From positions 1 through 43,382 of IMG/VR virus record IMGVR_UViG_3300018080_005156: a stretch of DNA of 43,382 nt, one strand, 5' to 3'. Within the stretch, counting starts at the first letter, position 1. Each line of letters opens with the position of its first letter. This DNA is from a virus. Taxonomy: Duplodnaviria > Caudoviricetes. The notes beneath the pieces were generated by a model. That model was not told where the DNA came from and did not search any database. It saw nothing but the letters and a program-made list of their open reading frames with translations. Positions 1 to 43,382 of the stretch are shown piece by piece. The translations under genes were made by a program, and so were the position numbers.

Positions 1-2081
1 ACACAGGGTTGATCGATATAACCCTCCATATAATTACTTGTAGTATTTCGACTTCCTACCGTAAACAAGTTACCAGCATGATAATTCGGTCCAGCATGCG
101 TACCAGAATTTTCAAACGTACCATCATCAATATAAAGCTTAGCACTATCATCAGCTGCATTATAAGTACCAACAACTAAATGCCAGTTACCATCATTTAA
201 TGTCGTACTACCATCAAGAGTTAAAAATGTTCCACCATCTCGCCTTAAATCCCAATATGCTGTATTTTGATATGCCCCAAGATCCCATCCATAGCCGGTA
301 TAATAATAATTACATATAATACCATCAAACACACCACTTGCCGTAGTTTTCACCCAAGCAGCAACAGAGAAAGATTCGTTAAGAAATTCATAATCTGTAT
401 CAATTCCACCAAGATAACCATTTCCGGAAGAAGTAAATTGATAGCAATCATCTAATTTACCAGTTTGTCCTTGAGTAACAGTACCACTTTTTACCAAATC
501 GTGATTACCAATTTCATCAATAGCATTGCCACTCGACTCATCTAAAGTCCATAAACCAAATAAACCCTCTTGCAATTCATGCTCTACTGAGGCACTCCCG
601 CTAATATAGCTAATCTCTTCATACTGCAAAGTATCGGGTCTAGGAGATGGACTTACTAAAAAGGTATCCACATTCGGCTCCGGGGTCCACTCGTCTTGTT
701 TCCAAGACCAAAGCCTAGCGTAATACATAGTATTTTCACCAGGTACATTGGGAACATAAAATATTAGATCTTTAAAATCATTACTATCACTAGAAGCTAA
801 TATAGATATTGGACTCAACCAACTATGAGGAAGAACAGTATCAATATTAAATCTAAACGAATCAGCTTCAGGGTCAAATTGCAAAGCAGTTTTTATATAT
901 CCAGAATCTAAATCCCATTCTTCTACTTCAAAAACTCCCAAAGTATCAGGATGAAATATTGTAGGAGAATCAGCTATTGCAGTATCCCGTACAGTAGAAA
1001 GCCAACCATACCCGGATTTATGAACACACATCGTCCAATAAACAGGAACCCCTTGTAATCCATCATAATAGAAAAGAGTATCATGATATAAAGCGGTATC
1101 CTCAACTGGAAATGCAAATTGAATTACGCCATTACTGGGGGAGGTAGAATAACCATCATATTTTCTAACAATTACAATACTATCTATACTAGGATCATAA
1201 CCCAAAGTTTGCATGCGCATTGTATCATAACAACACACATCTGCAGAAAATGGATAAGATATTCCATCATCACCATGTGCTTTAAGGTTTACAACTTCGA
1301 CATCAGTCAACGCTTGTTGTGCGATATATACTTCATCAATAAACCCATTAAAATACCGGTCATTATTCCAACGCCCACCAACAGTAAACCATATGTACGA
1401 ACCGTATTCTACATTGGTGCAATAATCAGTATCTTCATTAATACCGTCAACAAACACTTTAACTTCATCAGTTGCAGTATTATAAGTACCAGCTATATGA
1501 TGCCAATTGCCATCATTAATTGTTGTAGTAGAATAAGTAACAGCACTAGATGCAGAACTACGACATGCCCAACTAACACGTCCATCTGAATACAACCCTA
1601 AATCATATCCGTAACCAGTTTTATAATTAGAAATTATTCCGTCATAAGATCCACTTGCTGTAGTTTTTACCCAACAAGCCACCGTAAATGATCCACCAAA
1701 TTTAAAATTATTCTCATTCCAACCTAAACTACCAGAATTAGGAAAATAATAACAAGAATCAACTTTACCAGTAGTATCTTGTATAATACCACTTCCCTGA
1801 CCATTTAAAGTTAAATCAACCGAACCGGCAGAATTTATAGCACTTCCAGATGCTTCTTCAAGTGGATAATAGGCAGCTATATTATCAAGCAATGTCGAAT
1901 TATCACCACACACAGTAATACCATCTACAGAAAACAAATTAGTCTGTTCGGGAGCAGATACCTTAGCGGTAGTATTTTCATCCTTAAAATAAAAAACTTT
2001 GCCTTGTGCATCTCGCATCATTACTTGCGAATACGACACCAAAGATGATAATAAAAATAATATACTTAAAAGCTTTCTCAT
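1..2081 (-). CDS. Signal-peptide-bearing protein with two LamG/concanavalin-like domains (putative tail/receptor-binding protein); runs off the window edge
   Basis: Not in the ORF track because no stop falls in the window. ATG at 2081 overlaps the upstream TGA (ATGA). Translates MRKLLSILFLLSSLVSYSQ...; LamG motifs FTVACWVKT, INDGNWHHIAGTY, FNGFIDEV and a second copy ending YMEGYIDQ. Frame checked at start, middle and end. Confidence 0.85.
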   Translation of the reverse strand, partial: MRKLLSILFLLSSLVSYSQVMMRDAQGKVFYFKDENTTAKVSAPEQTNLFSVDGITVCGDNSTLLDNIAAYYPLEEASGSAINSAGSVDLTLNGQGSGIIQDTTGKVDSCYYFPNSGSLGWNENNFKFGGSFTVACWVKTTASGSYDGIISNYKTGYGYDLGLYSDGRVSWACRSSASSAVTYSTTTINDGNWHHIAGTYNTATDEVKVFVDGINEDTDYCTNVEYGSYIWFTVGGRWNNDRYFNGFIDEVYIAQQALTDVEVVNLKAHGDDGISYPFSADVCCYDTMRMQTLGYDPSIDSIVIVRKYDGYSTSPSNGVIQFAFPVEDTALYHDTLFYYDGLQGVPVYWTMCVHKSGYGWLSTVRDTAIADSPTIFHPDTLGVFEVEEWDLDSGYIKTALQFDPEADSFRFNIDTVLPHSWLSPISILASSDSNDFKDLIFYVPNVPGENTMYYARLWSWKQDEWTPEPNVDTFLVSPSPRPDTLQYEEISYISGSASVEHELQEGLFGLWTLDESSGNAIDEIGNHDLVKSGTVTQGQTGKLDDCYQFTSSGNGYLGGIDTDYEFLNESFSVAAWVKTTASGVFDGIICNYYYTGYGWDLGAYQNTAYWDLRRDGGTFLTLDGSTTLNDGNWHLVVGTYNAADDSAKLYIDDGTFENSGTHAGPNYHAGNLFTVGSRNTTSNYMEGYIDQPC

Positions 2082-2854
2082 TCTTCCCATGGATAATATT
2101 TACCTGCACCACTATTATATAAAAATGCTACATCGTCATCAGTCAATTCGTAATCTTCAAATATAAACAATTCATCTATATAACCACGAAACCAATTAGT
2201 AGTGTGCCTCCGACCAACGTTTAAACGACATTGTGAGGTATACGAAATACCTGAACGAGTACCGGAGTCCTCAAAAGTACCACTGTCTGTCCAAACTTTT
2301 AACGAATCATCGCCAGCACCATCATATGAAACACATACCAAATGCCAATTACCATCATTAATTGTTGTAGTTCCATCAACAATTGTCGATCCGCTGCCGC
2401 CATTTCTAATCGCAAAAGTTGCTACATTATTATAATTTCCTAAATCCCATCCATTATCAGTATAATAATTTGCCACAATTCCATCGTAAGCTGTCGAAAC
2501 CGTTGTTTTGACCCACACAGCAATCGAAAATGTACCAGTGAACTCAAAATCAGTATCTATATCCCCACCAAAATATTCGTCTCCAGCATCAGGACCGTCT
2601 GGATTATCAAAAAAGCAACAATAATCTATGATACCAGTTTCTTGTTGATTCACTGAACCATTGTTAGTTAAATCATAACCGTTTACCAAATCTAAAGCGT
2701 TTCCTGAACTTTCCTCAAACGACCACCCTGCTTTTAATTCATCCACTAATGGGGATAAATTTGATGGAGAACCACCGGATACCGTAGTACCAATATACTG
2801 AGCATTAAGACTCGAAGTCAATAAAAACAATATACTAATAAAAAATTGTTTCAT
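2078..2854 (-). CDS. LamG/concanavalin-like domain protein with Sec signal peptide
   Basis: MKQFFISILFLLTSSLNA/Q signal; LamG_3-type motifs WSFEESSG, FSIAVWVKT, INDGNWHLVCVSYD, FRGYIDEL. Confidence 0.88.
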   Translation of the reverse strand: MKQFFISILFLLTSSLNAQYIGTTVSGGSPSNLSPLVDELKAGWSFEESSGNALDLVNGYDLTNNGSVNQQETGIIDYCCFFDNPDGPDAGDEYFGGDIDTDFEFTGTFSIAVWVKTTVSTAYDGIVANYYTDNGWDLGNYNNVATFAIRNGGSGSTIVDGTTTINDGNWHLVCVSYDGAGDDSLKVWTDSGTFEDSGTRSGISYTSQCRLNVGRRHTTNWFRGYIDELFIFEDYELTDDDVAFLYNSGAGKYYPWEE

Positions 2855-2862
2855 ATCCTAAA

Positions 2863-3321
2863 TTATTCCCATCCAGACGATGGTAAAGCCTCCCAATATC
2901 CAGGTCGACCAAGTAATACTATATATCTTCCTCGCGTACCATCTGATACCACAGATGTCCCCGCCCCCGCAGACACACCGTTAACAACAATATATTCACT
3001 GCCATTTGGATCAAGTGTCATTGCTCCTCCAGCTCCATCAAAAAAACCTGTACACAATCCATAAGCTCCAGCAGGAAGATCGAATTCAATAGCATCAGCA
3101 TCAGCATTTGTGTGAACAATATTCCTACAACTATCTGCAGTTAAAGCAACGGTCGCAGACGAATTAAAAACTTCTTTTAAATTACCTGTAATAGTTCCAG
3201 ATGCTTCAATGGTAACAGCAATTAAGGAATCAATATAACCTTTCGTTAGATGCTCTTGAGAAAATATATTCCCGACAACAGCAGTTACAAAAACTGCAAC
3301 TAAAAATAACTTCTTCATCAT
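2863..3321 (-). CDS. Small beta-rich fibre-associated protein with Sec signal peptide
   Basis: MMKKLFLVAVFVTAVVGNIFS/Q signal; C-terminal part (IEFDLPAGAYGLCTGF...MTLDPNG) resembles fibre C-terminal beta domains; translationally coupled to neighbours. Confidence 0.7.
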   Translation of the reverse strand: MMKKLFLVAVFVTAVVGNIFSQEHLTKGYIDSLIAVTIEASGTITGNLKEVFNSSATVALTADSCRNIVHTNADADAIEFDLPAGAYGLCTGFFDGAGGAMTLDPNGSEYIVVNGVSAGAGTSVVSDGTRGRYIVLLGRPGYWEALPSSGWE

Positions 3322-4679
3322 CCGTTTGTATGTATTGAATATTTAACATAAATATACGCTTGACCATTAGCAGCGTCTGATCCACTATCTGAATATTGAA
3401 AAATAACATGGGTATTTGCACTGGATATTCGATCAGCCAGATTAGCTAACTGCCAAAACTTATCTCCCTGAGATAAATCAAGGTCGTTTTCATATTTATC
3501 AGCGTCACCAATTATTCCAACATCCAATAAATCAGTACCAGACCCATCAAAAGCAGTTTCTACATAAACATGTATTTCCCAAATAACTGCTCCCTCTGGA
3601 AGAGTTACCACAGTATCTACTGTAGTATTTGAATATAATATAGTATCATGCTTAACTAATACTACACCAGCAGCAGAATCAGCTGGTATAACTTCAGAAA
3701 CATCAAATTCTTGACTCAACGAATCATAGGTAATAACCCAACCATGTTCAGAAGCAGACACATTCTTAAGTAAAGTACTTACCGAGACTCCCCCAATTTG
3801 ATTAGAACTGGTGTCAACTACAGCTTGATAAGTTGGAACCCACAAAGGATTTGCAACACCAGCAGTAGCATAATTAGCATAATAGACTATACCCATGGAA
3901 TTGTCGTCATCCCTAATTGCCATAGTCGACGGAGTAATATAAAAGGATTTTATTGAGGAACCATCATATTGTCCTAACGACAAAGCTCCATTATCAACAG
4001 AAAAAAATGAAGAATCCCCAGTGAAATCTGCACCATCATAACCTCTTAAAGTAAAACCATCCGAATCGTGGTACAAAAACTTTGCTGAATGAGACGAAGT
4101 TGCATCTGTCATTCGAAAATATATGGGATTAATATCTGTCCCAGTAATTATTGCTGGAGAAGTTAGCGTTCCACCTAAATCAAGATTACTCCCGTTTTCT
4201 GTCAAACCAGAACCACCACCAAACCCAGTAGGCTGATCATACCAGCCCTTTGTACCACTACCATTTGTTCCATATAACTTACTATTACCCGGAGTATCCT
4301 CATCATTCACTAAATTAACTATATCACTAGATTCAGTTAATGAGTATCTAAATGTATAATTGGTACCAATTGGTTCCGCAAAAGTACCGTCAGCACGCAA
4401 AAAATTTATCGTTCCACCTCCACTAGCGGGAACTAAACCAGGTGTGGTTGATGTAAATCGCCTAGTAGCATAAGATCTAGCAATAAGTTTATCGCCAGAT
4501 AAAAATACTGTATCACCAAGTACCGCATTATAGCCAACAAAACTAATAGTTCGAACATTGATATCTTCATATGTCCCAATCGTTGTAATATCAACTCCAG
4601 ACCTATGTCTATGAGGAGTTTGTGAAAACACAGCAACCGAAAACAATAAACCTAAAAATAATAGTCCTAATTTTTTCAT
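3318..4679 (-). CDS. Putative tail fibre protein with Sec signal peptide
   Basis: MKKLGLLFLGLLFSVAVFS/Q signal; fibre-type motifs GLVPASGGGTINFLRADGTF and LVNDEDTPGNSKLYGTNGSGTKGWY; C-terminal LPEGAVI...VETAFDG...LDVG jelly-roll-like domain. Confidence 0.75.
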   Translation of the reverse strand: MKKLGLLFLGLLFSVAVFSQTPHRHRSGVDITTIGTYEDINVRTISFVGYNAVLGDTVFLSGDKLIARSYATRRFTSTTPGLVPASGGGTINFLRADGTFAEPIGTNYTFRYSLTESSDIVNLVNDEDTPGNSKLYGTNGSGTKGWYDQPTGFGGGSGLTENGSNLDLGGTLTSPAIITGTDINPIYFRMTDATSSHSAKFLYHDSDGFTLRGYDGADFTGDSSFFSVDNGALSLGQYDGSSIKSFYITPSTMAIRDDDNSMGIVYYANYATAGVANPLWVPTYQAVVDTSSNQIGGVSVSTLLKNVSASEHGWVITYDSLSQEFDVSEVIPADSAAGVVLVKHDTILYSNTTVDTVVTLPEGAVIWEIHVYVETAFDGSGTDLLDVGIIGDADKYENDLDLSQGDKFWQLANLADRISSANTHVIFQYSDSGSDAANGQAYIYVKYSIHTNG

Positions 4680-4680
4680 T

Positions 4681-4995
4681 TTAACTTACCCAATCTGTAC
4701 CATTACTATATGCCATAACACCTTCATCACTAATATAAATTAATTGCCCTGCAGGATCTGCATCAGGCAAATTATCAGATGTATAACTTTCTAATTGTGA
4801 AAAACCTGTCAACAACAAATTTAATTGACTCAAGGTTATATAATATGGATTTCCGTCACTATCTCTAATTGACATTATATCAGATAATTCTGGGGAACTT
4901 TTATTATTATCGGGAAATATCGCCTTATATACACGACTAATTCTATGAGCCAAATTAGTTATACTTATCCTATTTTTAGTGGGACTTATTGGCAT
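4681..4995 (-). CDS. Hypothetical tail-region protein
   Basis: 104 aa ORF in the tail operon; C-terminal LPDADPAGQLIYISDEGVMAYSNGTDW motif typical of phage fibre proteins. Confidence 0.65.
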   Translation of the reverse strand: MPISPTKNRISITNLAHRISRVYKAIFPDNNKSSPELSDIMSIRDSDGNPYYITLSQLNLLLTGFSQLESYTSDNLPDADPAGQLIYISDEGVMAYSNGTDWVS

Positions 4996-5013
4996 TTTTA
5001 TATCTTTATAATT

Positions 5014-5286
5014 CTAACTAAAATCGAAATAATACTCAGTACCCATTATTTTATTGACGTGGGTAATAACATCTTGAATTTCTTCCTCGGTAAAAAAATT
5101 ATCGTCCCCAGAAATAGTATCACGAAAATAGTATTCTAATATCTCCATAAAATGAGCTAAAAGTACAATCTTCAATTCACGCATTGACAAATCACGATTG
5201 TAACTTAATTTTAATACTTCACTTTCATTACCACAATATTCCGTAAAAGACATATTGAGCAATACCATAAATTGTTCGCCAGTCAT
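5014..5286 (-). CDS. Hypothetical helical protein (possible tail hub component)
   Basis: 90 aa ORF coupled to the upstream gene (TAATG overlap); position in the crAss-like tail region. Confidence 0.6.
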   Translation of the reverse strand: MTGEQFMVLLNMSFTEYCGNESEVLKLSYNRDLSMRELKIVLLAHFMEILEYYFRDTISGDDNFFTEEEIQDVITHVNKIMGTEYYFDFS

Positions 5287-7169
5287 TATATATCCCTAAC
5301 TTTAAGATCCTCATATATCATTTTGACATTTGTAGCATCAGGAAACGTTTGACCTGAACTAGTATGATCACCAATGAATACAAAAAACTTTTCATCATCC
5401 AAAAAATGAGCATTATGAGTAGCAGCTCTAGATAAACCAAATGGTTCATCAGATCTGATACTAGCCACTTCATGCCAATTAGTGCCAGAATCAAATGTAC
5501 GCATAACTTTAGTTGCTAATCGTACAGGTTTAACCCTATTAGTTGCATTCAATGTACCATTACCATCACCATATGAAGAACCGGTGCCCGAATGGCCAAG
5601 ATGACTATAAATATACCCAGCAGTATGTGTTGTACTATTCCAAGGAATACCAGCTGAATAATCGTTATCTACAACAAGATATCTACAACCGGTAAATACA
5701 CTAGTCTGTGTTGATTCCATTTCACCAACCATTTCACCAGCATCTTTTACATTTGCATCATCTAACGGTAAACCTAGTCCATCCGGTATATAACTTACTA
5801 CAAAATCCCAACAGGTATCGCTATAAGGTACGATCGCATGTACTTTTGCTATACTACCTTCTGGACGACACAAACTTTCATGCCCCCAAATATCTGTAGT
5901 TATTTCCTTCTGCGTCCAAGATGAACCAGACCAATAAGCAAGATATACATTATCAATTCTATTATCACCTGAATAATCCTCATAAACGTATACCACAACA
6001 GGCATACCGGTTTTTGTAATGACACCAGCCCTAAAATTCCATTTTTTATTACTAGGATCGGGTGATGTTGCAGGAACTTTACAGTTAGTATCAAGTTCAG
6101 AATTAGTTATATATCCACTAGAAACAACATTTTTAGAAAATTCATCACTACCAGTACTTTTCCAAGACTGTATGTTTTCCCAAGTGATTCCATCTTCACT
6201 ATGCAAAAAATAAATATTATCAATACTATGACTATCTCCTGCATCATAATCTAAAACCAATATATTTATACCCTGGGATTTTGGACCAGCTAGTTGCATG
6301 TGATAAGCATAACCATCAGTTGCATCACCCAATCTCAAAACTTCAGTATCAGAATTAGCAGTACCACTCATATCCTTAAATGTATCACCGTCATCATCAG
6401 AATAAGCGGTATATACACTATCATATGAACCAGCGCGCCAAGTACAATGAAAATTACCGTTACTCAATTCCCAAATATGCGGATAAGATCTACCACTTGA
6501 TGTTATATCACCTATAGTAGTAAATGACGAAATACTTTCTGTAGCATTGGCTTTTTTATGGACCATTTCAGTATTATGCTGAGAATTAGCATCCCATGTC
6601 GTGCCAGTTTTGCCTTTTTCATGTAAAACATGTACATACCCACTAGAATCAACAAATGGAAACGCCATAACATGTGGGTCCGTCAAAGTAGCAATATCAA
6701 CCCCCAAATCAACTGGGGCAGCAAATTCACCTGTATCTACATCATAATACGATATATAATTAGTAGAATACACAATAGTAGGATTCCAATTACACCTACC
6801 GTGAAAAGTAAAATACACACGTCTGTATGTACCCTCATAGTACCAAGCCTGCATACCCAACGTTTGATAATTAAAAGGCAATTGCTGATGTCCTTTGAAC
6901 GAAGTATCTAAGGTACGTACAAAATTATAATCGCACAGTGTAGTTTTGTTGGGGTATCCAACTGGTTGCCATCTTCCAGTATACAAACTAGCACTTTCCG
7001 TTAATTCCGAAGTACTAACACGTATAGCAAAATACCTTTTATCTAAACTAAAAGTTGTCGTGTACCCATTACCAAGTTCATCATCGGCCCAAGCTATATA
7101 TACATAGTGACCTGTAGTATCGGTAAGATTAAGAGTATCTAAACATCTTGTAAAAATCGTATGAGCCAT
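5286..7169 (-). CDS. BNR/Asp-box beta-propeller protein (sialidase-like; putative tail spike)
   Basis: Asp-boxes SDDDGDTF, SEDGITW, TFDSGTNW; DPH...VDSSGYVHV and SYP motifs of BNR_4-type propellers; N-terminal YVYIAWADD fibre-type motif. Confidence 0.78.
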   Translation of the reverse strand: MAHTIFTRCLDTLNLTDTTGHYVYIAWADDELGNGYTTTFSLDKRYFAIRVSTSELTESASLYTGRWQPVGYPNKTTLCDYNFVRTLDTSFKGHQQLPFNYQTLGMQAWYYEGTYRRVYFTFHGRCNWNPTIVYSTNYISYYDVDTGEFAAPVDLGVDIATLTDPHVMAFPFVDSSGYVHVLHEKGKTGTTWDANSQHNTEMVHKKANATESISSFTTIGDITSSGRSYPHIWELSNGNFHCTWRAGSYDSVYTAYSDDDGDTFKDMSGTANSDTEVLRLGDATDGYAYHMQLAGPKSQGINILVLDYDAGDSHSIDNIYFLHSEDGITWENIQSWKSTGSDEFSKNVVSSGYITNSELDTNCKVPATSPDPSNKKWNFRAGVITKTGMPVVVYVYEDYSGDNRIDNVYLAYWSGSSWTQKEITTDIWGHESLCRPEGSIAKVHAIVPYSDTCWDFVVSYIPDGLGLPLDDANVKDAGEMVGEMESTQTSVFTGCRYLVVDNDYSAGIPWNSTTHTAGYIYSHLGHSGTGSSYGDGNGTLNATNRVKPVRLATKVMRTFDSGTNWHEVASIRSDEPFGLSRAATHNAHFLDDEKFFVFIGDHTSSGQTFPDATNVKMIYEDLKVRDI

Positions 7170-7171
7170 GT

Positions 7172-7843
7172 TTAATCATTTAAAGTTAATCTCTCAAGTA
7201 TATCCAATAGATTAAGAACGTCATCAGTAGCCGAATGAGCTACACCGGCTATCATGCTATCAAATAACCCCTTTTTTAACAAAGTCCTTAATATATCCTT
7301 AAAATCATGATGATAAATTGGTACAAATGTTTCCGTACTATCATAAATTGTAGATATTTGCCTTAACTGATTGTATACTTTTACACGAACATTTCCATCA
7401 AGCAAAATAGATTTGCTTAAAGTTGCCTTCACATCTGAATGATCGCTGTTCGACACTAGCTGATAAACAAAATCATATTTACCATCCAACAGAGTATCAT
7501 CACTTTCACCCATTGCAGTACCACTGGCAGAAAAATGTGATGGATCAAAAGTCCAAACCAAATCTGATGTATCAACAAAAGCTGCACCATTGTGATCATA
7601 CAAATTAATTTGATCATATGTAGTCGTAACTCCATCCGATCCTGTATAATCTGTACTTAACAAAAGGTGATATTTACCTGCAGTAGTCGTATCTGTAGAC
7701 ACAACAATATCAGTTACTGCTTCATTAGGTGTACCCCAACCAGTAGGATTATCAACTGCATGATATGTACCAGAATCATCAGTTATCTGCAAAGTCTCAT
7801 TATCATTACTTTGCAAAAAACTTAAACTTAAACTTAATGCCAT
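7172..7843 (-). CDS. Putative tail hub/structural protein
   Basis: 223 aa; N-terminal beta domain (ITDDSGTYHAVDNPTGWGTPN, LLDGKYDFVY) plus helical C-terminus; position downstream of capsid genes. Confidence 0.55.
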   Translation of the reverse strand: MALSLSLSFLQSNDNETLQITDDSGTYHAVDNPTGWGTPNEAVTDIVVSTDTTTAGKYHLLLSTDYTGSDGVTTTYDQINLYDHNGAAFVDTSDLVWTFDPSHFSASGTAMGESDDTLLDGKYDFVYQLVSNSDHSDVKATLSKSILLDGNVRVKVYNQLRQISTIYDSTETFVPIYHHDFKDILRTLLKKGLFDSMIAGVAHSATDDVLNLLDILERLTLND

Positions 7844-7854
7844 TTTATTTTATT

Positions 7855-8244
7855 TTAAACAGGTACAATGTAATCTACATAATAATTATACGAGGCAGTG
7901 GCTGAAGAAACAGAACTCGCTTGGCAGCTCACATTAAACTCACCACTACTAGCCAAATAAATACCGGCATCATTCGGATACGCTCTAACCAAATTAATGG
8001 TAGATGCCTCAGAAACAGCCGGCAATGTAGAAATAGATTGTGTTACGCCAATAGGTGTACTACCAATCCTAGGTTGGACAGTAGCAGCGGCATCAGTAAT
8101 AGTAACTGCACTAGGAGCTGAAATAGTAAGACCTGTTATAATAGCTCCAGCAGGAAAATACACACTAGAACCAACACTACCAGCACTATTTGCCAAAGTA
8201 ACACTACATTGAGCATGTCTGCCTACGCTAAATGTATTAGCCAT
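7855..8244 (-). CDS. Putative capsid decoration/head fibre protein (paralogue of 9647-10027)
   Basis: Shares MAN..., VYxPAGAIITG, ATVxPxxG and YxYYVDY motifs with 9647-10027; Ser/Thr/Ala-rich beta protein. Confidence 0.65.
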   Translation of the reverse strand: MANTFSVGRHAQCSVTLANSAGSVGSSVYFPAGAIITGLTISAPSAVTITDAAATVQPRIGSTPIGVTQSISTLPAVSEASTINLVRAYPNDAGIYLASSGEFNVSCQASSVSSATASYNYYVDYIVPV

Positions 8245-8246
8245 AA

Positions 8247-8852
8247 TTATTTTCTTTTAGTCAATTCAACTTTAAGGTCTAAAATACTATCCCAATCCTC
8301 TTTGAAAGCTTTTGACCTTACCTCATCTGATTTAAGAATTAACGATTCATCTATATGATAACTAAATACCATATCAAAATCGCAATTAATATCATAATGT
8401 TTAATCCCCTCATTACCAGGCAAATCACGCCACTCCTTATTAAAATAATAAAATGACCAATCCAACATATACCTAACATGAGTTGGATCACCATAAGCCC
8501 TAGAATGTTTAGCATGAGGCACTTGAATATGTGCCTTTCCACCTGGTTCCAATATTCTATAAAGTTCGTCCATGAACTTCAGTACCCCATCTATATACGG
8601 CTCAGAGGCTTTTGCCTTAAATTCTTCAAACGTTTCACAACTTTTAGCCACCACACGCCAACTATCGTGTGGAATATGTTCCATATAATGATGACAATGT
8701 ATTTCCTTAACACTATTACTTTCAATAGGCCACGGATATACATTTAAATCATGAACGAGATCAATACCTTCTGCAGCAACAACATCAATACCAAAAAATC
8801 CCTCCATTTTATTGCTGCCACACGCCAAATCAATTTTTGTCTTATCAACCAT
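8247..8852 (-). CDS. Class I SAM-dependent methyltransferase (Methyltransf_11-like)
   Basis: KIDLACG motif I, GID, DLNVYPWP, HYMEHI, ELYRILEPGG; likely start MVDKTK at 8852, directly after the upstream stop. Confidence 0.88.
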   Translation of the reverse strand: MVDKTKIDLACGSNKMEGFFGIDVVAAEGIDLVHDLNVYPWPIESNSVKEIHCHHYMEHIPHDSWRVVAKSCETFEEFKAKASEPYIDGVLKFMDELYRILEPGGKAHIQVPHAKHSRAYGDPTHVRYMLDWSFYYFNKEWRDLPGNEGIKHYDINCDFDMVFSYHIDESLILKSDEVRSKAFKEDWDSILDLKVELTKRK

Positions 8853-8853
8853 T

Positions 8854-9585
8854 TTACCACACTTTATCGTTCTTGCTGTCATAATGACCCACAAGAATTC
8901 TATTATCTACAGCAAATTTATATCCTTTTTGAGCAGCTTTTCTAAAAAAATAAAAATCTTGAGTCATTTTCCTTTCTACTCCTCTTTCATCAACACCTTC
9001 GACTGTTTCAAACCACGGTTCCTCAATATCACGAAATATTTCAGTTTTAAATAATGTAAAACCCATGCCCAAAGCATTGCATCTTTGTACTTCCCCCGTT
9101 TTAGGGGTCTGAGCAGCAGAATCTAAATACCCATTCTCAGGATTACCAAATATCATGGGAAAGCCATCTTCATATTTTCCCCAATATAACCCACCAACAA
9201 CATCATACTCATCCATACTTTCATATAGTCTAAGTAATCCATCAACAGGTGGAAGATTATCTTCCTCCATTGTGAGAATATACTTACACCTGCCCAGCAA
9301 CTTACTGTTTACAACATAATTTACTAACGCATTGTAAGCCTTATCAACCTGCATACTCTCTGCAAAAATAGGACCATATACATTGTGATTCAATGGTCTT
9401 TGTAATTTCATCCATGATTGGACAACTCTTGTTGGAAACGTTCCCCTAGTTGGGCAAATAATCACAGTAGACAAATCTTTGTACATACCTGATTTCTTGA
9501 CCCGCTCAATTGATTCCTCTAAATGTTCATTATGCCCACCGATATCTACAGTATCTCCTGTAACTCCAATTATCTGTGGTTTCAT
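8854..9585 (-). CDS. GT-A fold glycosyltransferase (GT2-like)
   Basis: VIICPTRG, YILTMEED (DxD-like), DVVGGLY, GMGFTLFKTEIF, QDFYFFRK, VGH motifs typical of phage GT-A enzymes; likely start MKPQII at 9585. Confidence 0.85.
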   Translation of the reverse strand: MKPQIIGVTGDTVDIGGHNEHLEESIERVKKSGMYKDLSTVIICPTRGTFPTRVVQSWMKLQRPLNHNVYGPIFAESMQVDKAYNALVNYVVNSKLLGRCKYILTMEEDNLPPVDGLLRLYESMDEYDVVGGLYWGKYEDGFPMIFGNPENGYLDSAAQTPKTGEVQRCNALGMGFTLFKTEIFRDIEEPWFETVEGVDERGVERKMTQDFYFFRKAAQKGYKFAVDNRILVGHYDSKNDKVW

Positions 9586-9612
9586 AATATAAATATATGA
9601 AAATTTTAAGGA

Positions 9613-9632
9613 GGGGGAAAACATGTTCCCCC
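9613..9632 (-). terminator. Intergenic GC hairpin (probable terminator/attenuator after the capsid accessory genes)
   Basis: GGGGGAA-AACATG-TTCCCCC inverted repeat between 9647-10027 and the glycosyltransferase. Confidence 0.5.
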
Positions 9633-9646
9633 CATCCCTATAATAT

Positions 9647-10027
9647 TTAACTTACAATGTAGAGATAATCTACATAATAGTCATACGTTCCTGCGGCAGT
9701 CGATGTAGCACTGGCACCAATAACTAGATTCAACTCACCATCAGCTGTAATATACTTACCAGCGGCTGCAGTTACTTCAGTAGTAGCAACAACAGTTTGT
9801 GCTGGAAGACCAGACATATTAACCGTAGCACACAACGCTTCTGTACCAACTTTAGGTACAACAGTTGCAGATGCATTAGTCAATGTTACAGCATCAGGCG
9901 AACAAATCCTAATGCCAGTGATAATAGCCCCAGCAGGAATATACACACCAGACGTAACAGTAGCAGCCGCATTTGACAAAGCAAAACTAGCTACAGCCGT
10001 CCTTTGTACTACATGTTCATTAGCCAT
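9647..10027 (-). CDS. Putative capsid decoration/head fibre protein
   Basis: 126 aa Ala/Thr-rich beta protein directly after the auxiliary capsid gene; paralogue of 7855-8244. Confidence 0.65.
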   Translation of the reverse strand: MANEHVVQRTAVASFALSNAAATVTSGVYIPAGAIITGIRICSPDAVTLTNASATVVPKVGTEALCATVNMSGLPAQTVVATTEVTAAAGKYITADGELNLVIGASATSTAAGTYDYYVDYLYIVS

Positions 10028-10049
10028 GATTAATTCCTCCTAAAATTTA

Positions 10050-11078
10050 TTAAACACTAACATTAGCAAAAGCGCCGGGACACGATGCCATCCACGGATT
10101 AAGCTGCGCCAGCAGTGAGGCCATTTGAGTACCAGAACTCGGCACGGGAATTGCGACAACAGTTGTCAAAGGAGTCTGTTTTACATATTGATTATCAGGT
10201 GATTGATACGACTTATCGTGTTCAATTACAACCAAATCATATGTTGCATCTTTCACTGTCCTAAAGTCAGGTTTGACAATCGGGAAGTGAATTCTGTTAA
10301 ACACACCTTTGTAACCTTGTGCAAATTTCTCCATATCTCGTACTTGTTCCCAAGTACCATTACCATAACTACGTGCAGTATCAGTAATACTAGTATTGAA
10401 TTCCTGCCAGTTGCCATTACTATCAACATAAATCAAAAATGCTGAAAAATGAACCATACTGAATTCATCAGTATCATTCACAGAAGTAGTACAATCAGGA
10501 ATTGGCCTAGCGGCAAGTGTTATAATATCCGTATCCGTAGCATAAGAAGCATTTACCCTGCGGCCTTTATGAGCCTGAACCTTAGCAACAATAGCTGCCA
10601 TATCGGTATCCAAAGTACCTGTACCTACAACACGATAACTGTGGACAAACTGTCCTGGATGCTCGCTTATATCTTTATAAACAATTCTGAGTATATACTC
10701 AGTACCAGAAGTTGTAGTTTTTCCACTCACACTAATAGCTGTGGACTGCTCTGACTTAGCGGAATACGAATTACCATTCCAAGTTTTCACTTTAGCACCC
10801 TCTATAGGATCGGAAAAGATAATTTTACGAGCACTCGTTACCGTAGTACCCGATTCATTCGTATAATCATAAGTCGTACCAGTACCTTCGCACAAGAAAA
10901 TCGTATCAGTATCAGCAACAGTTGAACCTGCTGTCAATACAGCCTTATTCTCATCCAAAGCAACTATTTCGCCTTCTACTATATTACCAATAACAGTAGC
11001 AATAGTAGCACCGCCAACGAGAGCTGCAGTTCGATCAACATCTTTGCCAATCAAAACTTTATTCACCCTTGTTAACAT
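10050..11078 (-). CDS. Putative auxiliary capsid protein (conserved crAss-like structural gene)
   Basis: 342 aa, third gene after MCP as in crAss-like capsid modules; GxGTWEQVRDMEK...GYKG and YDLVVIEH motifs. Confidence 0.7.
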   Translation of the reverse strand: MLTRVNKVLIGKDVDRTAALVGGATIATVIGNIVEGEIVALDENKAVLTAGSTVADTDTIFLCEGTGTTYDYTNESGTTVTSARKIIFSDPIEGAKVKTWNGNSYSAKSEQSTAISVSGKTTTSGTEYILRIVYKDISEHPGQFVHSYRVVGTGTLDTDMAAIVAKVQAHKGRRVNASYATDTDIITLAARPIPDCTTSVNDTDEFSMVHFSAFLIYVDSNGNWQEFNTSITDTARSYGNGTWEQVRDMEKFAQGYKGVFNRIHFPIVKPDFRTVKDATYDLVVIEHDKSYQSPDNQYVKQTPLTTVVAIPVPSSGTQMASLLAQLNPWMASCPGAFANVSV

Positions 11079-11116
11079 AATTTACAAAAAATTTAAAAAA
11101 CACAAAATATAAATAA

Positions 11117-11968
11117 TTACTCCATAGTACCCAACTCAATAGAATGAGTTTGATACCTAGGCTGCTCGATATTTTCGAGGAGCATATTTGCAGCCATTTT
11201 AACTATTTCATCATGGACAAATTCTGGTAAATCTGTATTAGAAGTTGTTTTACTGACAGTTGGAACCCCAATATTAACCGTCCACGTTTTCACTTCATTC
11301 ACACCAACAAAACTAGAACCTGAAGAATAAGTACTGCCATTATATATTATATTGCCAGCACCACCAACTAAATACGTAAAACCAGGTTCAATATCGCCAG
11401 ATGACACCTCTTCTGAAAGAGAACATATGAACAGGGGTACTTTCAAATACCTCAGGTGATATGAAGTAATAGTATAATTACCATCCCCTATTAATTCTAC
11501 AGCTCTGCTGTAAAATAAACGTAAAGGATTAGCTTCATTATAATGTAATATATGTGGACTATAAGGATCCTCTATTTGTTGTGAATATTTGTCAGTATCA
11601 ATTTGGTGAATGCTTGTACGTAATGTTGACCCATTAACAGTTATAGTTACATCTTCACCCAATGCAATCCAATAATCATCGGGTAAAACAGCAATCCTTG
11701 AATTAGGTTTATACAAAGTTGAATCAGCCGGATCAGTACAAGAAATCGTAACTTCTTTGATCAACTTACGCAAATCTTCAATACGTTTCTGACTCTGTTC
11801 AGCCGCTTCACCTTTTACATTTAATCCACTATATCTAGTTTTAACAAACTTAATAATGGCATAATTAACCCAAAAATCCAACTCTTCAGGACGAAAAGCA
11901 GGCAACTCAAGACTAGAAGTCTTATCTAAATGTAACTTAATTGCTGTATGAAACTGGGTATAATTCAT
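11117..11968 (-). CDS. Putative tail ring/head-tail connector protein (conserved crAss-like gene)
   Basis: LDKTSSLELPAFRPEELDFW, EQSQKRIEDLRKL, YHLRYLKVP, LPEFVHDEIVKMA motifs; second gene after MCP. Confidence 0.75.
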   Translation of the reverse strand: MNYTQFHTAIKLHLDKTSSLELPAFRPEELDFWVNYAIIKFVKTRYSGLNVKGEAAEQSQKRIEDLRKLIKEVTISCTDPADSTLYKPNSRIAVLPDDYWIALGEDVTITVNGSTLRTSIHQIDTDKYSQQIEDPYSPHILHYNEANPLRLFYSRAVELIGDGNYTITSYHLRYLKVPLFICSLSEEVSSGDIEPGFTYLVGGAGNIIYNGSTYSSGSSFVGVNEVKTWTVNIGVPTVSKTTSNTDLPEFVHDEIVKMAANMLLENIEQPRYQTHSIELGTME

Positions 11969-12714
11969 TACTTAGCATTCATTTCTTTTATAATTGCCAT
12001 CTTAATATCTTGATTTTTCACATCTTCTAAGAAAGCAATTGCTTCATCTTTAGATCGACCAATTATCTCAGTACCGTATTGATATAAATTTCTATTCTTG
12101 CGAATTACATTTTTACTAACTGCATCCTCAAGTTGAAATTCAACAACACGAAACTTATTGTCGACCCATTTATCCAAGAATCTTTGTGGATTCTCGTCAA
12201 TCAATTCATTCATTTTTTGTTCGACAAGTTCATTACTCAAACTATCCGAAGCATGTCCAAACAAACGCAGACATTTGCGCATATCTGACAATGATAACTT
12301 ATCAAACTCTCTAAACGCTTCACGTTTAACCTTGTTACGCTTATTAATTTCTTTGGCTTGTTCGTCATCATTTATTAAAACGAAATTAGCGCCAGGTTTT
12401 GTTCTATCAGATAAACCATTTGCAACACGCTTATGGTTTTTCAGAAATAAATACTTTAACTCCCCCTCAGGAGTATTAGTGTCAATAACTACATCAGAAT
12501 CACTGACCCTAATGAAAAAAGTATCCCAATATTCAGAACTAGGGCTTAAATCTACCCTCAACGCTTCGCCCAATTTTGTCTCATCTTCACGACTCAGACC
12601 AGTATACCTACCGCCTGATCGGGTGAGATACGGAGCTAAATAAACGCTACAATTTTTATAGCGCCTTACCCCGGACCACGAATCACGGCTTGTTTGCCGG
12701 AGAGTTACTATCAT
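11968..12714 (-). CDS. Conserved crAss-like protein immediately downstream of MCP
   Basis: 248 aa; YTGLSREDETKLGEAL...SEYWDTF, ELKYLFLKNHKRVA, YGTEIIG motifs; synteny. Confidence 0.72.
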   Translation of the reverse strand: MIVTLRQTSRDSWSGVRRYKNCSVYLAPYLTRSGGRYTGLSREDETKLGEALRVDLSPSSEYWDTFFIRVSDSDVVIDTNTPEGELKYLFLKNHKRVANGLSDRTKPGANFVLINDDEQAKEINKRNKVKREAFREFDKLSLSDMRKCLRLFGHASDSLSNELVEQKMNELIDENPQRFLDKWVDNKFRVVEFQLEDAVSKNVIRKNRNLYQYGTEIIGRSKDEAIAFLEDVKNQDIKMAIIKEMNAK

Positions 12715-12737
12715 AATTTATATATTTTAAAGTGACT

Positions 12738-12758
12738 GGGGGGCCATTATGACCCCCC
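12738..12758 (-). terminator. Hairpin after major capsid gene (probable terminator/stabiliser)
   Basis: GGGGGG(CC)-loop-(GA)CCCCCC inverted repeat 20 nt downstream of the MCP stop. Confidence 0.55.
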
Positions 12759-12778
12759 TATGCCATCATAACCTTATA

Positions 12779-14260
12779 TTACTCTGCATCACAAATGAGT
12801 TCTCCAGAGGTTGTTGGATCTTTAAGCATCAGACCTTGTTCAGACAAGAAATGCACACTATATCCATCCTTAGCGTTCGACCGCAAAGTACTAATAGATT
12901 TAGCATGACCTGAACCAGGAGCCACAGACCCACCAGTATGCCACATGACCAAACCGCGATCTTTACGGATCACTTTAATGAGGTTGGGCTCACCATCCCT
13001 CATACCATAATCAATAAAGGTCATACGATAAGACTCAAGAGGCTTACCAGTAATAGGATGCAACTTCCTGTTATAGACGGTATTGTCGTAAAACGGAAAA
13101 TGCTTGATATCCAATTGAATGCCATTCAGACCTTTGTACGTCACAAATTGACCTTGCAAAGTCAAATCTTGACCACTACCTGTTACAAAATGTGTATCAA
13201 CCAGACTGTATCCAGTTGCCTTAGCACGCAGTACTCGGTCAAGTTCCCGCATACCCATTTCACCAGTAAGGGCCACGAATTTACGTTCGCCTTTACCAAG
13301 GATGTTGTAAGACAGATCTGACAAGAATTCATCAAGTATATCTAAAGTCAGGGTCGTATAATACCGCTTATTAGCTGGAGCGATCTGCTGAAGCAGACCA
13401 GCGCCAATATAAACAGGACGACCATTAGTACCCGCCAAATCGGTGGTACCATCAGCGTTAGCATTATACTTGGAGTAGACAAGCCACCTATCCATGGTTT
13501 CATACCACTGACGGAGGGCTCTCCACTCTTGGAAGTCAGACCACAAGAAAGACTTCTTACCTGACTGGGGATCCCGCATAGCAATAACCATAACGGTACT
13601 TACAGCAGATCCGGTAATATCGTAACTCAAACGCATCGTAGTAAGCTGATTGCGCAGCTTAAAGGGCGTCGGATAGTTAACGATATCAGCTTCTTCACTG
13701 TATTCCTCGTAGGCAGAACCTTCTCTACTAACCTTTGATCCTGCGGACAAAAGCGAAGGCAGTATGAAAGAATCAGCTTGACCATCGGCTACCAACAGAG
13801 TATAAACCCAGTACTCACCATCTTGATATGGTGCACCGGTTACCCTAGCTTGGTATTCCCTATCATCAAATGCCAAAACAGCACCAGGACCAAACCATTT
13901 ATCACGAACCCAAATCTGGATCGGTGTTTGGTTAAGTCCGGGAGTATCACCAGAAGAAATACTGGATCCCTGCCATTTGGCTTGTATGATATCAACAGCC
14001 TTGTCGAATTCAATCATTAACGGCCATTCATACTGTCGACTTTCAATCTCAATAGTTTTACCAAGACCCATCGTCAGGAAATCTATCGTATTACCTTCAT
14101 AGCGACCAAACACATACGAAAGTACTGTAGACACCTCATGAGGCTTAGTCATAAGAGCATTCGACAGTTTCGACTCGTCAACCAAATCGGAAAACCACTT
14201 GGATTTATACAGAACTAGACTATTGAGAACATTGTTCTCCATTGTATTAAAACTTGCCAT
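12779..14260 (-). CDS. Major capsid protein (crAss-like, HK97 fold)
   Basis: 493 aa; YEEYSE, LRNQLTTMRLSYDITG, GRPVYIGAGLLQQI, FVALTGEMG, HPITGKPLESYRMTF, DGYSVHFL motifs; follows portal and scaffold. Confidence 0.93.
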   Translation of the reverse strand: MASFNTMENNVLNSLVLYKSKWFSDLVDESKLSNALMTKPHEVSTVLSYVFGRYEGNTIDFLTMGLGKTIEIESRQYEWPLMIEFDKAVDIIQAKWQGSSISSGDTPGLNQTPIQIWVRDKWFGPGAVLAFDDREYQARVTGAPYQDGEYWVYTLLVADGQADSFILPSLLSAGSKVSREGSAYEEYSEEADIVNYPTPFKLRNQLTTMRLSYDITGSAVSTVMVIAMRDPQSGKKSFLWSDFQEWRALRQWYETMDRWLVYSKYNANADGTTDLAGTNGRPVYIGAGLLQQIAPANKRYYTTLTLDILDEFLSDLSYNILGKGERKFVALTGEMGMRELDRVLRAKATGYSLVDTHFVTGSGQDLTLQGQFVTYKGLNGIQLDIKHFPFYDNTVYNRKLHPITGKPLESYRMTFIDYGMRDGEPNLIKVIRKDRGLVMWHTGGSVAPGSGHAKSISTLRSNAKDGYSVHFLSEQGLMLKDPTTSGELICDAE

Positions 14261-14301
14261 CTTAGTACTGTTTAAATTTAGTAGTTAAAAAATAATTAAT
14301 T

Positions 14302-15573
14302 TTAACGCTTACTTAAAAACTTACTTGCCTTGCTGAAAACATCCAAATCTGAAACACGTTCTCCTTGGCCTCTTGCGCTTTTACCACGTTTGCCTTTACT
14401 CTCGAGTTTCGTCTTTATGTTTCTAACAGCATTGGAGTTTGCCTTGTTTTGTATTTTATTTATTAGGGCATCACCTTTCATAGTAAAATAGGCAGACTCA
14501 ATCAGATTATTAACATCTTTAGCATAATCCTTTTGATACTGTGTCAGTCCATCAGAATCAGGCGTAAAAATATAATCCAATAATTGTCTTTTTTCATTTT
14601 CTGAAACAGGTATACCCCTGACATTTTTAAGAGCTTTTATATTAGATTGTACGTTAGATATAACTTTTTGTTGCTGCTTTCTATGTTCCTCAGCTAGATT
14701 TTGTTGCTCTTCTAATAGCTTTTTTGAATTCTTCTCTCGATACTCTGAAAGCAATTCTTTAGCATCCTCAGCTTCTTCTTCAAGAGTACCAGCTTCCTCA
14801 TATCTTTCAATGCGCCTCTTAATACGCTCTTCAGAATAACCTTCTGTTTTCAACAATTCACCAATCACCGCTTTTTGAGTGGACTCAGAAGACAGATCAG
14901 CTGAATCCAAATCAAATTCACCAAAAGACTGCTTAAAGTAATCTTTTATATCTCCACCATCTTCAACAAATTGATTAAGCTTCTGGATATCTTCGTTGGC
15001 AAACTCAGGTACCGAACTTTCTTCTAAAAGCTCAACCATAAAATCAACAACATCTTCAGCTTTCTCAAATTTTTCATCATCACCAATATCTACACCTAAA
15101 GCACTAGCAAGTTTTTCTGTAAAATACTGTGAAATATCAGCTTCAACTTTTGATAAATCTTCTTCTTCATCACCTTCGTCTACTGGCTCTTTTGCCTTCT
15201 CCTCTTTTTTTCTTTTCTCGCTCTTTTTAGATCCTTTCTCCTCGTCTTCTTCCTCGTCTTCTCCAATTTCATCAGACTCTTCTTCCTCTTCTTCATTTTC
15301 ATTCTCGTCTTCTAATTCGCTCTCTTCTTCCTCTTCTTCATGGGCCCCCTCTTCATCGCCCGTATCTGTGGGGGTTTTGGTAGTTTCCTCCTTTTCTTCT
15401 TTAGCCTCGTCCTCTTTCGTTAACTCCTCTGGATCAACTGACATGACACCTTTGCTACCAGTATCAGTAACAATTCCATCGTCACCCAAATCCATTGGAC
15501 CACCACTTATGTGTGGAGAGATCTCACCGGCTATATCAGCAAAACCACCAAAGAAATCATCATTATTACTCAT
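14302..15573 (-). CDS. Putative capsid scaffolding protein
   Basis: 423 aa, extremely acidic N-half, coiled-coil C-half, located between portal and MCP. Confidence 0.75.
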   Translation of the reverse strand: MSNNDDFFGGFADIAGEISPHISGGPMDLGDDGIVTDTGSKGVMSVDPEELTKEDEAKEEKEETTKTPTDTGDEEGAHEEEEEESELEDENENEEEEEESDEIGEDEEEDEEKGSKKSEKRKKEEKAKEPVDEGDEEEDLSKVEADISQYFTEKLASALGVDIGDDEKFEKAEDVVDFMVELLEESSVPEFANEDIQKLNQFVEDGGDIKDYFKQSFGEFDLDSADLSSESTQKAVIGELLKTEGYSEERIKRRIERYEEAGTLEEEAEDAKELLSEYREKNSKKLLEEQQNLAEEHRKQQQKVISNVQSNIKALKNVRGIPVSENEKRQLLDYIFTPDSDGLTQYQKDYAKDVNNLIESAYFTMKGDALINKIQNKANSNAVRNIKTKLESKGKRGKSARGQGERVSDLDVFSKASKFLSKR

Positions 15574-15575
15574 AA

Positions 15576-17945
15576 TTATTTATTATTAGTTGTAGCCGGC
15601 TTGTTCGCCTGCTTACGCTTTATTTCTATTTCTTTACTACGCAAAGATTCTTCAGCACGATTACTACGTTCTTCTTCACGTTGTTGTCTCTTCTTAAGCT
15701 CAGCCTCAGTAGACTGCTCCTCTCGTTGCAAATCCAGTTTTGCTTGCTCAATCGTATCATCATCACCAGTCATTTTACTTTCAGCACCAATCAACGCAAC
15801 TTTAATTTGAGTATCAGCTTTTCTCATAGAATCTTCTTCAGTAATTCTACGATCCTCAGCTTTGTCCTCTGCTTGCATTTGCTGTATTTGCATTTGTACC
15901 TGTTGCTCGCGCTCAGCAGCTTCACGCTCCATACGCTCCCTACGCTTATCAAGTTCAGCTAATCTTCGTTTAATTTGTGTCATATTATCTGACGTCAATA
16001 TATTAGCCATATCCATGAGCGTCGCACCATTCTGCATAGCTGGTTGTAACAAGGTTTTAAGGGTTTCAATATCCCTATTTTCCTTAGTTGAATCAGTAAC
16101 AAATACCGCAGTATCAGAATATAGAAAATCATCATCAAGATCTATAAGTGCTCTTGATAAATCTCCCATAATATAATGCAACTTACGTTTGCCACTATTA
16201 GACCACACAGATTTAGCACAATCCAACAATAAAGTCAAAGCTCGTTGTTTCGCCTGATTATGCAACCAAAATAATGGTTCAGTGATGTGTGACGATTGTA
16301 TAACAGCTCGTTCGACATTACCAACTAATTCACGTTGTTCAATAGCTCCTTGACGCTGTTTAGAAACACCAGAAAGCTCGCCCACCATCTCTTCAATCTT
16401 GTTCATCAACTCAATATACTCAGCTATAGCAGCTGTCATACTTAAATCTTGTGACGACATCTGATTGAACGCAGCAGGCCTACCACCCTCACGTCCAGGT
16501 ACATCCCAACCTTCCTCGTAGGGATTAATTAAGTTAACCCCCATTGCAGTCAAATAGTGGGCCCATTTATTAAAATCAACTCCCATTGATTTAGGAATCT
16601 GAGTAACATCCATATTAAGAACTTTACCCTTATCCCTCGAAAGAGCCAACTCTAATCTATACCACACTACAATATACATATATTGGAGGGGTTTCATTAT
16701 ATCAACTAACGATTTGCTACGTGTGTTGGTATTACTATATGCAACACCTGTATAAGGCAATTTTTGAGAATTCGGATTGTCTATTGATATATGCTGATAA
16801 TCCAAAGGTTGTATACCAACATATATATCTTCACCTATCCTATATCCTTCCCAAATTTCAGTAACCCAATCCCAAGTAATCTCTTCACCTTCATCAGGCT
16901 TATAAGTTTCATCAACAAGCATTTCTTGTTCTTCACCATCCGGATCAATGAAACGTAAAAATCCAACCTTTTTAAATGAACGCCATACACCATGCCATAC
17001 TGTTAGCAAAGTACCTTCCAATCGATCCTGTCTTTCCAAATCACTAAATACACGATCTCGATAAAATATAGTCGTAGTATTAACACTACTACCAACATTA
17101 CTGTACTTGGTTTCACTTTGACCAGCCATTTCAAGCACCTTATCCAAATCAGCTGGTGTCATAATATCACTAAACCGATCATAAATATTTGATGGTGACA
17201 TGTACATACGCCTTACAGCCCACTCACCATCTTCTATAAATTCAAGATCAGGATCTGCATCATATGTAAACAGTATTGGATTTACCCGTTCCAAAATTGG
17301 TTCACCATAAGCTGCACCAACGTAATAAACTTCCTCACCTGCAACCAACGCATCCTTCCAACCTTTAATAAATTCGTGCCTCAATTTAAGTTTTTCACGT
17401 AAATACTCTAGTGAATGAAAAGCTTGTTTTTCAACCAAATCATTATAATCATATAATATATATGATTGAATATCATTTAGTAACTCTTCATCAGATGCTT
17501 CCGGCATACCACCACCAAGCATTCCAAGTACTTTATCACTAACATACGACATAAGTAAGTTCCTACGTTCTTGCTGAACACCAGAAACTGCTTCATCATT
17601 TACCTGTATAACACGAATATTATCAGGTCGTTTACTTTCTTCACCAAGCAGCAAATCAATTTTTGGCTTAATAATATTAAAATTCTGCAAAGATGCGGGA
17701 AATCCATCTTCAACTTTAAATGGATCTGTTACATACTTAAGGTCTTTTTCATCAAAAACACTGTTATACAAATCATAGGCAATTTGCATTCTATCAGTAC
17801 GTGTTTGACCACCAACCACGCCTGTGTGTCCTTCACGAGCAATTACAGCATCCAAACTTTGCTCCCTCCACTCCTTGTTCTTTTTTGACATTGGTAGCTT
17901 CTGGATGGGAAAAGCAACCACTGTATTTGGTTTAACTGTTGCCAT
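15576..17945 (-). CDS. Portal protein
   Basis: 789 aa; FPIQKLP, NIIKPKIDLLLGEESKRP, WEGYRIG, KLPYTG, SLVDIMKPLQYMY, GVSKQRQGAI, VGNVERAVIQSSHITE motifs of crAss-like portals; C-terminal coiled coil. Confidence 0.93.
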   Translation of the reverse strand: MATVKPNTVVAFPIQKLPMSKKNKEWREQSLDAVIAREGHTGVVGGQTRTDRMQIAYDLYNSVFDEKDLKYVTDPFKVEDGFPASLQNFNIIKPKIDLLLGEESKRPDNIRVIQVNDEAVSGVQQERRNLLMSYVSDKVLGMLGGGMPEASDEELLNDIQSYILYDYNDLVEKQAFHSLEYLREKLKLRHEFIKGWKDALVAGEEVYYVGAAYGEPILERVNPILFTYDADPDLEFIEDGEWAVRRMYMSPSNIYDRFSDIMTPADLDKVLEMAGQSETKYSNVGSSVNTTTIFYRDRVFSDLERQDRLEGTLLTVWHGVWRSFKKVGFLRFIDPDGEEQEMLVDETYKPDEGEEITWDWVTEIWEGYRIGEDIYVGIQPLDYQHISIDNPNSQKLPYTGVAYSNTNTRSKSLVDIMKPLQYMYIVVWYRLELALSRDKGKVLNMDVTQIPKSMGVDFNKWAHYLTAMGVNLINPYEEGWDVPGREGGRPAAFNQMSSQDLSMTAAIAEYIELMNKIEEMVGELSGVSKQRQGAIEQRELVGNVERAVIQSSHITEPLFWLHNQAKQRALTLLLDCAKSVWSNSGKRKLHYIMGDLSRALIDLDDDFLYSDTAVFVTDSTKENRDIETLKTLLQPAMQNGATLMDMANILTSDNMTQIKRRLAELDKRRERMEREAAEREQQVQMQIQQMQAEDKAEDRRITEEDSMRKADTQIKVALIGAESKMTGDDDTIEQAKLDLQREEQSTEAELKKRQQREEERSNRAEESLRSKEIEIKRKQANKPATTNNK

Positions 17946-17962
17946 AATTAAACATGTTTAAA

Positions 17963-19987
17963 TTATAACCACGACTGTGGTTTTTGTTTATAATCTTTAA
18001 ATAATCCTTCATCTGGTATTAATCTTCTATTTTTCTCAATTCCTTCTTTCTTTTGTACATGAAGGTAATGCAATTGTGTTTTATAGATCATAACCATCAT
18101 AAGAGCTATGACCCTATCAAAGTTACCTTCATCATTATAGGCTATTAACTCTTCCAATAACGGTTCGGATAATATCCTAGTTAAATTCTTTTTCCCTGGT
18201 TCATACTCCTCAATAAGCCAATCACGTATTTGTATTTCAGCCCAATCTTTAATCCCCTGCACCATATGCACGCCTTTACGGCGCTGAACCTTGCTGTCTT
18301 TTATAATTTCACTAATATAATCTGGCTGATCAGCTAATAAATAATCTTGATTTTTTGATTGAAAATATGGATATATACCTTTACGTTCATTCTCAAATAA
18401 AACAGTAGCCCTGTAATATACCATCAACTTACGAACATTCTCATAATATTCCTCAGCTGTTTCAGGCCTACCAGTATATTCTGCCACAATAACATCAAAA
18501 TAAGACTCAAAATCTTGAAACCGCTTATAAATAAATGTTGAACCTAATGAATCAGTCCCCGATTTATCATGATCATAAGGGTCACAACCCGCTATATACA
18601 AACCATATGGGGGATCTGTTATTGGGTGTTCCCAAATAACAATTTGCCCCGACGGATCATCATTCCTAGTTAACCTGTATTTCGTTAAATCATTGGGTGT
18701 CTTAGCAGGAACCCAATTTAACTCACCATCAGCACTAAATATTAAATCACCTACTTGCTTGTAATTCGCCACATCCTCATGCGTTCGTATGTACGCAAGA
18801 TGTCTAGCGAGCTCTGTTTTGGGAAATATATTGCCCGACAACTGGAGCGTCGCCTCCATGGGCGTGAACGGCCTTTCCGCAATGTATCTATCAACTGCTC
18901 TTCTGTCACTGGCTGTTTCAATTACAACTTGACGCTTAGATAACGCATATGCTTTGGCAGCCTCTACGTCAGAATTTCCATCTTCATCCATGAGAGGTTT
19001 ACCGTCATCATCTGACACCGTCATATTAACATACTCAGGAACAAAAAAACCACAAGGCTTAGTTGCCCCCTCATCCCAACTATTTTCTAACGGCAACGCA
19101 TTATAAGCGCCAGGCTCATAAAATAAATCCTTTAAACCCTCATAATCAGCATCTTCTGTACCACCAGTACCAAATGCTATCATAAGTCCAAACGCAACGC
19201 CATCTTCTTCAACTGATGGTTGAGCAATCTGCCACGCTTGCTTAAGACCAGGAAACTTACCGGCTTCTTCCCAAAGTATGAGTTTCCCCCTCTTCCCACG
19301 TGCTTTTTGAGGATCGTTTTTGAGCGTGATCCCCATAATTTCAGATTTATACCCAATCTCCGTTTTTACACCATCAGAATCTATTACTATTGAAGCTCGT
19401 TTATGAATTTTTGTATCAACTTTTTGACGCTTTTTATACCACGCAGTATTAGCATCAACAAAATCCATAAAATCCCAAGCCTTAGTCAATATCCCATCTT
19501 TCAACAAAAACTCCGCTTCAGCTGCAACAGCATACGACTTGCTATCAGGAACTAAATAAAAATTACGACATAACATAGAAGCACACTTAAAAGAGTACCC
19601 CTTGCCTCTAGCTTTTAAAACTACAAGATGTTTACCTTCCTTTTCGGCTTGTTCAATTGCATTAAAAAAATAATAGTCCCAATCATAAAATCTAGGGAAA
19701 TCACGACGTCTAACCTTTACTTTTTTCTTTTTACCATTCCCTAAAATTACCTCTTTTTCTTTGACCAAAATGATTTGACAGTAGTTGAGATAAAAATAAT
19801 TATAGCCAGTAATATGATCACCATCGCTAGCGGTATACCCCTCAACACATCTACGACTCTCCTCATCCCAGTATTCACGGTATGCCGTCGTTCCTCGTGG
19901 AGCAGCGGTATAGAACCCCATTCTCTGAAAATTAATCGCCGGCTGTCTGAATTTATCACTGTTCTTGATCTTCTTGTAATCCTTCAT
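17963..19987 (-). CDS. terL: Terminase large subunit
   Basis: Walker A VVLKARGKGYS, Walker B LILWEEAG, FGTGG coupling motif, RNase H-like nuclease YIAGCDPYD...NFDRVIA. Confidence 0.95.
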   Translation of the reverse strand: MKDYKKIKNSDKFRQPAINFQRMGFYTAAPRGTTAYREYWDEESRRCVEGYTASDGDHITGYNYFYLNYCQIILVKEKEVILGNGKKKKVKVRRRDFPRFYDWDYYFFNAIEQAEKEGKHLVVLKARGKGYSFKCASMLCRNFYLVPDSKSYAVAAEAEFLLKDGILTKAWDFMDFVDANTAWYKKRQKVDTKIHKRASIVIDSDGVKTEIGYKSEIMGITLKNDPQKARGKRGKLILWEEAGKFPGLKQAWQIAQPSVEEDGVAFGLMIAFGTGGTEDADYEGLKDLFYEPGAYNALPLENSWDEGATKPCGFFVPEYVNMTVSDDDGKPLMDEDGNSDVEAAKAYALSKRQVVIETASDRRAVDRYIAERPFTPMEATLQLSGNIFPKTELARHLAYIRTHEDVANYKQVGDLIFSADGELNWVPAKTPNDLTKYRLTRNDDPSGQIVIWEHPITDPPYGLYIAGCDPYDHDKSGTDSLGSTFIYKRFQDFESYFDVIVAEYTGRPETAEEYYENVRKLMVYYRATVLFENERKGIYPYFQSKNQDYLLADQPDYISEIIKDSKVQRRKGVHMVQGIKDWAEIQIRDWLIEEYEPGKKNLTRILSEPLLEELIAYNDEGNFDRVIALMMVMIYKTQLHYLHVQKKEGIEKNRRLIPDEGLFKDYKQKPQSWL

Positions 19988-20143
19988 CTCCCCCTAAAAT
20001 TTCAATATCTGGATATTGTCGTTTAAAAGATTCAACATACTCATCAAAATTAAACCCCCAAAATTCACAAATTTTCTTTAACTCATTAACATGTATAGTA
20101 TCAATTAACGCCATCACATTACGGTTTTAAGTTCCTCCACTAC

Positions 20144-20704
20144 TTAATCGTTTTCATCTGGTATCTCATAATCCCCAATATCGCTACCACCACGAGCCCT
20201 ACTTTGTTCAAGTTGCTCTTTCTGAACTTGTCTTTCTAACATATCCAAAGACTTTACAATACCCCCTATCTCTTTCAGATTAGCACTAATTTCCTTAGCC
20301 GTATATAATGGACGACCATCCCTATCACGGGCATCCATATCTATACCAAAAAACCAATCAGTCAACTTTTCAGCACCAAACTTCGCAGCACGCAAAAGGC
20401 GAGTATTAGTCGTCTCACGAAATTCTTTATACCGCTCAATAGCAGCTTCTAAGAACCCGTCAGGTTCGTAATCCTCGCCTCCCAAAAAATCTTTCTTGAG
20501 AACTTTTATCCGCTGATCTTCCGGATATGCCTCAAAATACGGAGAGTTATAATCACACAGAAAGGCCACAAAGGATATTTCCCTCGTCGCCCGCTCCTTG
20601 GATTTAGTCTTGTCTCTATCCCACAACGCCTTAAACGGTGGGATCGCTAGGGATTCCTCATTAATGGTAATTTTCCCAGCTTGTATATCAAAGAGTTTTG
20701 CCAT
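20144..20704 (-). CDS. Conserved crAss-like protein upstream of TerL (possible terminase small subunit)
   Basis: 186 aa; LAIPPFKALWDRDKTKSK...DYNSPY motif, helical; synteny with TerL. Confidence 0.6.
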   Translation of the reverse strand: MAKLFDIQAGKITINEESLAIPPFKALWDRDKTKSKERATREISFVAFLCDYNSPYFEAYPEDQRIKVLKKDFLGGEDYEPDGFLEAAIERYKEFRETTNTRLLRAAKFGAEKLTDWFFGIDMDARDRDGRPLYTAKEISANLKEIGGIVKSLDMLERQVQKEQLEQSRARGGSDIGDYEIPDEND

Positions 20705-21606
20705 TCGAAAAATTGTGACATGGTCCTCACCTGTTGGACCTCAACAAAACCCCTTAGTTCCTCTATAATATTTTTTCTATCAAGATAAACAAAATCAATG
20801 GCTTTATCAATACCATTAATATAATTTAAATGATCAAATAATTTATCTTTTAATTCGCCCCCCAAAACTAAAGTCGCCAACAACTTATTGTAAGCTATTT
20901 CCCACGACTCCGGCTTAAATCTATTCTTTTTAACTATAAACCAATGGCCGGTTTCCACCCTGATATCTATTTTATTGGAGCCCCCCAGCATCCAATTTTT
21001 AATAGAAATATAAGGCTCAAGACACCCCCAATGGTAATGACCTTTAAAACCTTTTATATATTTATACCATTGTTTATTAACTGCATATACCGCACCAAGT
21101 ATACACGGCACTTCGTATACTGACTCCGCTGACAAAGTCTCAGCAAGCCATTTGGTACGCAACACTGTAGTCTCAGGTACAAAGTCTTCAATAAATGCAC
21201 CATAACCTTTAACAATACCTGAGTCATCAACACTTAAAGCATGTTCATGTAAATTTAAACATGTACTACAGTATAACGCTTTAGAATCCTCCCGTAAATC
21301 TGAAAGAAAATGATCTAACCAATCACCCCCTTTGAATACAATATCGCCACCACAAAGAATAATATTATCAGTATTAGCCCGGTCAACACCTGCATCAAAG
21401 GCGGCTCCAATTCCTTGCCTTTCTCCGAATTGAAAACGCCTAATTTCTTGGTCATAAGTATATGTATAAGTTTCTGTAGACGCATCATCAATTAATAATA
21501 TTTCAACTCGTTCACGTATACTAGGATGTATAGAATCCAGCAACAGTTGTACAAGACCAGCTTCATTGTGGTAACCTATAACAATTGATGCCTCTATTAC
21601 TCCCAT
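20647..21606 (-). CDS. GT-A glycosyltransferase (GT2 / polypeptide GalNAc-transferase-like)
   Basis: SIVIGYHNEA, EILLIDDAS, RQGIGAA, PCILGAVYAV, WGCLEPYISIKNWMLGG, GHWF correspond to GT27/GT2 motifs. Confidence 0.82.
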   Translation of the reverse strand: MGVIEASIVIGYHNEAGLVQLLLDSIHPSIRERVEILLIDDASTETYTYTYDQEIRRFQFGERQGIGAAFDAGVDRANTDNIILCGGDIVFKGGDWLDHFLSDLREDSKALYCSTCLNLHEHALSVDDSGIVKGYGAFIEDFVPETTVLRTKWLAETLSAESVYEVPCILGAVYAVNKQWYKYIKGFKGHYHWGCLEPYISIKNWMLGGSNKIDIRVETGHWFIVKKNRFKPESWEIAYNKLLATLVLGGELKDKLFDHLNYINGIDKAIDFVYLDRKNIIEELRGFVEVQQVRTMSQFFEWQNSLIYKLGKLPLMRNP

Positions 21607-21632
21607 ACGTAATTTTACCTAAAAAGGTTACA
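21605..21632 (-). promoter_or_regulatory. Phage promoter motif copy 1 (TGTAACC-N13-TTACGTAT)
   Basis: One of four copies of the motif, all on the minus strand; here the -10-like box overlaps the ATG at 21606. Confidence 0.5.
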
Positions 21633-21639
21633 AAAATCG

Positions 21640-21843
21640 TTATTTTTCTTTTATAACATTAGGATTTTTTGGTAAAAAAGCCCCAAAATACCTGATTCGA
21701 ATAGGTCTCCAGTCATTTTCATCCACAATTTTACGCTTAGTAAACAATATCGGATGATAAACAATCGCACGAATAATACGCTTGTCCTTCCTATATTTTA
21801 AGTACAACTCGTGTATTATATGCCTGTCAACACCTTCTCTCAT
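21640..21843 (-). CDS. HU/IHF-like DNA-binding protein
   Basis: Likely start MREGVD at 21843; IIHELYLKY...IIRAIV...PIRIRYFGAF resembles the HU/IHF helix-helix plus IxGFGxF motif; crAss-like synteny. Confidence 0.6.
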   Translation of the reverse strand: MREGVDRHIIHELYLKYRKDKRIIRAIVYHPILFTKRKIVDENDWRPIRIRYFGAFLPKNPNVIKEK

Positions 21844-21928
21844 CACTTGTAAATTGGATAGTCGAAAGGGGTGCCTTAGATTTAATATCATTAGGACACC
21901 CCCACGACCGGGAACCAAGGGAGGGGGA

Positions 21929-22318
21929 TTAGGTGAAATCTTTCTGTTTATCCCTTGAATCAAGAATAAATACTACCTCAAGTAAATCACCCGTTAATTT
22001 TGGAATAAACATCTCCCTTACTTCGTAACCATCATCAGTCTTAATTAAAACACCCTTCTCTCTCAGCACAGCGATATACTTACTAAGATTATTCTTATTA
22101 ATCCTAGTTTCCCGCATAATGGCTCTACGAATGTCAGTACTTAGAATGTTCTTAGGTTCCCCCAATTTAGATTCCCACTCACAATCAACCTTAAGTAACA
22201 ATGCAAATAATTCTGCCTCTCGATCTGATAGCTGCAACAATCCGTTTAATATGCGAACATACTCTTTATACAGATTTTTATGCTCAATATGTTTACCAAA
22301 TTCATTCATAATGTTCAA
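21929..22318 (-). CDS. Winged-helix DNA-binding protein (RepL-like)
   Basis: LSDREAELFALL...RRAIMRETRINKNNLSKYIAVLREKGVL wHTH pattern; conserved position in crAss-like phages. Confidence 0.68.
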   Translation of the reverse strand: MNIMNEFGKHIEHKNLYKEYVRILNGLLQLSDREAELFALLLKVDCEWESKLGEPKNILSTDIRRAIMRETRINKNNLSKYIAVLREKGVLIKTDDGYEVREMFIPKLTGDLLEVVFILDSRDKQKDFT

Positions 22319-22320
22319 TT

Positions 22321-22533
22321 GATACCCCCACGCAAGGTTTCTGGTTCACCGTACCCCGGGTCTTAACCCGTTTCCTCTTTTTCCGCGGTCTTGTTCAACT
22401 ACTACAAACCCTTTTTCATCAAACTGAGTCTCACCTCAGATACGGATATACTACAGCTGGACTTCCGGTAGTCACTTTAAGCAGAAGCACGCATCAGACT
22501 AAAATGCCGTTACCTGGGTCTTGTGGGACTATC
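22321..22533 (-). ncRNA. Putative structured RNA (unknown family)
   Basis: ORF-free, GC-richer 213 nt; ends pair on the minus strand (GATA-GTCCCAC-AAG / CTTG-CGTGGGGG-TATC); internal hairpins CTGAG-GTGAGA-CTCAG and CGGG-TTAAGA-CCCG. Confidence 0.5.
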
Positions 22534-22546
22534 AATTTTATTATAG

Positions 22547-23101
22547 TTAAAGCGTAATTGTTTCCCGATCCGGTTCCGCTTCTTTCTCTCCTTCTTCCGG
22601 TTCCTTGTCTTCTTCCTGATCTTCTTCTGCTTTTTCTTCAGCCTCAGGCTCATCTGTCACATCTTCTTCCTGCGTCTCATCTTGAGCCTCAAGAAATTCA
22701 GCCTCCGATTCTGCCGCTTCAGTTTTTTCTTCTTCAGTCAATTCTTCAGCAGCAACTTCTTTAAGCTTAGCCTCTTTAGCTTCAGCTTGTACAGCTTCCT
22801 GTTCTTGTTTCAATGCTTCTTCCATAGCTTCTTTTTTAATATTATATTCAACATCACGATCATCAGACATACCTGTGAATGTTAGATTTAATTCATTCCC
22901 ACATTCACCACATTTCAATTTTATCTCAGCATTTTCAACAGTAGCTAAAATAAAACTTATGCCACCAGGTATATCCTCCTGTAAGATCTCTTCATTCCCA
23001 CATTGTCCACATTTAAGGGTAAGATCCCCTATTTCATGGTGAACAACCTTATGGTTTTCAATAGTACTTTCCTGTTTTTTTTCCGTTGTTTTATCACTCA
23101 T
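22547..23101 (-). CDS. Zinc-ribbon protein with acidic tail
   Basis: Two CxxC motifs (CGQC, CGEC) followed by a Glu-rich low-complexity C-terminus. Confidence 0.7.
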   Translation of the reverse strand: MSDKTTEKKQESTIENHKVVHHEIGDLTLKCGQCGNEEILQEDIPGGISFILATVENAEIKLKCGECGNELNLTFTGMSDDRDVEYNIKKEAMEEALKQEQEAVQAEAKEAKLKEVAAEELTEEEKTEAAESEAEFLEAQDETQEEDVTDEPEAEEKAEEDQEEDKEPEEGEKEAEPDRETITL

Positions 23102-23526
23102 TACGATATAAAATTAGGTTCGCCTTCCCTAGCTTCCCAGTATACATGAGTAAATCCAGGCACAACATAGTGAGACATATTATTTAAATCATATATCCTA
23201 TGCCCACCATTAGAACCTACGTGCAAAAGCAAAGGCTCATAAATCGTAACCTCAGATCCATCCGGATATTCATAAACCCTGTACAATTCACTAGAAACAT
23301 CCATAAACTTAAGACCAGATGTATTGATAAAACTTTCAATACCATCATCTATCTGTTCATAGAGATTCTGCATTAATGTTTCTTGTGGCAAACTCATATT
23401 AAAATTATTAACATTCAACATAAATAATCCCATCAGGATCACATTCATAAATATCAACCACCCGAATAACCTTAACTTCTTTCCTTTTCGGAAAAACAAT
23501 TTTTTTAGGTTTCGGTTTAGTTTCAT
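23101..23526 (-). CDS. Hypothetical membrane-anchored protein
   Basis: Basic N-terminus plus one hydrophobic segment; coupled to the next gene. Confidence 0.6.
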   Translation of the reverse strand: MKLNRNLKKLFFRKGKKLRLFGWLIFMNVILMGLFMLNVNNFNMSLPQETLMQNLYEQIDDGIESFINTSGLKFMDVSSELYRVYEYPDGSEVTIYEPLLLHVGSNGGHRIYDLNNMSHYVVPGFTHVYWEAREGEPNFIS

Positions 23527-23569
23527 TTACCCTATAACATCTCCAAGTTTCCATAATTCCCTTGTTTAA

Positions 23570-23956
23570 TTAATCTTCTTCCTTTGGCAAAATGCCTGCA
23601 TCAACCATAATATCATAGAGCTCCATCTGACTATCAACATCACCCTTATATGTCACATGATCTGGCACGGCGCGTACTATTACAACACTGTCGTCTACCT
23701 TACGCAAAGACCAGTACATATGTATATCATCAGATGACTCAAACAAAAACGTCCCATCATCCGCTAGTGATTTAGCCCAACCAAGCTCCTCTATTTGTTG
23801 ATCACTTAACACCCTGCTTAACCTTCTTTTTACTTCTATTTTTATTATAATGCTGTTGTCTTGCCTGCAACTTCTCTTCAAGCTTAACAATATAATCATT
23901 AAGCTCCCCCAAATTTTGTTCAAGCAATTCAACATGCCGTTCCAGTCGACGCTCAT
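23570..23956 (-). CDS. Hypothetical protein (true start probably internal, near 23812)
   Basis: ORF track; its N-terminal part overlaps 23802-24032. Confidence 0.5.
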   Translation of the reverse strand: MSVDWNGMLNCLNKIWGSLMIILLSLKRSCRQDNSIIIKIEVKRRLSRVLSDQQIEELGWAKSLADDGTFLFESSDDIHMYWSLRKVDDSVVIVRAVPDHVTYKGDVDSQMELYDIMVDAGILPKEED

Positions 23957-24032
23957 ATCTCATCAACAGCAAGTCTCTAACCCACTGTTTGAATGTCTTC
24001 CGTTCTTTCCTTCTTTTCCCCAAAAACTTCAT
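23802..24032 (-). CDS. Hypothetical coiled-coil protein
   Basis: 76 aa basic/coiled-coil ORF in the gene-dense minus-strand block. Confidence 0.5.
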   Translation of the reverse strand: MKFLGKRRKERKTFKQWVRDLLLMRYERRLERHVELLEQNLGELNDYIVKLEEKLQARQQHYNKNRSKKKVKQGVK

Positions 24033-24351
24033 CTTCTTCTATACTAACATTACTAGCTAAACTATTAACCAACCCAAACAAATCAGGTTTTATAAGTTCA
24101 GACTTAATACCTTTTATTTTTGCAATCGTAAAATAATCGCAACTATCTTGATGATGGTACCAAAAAATATTATAATCCGAACGATCACGATAATACTTCA
24201 ACGAAACAGGTCCTAAAAATTTTCCATCTGGACCAGAGGCATCATCAACCCCCAAGTATTCCTTTGTAACAGTAACGCCATTCGGATAATACCTAGTTAC
24301 CCAAAAGCTACCATCCTTATAGTACCACCCACGCTTTTCCTCCTCATTCAT
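23977..24351 (-). CDS. Hypothetical protein
   Basis: 124 aa ORF, ATGA-coupled to the upstream methyltransferase. Confidence 0.6.
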   Translation of the reverse strand: MNEEEKRGWYYKDGSFWVTRYYPNGVTVTKEYLGVDDASGPDGKFLGPVSLKYYRDRSDYNIFWYHHQDSCDYFTIAKIKGIKSELIKPDLFGLVNSLASNVSIEEDEVFGEKKERTEDIQTVG

Positions 24352-25067
24352 ACGCGACGTAAATAACCATACGTATTAAACGTAGAATTAACACCAAACA
24401 TATCACACCAGCGAAAATCTATGTGAAAATCCTTGTTCTTACTTAAAAATTCAAATATAGCCCGTAACGGACCACCATCCATCCATTCCCTACGTTCTTT
24501 ATCATCACAAACTTCTAACGCATTACCATCTTCAATAATTAAATATGAACCTGAGGATATTAAATCCTTAAATTTTTCCGCGGCTGCAAGCACATCTGAA
24601 TACACGTGAGACCCATCATCAATAACCATTATACGTTTAAATCCAGCACAGTTGGATAAATCATAATCCTCCCAACCACCACTAAAAGTCTTAACATGTG
24701 GATGACTAACTACTATCTCAGGGTAATTTGTGGCTTCAGCGGGATTAAGTTTATCCCCCTGTTCAGCATGATATTCCCTACGTTGAAATGGATCAATCAA
24801 ATCAATTGTATGCACTTCCGCACCTTCAATACCAAACAAAACTAACAAATCAGCAAGATATAAAGCTGAGCCACCATGCATAGTCCCTATCTCAATAATA
24901 AGATCTGGGCGTACTTCATGTATAATCATCTGGTACATAAAGTAATCAATGGGAAATTTCTGTATTGACACCCCACGATAAAGTGCCCTAGCCAAACCTT
25001 TGTGTATTGCTTGTACATCTAAATGTGCCATCACTCGTTGCAAATTTCTGCCGCACGATTCAACCAA
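24348..25067 (-). CDS. CmcI-family (cephalosporin hydroxylase-like / sugar O-) methyltransferase
   Basis: QKFPIDYFMYQMIIHEVRPDLIIEIGTMHGGSAL, TID, MVIDDGSH, GSYLIIEDG, GGPLRAI..FL, GYLRR are CmcI-family motifs. Confidence 0.88.
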   Translation of the reverse strand: MVESCGRNLQRVMAHLDVQAIHKGLARALYRGVSIQKFPIDYFMYQMIIHEVRPDLIIEIGTMHGGSALYLADLLVLFGIEGAEVHTIDLIDPFQRREYHAEQGDKLNPAEATNYPEIVVSHPHVKTFSGGWEDYDLSNCAGFKRIMVIDDGSHVYSDVLAAAEKFKDLISSGSYLIIEDGNALEVCDDKERREWMDGGPLRAIFEFLSKNKDFHIDFRWCDMFGVNSTFNTYGYLRRV

Positions 25068-25603
25068 CCCCTGATATTCGAAAACCGCCTTTCCTCAGCT
25101 GCTTTCTCAGAACGATGTGAAACTATATCCGCTAAAGCGTTATTGTACATTTCACAAATATCTACCGAATCAATTTCACCAACCTTTTTAATTTCAAAAA
25201 GATTTACAAGCGATACACCATCACCACCATTCCACAAAGCAAAATCTACACCAGTAAAAGTCCAACGAGAGTCTACCCCACGTAACTCAATACTAGTAGT
25301 ATCACCGCCAGAAGAACCAACAGTATCATCATTTACAGTAGACCATTCATAAACTTCAATGGATCGCCGATCAGACCCTAAACATGTTTCATTTTTATAC
25401 CATGCAGATACAGTTACAAACTCATCATCAACGCTAGCGACAATACTATAAGGACCATCTTTATAAATCTTCTTATCAATAATATACCTATCATCAGTTG
25501 ACCTTTGAATATACCCTGTAATTACCATAACCATAGTACCAACCAACAAAAGCCCAACAATAGCTAAATTAAACCACCTTTTCATTTTCACCTTAGCCCC
25601 CAC
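25031..25603 (-). CDS. Hypothetical membrane-anchored protein
   Basis: N-terminal hydrophobic helix, 190 aa. Confidence 0.6.
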   Translation of the reverse strand: MGAKVKMKRWFNLAIVGLLLVGTMVMVITGYIQRSTDDRYIIDKKIYKDGPYSIVASVDDEFVTVSAWYKNETCLGSDRRSIEVYEWSTVNDDTVGSSGGDTTSIELRGVDSRWTFTGVDFALWNGGDGVSLVNLFEIKKVGEIDSVDICEMYNNALADIVSHRSEKAAEERRFSNIRGWLNRAAEICNE

Positions 25604-25953
25604 GTTTTACCCTATTTATTTCTTTTAATAATGGACATGTGTCTGGTGCACAAAACATAGGTCCAGCGGGGTTGTCACACCCATCTATAGCCAATGACCC
25701 ATAACTATTAACATCTTTAAACCTTACCCTATCCGGGCATTCCTTGTTTGAAAACCGCACTACCCAATTCATAATCTATCACCTAAACCTTTATTTATTA
25801 TTGCCCCCATTAAAATGAAGAACAATATCCAAAGCAAATAACATTATAATCAGCCCTAAGTAAATATCCATGGCCCCTTTAGCCACAGCTATTATCGCTA
25901 AAACAAATATAATTGGCTTTGATATATTTACTTTATTCCACTGCATACACTAT

Positions 25954-25983
25954 AGTATACGTAAAAAACAAAAAAAGGTTACA
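25954..25983 (-). promoter_or_regulatory. Phage promoter motif copy 2 (TGTAACC-N12-TTACGTATAC)
   Basis: Repeated motif; a short hydrophobic ORF starts at 25946 just downstream. Confidence 0.65.
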
Positions 25984-26092
25984 CTTTTGTATAACCTTTT
26001 TGCTATTTTTATTATATAACTATTATTTAACTTTAAGCAAATCCAACGCAGCCCAAACAAAAGCCAACACTACGCAGAAAATAATCAACACC

Positions 26093-26899
26093 TTAATTGT
26101 CATTATACAATCTCTTTAGTACACCTACCTCCAACACACCATCAGCATAAACCAAGTGACGACTAGTAGACCAATTCAAAAACACGCCCCAACGCCAACT
26201 ACTCATATGTCTGTAGCCCATAACTTCAGCTTGGGTAACATGGGCCCCAAACAAAAGCTTAAGCACATAATTACAGCAATTTTTAGGTAAATACCCCCTT
26301 AGCACTTTTTGTAAACTACTTTTATGTTTACTAGCGGGCAGATGATATAACTGCCACCCTTTTATGTGCAAACTATAAGTAGGTACCATAAATTGACGTA
26401 ACCATTTTTGATAGCTACTAAGCTGTGACTGATAGGTAACCCCATTAGTAGCCCACCAATCATTAGGGTATTCAACAAACGGTTGACCAGCCAACAAGTA
26501 CACAAACCTATTCCACTTGGTCCCCACATGTGCCCCAATAATTTGCGTTTTGTACCATAGCCAAGCACAAAACTTATTGCCACACAATGCCCTAGACCAT
26601 AGAAATAAACCCCGCTTATTAACAATCTGCGGCTTATACATTACATAATAAGCCCAATGATCCCTTGAGGATAACTCCCCATGAGCCGGGTGACGGTACA
26701 ATTTACCGCCCCTATAACAGTCCCCTAAACCTGTTTCAGCGGGCCCATAAGCGTATAGGTACATTACTGTACGCCCAATAGCATCCCGCCAAGAAATATC
26801 ATCACCTTTAATCACACACATACCATACTCATCAAAGTATTGATATGTACCCCCAATACTTGGTACCATAAACAATAAAATAATTAGTGTTTTGAACAC
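26093..26899 (-). CDS. Hypothetical exported protein
   Basis: 268 aa, N-terminal signal-like segment, YRHP...SRDH motif. Confidence 0.6.
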   Translation of the reverse strand: MFKTLIILLFMVPSIGGTYQYFDEYGMCVIKGDDISWRDAIGRTVMYLYAYGPAETGLGDCYRGGKLYRHPAHGELSSRDHWAYYVMYKPQIVNKRGLFLWSRALCGNKFCAWLWYKTQIIGAHVGTKWNRFVYLLAGQPFVEYPNDWWATNGVTYQSQLSSYQKWLRQFMVPTYSLHIKGWQLYHLPASKHKSSLQKVLRGYLPKNCCNYVLKLLFGAHVTQAEVMGYRHMSSWRWGVFLNWSTSRHLVYADGVLEVGVLKRLYNDN

Positions 26900-27100
26900 T
26901 TAAGATATTTCAACTAGAGTAACTTTTACTACCCCAATACCCTTACAAGTTTCACATTTCACCCATTTTTCGCCTTGAATGGCATACTTCCCTTTTGGCA
27001 CAAGATTACCACCATGCCCATGACAATCTGAGCATTTCACTATCGCCTTTCCTTCATCCTTTAGGTAACGCAAAACCTTACTTGTTATTTCCTTCCCCAT
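26900..27100 (-). CDS. DnaJ-type zinc finger protein
   Basis: Two CxxCxGxG motifs (CSDCHGHG, CETCKGIG). Confidence 0.7.
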   Translation of the reverse strand: MGKEITSKVLRYLKDEGKAIVKCSDCHGHGGNLVPKGKYAIQGEKWVKCETCKGIGVVKVTLVEIS

Positions 27101-27129
27101 GCCGCTTTATTTATAATAAATTAAACCTA

Positions 27130-27381
27130 TTAACCCCCCTTTTTATAACCAAACTTATACACTACTTTAGACATAAACCATTCAGGCATATAAACCCATA
27201 CTGTATTAGTGTCTTTAATAATATCCTTATCATAGAAACATATAGACTTGGGAAACCACTGTGTACGTTTGGTCACACGCCCAATTTTAGCTAAAAATGC
27301 TTTATCAGTCTCCCTTAACAATATCCCTTTCCTAATTATCAGTTTATTGCTGTTCCTAAACTTCTTTTCCCCCCGTAACAT
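27130..27381 (-). CDS. Hypothetical protein
   Basis: 83 aa with RETDKAFL...WFPKS...MPEW motif common in small phage proteins. Confidence 0.62.
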   Translation of the reverse strand: MLRGEKKFRNSNKLIIRKGILLRETDKAFLAKIGRVTKRTQWFPKSICFYDKDIIKDTNTVWVYMPEWFMSKVVYKFGYKKGG

Positions 27382-27422
27382 AATCCTTGATTTAAACAGA
27401 CCTCGGGTTAGGCTATTCTTTA

Positions 27423-27449
27423 CATATTAACCATATTAACCATATTAAC
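27423..27449. repeat. Tandem repeat (CATATTAAC)x3
   Basis: Three exact 9-bp copies seen directly. Confidence 0.85.
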
Positions 27450-27734
27450 CAAATAATACGGTTATAACGGTATTGAAGTCCTAAGCCAAATTAAACGGTA
27501 TCCTAAATAAAAGACCTTCCCGCCCCTTTAAAAACATATTTTCTGTTTTTTGTGTGTTTATACTCAATTAAGAGTGGATCACCACTCACCGTTTCTATTC
27601 GGCCTGTCCCGTACAGTAAAGATATTTGCCTGATCCAACAGTCGTTGCTGACTGAAGTTGGTGGCGGTTCATATGAACACTTTCGTAAGCCCAACTTAAC
27701 CTAGGAAGTCCCTAACTAACTAGGTGTTTACCAT

Positions 27735-27764
27735 AGTATACGTAAGAAATTATAAAAGGTTACA
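27735..27764 (-). promoter_or_regulatory. Phage promoter motif copy 3 (TGTAACC-N12-TTACGTATAC)
   Basis: Repeated motif; precedes a ~340-nt hairpin-rich segment with no convincing ORF. Confidence 0.65.
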
Positions 27765-27784
27765 AAAAAATGGTTATTTTTTTT

Positions 27785-27982
27785 CTATAACCCAAAAAAA
27801 TTTATTTTCTTTTGTTGTCCAGATATGTCAGCAATTGGGCAGTTCTCAATTGTACACTCCTCGTTTAGGTACGTACAAGTATAACCCCCATTAGAATTTG
27901 CCCGCCTAAAATCACAAGCAGAGCTAAAAGTAATGGGGTGTGCCCCATCAACATTCCAGATGCCCCAGTCTTTATCAGCCAT
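27785..27982 (-). CDS. Small Cys-rich hypothetical protein
   Basis: 65 aa, four Cys, ATG with A-rich leader. Confidence 0.55.
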   Translation of the reverse strand: MADKDWGIWNVDGAHPITFSSACDFRRANSNGGYTCTYLNEECTIENCPIADISGQQKKINFFGL

Positions 27983-28088
27983 AATTACAAAAAGGTTAAC
28001 GTCAAAAAATAACCCATAACAGCTAATGCAGCCAGACCAATTGCTATAGCTGCATACAAACCATATTTAACTTTCTCATTCATTACTA

Positions 28089-28289
28089 TTACCAGGTGTT
28101 AAAATAAGTAATAACTAAATTTAACATGCTCAACACTACAACAATCATAGTCGCTATAGCAGTTAAATTAACATTTCGTTGTATTGCTGATAAATCATTT
28201 TTTGCCACATTACTATTATATACAATATCCTCAAGCTTGGCTACTCTGTCAAATAACTGTTGAGTTGCTTTATCCTCAATTAATGCCAT
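28089..28289 (-). CDS. Small membrane protein
   Basis: 66 aa, coiled-coil N-terminus and C-terminal TM helix. Confidence 0.6.
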   Translation of the reverse strand: MALIEDKATQQLFDRVAKLEDIVYNSNVAKNDLSAIQRNVNLTAIATMIVVVLSMLNLVITYFNTW

Positions 28290-28325
28290 TACTATTTTCT
28301 ATTTTTTTTTAAATTTTCTTATTAG

Positions 28326-28697
28326 TTAGTTTTGGTCCCAACGACCCAAAACTTCGAATACCCTAACTAACTTGGTACCCTTGATAAGGTCAAAATCAAT
28401 ACCTCTGCCAGAGTAAACAATTGTATCACCTACCTCCCAAACGGCCCTATTACCACTCGGCTTAACCAATACTTCAGCTAATTGCTGATTAGCCGGTACA
28501 CGTTTCTTTTCCTCCTTAGTCTGCTTAACACCTTGTTCATCTACTTCGTCTGTTTCAACCAACACCTTTTTTGTAAGTTTGATCTCTCTTAGGGGTTTAA
28601 CCAAATAAAAGTCTTCCCCGCTTATAAATTTTCCCTTAACCATATCAACATGTTTTAACATTAACCTATTTTTAACGGGCAATTTTCTTTTGTACAA
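28326..28697 (-). CDS. GroES-like co-chaperonin (likely start 28661)
   Basis: DFYLVKPL...AEVLVKP...WEVGDTIVY...LVRVFEVLG follows the GroES/Cpn10 pattern with an extended mobile loop. Confidence 0.68.
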   Translation of the reverse strand: MYKRKLPVKNRLMLKHVDMVKGKFISGEDFYLVKPLREIKLTKKVLVETDEVDEQGVKQTKEEKKRVPANQQLAEVLVKPSGNRAVWEVGDTIVYSGRGIDFDLIKGTKLVRVFEVLGRWDQN

Positions 28698-29048
28698 TCT
28701 GTATCATCTTTTTAACCATTTTTCCATAACCCGTTAATATGTTTTAACAACTTATTAAAAACAACTTTATGTTGTTTGTGTACATATTTATGTTCCGCAT
28801 ACAACTTTAACAACTCCCTGGCTGTCCTAAGGTCCTTTTTAGTCATTTTCTCCATAATTACTATTCTAACCTATCAAGTAATTTCTCAAGTTCATGTATA
28901 GCCCTATCACAAGCCATACGCTCCATTACATTATTACGCTTATTAAAATGAGCTGATTCATACTCAATTTGGTTAATCCGTTGTCGAATTAATGTTTTGA
29001 CGTCTCCTTTCATATTTTTATCCTATAAAAATTGCACACACATAATAA

Positions 29049-29252
29049 TTAATTAAGTTGAGTTGTATATAGAGTTACCACATATATAGTATCCCTAGCG
29101 TTGCACAACGGACACTGTGCCTCAGTGGCATACAAAGGTTCAAACATTTTACCATCTCTCTGTTCCGTATGTGTAAAATTGCTGTTACAATGATTACAGT
29201 GTACAGTAACAGGTTGTTGGTAAAATCTCTCTTCTTTTCTCTGTTTCCCCAT
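29049..29252 (-). CDS. Small zinc-ribbon protein
   Basis: CNHC and CPLC motifs; first gene downstream of promoter copy 4. Confidence 0.65.
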   Translation of the reverse strand: MGKQRKEERFYQQPVTVHCNHCNSNFTHTEQRDGKMFEPLYATEAQCPLCNARDTIYVVTLYTTQLN

Positions 29253-29258
29253 ATTTAT

Positions 29259-29287
29259 GTATACGTAACTTAGCCCAAAAGGTTACA
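29259..29287 (-). promoter_or_regulatory. Phage promoter motif copy 4 (TGTAACC-N12-TTACGTATAC) at the head of the minus-strand block
   Basis: Repeated motif located exactly at the strand switch, a few nt upstream of ATG 29252. Confidence 0.7.
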
Positions 29288-29441
29288 TTATTTATGGATT
29301 TTTTGCAAAATTTTTTTAAATTTTCATTTTAATTTATATTTAGCTAAACGTGTAGGACCACAGTCAAGGAGCCCCATTGCTTTCCCGGGCGAAAAGTCCC
29401 CCCAGGTAAAATTATGGTATTAACCTTTAAATCCAGGTACT

Positions 29442-29624
29442 ATGAAAACTCGTCGTTTCGGTTTAGATCTTTATGGTGACGTATTTGTCATCGAAATCAG
29501 GTCTTATCTGTCCAAGCCAACGCGTTATTTCGCAGACGGTCAGGAACTTTTTGAAAAGAATGGCAAGTCGCCAGAGCAACGTATTATTGATGCTTTCCAT
29601 CGCGGCAAGAAAGTCCGAATCTAA
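29442..29624 (+). CDS. Hypothetical protein, first plus-strand gene
   Basis: 60 aa ATG-start ORF followed by a GGGGA/TCCCC hairpin and T-run. Confidence 0.55.
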   Translation: MKTRRFGLDLYGDVFVIEIRSYLSKPTRYFADGQELFEKNGKSPEQRIIDAFHRGKKVRI

Positions 29625-29803
29625 GACCAGGGGGATACTTCCCCCTTTTGGCAACTCATATAGCTCTTAGCTCTCATACACTTTTATACACACATCAGTT
29701 AAATGACACTTGTGTTAATACAAGGCAATCTCATACCAATTGAAGAATTGCCTGGTTGGGATTCAGAATAACATTTACCAACCATTAACCAAAACAATCC
29801 CAT

Positions 29804-29830
29804 GCATCCTTGTAACAGAGGATGCTTTTT
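29804..29830 (+). terminator. Rho-independent terminator
   Basis: GCATCCT-loop-AGGATGC followed by TTTTT. Confidence 0.6.
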
Positions 29831-29878
29831 ATTGAACATCACTATTAACTATTGTATAACCAACAAAATTCAAGTAAA

Positions 29879-30586
29879 ATGAACACAGAAGATGTTGCAA
29901 AAATCGTTGACGCTGTACTAAATCAAAAGAAAAATGTCAGTGCCAACTCTCCAAGCAGTAGTACAGGCAAAGCACCATCCCAAGCTCATGACGTTGTAGC
30001 AGTTGACTTTGCCAAAGCAAAACAACCAGACGGATCAGAACGCCAATTCTGGTCACTACGCTTGGAAAAGAAAAATGCCAAACTTGGTCAACAATCCAGG
30101 CTGTATGGCAAAGCAATCTTTGAAGACACCCACTCAGTGCTCTACACAAAGATCCTGCAAATGTATGACAAACTCAGGGAAAAAGACAATCCCATGGAAG
30201 AACTGGCAAAAACCATCAATCAACAAGGCGGGATTTACGGTTCAGAAAACACAGTCTTCCTGAAAGACCAGCATGGTCAAGACATGTTCTATTGGCCCTG
30301 GGATCGTGAAAATGATCGTCCACTCAGACCTGATCCTGATGATCCCAACAAACCAGCAGAATCAAGCAAAACAAACAAATTGACATTCTTTTTGCTGGAA
30401 GATGAAGACATCCCAACAGCAACAAGGAATGCATTGAGGCGAATCAGTGAACATTTGGTTGACGAAAGCCAATCATTTGAAGGTGCCCAAATCGATGCTG
30501 CATCAGGCGATATACTCGATGATGCCAATGAACCAGACAAATCAGAGAAAAGCAACGAACCACCGGCACCGCCCAAAGTCAAGTAA
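29879..30586 (+). CDS. Hypothetical early protein with acidic/Pro-rich tail
   Basis: Long ORF (ATG 29879 with AAA leader), followed by a terminator. Confidence 0.75.
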   Translation: MNTEDVAKIVDAVLNQKKNVSANSPSSSTGKAPSQAHDVVAVDFAKAKQPDGSERQFWSLRLEKKNAKLGQQSRLYGKAIFEDTHSVLYTKILQMYDKLREKDNPMEELAKTINQQGGIYGSENTVFLKDQHGQDMFYWPWDRENDRPLRPDPDDPNKPAESSKTNKLTFFLLEDEDIPTATRNALRRISEHLVDESQSFEGAQIDAASGDILDDANEPDKSEKSNEPPAPPKVK

Positions 30587-30604
30587 ATACCATAAACCTG
30601 GTCA

Positions 30605-30642
30605 GCAGGGTCGCGGGGCTTAATGCCCTGCCCCTGTTTTTT
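30605..30642 (+). terminator. Rho-independent terminator
   Basis: GCAGGG-TC-GCGGGGC / GCCCTGC-CCCTGT stem followed by a T-run. Confidence 0.7.
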
Positions 30643-30709
30643 CATCAAGGGTTCAAGCGGTATTAAGTCCAGGAATTACAGAACACAAACATTCAAACAT
30701 ACAGTCATC

Positions 30710-31063
30710 ATGAAAGAAAAAATATTGAGGCCTATCATTGTTGATAGCAACGCAGAATTACTTACCGGGAAACTGGGTGTAACTGAAGAAAGGTTTAACA
30801 AAATCCAGGAAATTGTTGATAACCTGGTTGTCAACAAGAGTCATCAGGAATTCTTCAATACAATTGAGGACATAGGGGAAAAGTTTTGTCGGAACCCAAA
30901 TGAAATGACAATTGCTCTTATGCGCCTTGGGGCAATCAGGTCCATGAATGCGGTAATAGGGGGCCTAATTGAAATAGGCAATCCTTTTGTACCCATTGTA
31001 ATGGATATATTTGATGGAACTGGTGTACCCTGGAGAGGAGAAAGCAAACAAGAAAATAGCTAG
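30710..31063 (+). CDS. Hypothetical protein
   Basis: Likely start MKEKIL at 30710; the upstream extension in the ORF track overlaps the terminator. Confidence 0.65.
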   Translation: MKEKILRPIIVDSNAELLTGKLGVTEERFNKIQEIVDNLVVNKSHQEFFNTIEDIGEKFCRNPNEMTIALMRLGAIRSMNAVIGGLIEIGNPFVPIVMDIFDGTGVPWRGESKQENS

Positions 31064-31070
31064 TACAATT

Positions 31071-31206
31071 GCCCTCTTGATGAGATCATGACATCAATGG
31101 AGTTACTACCAATCGGTAATGTAACAACTAGCTTATCTGGGTTACAATTAGGCGATAGTTTCCGCTGCCTGCCTAGTTGTAATTTATGATCAAAAAACAA
31201 AGAGGC
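31071..31206 (+). ncRNA. Putative structured RNA (unknown family)
   Basis: Closing stems CCTCTT/AAGAGG and GATCATGA/TTATGATC; internal long hairpin GGTTACAATTAGGC/GCCTAGTTGTAATT with G-U pairs on the + strand. Confidence 0.5.
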
Positions 31207-31434
31207 TAAGTTATGTATTTATATTGTATATAATAAATACAGCCATTCTAACGAGGAAACATACATCATGAAAGTAAGACCTGGTAAATAGATTACATAA
31301 TTTCCAGACCATAACAGGGAACTGGCTAATGGTCATGTAATAGTACTAGGCTGATCGACAGAGGCACTGCATAAAGCACTGAATGGCGTGTTTTATGTTA
31401 GTGTTTTAATTCAACGTTCTAACAAAAAACAATT

Positions 31435-31884
31435 ATGAGTTGGTCCGATTGTATTACGTCAACAGGGGAAATTTATGACCGATCAATATTACTCAAACAC
31501 ATTAGGGGTCACTGGCGCAATGAAGAATACAAAAAACGGGAGACATTAAAAGTATTCTGCTTAAATATTGAGAATGAATTAATTGGCATGTATTTAGTAC
31601 GTGGTGCTGCTGACACAATAAGGAAACCACCATTAAGTGTGCTACGGGAGACACTTAAATTATTTCTTAGCGATGGTATGGTTAAATTGATAGTTGTACA
31701 TAATCACCCAGTAGGTTGGTTTTGGCCAGAAAGACTGTGTGTTTGGCCGAGTCCGGACGATATACGCTATACAATGCATCTTGCAGAATTATGTATAATA
31801 GCTAAGGTGAAATTAGTAGCAAGTATAATAATAACCGAAAATAAGTCAACTTTCATAAAATATACTGACGATGAAAACATTTAA
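31435..31884 (+). CDS. JAB/MPN domain protein (RadC-like)
   Basis: E...VFCLN..NELIG, IVVHNHP...PSPDD, LVASIII match the RadC/JAB HxH-x-S-x-x-D metal site. Confidence 0.8.
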   Translation: MSWSDCITSTGEIYDRSILLKHIRGHWRNEEYKKRETLKVFCLNIENELIGMYLVRGAADTIRKPPLSVLRETLKLFLSDGMVKLIVVHNHPVGWFWPERLCVWPSPDDIRYTMHLAELCIIAKVKLVASIIITENKSTFIKYTDDENI

Positions 31885-32029
31885 AATACATTGGTATACA
31901 GGCGGTGAGACTGTTGTGCACGGTAATACAATAGGTGAAGCATTGATGTTGGCAGGTTATGGCGGAGGTATTGCACGTGTGATTGATTATTGGGAGGAGG
32001 TAGTCGACGACTGTGAAGATAACAATTAA
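31871..32029 (+). CDS. Small hypothetical phage protein (52 aa, below ORF-track cutoff)
   Basis: MKTFKIHWYTGGETVVHGNTIGEALMLAGYGGGIARVIDYWEE...; fills the gap between neighbours. Confidence 0.6.
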   Translation: MKTFKIHWYTGGETVVHGNTIGEALMLAGYGGGIARVIDYWEEVVDDCEDNN

Positions 32030-32054
32030 AATCAAAAATTAAAACTAAATCAAA

Positions 32055-32447
32055 ATGTGTTTTATAATTTCTCAACGAGTAGAAAAAAAGTATCCACGCA
32101 TAGCTAAGAAACGTATACCTGTATTTAAAATAGTTGAGTGCCGTAATAATAAAATAATCTCCTCAGTTATGAAATACCCTTATACTCGTGGTTTGCAGAA
32201 ACATATAAAAATTCGGCCTCATAATGTGTGTTTTATAAATAGGAGGATTTCTAAAGGTTATCATTCATATAATAGCGATAATGAGGGATTGATACTGCAA
32301 AGAATATCCTTATTCTCTGAAACTTTAGAAAACAACAGAAGAATAGCAAATTGTTGGATACCTAAAGGTACTCTTTATTGGTATAACTCATTTTTAAAAG
32401 AATATGTTTCAGAAAATATTGAAATTGGGAGGGTAAATGATGAATGA
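32055..32447 (+). CDS. Hypothetical phage protein
   Basis: MCF...AKKRIPVFK...GYHSY...CWIPKGTLY...EYVS pattern of a common Bacteroidota-phage family. Confidence 0.7.
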   Translation: MCFIISQRVEKKYPRIAKKRIPVFKIVECRNNKIISSVMKYPYTRGLQKHIKIRPHNVCFINRRISKGYHSYNSDNEGLILQRISLFSETLENNRRIANCWIPKGTLYWYNSFLKEYVSENIEIGRVNDE

Positions 32448-32865
32448 CATAACATTTCGGTACATTTTTTCCATACTTTTTGGTCTTACAATAGTTTTAT
32501 CTTTGATTTTCTTTTTAATACTTTTAAAAAAATTAAAAGAGGCAAAAGAAAATAGTTCGATATATTATTGGGAAGAGCGTCATTCTCCAAAATATAGTTT
32601 AGGAACTATGGTTCCAGCCAGTGGTTACGATAATGAAGAAAACTTTGGCCTTGTTATAGACATAAAATTCCGTCCGGAAGAATCAAGATGGGAAAACATA
32701 AATGGGGCTGATAGCTATGTAATTTATCCTTCAACTTGGATATATAAAGTAGCGTACAAAATTAAAGTCCAACCTTTTACTGATGAACCATATATAAACT
32801 ACTTTGAGGAGCGTGTTCTAGATGATTGGAAAGATAAACTACTTCCATATGATCCACACAAATAA
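32437..32865 (+). CDS. Hypothetical membrane-anchored protein
   Basis: N-terminal TM helix, 142 aa. Confidence 0.65.
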   Translation: MMNDITFRYIFSILFGLTIVLSLIFFLILLKKLKEAKENSSIYYWEERHSPKYSLGTMVPASGYDNEENFGLVIDIKFRPEESRWENINGADSYVIYPSTWIYKVAYKIKVQPFTDEPYINYFEERVLDDWKDKLLPYDPHK

Positions 32866-33022
32866 AATTAAATATTATGTCAGAGGAATTAGGTCAATTT
32901 ATAGTTTTTGGGTTACCGGGTGTAATTATGGTAACTGCTGCAATCATTCTCCTAGCGTATCAAGTTATTAAGGGGAAAGAAGAGGAATAATAGGGTTACT
33001 TAACTAGTCATAAAGTTAAAGT

Positions 33023-33526
33023 ATGAAAAGAGCAATAAATGTTTCATTGCGAATATTGCATATTTACAATGAAAGAGATGGAAAATACAAAGTTGGACAC
33101 TTTGATGCAGTGATACATAACAAGAATCATTCAACAGCAATTAAGTTGTTATTCAAATCAGCAGTGTTGTATATGGTGAAAGTGGATATGAAGGCACTTA
33201 AAGATGGTTCTTGTTCTGTGAGTAAGTCGGACAGGTTCAATGATGAAAGTGTGTTTGAGGAAATTGCTTGGGCGAGTGGATTATCGTCACATATTGGTCC
33301 TCATCATACAGGTAAACTACGTGGTAAAGGGCGCTTTTACATGCCTTATGTACTACGATTTGATACACCAGAAGAAAAGAGTGTATATATGGTTGAATTC
33401 GGTATAAACATTGAAGTACCAATTGGGGTGTTTGGTTTGCGTAAGCGAGTTATAAAACACTCTGATCGTGTGTTTATGTTTGCTGATGGTAAAAAGCAAC
33501 ATCAATTGGGGTATAGAGAACCTTAA
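33023..33526 (+). CDS. Hypothetical protein
   Basis: 167 aa ATG-start ORF on the coding strand. Confidence 0.65.
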   Translation: MKRAINVSLRILHIYNERDGKYKVGHFDAVIHNKNHSTAIKLLFKSAVLYMVKVDMKALKDGSCSVSKSDRFNDESVFEEIAWASGLSSHIGPHHTGKLRGKGRFYMPYVLRFDTPEEKSVYMVEFGINIEVPIGVFGLRKRVIKHSDRVFMFADGKKQHQLGYREP

Positions 33527-33530
33527 AACT

Positions 33531-33788
33531 ATGAAATTACGTGAATTTCTAAGGAGGAAAAATATTTACCGCAGATTCAAACATAACTTCAATGAACAAC
33601 GCTTGCATGGCAGTATGTCATTTCATGAATATTTAGGTATATGGCATGATGATCCGGTAGCCATAAGGCATGCATTTAATTGGGGCGAGTGTTTGAATGA
33701 ATCGGCTGACTTTTGGGCAATGATAGATCAACAATGGCGTGATCATTTGCTGGATGCTGAAGATTATGGTAAGGAAAATATAAGTTAA
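33531..33788 (+). CDS. Hypothetical protein
   Basis: Likely start MKLREFL at 33531; AFNW...FW...W motif. Confidence 0.65.
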   Translation: MKLREFLRRKNIYRRFKHNFNEQRLHGSMSFHEYLGIWHDDPVAIRHAFNWGECLNESADFWAMIDQQWRDHLLDAEDYGKENIS

Positions 33789-33790
33789 TT

Positions 33791-34000
33791 ATGTGTGGTG
33801 AAAATCCTAAAGCACGTATTAACAGGCTAAGAGCTTGTGGACGTAACACAACTTATTTCCCTTGTCTCTCCGCTTGCGAAGTGGAGGCAATTGAACAGGG
33901 TGGATACAAAATATCATTTCAGCAGAGAATGAATGGCACAAACTTCTACACCGGTGTAACCGTACACTTGAAAACCAGTAACAAAGAATTAGTCTTGTAA
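33791..34000 (+). CDS. Hypothetical protein
   Basis: 69 aa ORF 2 nt after the upstream stop. Confidence 0.5.
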   Translation: MCGENPKARINRLRACGRNTTYFPCLSACEVEAIEQGGYKISFQQRMNGTNFYTGVTVHLKTSNKELVL

Positions 34001-34069
34001 AACTGAAATGATATGAAAAGATTCATGATACCAAGAACAGCCCACTGTGACAGTGGCTGCTGACAATAA

Positions 34070-34306
34070 AAAGGGTAACGGAAGTTGCAGCTAACCCTAT
34101 GCTTTGGGGTGTAGTCAAAACTAGAAGGTCGGCCACAGCTAAAGGTACCATGCTGTGGCAAAAAGCACAAACATGCACTAATGCAACCTTGGAATAGTTG
34201 GTAAATAGGTATTTCTACCTAATCGTAAACCCTGCAGAGTTTAATAACTACCAGCTGATAGCCGTAACCTTAAGCTACTTAAATTTGTAGCCGCTTCCGT
34301 CCCTTT
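34070..34306 (+). ncRNA. Putative multibranched structured RNA (unknown family)
   Basis: Ends pair (AAAGGG/CCCTTT, ACGGAAGT/GCTTCCGT); internal stems GCCACAGC/GCTGTGGC, TAGTTGGTA/TACCAGCTG, TAGGTA/TACCTA, GCTAC/GTAGC. Confidence 0.6.
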
Positions 34307-34331
34307 ACAAACACATTAAAATCAGATCAAA

Positions 34332-34895
34332 ATGAAAACAAACAGAGATTTCAAAGCAGGTCAAAGAGTGGTAATATGTCAAGAGGTTAAACCCGTGGCA
34401 GATCGTATAGATTTGCGGTGGATTGAAGGATGGGATACAGCCCTAAACGATTTACCGTTGCACGTTATTGCTACTACGCGGGAAGAACCTATGCTAATGC
34501 TGGACAGAATACAGGTGAGGTTACCCTTTGATGTATCTTCTAAGCACTCATTCGGGGGTCTTTATCAAAAACGTACACTCGTTGTACCAGTGGAATGCAT
34601 AAAGCCATTCAGGGCAAAAAGCAAATCAACGGGTATCAGACCTGAGCAGATTACAGAAGGGTGTAAGGTACGCTTAAAGCGCAAAAAAGGAGGTTTTGGC
34701 GGATGTACGGCAGAAGATTGTACAGTCTGCAAAAACTTGAGTGGACGTGTAGTACGAATCAGAAGAGCATACTACAAACAGGCAGCAGCAATTGGGCTCT
34801 ATTTTGCTGTAACTACTAATGGTCCGCGTGAAATGAACGCAATGAGCGCTATACGTCTAGAAGATATTGATCCAGCTTATGGTGTGAAAGCATGA
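34332..34895 (+). CDS. Hypothetical protein (two SH3/KOW-like units)
   Basis: FKAGQRVVI and ITEGCKVRL starts of small beta barrels; CxxxxCxxC motif. Confidence 0.65.
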   Translation: MKTNRDFKAGQRVVICQEVKPVADRIDLRWIEGWDTALNDLPLHVIATTREEPMLMLDRIQVRLPFDVSSKHSFGGLYQKRTLVVPVECIKPFRAKSKSTGIRPEQITEGCKVRLKRKKGGFGGCTAEDCTVCKNLSGRVVRIRRAYYKQAAAIGLYFAVTTNGPREMNAMSAIRLEDIDPAYGVKA

Positions 34896-35254
34896 ATAAC
34901 AAGGACAACATATCAGCTTGGGTAGGTGCTGTATTAATTGTTATAATACTAGCCCTATTAATATACTTGGGTACTTCATGTGTACCTATGGTGTATGAGG
35001 AAACTCCACATGTCTATTATGGTCGTGCAGATACGATATTTACTATCAATACGGCGACTGGCATGCGCACAATGGTGTATGTGTATGGTGAAGACTATTC
35101 ATTACACCCAAAAATTATTGAAATCGATCACCCTAATCCAGGGATAGAAATTGGGGATGAAGTGATTATACATATGCCATATCACACAAGTTTTGCTTTA
35201 ACAAATCGCAAATATGTCATCATCGGCGGTAAGAAGTTTTATATCATTGAATAA
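34892..35254 (+). CDS. Putative lipoprotein/membrane protein
   Basis: Hydrophobic stretch ending LGTSC (lipobox-like). Confidence 0.6.
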   Translation: MNNKDNISAWVGAVLIVIILALLIYLGTSCVPMVYEETPHVYYGRADTIFTINTATGMRTMVYVYGEDYSLHPKIIEIDHPNPGIEIGDEVIIHMPYHTSFALTNRKYVIIGGKKFYIIE

Positions 35255-35304
35255 CGCGGTAACAAGTATTGTTGGTGAAAGATGACTGATGTGTTTGTGC
35301 CAAC

Positions 35305-35344
35305 AGGGGGTGTGGAACCTGGTCTATACCCCCTTTCTTATTTA
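35305..35344 (+). terminator. Rho-independent terminator
   Basis: AGGGGGTGTGGA / TCTATACCCCCT stem followed by a T-rich tract. Confidence 0.65.
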
Positions 35345-35498
35345 TTAATCCATAAAATCAAATCAAAATGAGTGAATTTTGTGAAGAAATTATAGCAGAA
35401 TTGGCGCTGGGCGAAGAAAAGCCCAAACCCATGTACACGAAACGTGATGCCGCAAGGCCCGTACCGAAAGTTATAGAACAATTCGAGTACGTGTAGTC

Positions 35499-36014
35499 AT
35501 GTTGGCTCATCATTTACTCGTTAGTTTGGGCATAGTAGGCATATTGTTACTCTATCAATATGCTCAAAAGCCCGGTCATCTGCTACATTGGTGGCGTAAG
35601 GTATTCACCAAATACCTACCGAAGTGGTGTGAATTCCTCCGTGATTATATTCGGCACTTTTCAGAAAGATTGTCGGATATTGAGACATTTAAAGTCGACG
35701 ACCTATGGCTTGGCGCTCATACCAGGGCAGGAGCTATACTGTATATTATTATTTGGTATTTATTAATAATACCAATCATAATGATAGGTGGCTTGGTCCT
35801 GTTCACAGCGATATGGTTAACGCTATCTTTTATTTACAGCTTACGTAAAATAATAGCATTGTGTCCATTTTGCCAAGCGCCATGGGTTGCAATACTGATT
35901 TATTTATGTACATCAGAATTTGAACCAATAAGTATGATCATATTTGTTGGATTTACGTTCAATTTGATGTTAATAATCACATCTGTACCACGATTAAAAA
36001 AAGAATTCAAATGA
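35499..36014 (+). CDS. Integral membrane protein
   Basis: Four to five hydrophobic segments, CPFC motif. Confidence 0.7.
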   Translation: MLAHHLLVSLGIVGILLLYQYAQKPGHLLHWWRKVFTKYLPKWCEFLRDYIRHFSERLSDIETFKVDDLWLGAHTRAGAILYIIIWYLLIIPIIMIGGLVLFTAIWLTLSFIYSLRKIIALCPFCQAPWVAILIYLCTSEFEPISMIIFVGFTFNLMLIITSVPRLKKEFK

Positions 36015-36634
36015 AAAAAATAATTCGAATCCTATTGCTGTTTTCATTAGCAATATTTGGGTTAAATCTTTATTCATGTGAGAAAGACACAACTCAATTG
36101 CCAACAGAGGGGGAAGTTTCACTTGCGGCAGATGTATCCATATGGGATATTGACACAGTAAAAATCTACGACTTGTACACGGGAAGTCAACTCAAATTGG
36201 AATCACCAGATAGCACCTTGTTAATCTTGGAGCTATACAAAGACAACGAAATAGCCGAGGCTTTGGTAACAATCACTGGGAAATACAAACGATACTATTT
36301 ACTGACACATAAAATAGATTCAGCAAATTATGGAGGTTATATACAAGCTCAGTATCGCGCATTTGATAACGGTGAGAGAATATGCAAAGCCTTTATATTA
36401 TTTTATTGGTCTCAATATATACCAGATATGCCCAGGATAAGCTTCTTTGCTGATAGCCAGAATGCAATATATTCTTGGAGTGGCGATTTATTACAATCTA
36501 GGTCGTCCACCCGGTTAAAATCGTTAATGTCAAAAACAATAAATTATGGATCCTACTTCAAAACTACGGACGATGACCAAAATAATTGGTTATCAGGACA
36601 AGAGGCAAAGCTTTGTACTAAACTTCGGCTTTAA
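36011..36634 (+). CDS. Putative lipoprotein
   Basis: MKKIIRILLLFSLAIFGLNLYS-C lipobox followed by EKD (Bacteroidota-type acidic export signal). Confidence 0.7.
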   Translation: MKKIIRILLLFSLAIFGLNLYSCEKDTTQLPTEGEVSLAADVSIWDIDTVKIYDLYTGSQLKLESPDSTLLILELYKDNEIAEALVTITGKYKRYYLLTHKIDSANYGGYIQAQYRAFDNGERICKAFILFYWSQYIPDMPRISFFADSQNAIYSWSGDLLQSRSSTRLKSLMSKTINYGSYFKTTDDDQNNWLSGQEAKLCTKLRL

Positions 36635-36805
36635 AGACGAAAGTTCATTCGGTAAACCTATTGAATTTCTTTTGGTAACAAAAGAGGAACTGCATAAGCT
36701 TTTCAATGTCGTACCTGCTGAGAATGGTGGTTACGTGAGCGATCATGCAACAAAATCTATTTCTTGTCACGAGAATAAGGACATTGACTTTGCTACATAA
36801 GAAAT

Positions 36806-36864
36806 TCTTACGTTAGATATATATCGTGCTGTATTGGACCGGGGTTTGACTCCCCGCAGCTCCA
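36806..36864 (+). ncRNA. ssrA: tmRNA acceptor piece (3' half) of a permuted two-piece tmRNA
   Basis: GAC-CGGGG-TTTGACT-CCCCG T-arm, acceptor strand CAGCTCC plus discriminator A; upstream segments complementary to the coding piece. Confidence 0.88.
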
Positions 36865-37101
36865 CATGAAGGTAGTGATGTTGGGTCGTGCCGCGTTGTG
36901 CCCATTGAAACATGCTACTGAAGGGGTTTAGGCCAGAGGCGGCCGTGACTGCCTAGCCCCGTTTTAACATATCTGCCAATTGGTGTAGAGTAACGCCTGG
37001 TTATGCTTAGCCTTGACGATCCATCGGATGTACTGGTGAGGATAGCATAACAAAAGATGCATATGTCGCAGGTTGCAAGACTATGCCCGTTACTTGTTAT
37101 T

Positions 37102-37175
37102 GGTCCCATCGTCTAATGGCTAGGACGCTTTACTCTTGCGAGGAAGAGACAGTGGTTCGAATCCGCTTGGGACTA
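37102..37175 (+). tRNA. tRNA-like gene (Glu-type body, irregular anticodon arm; identity undetermined)
   Basis: Acceptor GGTCCCA/TGGGACT, D-arm GTCT-AATGGCTA-GGAC, T-arm AGTGG-TTCGAAT-CCGCT; anticodon region CTTTACTCTTGCGAGGAAG is 2 nt too long; no encoded CCA. Confidence 0.75.
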
Positions 37176-37181
37176 CTTTAT

Positions 37182-37306
37182 GGGGCTGATGGAATTTTGA
37201 CAGTATAGAATTCGGTATATATTGATGATGCGTAAGATGTGCTAATAACCGGCGATAATGGTTATAACAGGGCCTTAGGCCGCTCATTAGATTGGGCCGC
37301 TTAAGG
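37182..37306 (+). ncRNA. ssrA: tmRNA coding piece (5' half plus tag reading frame GDNGYNRALGRSLDWAA*)
   Basis: 5' GGGGCTGA...GAC, AATAAC-C-GGC resume context at 37251, tag ending AA-TAA at 37304, hairpin CCTTAGGC..GCTCA/TGGGC..GCTTAAGG over the stop codon. Confidence 0.9.
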
Positions 37307-37401
37307 AGGAAGATCAGGTCATGGGGGAACGGGGGACGCTTGACGACCCCTAGGCCCCCGGGCCGCTATCCTTGACACTAGTAATTCAAAATAGTAATGT
37401 C

Positions 37402-37902
37402 ATGAGAACTTTATACAGGACTTACAAACTGTTTCGTCGGGTATCACCAGACTTCAAGGGAAGGTTTAACACTTTCCTTGCTTATTTATGGTGCGAATAT
37501 TTTGTGCCCAATGTAGATGTATTCCTATTACCGGTTCGTGAAAACCTGCTAATTGAAGATATAGCCTACATTATAGTCAAAAAAGACAAAATTCGACGTG
37601 AGGTCGAGATACTCGATGTGTTTGTGTTGCCTATTTTTCGTCTACGTGGTTATGCCACAGATGGTATAAGAATGGTTATGCAAGCGTATGAAACAGAGGG
37701 ATTTTTGCGTGTAAATGTGATTATAAGGGAAGATGATACAAGAGCCCGTTCTCTGTTCTACAATTTGGGCTTTGAAATGGATCAAGCCCGTACCAACAAA
37801 CTCTTGTTAGAGGATATTGGTACTGAAAAACCTAACGAAGGTCATTGGTCCGGTAGTATTAGTTTCCCACAAAAAATTGCTTATTACACTCTATTAAACT
37901 AA
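37402..37902 (+). CDS. GNAT-family acetyltransferase
   Basis: ILDVFVLPIFRLRGYAT (motif A) and DTRARSLFYNLGFE (motif B); likely ATG 37402. Confidence 0.8.
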   Translation: MRTLYRTYKLFRRVSPDFKGRFNTFLAYLWCEYFVPNVDVFLLPVRENLLIEDIAYIIVKKDKIRREVEILDVFVLPIFRLRGYATDGIRMVMQAYETEGFLRVNVIIREDDTRARSLFYNLGFEMDQARTNKLLLEDIGTEKPNEGHWSGSISFPQKIAYYTLLN

Positions 37903-37938
37903 TTGTCTCTAGTCAAGAGGGGGAAAATATGAATTCGC

Positions 37939-38163
37939 ATGCAGGACGAGAAAAAAGGAGACAAAACCCAGCAACAATACTGGGAAACTATTCCTAAGAA
38001 ATATGACAGCCTTGAAAAATTCAAGCAGTTACCACCACGGGAACAGCTTGCAAGACTGTACTGGTATTTTATGGAACGTCAAAACAATGAAAAGATGTTT
38101 CTGCGTTGTGTTATTCGATATGGTCTAGAACCGTATTACATGCGGGATGCTAGGCTACTATAA
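37939..38163 (+). CDS. Hypothetical protein
   Basis: 74 aa ATG-start ORF. Confidence 0.6.
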   Translation: MQDEKKGDKTQQQYWETIPKKYDSLEKFKQLPPREQLARLYWYFMERQNNEKMFLRCVIRYGLEPYYMRDARLL

Positions 38164-38247
38164 GGATAGCATGCGCTAAGCAATAGGGTAGGGGTTATAG
38201 TTAATCCTTACCCTTACTACTTAACGCACAATCAAAAATGCTAACAA

Positions 38248-38511
38248 ATGTCGATATCTTGGTATATTTTATTTACCTTATCCTTGCTTTTGTCATTATT
38301 TACGGTATTGATATTATCAACCGTAATAATGTCGGAAAGTATTGAAATACGGAATTCTGCACCGGGTGATTTATATGTTATACAAATAGTCATTAAGAAG
38401 TATAAAGGCTATAAGACTATAAGTATAGCTATCTTACCCAATAAGTCTTCTAGAAAGAAACTCGGCTGGCCGAACTGGTTGAGATCTTTTGTTTTTTATT
38501 ATGAGCAGTAA
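38248..38511 (+). CDS. Hypothetical membrane protein
   Basis: N-terminal TM helix. Confidence 0.55.
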   Translation: MSISWYILFTLSLLLSLFTVLILSTVIMSESIEIRNSAPGDLYVIQIVIKKYKGYKTISIAILPNKSSRKKLGWPNWLRSFVFYYEQ

Positions 38512-38539
38512 CAACAAATTATAAAACTTTTAAGTCAAA

Positions 38540-40309
38540 ATGGAAACAAACAAAGTAAATGTTGAACTGTTAGATGTTGCGCTACGCTCATTTGAGTTTT
38601 TCAACGAACAAATCTTAAGAAAGTATGCAACAAATAACATTTTAATTGGGTCCGATCCTCATGCGGAAAAAGAAGCCGCACGAATACGAATGACTCAGTT
38701 ATATAAGTTTATCACTCATCAGGTTGATAATTTAACCGAAGATGAGAGGGAGGAGGTAATGAAAGATCTCGCTAGGCGAGCGGTCACACCTTCTCATGGA
38801 AATGGTAAACGCGACGACGTTACCCGCGAAGACTCGGCTACTGAGGCTGCTGAGAAAACGGAGAAAACAGACTCTAAGAGTAATTCCACATTAAAATCTC
38901 GAGACATTAAAAAAGTTATCAAAAAAACAGAAAAGGAGATAAATGATGAGGAGGCTCAAGAAACTGCGGAAACCCAACAAAAAGATGGGACAAGCTCGGA
39001 GAAAGAGAAATCTGAAAACGCACCTGAAAAAGGCCATTACACTCGAGCCGAAAGTTCCAAAGAAGGTGAAACACAAGAAATTGAAACTTTTGAAAACCGC
39101 TTGTCTGAAGAGAAAGATGAGCATGGTCGAGTAAAAATTCCCGCTTCAAGAATTATTGCCTTTGATGAGGAATTGAAAGGAATTCTTAAAAAGGGCAATG
39201 AAGAAAAAGGTGGAACAAGGACTGCAATGACAACCTGTCAGCAAAAAATTGGTGAGTTCTACCGTGGTTCAACTGAAGTTCAGCTGAGCGATGAGACCGG
39301 AAACCACAAACATAGGAATGTGTATATTTCCAATTTGCGTAAAATTATGCAGAATGAACGAGGCGAATTCAAGGCTCGTGTAAAAGACATTAAACGTAAA
39401 TTACGTGACAAAGTGGTTAAAACCGGTAAAGTGGTAACCCCCCAACTCGATGCCCAGTTGACCGCTCAAGCTAAAGCGGAAGCCGGCAGAATTATGGAAG
39501 AGAAAAAGAAAAAGTTGTTGGAAGAGGCTGAACAAATGGTCAAAGAGAAGAAGCTCAAAGAAATTCCCAAAAGTATCAGGGAAACTGCAGCAGAAGCTGA
39601 GGGAAAGCAAAATCAGTCCTCCAAGCCTGACGAAGGAAACGAGGCTGATGCAGAGACAGCAGGAAAACTTGCCAAAGACAAAACCTCATTAATCAAAGGA
39701 GATGGATTAGAGGGAATTGTACCGGACGCTGAATCCGTTGCTGATAAAGAAGAGAATGAAGAGGAAAAAAGTGACTTCGACAGAGCAGTCGAAAACGGGG
39801 CGAAAGAGCTAAAAGAGGAGCTTGAAAACCAAGGGAACGAGGAAAATGAGGTATCGGATGAAGAGGAAACTCCGGAAGAATTGCAGGAAGAGTATGCCGG
39901 TGAAAGTGAAGAGGACGAAGGTGAAGTTCAAGCAGACGGTAAGACTAAAGTTCTTACACCCGAGGAAATTCAAGCTGCTTCCGAAAAAAGTGATGTGGTA
40001 GTTCCTCCTATCCCCCCACCAGACGAAGATGAAGAAGAAGATGATAATGGGGGAAAATCTTTGGCTGAAATGACCTTTGAAACAGACAAAGAATTAGTGA
40101 TGGAACTTGAGAAGTATATCACCAAGAAAGGAAATCACTATGGTTTTCATGAATACAGAGACGAAGCGGTATTGGCAGTTGTTGTCCACTTTGGTGCTGA
40201 TAGTTGGGCTAAAAATAAAGGTTCGGTTCACAAGTGGTTGGACGAAGTGGTGAGCAATTACAACGCGCGAGTTCGTGCAGAGGAAAAAGCTGATAAAATA
40301 CCAGCATAA
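38540..40309 (+). CDS. Large Glu/Lys-rich, largely disordered/coiled-coil hypothetical protein
   Basis: 589 aa open frame, AAAATG start, low-complexity acidic tracts. Confidence 0.85.
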   Translation: METNKVNVELLDVALRSFEFFNEQILRKYATNNILIGSDPHAEKEAARIRMTQLYKFITHQVDNLTEDEREEVMKDLARRAVTPSHGNGKRDDVTREDSATEAAEKTEKTDSKSNSTLKSRDIKKVIKKTEKEINDEEAQETAETQQKDGTSSEKEKSENAPEKGHYTRAESSKEGETQEIETFENRLSEEKDEHGRVKIPASRIIAFDEELKGILKKGNEEKGGTRTAMTTCQQKIGEFYRGSTEVQLSDETGNHKHRNVYISNLRKIMQNERGEFKARVKDIKRKLRDKVVKTGKVVTPQLDAQLTAQAKAEAGRIMEEKKKKLLEEAEQMVKEKKLKEIPKSIRETAAEAEGKQNQSSKPDEGNEADAETAGKLAKDKTSLIKGDGLEGIVPDAESVADKEENEEEKSDFDRAVENGAKELKEELENQGNEENEVSDEEETPEELQEEYAGESEEDEGEVQADGKTKVLTPEEIQAASEKSDVVVPPIPPPDEDEEEDDNGGKSLAEMTFETDKELVMELEKYITKKGNHYGFHEYRDEAVLAVVVHFGADSWAKNKGSVHKWLDEVVSNYNARVRAEEKADKIPA

Positions 40310-40465
40310 GCGGTAAAGATATTCATCCCAGTTATCTAGAGAACTCAAATGAGACTTAAGGAAAAATTTGAGATGTTACCGGCTCAAATTCCCTTCTGTT
40401 GTCCTGGTGATGGCAAAGCTAGGTTAGACTATCTTGCAAATTTTCTCAACTTTGTCAGAATATAG

Positions 40466-40659
40466 TCAGTAATTTGGGGGGCCGTCCAACTAATAAGGCC
40501 GGATTACCGGAATAGTATTTCGCACCTAACGGTAGCGGACTTAAGCAGGTATGCCTGTTCATGCTGAAAAACACAGGGAACTGTTGTTAGTACAGTTATA
40601 ACTCTCGGGTTAGTATGCTATTTACCTGAAAAATGGTACATGAGGTTGGGGATAACTGG
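40466..40659 (+). ncRNA. Putative multibranched structured RNA (unknown family)
   Basis: Closing stems TCAGT/ACTGG and TCCAACT/GGTTGGG; internal CCGG-ATTA-CCGG, AATAGTAT/ATGCTATT, AGCAGG-TATG-CCTGTT, AACTGT/ACAGTT, TAACTC/GGGTTA. Confidence 0.55.
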
Positions 40660-40723
40660 GTTTGCTTTTTAATAAAATAATCACATTAATAATATATTAT
40701 GGGAAAGTTACGCAATCCCATGG

Positions 40724-41314
40724 ATGACAGTGAACATATTCCTAGGGAAAAGATGCGTCGTACTAAACCACGCAAAAATGCAAAGAACATACGTAGCAAA
40801 ATGCGTGAACATAACAGAAGAGTACAACGAAAATCAAAAGGACGAGGAAGATAGAGACATGTCAAAATTTGTTTCGCAAGAGAAGAAAATGAGCTCTGTA
40901 ATTAGAGCTTCAAAGGAGATAATTAATTTAAAATTATCTCTTGGAGAACTAAGAAAAGCGGTGGTTCGCTTGGAAAAAACCAACGTTGATGCTGTTATCA
41001 GGCTAAGAGTAATTGAGAATGAGGTACATGCGCGTATACTCGCTGTTCAAAATTACATAGCCGCGGTAATGAAAGATGTAACAGCTAATATTCCCTTTTT
41101 CCCAGCTATTACACACTTTACTCAGGTTGAATTAGATAATGGTTATGCAATAGTCGAAATATCAATGAGTGAAGATGGGCCAGAGTACTTTGATGATGAA
41201 GGCGATTTCGTAGAAAGATTTTTGCGGTATGCGATCATACTGCACAACGGTAAAACCATTCCATTTATTGCTGCGAATTCACAAGTCATACTCAATGAGG
41301 CACGACCTGTGTAA
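40724..41314 (+). CDS. Hypothetical protein (start uncertain, possibly 40859)
   Basis: 196 aa ORF with coiled-coil segment. Confidence 0.65.
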   Translation: MTVNIFLGKRCVVLNHAKMQRTYVAKCVNITEEYNENQKDEEDRDMSKFVSQEKKMSSVIRASKEIINLKLSLGELRKAVVRLEKTNVDAVIRLRVIENEVHARILAVQNYIAAVMKDVTANIPFFPAITHFTQVELDNGYAIVEISMSEDGPEYFDDEGDFVERFLRYAIILHNGKTIPFIAANSQVILNEARPV

Positions 41315-41322
41315 TATAAATT

Positions 41323-43026
41323 GGGCCCAGCGGGCAAGGTGACAGAGACCTACGCGGGGGTTTAAGACCCCCACCCGCACTATTGGTTCTCCCTTCGGGG
41401 GATGCTGAACTGTGGCGTTGTACACTACAGAGGACCCGCGTTAACCTAAGCAAAACCTGAATGAGGGGTTCAGTTCACTTTTGTTATAGATACCATCGGT
41501 AATAAGCTACATTTTCGCAATGTTAAACCCTTGGAGCCAGGAGTTGACAGAGGAAGGGCTAACTAGCTAGAAGGAAGGGGCCATGCGCAGTACGTGTACT
41601 GTAAATATGGATGTCTGGAAAACCAACCATGTAGGTCATTTTCAATAGACCCTGAACGGTTGGGGCGAGTGTTGCAGGCGTAACGTTTATAACGAATAGT
41701 GACGCGGCGATTGCAAGCAGTTCAAAAATTGCTGGAGGATGGGCACGTTATTAGTACTAACCCTTATATACAATTAGGTCACGGGGAGAGAGTGATTCAA
41801 ACCTGACATTTCCTCGTGTGGCGAAAGCAACGAGGTACAACATACGAGTGTACAAAAAGGTTGTTATAGGGGCCGATTGGGGACACATCCCTCATTAGGA
41901 TGTTTGCACTATAACGATTTATAAAGACTTTCATAAATAGCACTCTATTGGCTGATCGCTGACAGGTAACACCGTTGAGGCCATTAACCGTCCAAAGGGG
42001 AGCAGAAAATAAGACCCATTGTCATTATGAAAGCAGTAAAGTGTTAAAACAATCAATGTGGCTAGGGGAAACCGGTGTCAAAAACTGTGATCCTTAAAAA
42101 ATTGGACCTACACATTGACCAGCGTAAATGGGTAATTAAACTTAATCGTGAATGACGTAACGTGAAACTGCGTAAGGGGTATGTGCTCAAGGTGGAGAGA
42201 GCAGTTCGACCGGGGATAAACTCGTAAAGAGATCTATTCGTAATATAGATAGCTTCGGCTTATAAGTGAAAACCTTATTGTCTAGGTTGGATGTCATTAA
42301 TTTGCGTGCATAATTATGACTAAGTGCTTTTGTCAATATAATATTGGTTCGAATCCCACTACTCCGTCAGTGAATCAGTTATTCATAGCCTTGCTTTACG
42401 CGAAAGAAGTCCGTTGGTTTACATATCGTATCTGCAAAGGCAGATGGGTACTGCGTTGACGGTTATCCGCAGTGTGTGCTTATCAACTAAGCACCGTCCT
42501 TAAATACTATTTAATCTACGTGATATTACTTGGGTGAGCCAGCGAGCTTGCCTTCTGTCTAATCGGATTGCTCAGAGTTTTTGTGAAATCGGTTCGTTAA
42601 TTACAGATATTAACTAAAATGGAAACATTACCGAGCTGACGTGAAATCTCAGAGTAAGTAGCTAATACGTTGAGCCAAAGAGTAGTCATCAACAGGTTCG
42701 ATTCTTATAGTGGCAGAAAATATTGAAGTTGTCAAACTCGACCGGCTTGGGAGTAACAGTCGGCGATTTGTAGACGCCGACGTGTGTGTATTGTACGCGC
42801 ACGCAACCTTATGGGCTTAGGCTTCCATATAGCTAAGCGGACCATCAAAAGCGTAGAAAGGGATAGGTCGTGTAGTTGTGGAGATCTCAGTCACTTCAGT
42901 ATAATATCATTGCTTCCTAATTTGCGTGCATTGATAAAGTTGCAAGTTCATACCTGTGCAAAGGTATGTTTCTGAATACTAGAAAGGGTATTGATACGAC
43001 GACGCGCCCTTCTCTTCCAACCCGGT
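41323..43026 (+). ncRNA. ~1.7-kb non-coding array of structured RNA modules, including tRNA-like scaffolds
   Basis: No credible ORF; successive segments each closed by 7-12 bp terminal stems with G-U pairs on the + strand; GNRA/UUCG loops; T-loop motifs at about 41361, 42348 and 42697. Confidence 0.65.
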
Positions 43027-43049
43027 AATTAACAAAAAATTAAGTCAAA

Positions 43050-43364
43050 ATGATACACAATTGGATAAAAAAGATAGTAAGAACATTAGGTTCAATATTT
43101 GAAAGTCTGATACTTTTCCTACTTATAATTGTAGGGGTATTTATAGGTTTTACTATGATTTATGGAACCGGCTATAAAAAAGGACAGATTGATGCCATTG
43201 ATGGGAATTGGAAGTACGAGCGTATATATATGGTTCGTATAGAATGTCCAAAAAGTCGCAAAGATACATTAATCCCGGAAAAATGGTTATCTATACCCAG
43301 CGATACTATAATTAATCACTGGAATATAACTGGTTATGAAATTCAACACCGTAGAATTAAGTAA
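43050..43364 (+). CDS. Hypothetical membrane-anchored protein
   Basis: AAAATG start, TM helix followed by GYKKGQIDAIDG motif. Confidence 0.7.
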   Translation: MIHNWIKKIVRTLGSIFESLILFLLIIVGVFIGFTMIYGTGYKKGQIDAIDGNWKYERIYMVRIECPKSRKDTLIPEKWLSIPSDTIINHWNITGYEIQHRRIK

Positions 43365-43382
43365 AATGGATACTTCAGTGCG

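Follow-up and report, generated by a model that had tools for sequence, protein, structure and literature searches.

Two-piece (circularly permuted) tmRNA genes are said to have been described by Keiler, Shapiro and Williams in 2000. Such genes occur in Alpha- and Betaproteobacteria and in cyanobacteria, as set out in two papers (PMC11915505, PMC3978253), and are represented in Rfam by RF04321 and RF01849-51. A duplication model for the origin of the permuted arrangement is given in PMC3978253. PMC11915505 describes one permuted gene, that of GCA-2688965__sp002688965.2, with an intact, high-scoring tRNA-Ala in its intervening sequence (IVS), 'a unique feature' among 97,179 sequences; bacteriophages are represented there by 79 sequences only. 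A tRNA in the spacer of a permuted tmRNA gene is thus already known from one published case (PMC11915505), and further cases in phages are reported below.

We describe herein a permuted tmRNA gene in a stretch of viral DNA of 43,382 nucleotides (IMG/VR record IMGVR_UViG_3300018080_005156; hereafter, the window), which is a partial genome of a crAss-like phage whose host is probably a member of the Bacteroidota. As in the bacterial two-piece genes, an acceptor piece, an IVS and a coding piece follow one another on one strand, a stem with G3.U70 joins the two pieces, and P2 and a tag reading frame are present. The locus differs from them in being carried by a crAss-like phage, in its 317-nt IVS, in encoding CCA to the first C only (36865), and in PK1, for which an extended P2 seems to substitute. 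It shares with GCA-2688965__sp002688965.2 a tRNA-type gene wholly inside the IVS; however, the tRNA of that gene is intact, whereas the one in the window has a non-canonical anticodon arm and discordant identity elements, and is accompanied by 236 nt of other sequence. The reading that we favor, at a probability of about 0.6, is that a 317-nt IVS with a Glu/Gln-like pseudo-tRNA would be looped out of a single precursor of a permuted crAss-like phage tmRNA, its removal falling to RNase P and tRNA 3'-end enzymes of the host.

The permuted gene and its setting

The features of the locus are as follows (positions are those of the window).

36546..36800 (+), upstream ORF of 84 aa with no family match; stop codon TAA at 36798-36800
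~36803..36864 (+), tmRNA acceptor piece, comprising P2 3' strands, T-arm, acceptor 3' strand and discriminator
36806-12, 36817-26 and 36829-34 (+), P2 3' strands TCTTACG, ATATATATCG and CTGTAT of the acceptor piece
36840-36856, 36857-36863 and 36864 (+), T-arm, acceptor 3' strand CAGCTCC and discriminator A
36865..37181 (+), intervening sequence (IVS), 317 nt
36866..37101 (+), orphan part of the IVS ('X'), 236 nt, 48.7% GC
37102..37175 (+), tRNA-shaped element with a 7-pair acceptor stem (G1.U72, U3-A70), Glu/Gln-like D arm, canonical T arm and discriminator A at 37175
37176..37181 (+), linker CTTTAT, 6 nt, from the tRNA-like element to the coding piece
37182..37366 (+), tmRNA coding piece, 3' end not defined
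37182-88 (+), 5' acceptor strand GGGGCTG of the coding piece, its G3 pairing with U70
37203-08, 37213-22 and 37231-37 (+), P2 5' strands GTATAG, CGGTATATAT and CGTAAGA of the coding piece
37251..37304 (+), tag reading frame with resume codon GGC, peptide GDNGYNRALGRSLDWAA and stop codon TAA at 37302-04
37323-37359 (+), G/C-rich nested or pseudoknot-like element of the coding piece
37402..37902 (+), ORF for a GNAT acetyltransferase, downstream of the tmRNA; open frame from TTG 37372, with ATG 37402 the likely start

The T-arm, acceptor 3' strand and discriminator (36840-36864) lie upstream of the 5' acceptor strand (37182-37188) on the same strand, and the two acceptor strands pair at all seven positions, with G37184 and T36861 forming G3.U70 and A36864 as the discriminator. 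Three P2 helices appear as inverted repeats, in the Rfam alignment and in the minimum-energy fold of 36803-37370, a fold with a z-score of -2.15 that 2 of 100 shuffles equalled in stability. All 213 positions of RF04321 (tmRNA_permuted) aligned to 36815-37304 with the spacer as a single long insert. The acceptor and T-arm portion ends at 36864 and the 5' strand begins at 37182, which bears out the original prediction, made from the letters of the sequence, of two tmRNA pieces separated by a 317-nt segment at 36865-37181. Because of that insert, the score was 34.9 bits, below the cut-off of 47 (E-value 3.5e-5 for 1 kb and 0.0015 for the whole window); relatives with short IVSs reached 51-60 bits. 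By default ARAGORN made no tmRNA call at the locus, and at a relaxed threshold it called the tag frame, which has the GGC resume codon and a G-N start in common with the tags of relatives. One point against the gene is its T-loop, TTTGACT, which carries a T where relatives carry a C. Judged from its sequence, the tmRNA is a genuine, circularly permuted (two-piece) gene. Since default ARAGORN misses it and RF04321 places it under the cut-off, catalogues of tmRNAs are probably truncated at long spacers, and phage tmRNAs under-counted.

The genome-wide GC content is 37.9%. Neighboring genes are close-packed and all on one strand, the upstream stop codon lying about 3 nt from the acceptor piece. 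Relatives of the flanking proteins were not found in IMG/VR, nor were matches to the exact acceptor pattern; blastn and megablast against the phage collection returned no match to the locus, and the ORFs of the window had no match at the tmRNA loci of relatives. In a metagenome search for the locus, the matches were confined to the same phage (L317) and an unrelated tmRNA of the one-piece type (L318, L319). As a clue to the host, the acceptor piece was searched for in GTDB genomes. The exact 24-mer was absent from them, and a looser pattern occurred in 15 records of mixed taxonomy (Clostridia, Saccharibacteria, Chloroflexi/Chloroflexota, Paenibacillus, Cohnella and others) with none from Bacteroidota, which is uninformative on the host. 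No further tRNA-like element was found in the window, either with Rfam at E-values up to 1 or by a scan for T-arm plus acceptor.

Spacers of other phages and the proposed processing route

Four of 22 records related through TerL scored above the RF04321 cut-off, and the acceptor stems of these relatives show compensatory changes with G3.U70 kept. Their IVSs measure about 19-20 nt in L057 and L058/L059 and 71 nt in L060; in L125, a separately found crAss-like relative whose MCP is 58% identical, the IVS is 174 nt. These spacers consist of unrelated sequence without a nested tRNA, and tRNA-like elements lie directly 3' of the coding piece in L057, L060 and L125. The 317-nt spacer of the window is the longest seen, the next being 174 and 137 nt.

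A census of permuted tmRNAs, covering 47 of the 64 parts of IMG/VR, gave 96 distinct matches: 12 permuted genes with a nested tRNA-type element, 23 one-piece genes with an immediately adjoining tRNA, and 61 that were unclassifiable. In the 12 permuted genes, the IVS is 79-137 nt long and contains a complete tRNA in six (by ARAGORN, three Tyr, two Asn and one Glu) and a T-loop-bearing stem-loop in the other six.

L349, L351, L362, L364, L371, L417; L238, L368, L372, L376, L385, L386: IMG/VR loci with a nested tRNA-Tyr, tRNA-Asn, tRNA-Glu or T-loop stem-loop

As in the window, the nested element of these genes ends 3-6 nt before the coding piece. However, only 1-3 nt precede their tRNA (61 nt in L362), whereas in the window 236 nt stand there and the anticodon arm is decayed. 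The order in L362 matches that of the window, with acceptor piece, 61 nt, tRNA-Glu(ttc), 3-4 nt and coding piece; its record (66% complete) had no match to MCP, portal or TerL. The suggestion in the original prediction that the spacer is a slot for cargo fits this comparison, with unrelated sequence in the crAss-like relatives, and six tRNAs and six stem-loops in the other IMG/VR phages. The spacer is best read as a variable slot, its length ranging from about 19 to 317 nt in a single phage lineage; a permuted tmRNA spacer apparently accommodates more than 300 nt plus a whole tRNA-shaped fold.

The further suggestion, that the nested element may serve to release both tmRNA pieces, is not supported, as L057 and L058/L059 manage with about 19-20 nt and no nested tRNA. 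Since these short-spacer relatives do without one, the tRNA-like domain of the tmRNA itself suffices in the crAss-like family. The nested element is best regarded as a passenger, and not a requirement, for tmRNA release. In the route that we propose, 36857-63 and 37182-88 would pair in the folded precursor. RNase P would make its cuts on the 5' side of G37182 and G37102, an RNase Z-type or exonucleolytic activity would trim the RNA 3' of A36864 and of A37175, and the CCA of both trimmed ends would be completed by the CCA-adding enzyme. Four RNAs would result, namely the two tmRNA pieces, the pseudo-tRNA and X as a fragment of about 237 nt. The pseudo-tRNA would retain the 'top half' that processing enzymes read; the nested element would add cutting sites but not create essential ones. 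Plant mitochondrial t-elements and the mascRNA of MALAT1 are known as tRNA-like processing signals. These, like the element in the window, are tRNA-shaped folds with no decoding role, placed where an RNA end is needed; the window's element, a putative site of cleavage, sits before the coding piece, and those of L057, L060 and L125 after it.

One-piece tmRNAs in phage tRNA arrays have a tRNA 2-11 nt upstream (Thr in L205, Glu in L224, Ser in L249 and Gln in L318/L319). Here too, a tRNA abuts the 5' end of the tmRNA, where one RNase P cut would serve both, and the Glu/Gln-type body is the same; unlike the gene in the window, these genes are not permuted. The comparison suggests that the one-piece array layout may be the ancestral arrangement, from which tandem duplication could yield the order seen in the window. 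The nested element probably stems from such a tandem duplication, which would have taken place within a phage tRNA array and given rise to the permuted gene. A tRNA a few nucleotides before the coding piece, as in the one-piece array genes, fits this origin, which would make the nested tRNA a relic of the event.

The 236 nucleotides ahead of the tRNA-shaped element

The GC content of X (48.7%) falls in the top 1.2% of 236-nt windows, the flanking RNA genes having 52-53%. That X should be as GC-rich as the RNA genes beside it is odd for junk.

36923..36961 (+), strongest hairpin of X, about 10 pairs, -18.7 kcal/mol with flanks, followed by GTTTT
36964-36991 (+), weak sigma-70-like site TTAACA-16-TAGAGT, directly after the hairpin

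It is unlikely, in our view, that X is a functional phage small RNA that receives exact ends from the flanking tRNA-processing cuts, so that the spacer would serve as an expression cassette. Such a role accords with a GC content near that of the flanking RNA genes and unlike that of the genome, and with the putative processing sites on either side. However, while all three hairpins that had been named in the spacer are present, the accompanying claim that it carries structured RNAs of its own is not confirmed for these 236 nt, whose fold has no more stability than dinucleotide shuffling leaves (z 0.07; equalled or exceeded by 101 of 200 shuffles); among local 55-nt hairpins, the best is equally ordinary (0.495 of 200 shuffles at least as stable). 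A permissive search for Rfam families in the spacer returned only chance-level microRNA matches. Among the phage collection, some 430 retrieved loci and the sequence index, X had no relatives other than copies of the same phage (L317 and DNA runs). As to protein coding, the spacer contains minus-strand ORFs of 64 and 48 aa without a Pfam match.

Variation among copies of the phage bears on the same question. The locus has only two SNPs, both in X (36984 and 37037), with T in the window and C in other copies; at both sites, a predicted G.U pair in the window becomes G-C in the other copies, and stronger pairs would favor a function. On the contrary, the two amount to a single haplotype difference common to all other copies, and those from other samples are otherwise identical at the locus. 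Relative to L317, there are 56 SNPs in 5036 nt, of which X has 2 (2.6 expected) and the tmRNA pieces plus the tRNA-like element 0 in 328 nt. Thus, X evolves at about the background rate. As the SNPs are clumped (the GNAT gene has 0 in 501 nt), their absence from the RNA parts is weak evidence. Most likely, X is dispensable spacer. A more specific proposal, which we rate as fairly improbable, has the tRNA-like domain of the tmRNA and the decoding-dead pseudo-tRNA act as RNase Z and RNase P 'bookends' that would free a GC-rich phage small RNA, about 237 nt long and exact at both ends; the pseudo-tRNA would be kept solely for that purpose.

Derivation of X from an older, decayed coding piece was considered and is unsupported: relaxed ARAGORN called a tag-like frame in it (ANWCRVTPGYA*), but did so in 22 of 200 dinucleotide shuffles as well. 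Local alignment of X with five coding pieces gave scores at shuffle level, in a weak test, as true coding pieces barely match one another.

The tRNA-shaped element and the remaining alternatives

The element lies wholly inside the IVS (36865-37181), on the strand of the tmRNA, and does not encode CCA. It was called both by ARAGORN (37102-37176) and by the Rfam tRNA model (37102-37175, 44.9 bits against a cut-off of 29), in agreement with the original prediction of a tRNA-like gene at 37102-37175 that ends 6 nt short of the coding piece. Its description as a full cloverleaf stands for the acceptor stem of seven pairs, the D arm with GG and the T arm with a TTCGAAT loop, all canonical, but not for the anticodon arm. 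A canonical arm with a 5-pair stem and a 7-nt loop could not be drawn, and three programs gave three non-canonical ones: that of Rfam requires a 2-nt bulge, that of ARAGORN has a 6-pair stem with an A/A mismatch, and in the minimum-energy fold a CUCUU/AAGAG stem carries a loop of 6 nt, with a linker of 5 nt and a variable region of 2 nt. The posterior probabilities of Rfam are only 0.3-0.5 in the anticodon arm, against high values in the other three (acceptor, D and T).

ARAGORN reads the element as tRNA-Ala(UGC), and were this a working tRNA carried as cargo, it would still decode. It is possible to draw a 7-nt loop (CUUGCGA) in which position 33 is U and position 37 a purine, complete tRNAs occupy the slot in six other phage contigs, and the element has no SNPs. 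However, that loop, the only one of 7 nt available, requires a stem with a bulge or a mismatch, and the anticodon is at odds with the body, which aligns with tRNA-Glu/Gln. AlaRS needs a G.U at pair 3-70, where the element has U-A; the identity rules applied here (G3:U70 for AlaRS, and anticodon recognition by GluRS and GlnRS) come from work on E. coli. Moreover, L057 and L060 carry tRNA-shaped elements after the tmRNA that have 5-6-nt loops, score as tRNA with Rfam and are not called by ARAGORN. The one published case of a nested tRNA is likewise a tRNA-Ala (PMC11915505). On balance we find a decoding role quite improbable. Judging by these features, the element is probably a pseudo-tRNA that no longer decodes, most likely a decayed passenger of the tRNA-Glu type that has kept its top half and lost its decoding function. 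With acceptor, D and T arms kept and the anticodon arm decayed, it offers a simple test case of whether phages retain tRNA 'top halves' purely as processing signals.

A second possibility, very doubtful in our judgment, is that the two tmRNA pieces are separate transcripts, the first stopping at the hairpin at 36923-36961 and the second, with the tRNA-like element and coding piece, being driven by a promoter in 36962-37101. A hairpin of about 10 pairs followed by GTTTT, with TTAACA-16-TAGAGT directly after it, has the look of such an arrangement, and the sole match in a search for the hairpin pattern was a near-identical, terminator-like hairpin that follows an ORF of an unrelated contig (L320). 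However, our scan for intrinsic terminators required a T run of at least 5 T in 8 after a G+C-rich hairpin, and the hairpin, followed by GTTTTAAC, falls short in its T run and is not listed. Promoter-like sites in the region occur at chance level (3 found, 2.4 expected) under the sigma-70 consensus, which may not be the host's; in Bacteroidota, that consensus is not applicable. The Bacteroidota-type promoter motif occurs twice in the window, neither time near the locus, and the short spacers of relatives are too small for a promoter.

Metatranscriptome contigs (run X8) include one of 53 nt that ends at 36865/6, beside sequence that we take to be Illumina adapter. Because contigs of other organisms in a DNA run (X3) share 36834-36865, the 53-nt contig is not assignable to the phage of the window. 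The other, of 168 nt, matches 37225-37392 and is a weak hint of RNA from the locus, with DNA carry-over possible; stretches that no contig covers are uninformative.

It is highly improbable that an insertion disrupted a once-short spacer and left a dead phage tmRNA: standard tools miss the gene or score it sub-threshold and no longer spacer was seen, but the tRNA-like domain and P2 pairings, G3.U70, the tag frame and its stop codon are all intact, one-piece tmRNAs tolerate about 300 nt between their two acceptor strands, the locus recurs unchanged outside X in copies from other samples, and the 168-nt contig weakly hints at its transcription.

The two-piece tmRNA gene and its phage

The window record is linear (43,382 nt, estimated to be 42% complete), and PHROGs matches were obtained for its major head protein (phrog_11589, E 5e-121), portal (phrog_6547, E 5e-164) and large terminase (phrog_6681, E 6e-146). 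A tblastn search with the head protein matched 139 phage records, of which the best were uncultured crAss-like phages (60-65% identity) and the rest included Bacteroides, Flavobacterium and Cellulophaga phages. By these matches the phage is classed as crAss-like, and its host is probably a member of the Bacteroidota. The minus strand carries structural genes to ~29 kb, and the tmRNA locus lies in a plus-strand block after them, where the stop codon of the upstream ORF, the acceptor piece, the spacer, the coding piece and an acetyltransferase (GNAT) ORF follow one another on one strand with gaps of ~3 to 35 nt. Upstream of the tmRNA, two ORFs (36011-36634 and 36546-36800) share 89 nt, read in different frames; both lack family matches, and the 207-aa ORF is without relatives in IMG/VR.

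The locus is a real two-piece phage tmRNA gene, and it is probably functional. Its parts are as follows.

Parts of the permuted tmRNA gene (window coordinates)
36840-36856, plus strand: T-arm, read from the sequence
36857-36863, plus strand: acceptor 3' strand CAGCTCC, read from the sequence
36864, plus strand: discriminator A, read from the sequence
from 37182, plus strand: acceptor 5' strand GGGGCTG, 7 of 7 pairs with CAGCTCC, G3.U70 included
36806-36812/37231-37237, 36817-36826/37213-37222 and 36829-36834/37203-37208: inverted repeats forming the piece-joining helices

Minimum-energy folding of 36803-37370 forms all three piece-joining helices (z -2.15; 2 of 100 shuffles as good). The merged permuted-tmRNA model of Rfam, RF04321, aligns over its full length (positions 1-213) on 36815-37304 with the spacer as a single insert; the score, 34.9 bits, lies below the cut-off of 47 (E 3.5e-5 for 1 kb, 0.0015 for the whole window). 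Because the acceptor strands, this alignment and the helices place both pieces, the spacer runs from 36865 to 37181 (317 nt), precisely the extent claimed in the original prediction. ARAGORN did not call the tmRNA at default settings; at a relaxed threshold it recovered the true 5' domain and the tag GDNGYNRALGRSLDWAA (37251-37304), and coupled that domain to a false, nearer 3' domain.

After the tag frame lies a G/C-rich element (37323-37359; GGGGG-AAC-GGGGG...CCCC-TAGG-CCCCC), which is compatible with either a nested hairpin or an H-type pseudoknot; it may be the sole pseudoknot of this reduced tmRNA. Within the acceptor piece, a 32-nt stretch (36834-36865) differs at only 1-2 positions from contigs of other organisms in DNA run X3, while both flanks diverge; judging from these contigs, some cellular or other phage tmRNA has a tRNA-like 3' half almost the same as that of this phage. 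Its 24-nt core had no exact match in GTDB representatives.

A probable decayed tRNA and an orphan GC-rich sequence in the spacer

The spacer holds what is probably a decayed tRNA, preceded by an orphan GC-rich sequence. The tRNA-shaped element was called by Rfam at 37102-37175 (44.9 bits, cut-off 29) and by ARAGORN at 37102-37176 as 'Ala tgc'. Its acceptor stem (7 pairs, with G1.U72 and U3-A70), D arm and T arm are canonical, and the Rfam posterior probabilities are high in these arms and 0.3-0.5 in the anticodon arm. No canonical anticodon arm could be drawn for 37102-37175 by Rfam, ARAGORN or minimum-energy folding: the first inserts a 2-nt bulge, the second gives six pairs including an A/A mismatch, and the third yields a 5-nt linker, a CUCUU/AAGAG stem, a 6-nt loop and a 2-nt variable region. 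AlaRS needs G.U at pair 3-70. The sole available 7-nt loop reads UGC (Ala), yet pair 3-70 is U-A, and the body of the element aligns to tRNA-Glu and tRNA-Gln of other phages (common invariant TCGTCTA, GG, AGGAC). Since body, acceptor and anticodon disagree, the element reads as a Glu/Gln-type tRNA that has decayed. Relative to the tRNA-Glu nested in another IMG/VR phage locus (L362), it seems to have lost the 5' strand of the anticodon stem and gained ~8 nt on the 3' side.

The remaining 236 nt (36866-37101, hereafter X) were originally predicted to carry structured RNAs. The hairpins named there exist, but X folds no better than its shuffles (z 0.07; 101 of 200), nor does its reverse complement (z 0.95), and its best local hairpin was ordinary in a local fold test. 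X matched no Rfam family, its ORFs had no Pfam match, it is not repeated within the window, and nothing similar was found in any fetched locus or in the phage collection. Its strongest hairpin (36923-36961) is followed by GTTTT and then a weak sigma-70-like site; hairpin and site are each at or below chance level in a terminator/promoter scan. What is unusual about X is its composition: a GC content of 48.7%, against 37.9% for the genome, places it among the highest 1.2% of windows of 236 nt and comes near the 52-53% of the tmRNA pieces and the tRNA-like element.

Relatives, a second copy and a proposed processing route

A second metagenome contig of the phage (L317) is 98.9% identical to the window across 5,036 nt. 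Of the 56 differences, X contains two, whereas the tmRNA pieces and the tRNA-like element, 328 nt in total, contain none. The differences are clumped along the 5 kb, and the GNAT gene is likewise free of them, so these counts carry little weight. At both X positions (36984 and 37037) the window has T and C is found elsewhere, which converts a predicted G.U pair into G-C. Contigs from three DNA runs, two belonging to other studies, carry the same two differences, which are therefore taken as one haplotype difference, with C as the common state.

RF04321 scored above its cut-off in 4 of 22 terminase-related records, and the acceptor-piece pattern was not found in 32 further records. The tags of these four relatives, as given by ARAGORN, are GNNVNFFDYTLKVA, GNNTIQINNYVGLMSA and GNTSYVTDYTRLAA. 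Their acceptor stems vary by compensatory changes with G3.U70 kept, which supports a functional tmRNA in the family. Spacers measure ~19-20 nt in L057 and L058/L059, 71 nt in L060 and 174 nt in L125, a further crAss-like relative (head protein 58% identical), and none of these contains a nested tRNA. Within the L125 spacer are two copies of a ~32-nt hairpin-forming repeat (~735-850, minus strand). Unlike the window, L057, L060 and L125 have a tRNA-shaped element after the coding piece.

tRNA-shaped elements after the coding pieces of relatives
L057, 1718-1783: Rfam-tRNA match, 42.3 bits
L060, 1833-1904: Rfam-tRNA match, 36.7 bits
L125, 539-586, minus strand: tRNA-like mini-element at the corresponding place

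The first two lie 34-37 nt past the tag stop codon; both have short anticodon loops, and ARAGORN called neither as a tRNA. These elements are possible 3'-end processing signals.

In the window, a single precursor could be processed as follows. The acceptor and P2 helices would close the spacer off as a loop; RNase P would cut before G37182 and before G37102; and an RNase Z-type cut or exonucleolytic trimming would act after A36864 and A37175. CCA addition would follow, as only the first C of CCA is encoded in the acceptor piece, likewise in L057, L058, L060 and L125. The nested element would contribute two cutting sites without being needed, since the relatives manage without it. In one metatranscriptome run, a short contig ends at 36865/6, which is not assignable to this phage because other organisms share the 32-nt stretch, and a 168-nt contig covers 37225-37392 with 3 differences.

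Several relatives show other features. In L060, a locus from the complete genome of a crAss-like relative (G005), a RAGATH-9 RNA (RF03146, 120.2 bits, cut-off 75.2) occupies 372-523 and precedes the permuted tmRNA by ~1 kb. The terminase match in L007, L026, L031, L045, L052 and L056 spans 2.3-3.0 kb for 380-650 residues, or is split, which suggests TerL insertions such as introns, inteins or homing-endonuclease genes. The head protein is annotated in two pieces in cr118_1 and cr50_1, with an HNH endonuclease between them in the latter.

Nested tRNAs in other permuted tmRNA genes

The 2025 tmRNA database paper lists 11,946 sequences as permuted and 79 as bacteriophage, and mentions a permuted gene of 1,152 bp whose spacer includes a repetitive element and an intact tRNA-Ala gene found within the spacer of one nominally archaeal sequence, termed 'a unique feature' (PMC11915505). 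An origin of permuted genes by tandem duplication is described in another paper (PMC3978253). Full-text literature searches yielded no further work on a tRNA within a tmRNA spacer, nor any on the tmRNA spacers of crAss-like phages.

A first sample of 2 of the 64 IMG/VR parts gave nine distinct permuted candidates (seven corroborated by ARAGORN or Rfam), with spacers of 6, 18, 19, 21, 53, 63, 69, 71 and 174 nt. A census of 47 of the 64 parts then sought a tRNA T-arm 3-22 nt before a tmRNA 5' end, with position 70 not T, excluding the tmRNA's own T-arm. Among 96 distinct matches, 12 were permuted with the element inside a 79-137-nt spacer and 23 were one-piece tmRNAs with an adjoining tRNA; the other 61 had no partner in the flank and were left unclassified. 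A tRNA 2-11 nt upstream was frequent among one-piece phage tmRNAs. ARAGORN found a complete nested tRNA in six of the 12 (three Tyr, two Asn and one Glu), and the other six were T-loop-bearing stem-loops of a beta-type family. Complete nested tRNAs fill the spacer, with 1-3 nt before and 3-4 nt after; only L362 resembles the window, its tRNA-Glu(ttc) having 61 nt before it and 3-4 nt after. The kind is known: it has been published once, and phage metagenomes hold many unpublished cases. What stands out in the window locus is the length of its spacer, the longest seen in this analysis, together with its pseudo-tRNA and the fact that standard annotation does not show the gene.

A cyano-type permuted tmRNA (RF01851, 127.5 bits) occurs in L127, on the same contig as L128 and L201. 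The 3' end of its acceptor piece is present in two identical copies (at 901-925 and 1641-1665), the extra one 740 nt upstream of the other; the pattern suggests that an attachment site was duplicated or that something inserted into the gene.

Follow-up and report, generated by a model that had tools for sequence, protein, structure and literature searches.

A conserved, structured non-coding RNA locus of about 1.6 kb in an uncultured crAss-like phage, resembling GOLLD in layout

What does a phage encode in 1.7 kb of DNA in which no gene can be read? The question is raised by a locus near the end of the window, that is, the whole 43.4-kb stretch of DNA analysed here, which is a fragment (completeness about 42%) of the genome of an uncultured crAss-like phage. 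Its MCP is 60-65% identical to crAss-like phage capsid proteins, and terminase, portal and capsid PHROGs were assigned, with genes on the - strand. Glycosyltransferase- and methyltransferase-like genes were also noticed among the structural genes (8247-9624 and 20647-21606, -), and these may modify the capsid or the host surface. The turn of the GC skew lies near 30,000 rather than at 41315-43049, and from near 30,000 there runs a + strand block of small unknown genes which contains the locus. DNA of the window was found in sediment and seawater metagenomes (7 runs from 5 studies, none of them listed as RNA and one possibly the run from which the window itself came). An initial annotation, made from the sequence of the window, had reported no credible ORF over 1.7 kb, and indeed 41315-43049 (1735 nt) proved to be the longest stretch of the window without an ORF of at least 70 aa. 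Across the six frames the longest stop-free runs were 44-74 codons, and at most 107 codons if TAG or TGA is read through.

Evidence on the nature of this stretch came from a homologue. A 5.3-kb public contig matched four short non-coding islands at a near-constant offset, and a motif taken from one island led to three metagenome loci, namely the window's own contig, a strain at 99.2% (L210) and a distant locus (L209). L209 is collinear with the window and occupies the same place in a related phage, where a 522-aa acidic protein, a conserved intergenic element, a 51-aa basic ORF, a 140-aa ORF and an ORF-free region follow in this order. As compared by eye, the five genes behind the L209 locus correspond to those behind the locus in L210; the gene directly downstream of the locus is not the same in the two phages, and the flanking ORFs of the locus are complete. 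Past the end of the window, L210 carries a 379-aa ORF (8334-9473, +) with what we take to be metallophosphoesterase-like motifs. Between 37496 and 43382 the window and L210 showed 48 differences in 5887 nt, one of them inside the RNA region. These are clustered in patches (39373-39460 and 40876-41043), a pattern in the sequence which suggests recombination mosaics. Given this patchiness, and given that coding DNA next to the region is likewise unchanged, the near-identity with L210 was excluded as evidence.

The clade is very small: 7996 scored candidates yielded two clusters of the acidic protein, and 99 yielded three of the 151-aa protein upstream of the locus. At least one further relative exists. 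No homologue of the locus was found by blastn in annotated phages, and no further one in IMG/VR by protein or by five motif patterns, the loci retrieved with these patterns being chance matches by blastn, nhmmer or model R1; the best-looking of them, L264, is a levivirus-like contig. One motif gave 20 matches in GTDB genomes, all due to chance. Among 52 capsid-related records, 36 covered by blastn and 46 by model R1 yielded no homologue, nor did nhmmer on 40 stretches of 12 capsid-related records, and the closest relatives among them are fragments ending short of the locus.

When the window was aligned with L209, in which the whole locus measures about 1520 nt against about 1640 nt in the window (41384-43026), conservation took the form of two large domains flanking a variable linker with tRNA-like elements, an arrangement absent from the initial annotation. 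Identity was 64% in the 5' domain (392/611 aligned) and 70% in the 3' domain (441/629 aligned), and the alignment z against shuffles reached 21.7 and 34.7, respectively, against 2.0 for the linker, whose identity was 30-44% per 100 nt. Invariant runs of at least 8 nt numbered 9 in the 5' domain and 13 in the 3' domain (8-17 nt). Four-fold degenerate sites of the two flanking genes, on the other hand, were identical at 13 of 68 positions and are saturated. Protein coding through small ORFs or recoded stops was considered and rejected: there was no codon periodicity (mismatches by position modulo 3 were 73/72/74 and 57/66/65), the gaps in the alignment were mostly of 1-2 nt and frame-shifting, and the frames were short under three stop-codon sets.

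The changes between the two phages were found to preserve base pairing. Nine local helices formed in both sequences and contained two double changes or more, against 2.0 +/- 1.3 in 40 column shuffles (maximum 5), and the - strand gave a count of 0. Similarly, there were four conserved hairpins of -10 kcal/mol or below where 0.5 were expected, a number reached in 0/200 shuffles. We also performed a blind test, in which pairs of more than 0.7 probability were predicted from a single sequence and then checked in its partner. At positions with both bases changed, pairing was kept in 18/22 cases (window to L209) and 12/18 (reverse) in the 3' domain, and in 12/21 and 10/15 in the 5' domain, while the slid controls in the same order kept 27/84, 41/87, 29/82 and 26/84 and the coding controls 40/110. 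The binomial p was 5e-5 for 18/22, 0.07 for 12/21 and 0.03 for 10/15, the two directions of the test not being independent of each other, and the covariation signal of the 5' domain is moderate. Double changes were kept on the - strand too (15/23 and 13/16), as Watson-Crick pairs must be. The frequent G-U pairs had been read in the initial annotation as a mark of + strand RNA, which was borne out by singly changed pairs, kept in 28/59 cases on the + strand vs 9/49 on the - strand (Fisher p 0.002); this asymmetry points to the + strand RNA. As the alignment consists of only two divergent sequences, it is too shallow for a statistic of the R-scape type, and alternative helices are inseparable in it. 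We are highly confident that the locus is a real, conserved, structured non-coding RNA.

On the single sequence, helices of at least 7 bp showed no excess (476 vs 476 +/- 27 in 30 shuffles), 27 windows of 120 nt had a mean MFE z of -0.10 with none below -2, and whole-domain folding of the two domains gave z of -0.62 and -1.37. The initial annotation had itself named folding energy against shuffled controls as the test by which its proposal could fall, and the folding energy is no better than that of shuffles. We nevertheless take the RNA as real on account of the covariation; folding-energy screens miss RNAs of this type. A published virus-wide screen was confined to motifs of at most 151 nt in three or more copies, according to the available part of PMC10690425, and RNAs like this one would therefore have escaped it.

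At the 5' border of the RNA lies tRNA-like element 1 (41330..41382, +), with a minimal acceptor-like stem, one short arm, a T-arm-like hairpin and no anticodon arm (fold z -3.05, equalled by 0/200 shuffles). Its counterpart in L209 folds as a tRNA (41.4 bits with the Rfam tRNA model) in which the anticodon loop has given way to an extended stem. Element 1 is predicted to be a 5' processing mark. The 5' domain (41384..42052, +; about 670 nt) holds 13 consensus helices of at least 4 bp, whose 84 consensus pairs include 16 double and 19 single changes. An invariant 6-nt palindrome in one of its hairpin loops, at 41419, is a possible self-pairing contact, which shows no covariation because it does not vary. 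Next comes the variable linker (42053..42383, +), of 330 nt in the window and about 250 nt in L209. Inside it, sequence and MFE fold together point to a degenerate tRNA-like element 2 (42175..42370, +), composed of an acceptor-like helix, a D-arm-like hairpin, an insertion of about 120 nt and a T-loop (42346-42356). No Rfam tRNA hit was obtained in this region of the window, where the T-loop of element 2 alone scores (5.8 bits), the tRNA-like elements of the window being too degenerate for detection by Rfam or ARAGORN. In the linker of L209 a tRNA-like fold is found at 3445-3359 (19 bits, E 4.3). Directly behind it we noticed a third cloverleaf-like fold with an altered T arm (L209 3357-3291, -), which is absent from the window.

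The 3' domain (42384..43026, +; about 640 nt) is the most strongly conserved part, with 12 consensus helices and 85 consensus pairs, among them 20 double and 11 single changes. It opens with a 16-nt invariant run (42384-42399) for which no confident local partner was seen, and its last 286 nt form a subdomain which the helix 42741-42753/43014-43026 closes. Among the invariant loops of this domain, several are candidate pseudoknot or kissing partners, and for invariant bases left otherwise unpaired the two sequences yield as candidate tertiary contacts 42496-42501 with 42859-42864 and a loop-loop pairing of the hairpins 42596-42614 and 42759-42781. A perfect 14-nt direct repeat (42298-42311 / 42918-42931) was also observed, which L209 lacks and of which no third close copy exists in the window. 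The idea that the two domains are internal duplicates was rejected, as the best of four comparisons was matched by 9/200 shuffles and the others by 116-125.

We propose that the locus encodes one giant + strand RNA of about 1.6 kb, which is trimmed at tRNA-like marks and self-assembles like GOLLD and ROOL; the chances of this reading we judge to be evenly balanced. The RNA would be part of a longer early transcript, as no promoter could be assigned to it: a promoter and terminator scan of the locus gave none assignable, sigma-70-type sites were at chance (20 vs 15.3), and the Bacteroidetes-type -7 motif was not found in 40301-43049. An AT-rich motif is shared before start codons in the window (38528-38542 and 43038-43052) and before the L209 ORFs at 6970, 2085 and 8134, and is probably a translation-initiation or transcript-start signal of the gene block. 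The stack of acceptor and T arm is what tRNA-processing enzymes read. The tRNA-like elements retain this acceptor-plus-T-arm stack and have no normal anticodon arms, for which reason a role as cut marks or cargo is more likely than decoding, and host tRNA-processing enzymes would trim the RNA at these marks. Both domains, joined by the linker, would then stay in one molecule. By analogy with GOLLD and ROOL, whose cages form through kissing loops with variable linkers inside (PMC12286853 and PMC12990946, in their available parts), the conserved loops would likely drive self-assembly into an RNA-only particle via loop-loop contacts, and the same analogy suggests that it may store tRNA-like cargo or engage host ribosomes in infection. 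Complementarity bridging the domains was found between 41985-41991 and the invariant hairpin loop 42459-42465 (7-8 bp) and, weaker, between 42037-42043 and 42392-42398 (7 bp), a pairing which would close the linker. Inter-domain helices of -8 kcal/mol or below among free columns numbered 3 vs 0.9 expected (12/200 shuffles), and long-range helices of more than 300 nt were overall not above the null, the observed counts being reached by 36, 158 and 91 of 200 shuffles.

The marginal pairing between the domains is also what one would expect of two separate RNAs of about 650 nt, which host RNase P and RNase Z would separate at the tRNA-like elements and which would then either fold alone or pair in trans. 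Such a split is favoured by a linker which is unconserved (z 2.0) yet takes a tRNA-like fold in both phages, and by the size of each domain, which is that of ROOL or GOLLD (550-833 nt in the accessible text of PMC12990946). The same phage, moreover, has a permuted tmRNA, a form which the available part of PMC11915505 describes as matured by tRNA-processing enzymes. But invariant sequences flanking the linker complement each other, the 16-nt invariant run with which the 3' domain opens is left without a confident local partner, and GOLLD retains embedded tRNAs in one molecule, as far as PMC12990946 was available. We consider two separate RNAs rather unlikely.

The initial annotation had pictured about eight back-to-back, independently closed modules and had offered, as its second option, a polycistronic cluster of seven or eight small independent RNAs. 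All eight closing stems that it named are present where it had placed them. Retention of seven of the eight was checked against L209 with a shift of up to 3 nt allowed, and stems 2, 5 and 8 were kept above chance (null fractions 0.017, 0.017 and 0.004) and stem 1 was borderline (0.056), while stems 3, 4 and 7 were not kept above chance (0.19, 0.15 and 0.44). Stem 6 lies within the unconserved linker, and 0/8 of its pairs are kept on the alignment. The consensus fold favours 41761-41775 with 41859-41872 in place of stem 4, and a hairpin at 42532-42553 in place of stem 7. With only 3-4 of the 8 stems surviving comparison with the homologue, the picture of independent modules is right only in part. 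The few stems that were kept do lie back to back, as small RNAs would; however, conserved helices (41674-41681 with 41900-41907) span proposed module borders, the order and spacing of conserved blocks are retained over 1.6 kb, and none of the modules has a match among small-RNA or ribozyme families, so that a cluster of this kind appears very improbable.

Little probability is likewise left for a catalytic or cis-acting element, be it an intron-derived ribozyme, ORF-less or permuted and highly diverged, or a leader or antiterminator for the early genes that follow. The 3' domain is of the size of the group IIC-derived HYER ribozyme (637 nt in the accessible text of PMC12990946), many invariant nucleotides are single-stranded, and the locus lies within a block of genes on the same strand. 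Nevertheless, a pattern built from features of the group II domain V hairpin found no candidate in either sequence, and at E up to 10 there was no match to a model of a group I intron, a group II intron or a ribozyme (very diverged group I cores can escape the model). The completeness of the flanking ORFs and the difference in the directly downstream gene between the phages also speak against this reading. An element acting as DNA, such as a replication origin or a site for packaging or recombination, or else decayed DNA whose stems are due to chance, would suit the chance levels of stem counts and folding energy and the 14-nt repeat at 42298 and 42918, but is most improbable in view of conservation far above that of saturated synonymous sites, the compensatory changes, a G-U asymmetry favouring one RNA strand, the absence of the repeat from the homologue alignment and a GC skew turn near 30,000.

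The genes and RNAs upstream of the locus are partly shared with L209. A 589-aa acidic protein (38540..40309, +), 37% identical to the 522-aa L209 ORF, serves as upstream synteny marker, and no family was found for it in Pfam or PHROG. It is followed by a second conserved non-coding element (40310..40690, +; about 370 nt; L209 5410-5085, -) with 197/314 identical positions, an alignment z of 14.2, a 19-nt invariant run (40540-40558), several conserved stems and no Rfam match. Its blind covariation (8/14 and 8/13) is a weak signal; the element is probably an independent structured RNA in that block. Then come a 51-aa Lys/Arg-rich ORF (40699..40854, +), syntenic in L209 with a weak pairwise match (E 0.013), and, directly upstream of the RNA, a 151-aa ORF (40859..41314, +) which is 44% identical to the 140-aa ORF of L209. 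The former has no Pfam family and Atlas matches below 0.9, and is a candidate RNA-binding partner by its composition only; the latter gave no Pfam or PHROG family and no usable Atlas match.

Farther upstream, 4 kb from the RNA locus, lies a permuted (two-piece) tmRNA gene (36815-37304, +), matched by Rfam tmRNA_permuted at 34.9 bits (E 3.5e-5), which falls short of the cut-off, 47. It has an intervening segment of roughly 310 nt and the tag frame GDNGYNRALGRSLDWAA-stop. A tRNA-Ala(TGC) (37102-37175, +) sits within the intervening segment. Its anticodon is that of Ala, but the third acceptor pair is not G-U and the anticodon stem is irregular; the body we take to be Glu/Gln-like in appearance. 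According to the available part of PMC11915505, a tRNA-Ala inside a permuted tmRNA is unique to one nominally archaeal record, suspected of misbinning; the arrangement may be a trait of crAss-like phages. In another crAss-like genome (G007), ARAGORN calls a permuted tmRNA at L318 13826-14143, which shows that two-piece tmRNAs recur in crAss-like phages.

A wider reading, which we hold only tentatively and at somewhat less than an even chance, is that the whole 1.6-kb locus may be one RNA-only machine, clipped at anticodon-less tRNA mimics, in an RNA toolkit for host translation takeover. If true, this would be an RNA of 16S rRNA size, twice that of the largest ornate RNA whose structure has been solved, and the toolkit would comprise the upstream 370-nt RNA and the permuted tmRNA with a tRNA inside, in environmental crAss-like phages. 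GOLLD, ROOL and OLE are the few known large ornate RNAs and have recently been shown to form RNA-only assemblies; to our knowledge, their function is not yet known. RNAs of a new class which reach up to 1.6 kb and combine a GOLLD-like layout with unrelated sequence, in a lytic phage order, would put the generality of cages and of tRNA-like cargo to the test.

How does the RNA compare with known systems? The initial annotation had not recognised GOLLD or ROOL in the sequence, and in agreement with this cmscan of the region against Rfam (4227 families) gave nothing at the gathering cut-off, or when E up to 10 was allowed, nor was RNase P RNA, SRP RNA, 6S, tmRNA, rRNA or any small ribozyme above noise in the ORF-free region. 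L209 gave no GOLLD match at E up to 5 and no intron model match. Conservation that preserves base pairs, together with the lack of a match to any catalogued family, makes a new very large folded RNA likely; the earlier proposal of an undescribed large + strand RNA is thus upheld by conservation, by covariation with one distant homologue and by the Rfam result, while its modular layout is upheld only in part. In the open literature searched, including the available part of PMC8375218, an RNA of this sort is not described for crAss-like phages, although absence from print is unproven.

With HYER and permuted group II introns the locus shares the size of its 3' domain and a long closing stem with a single mismatch. 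It is, like lnc001 and lnc002 of Staphylococcus phage K (635 and 1154 nt, intergenic, abundant and beside tRNA genes; PMC9241854), a long intergenic phage RNA, but belongs to a different phage group; the accessible text of that source holds no covariation model for the two, and the annotated phage collection gave no sequence match to the locus. ROOL (RF03087) is a phage or prophage RNA found near tRNAs, with a disordered linker and RNA-only cages, in the available parts of PMC12286853 and PMC12990946. Each domain here is similar in size to the 550-600 nt of ROOL, but two such domains stand in tandem; cmscan gave no ROOL match at E up to 10, and a genome search was also blank, its control being silent.

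As for GOLLD, its model (RF02032) had 0 matches in the genome of the window (G000) at E up to 10, with 6 candidates scored. The locus measures about 1640 nt, roughly double the 700-833 nt of GOLLD, its tRNA-like parts are without a normal anticodon arm, and it comes from a crAss-like phage, outside the hosts named for GOLLD in the parts of PMC12286853 and PMC12990946 available to us. The 25 consensus helices found here come from two sequences, too shallow a basis for mapping them onto GOLLD P1-P27. On the side of likeness, both are phage-encoded and large, have many helices and lie behind a tRNA or tRNA-like element, as does the env-38 GOLLD downstream of a tRNA (PMC12286853, PMC12990946, as above). 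In the same sources, the 3' region of GOLLD is described as conserved and its 5' region as less so, and its variable linker as containing a tRNA in some cases. Here too the 3' domain is better conserved than the 5' domain (70% vs 64%) and the linker is variable (z 2.0), and a tRNA or tRNA-like fold stands at the 5' border and in the linker of both phages, in degenerate form in the window. We conclude that the RNA of this locus, which departs from GOLLD in model match and length, is likely new and resembles GOLLD in its layout.
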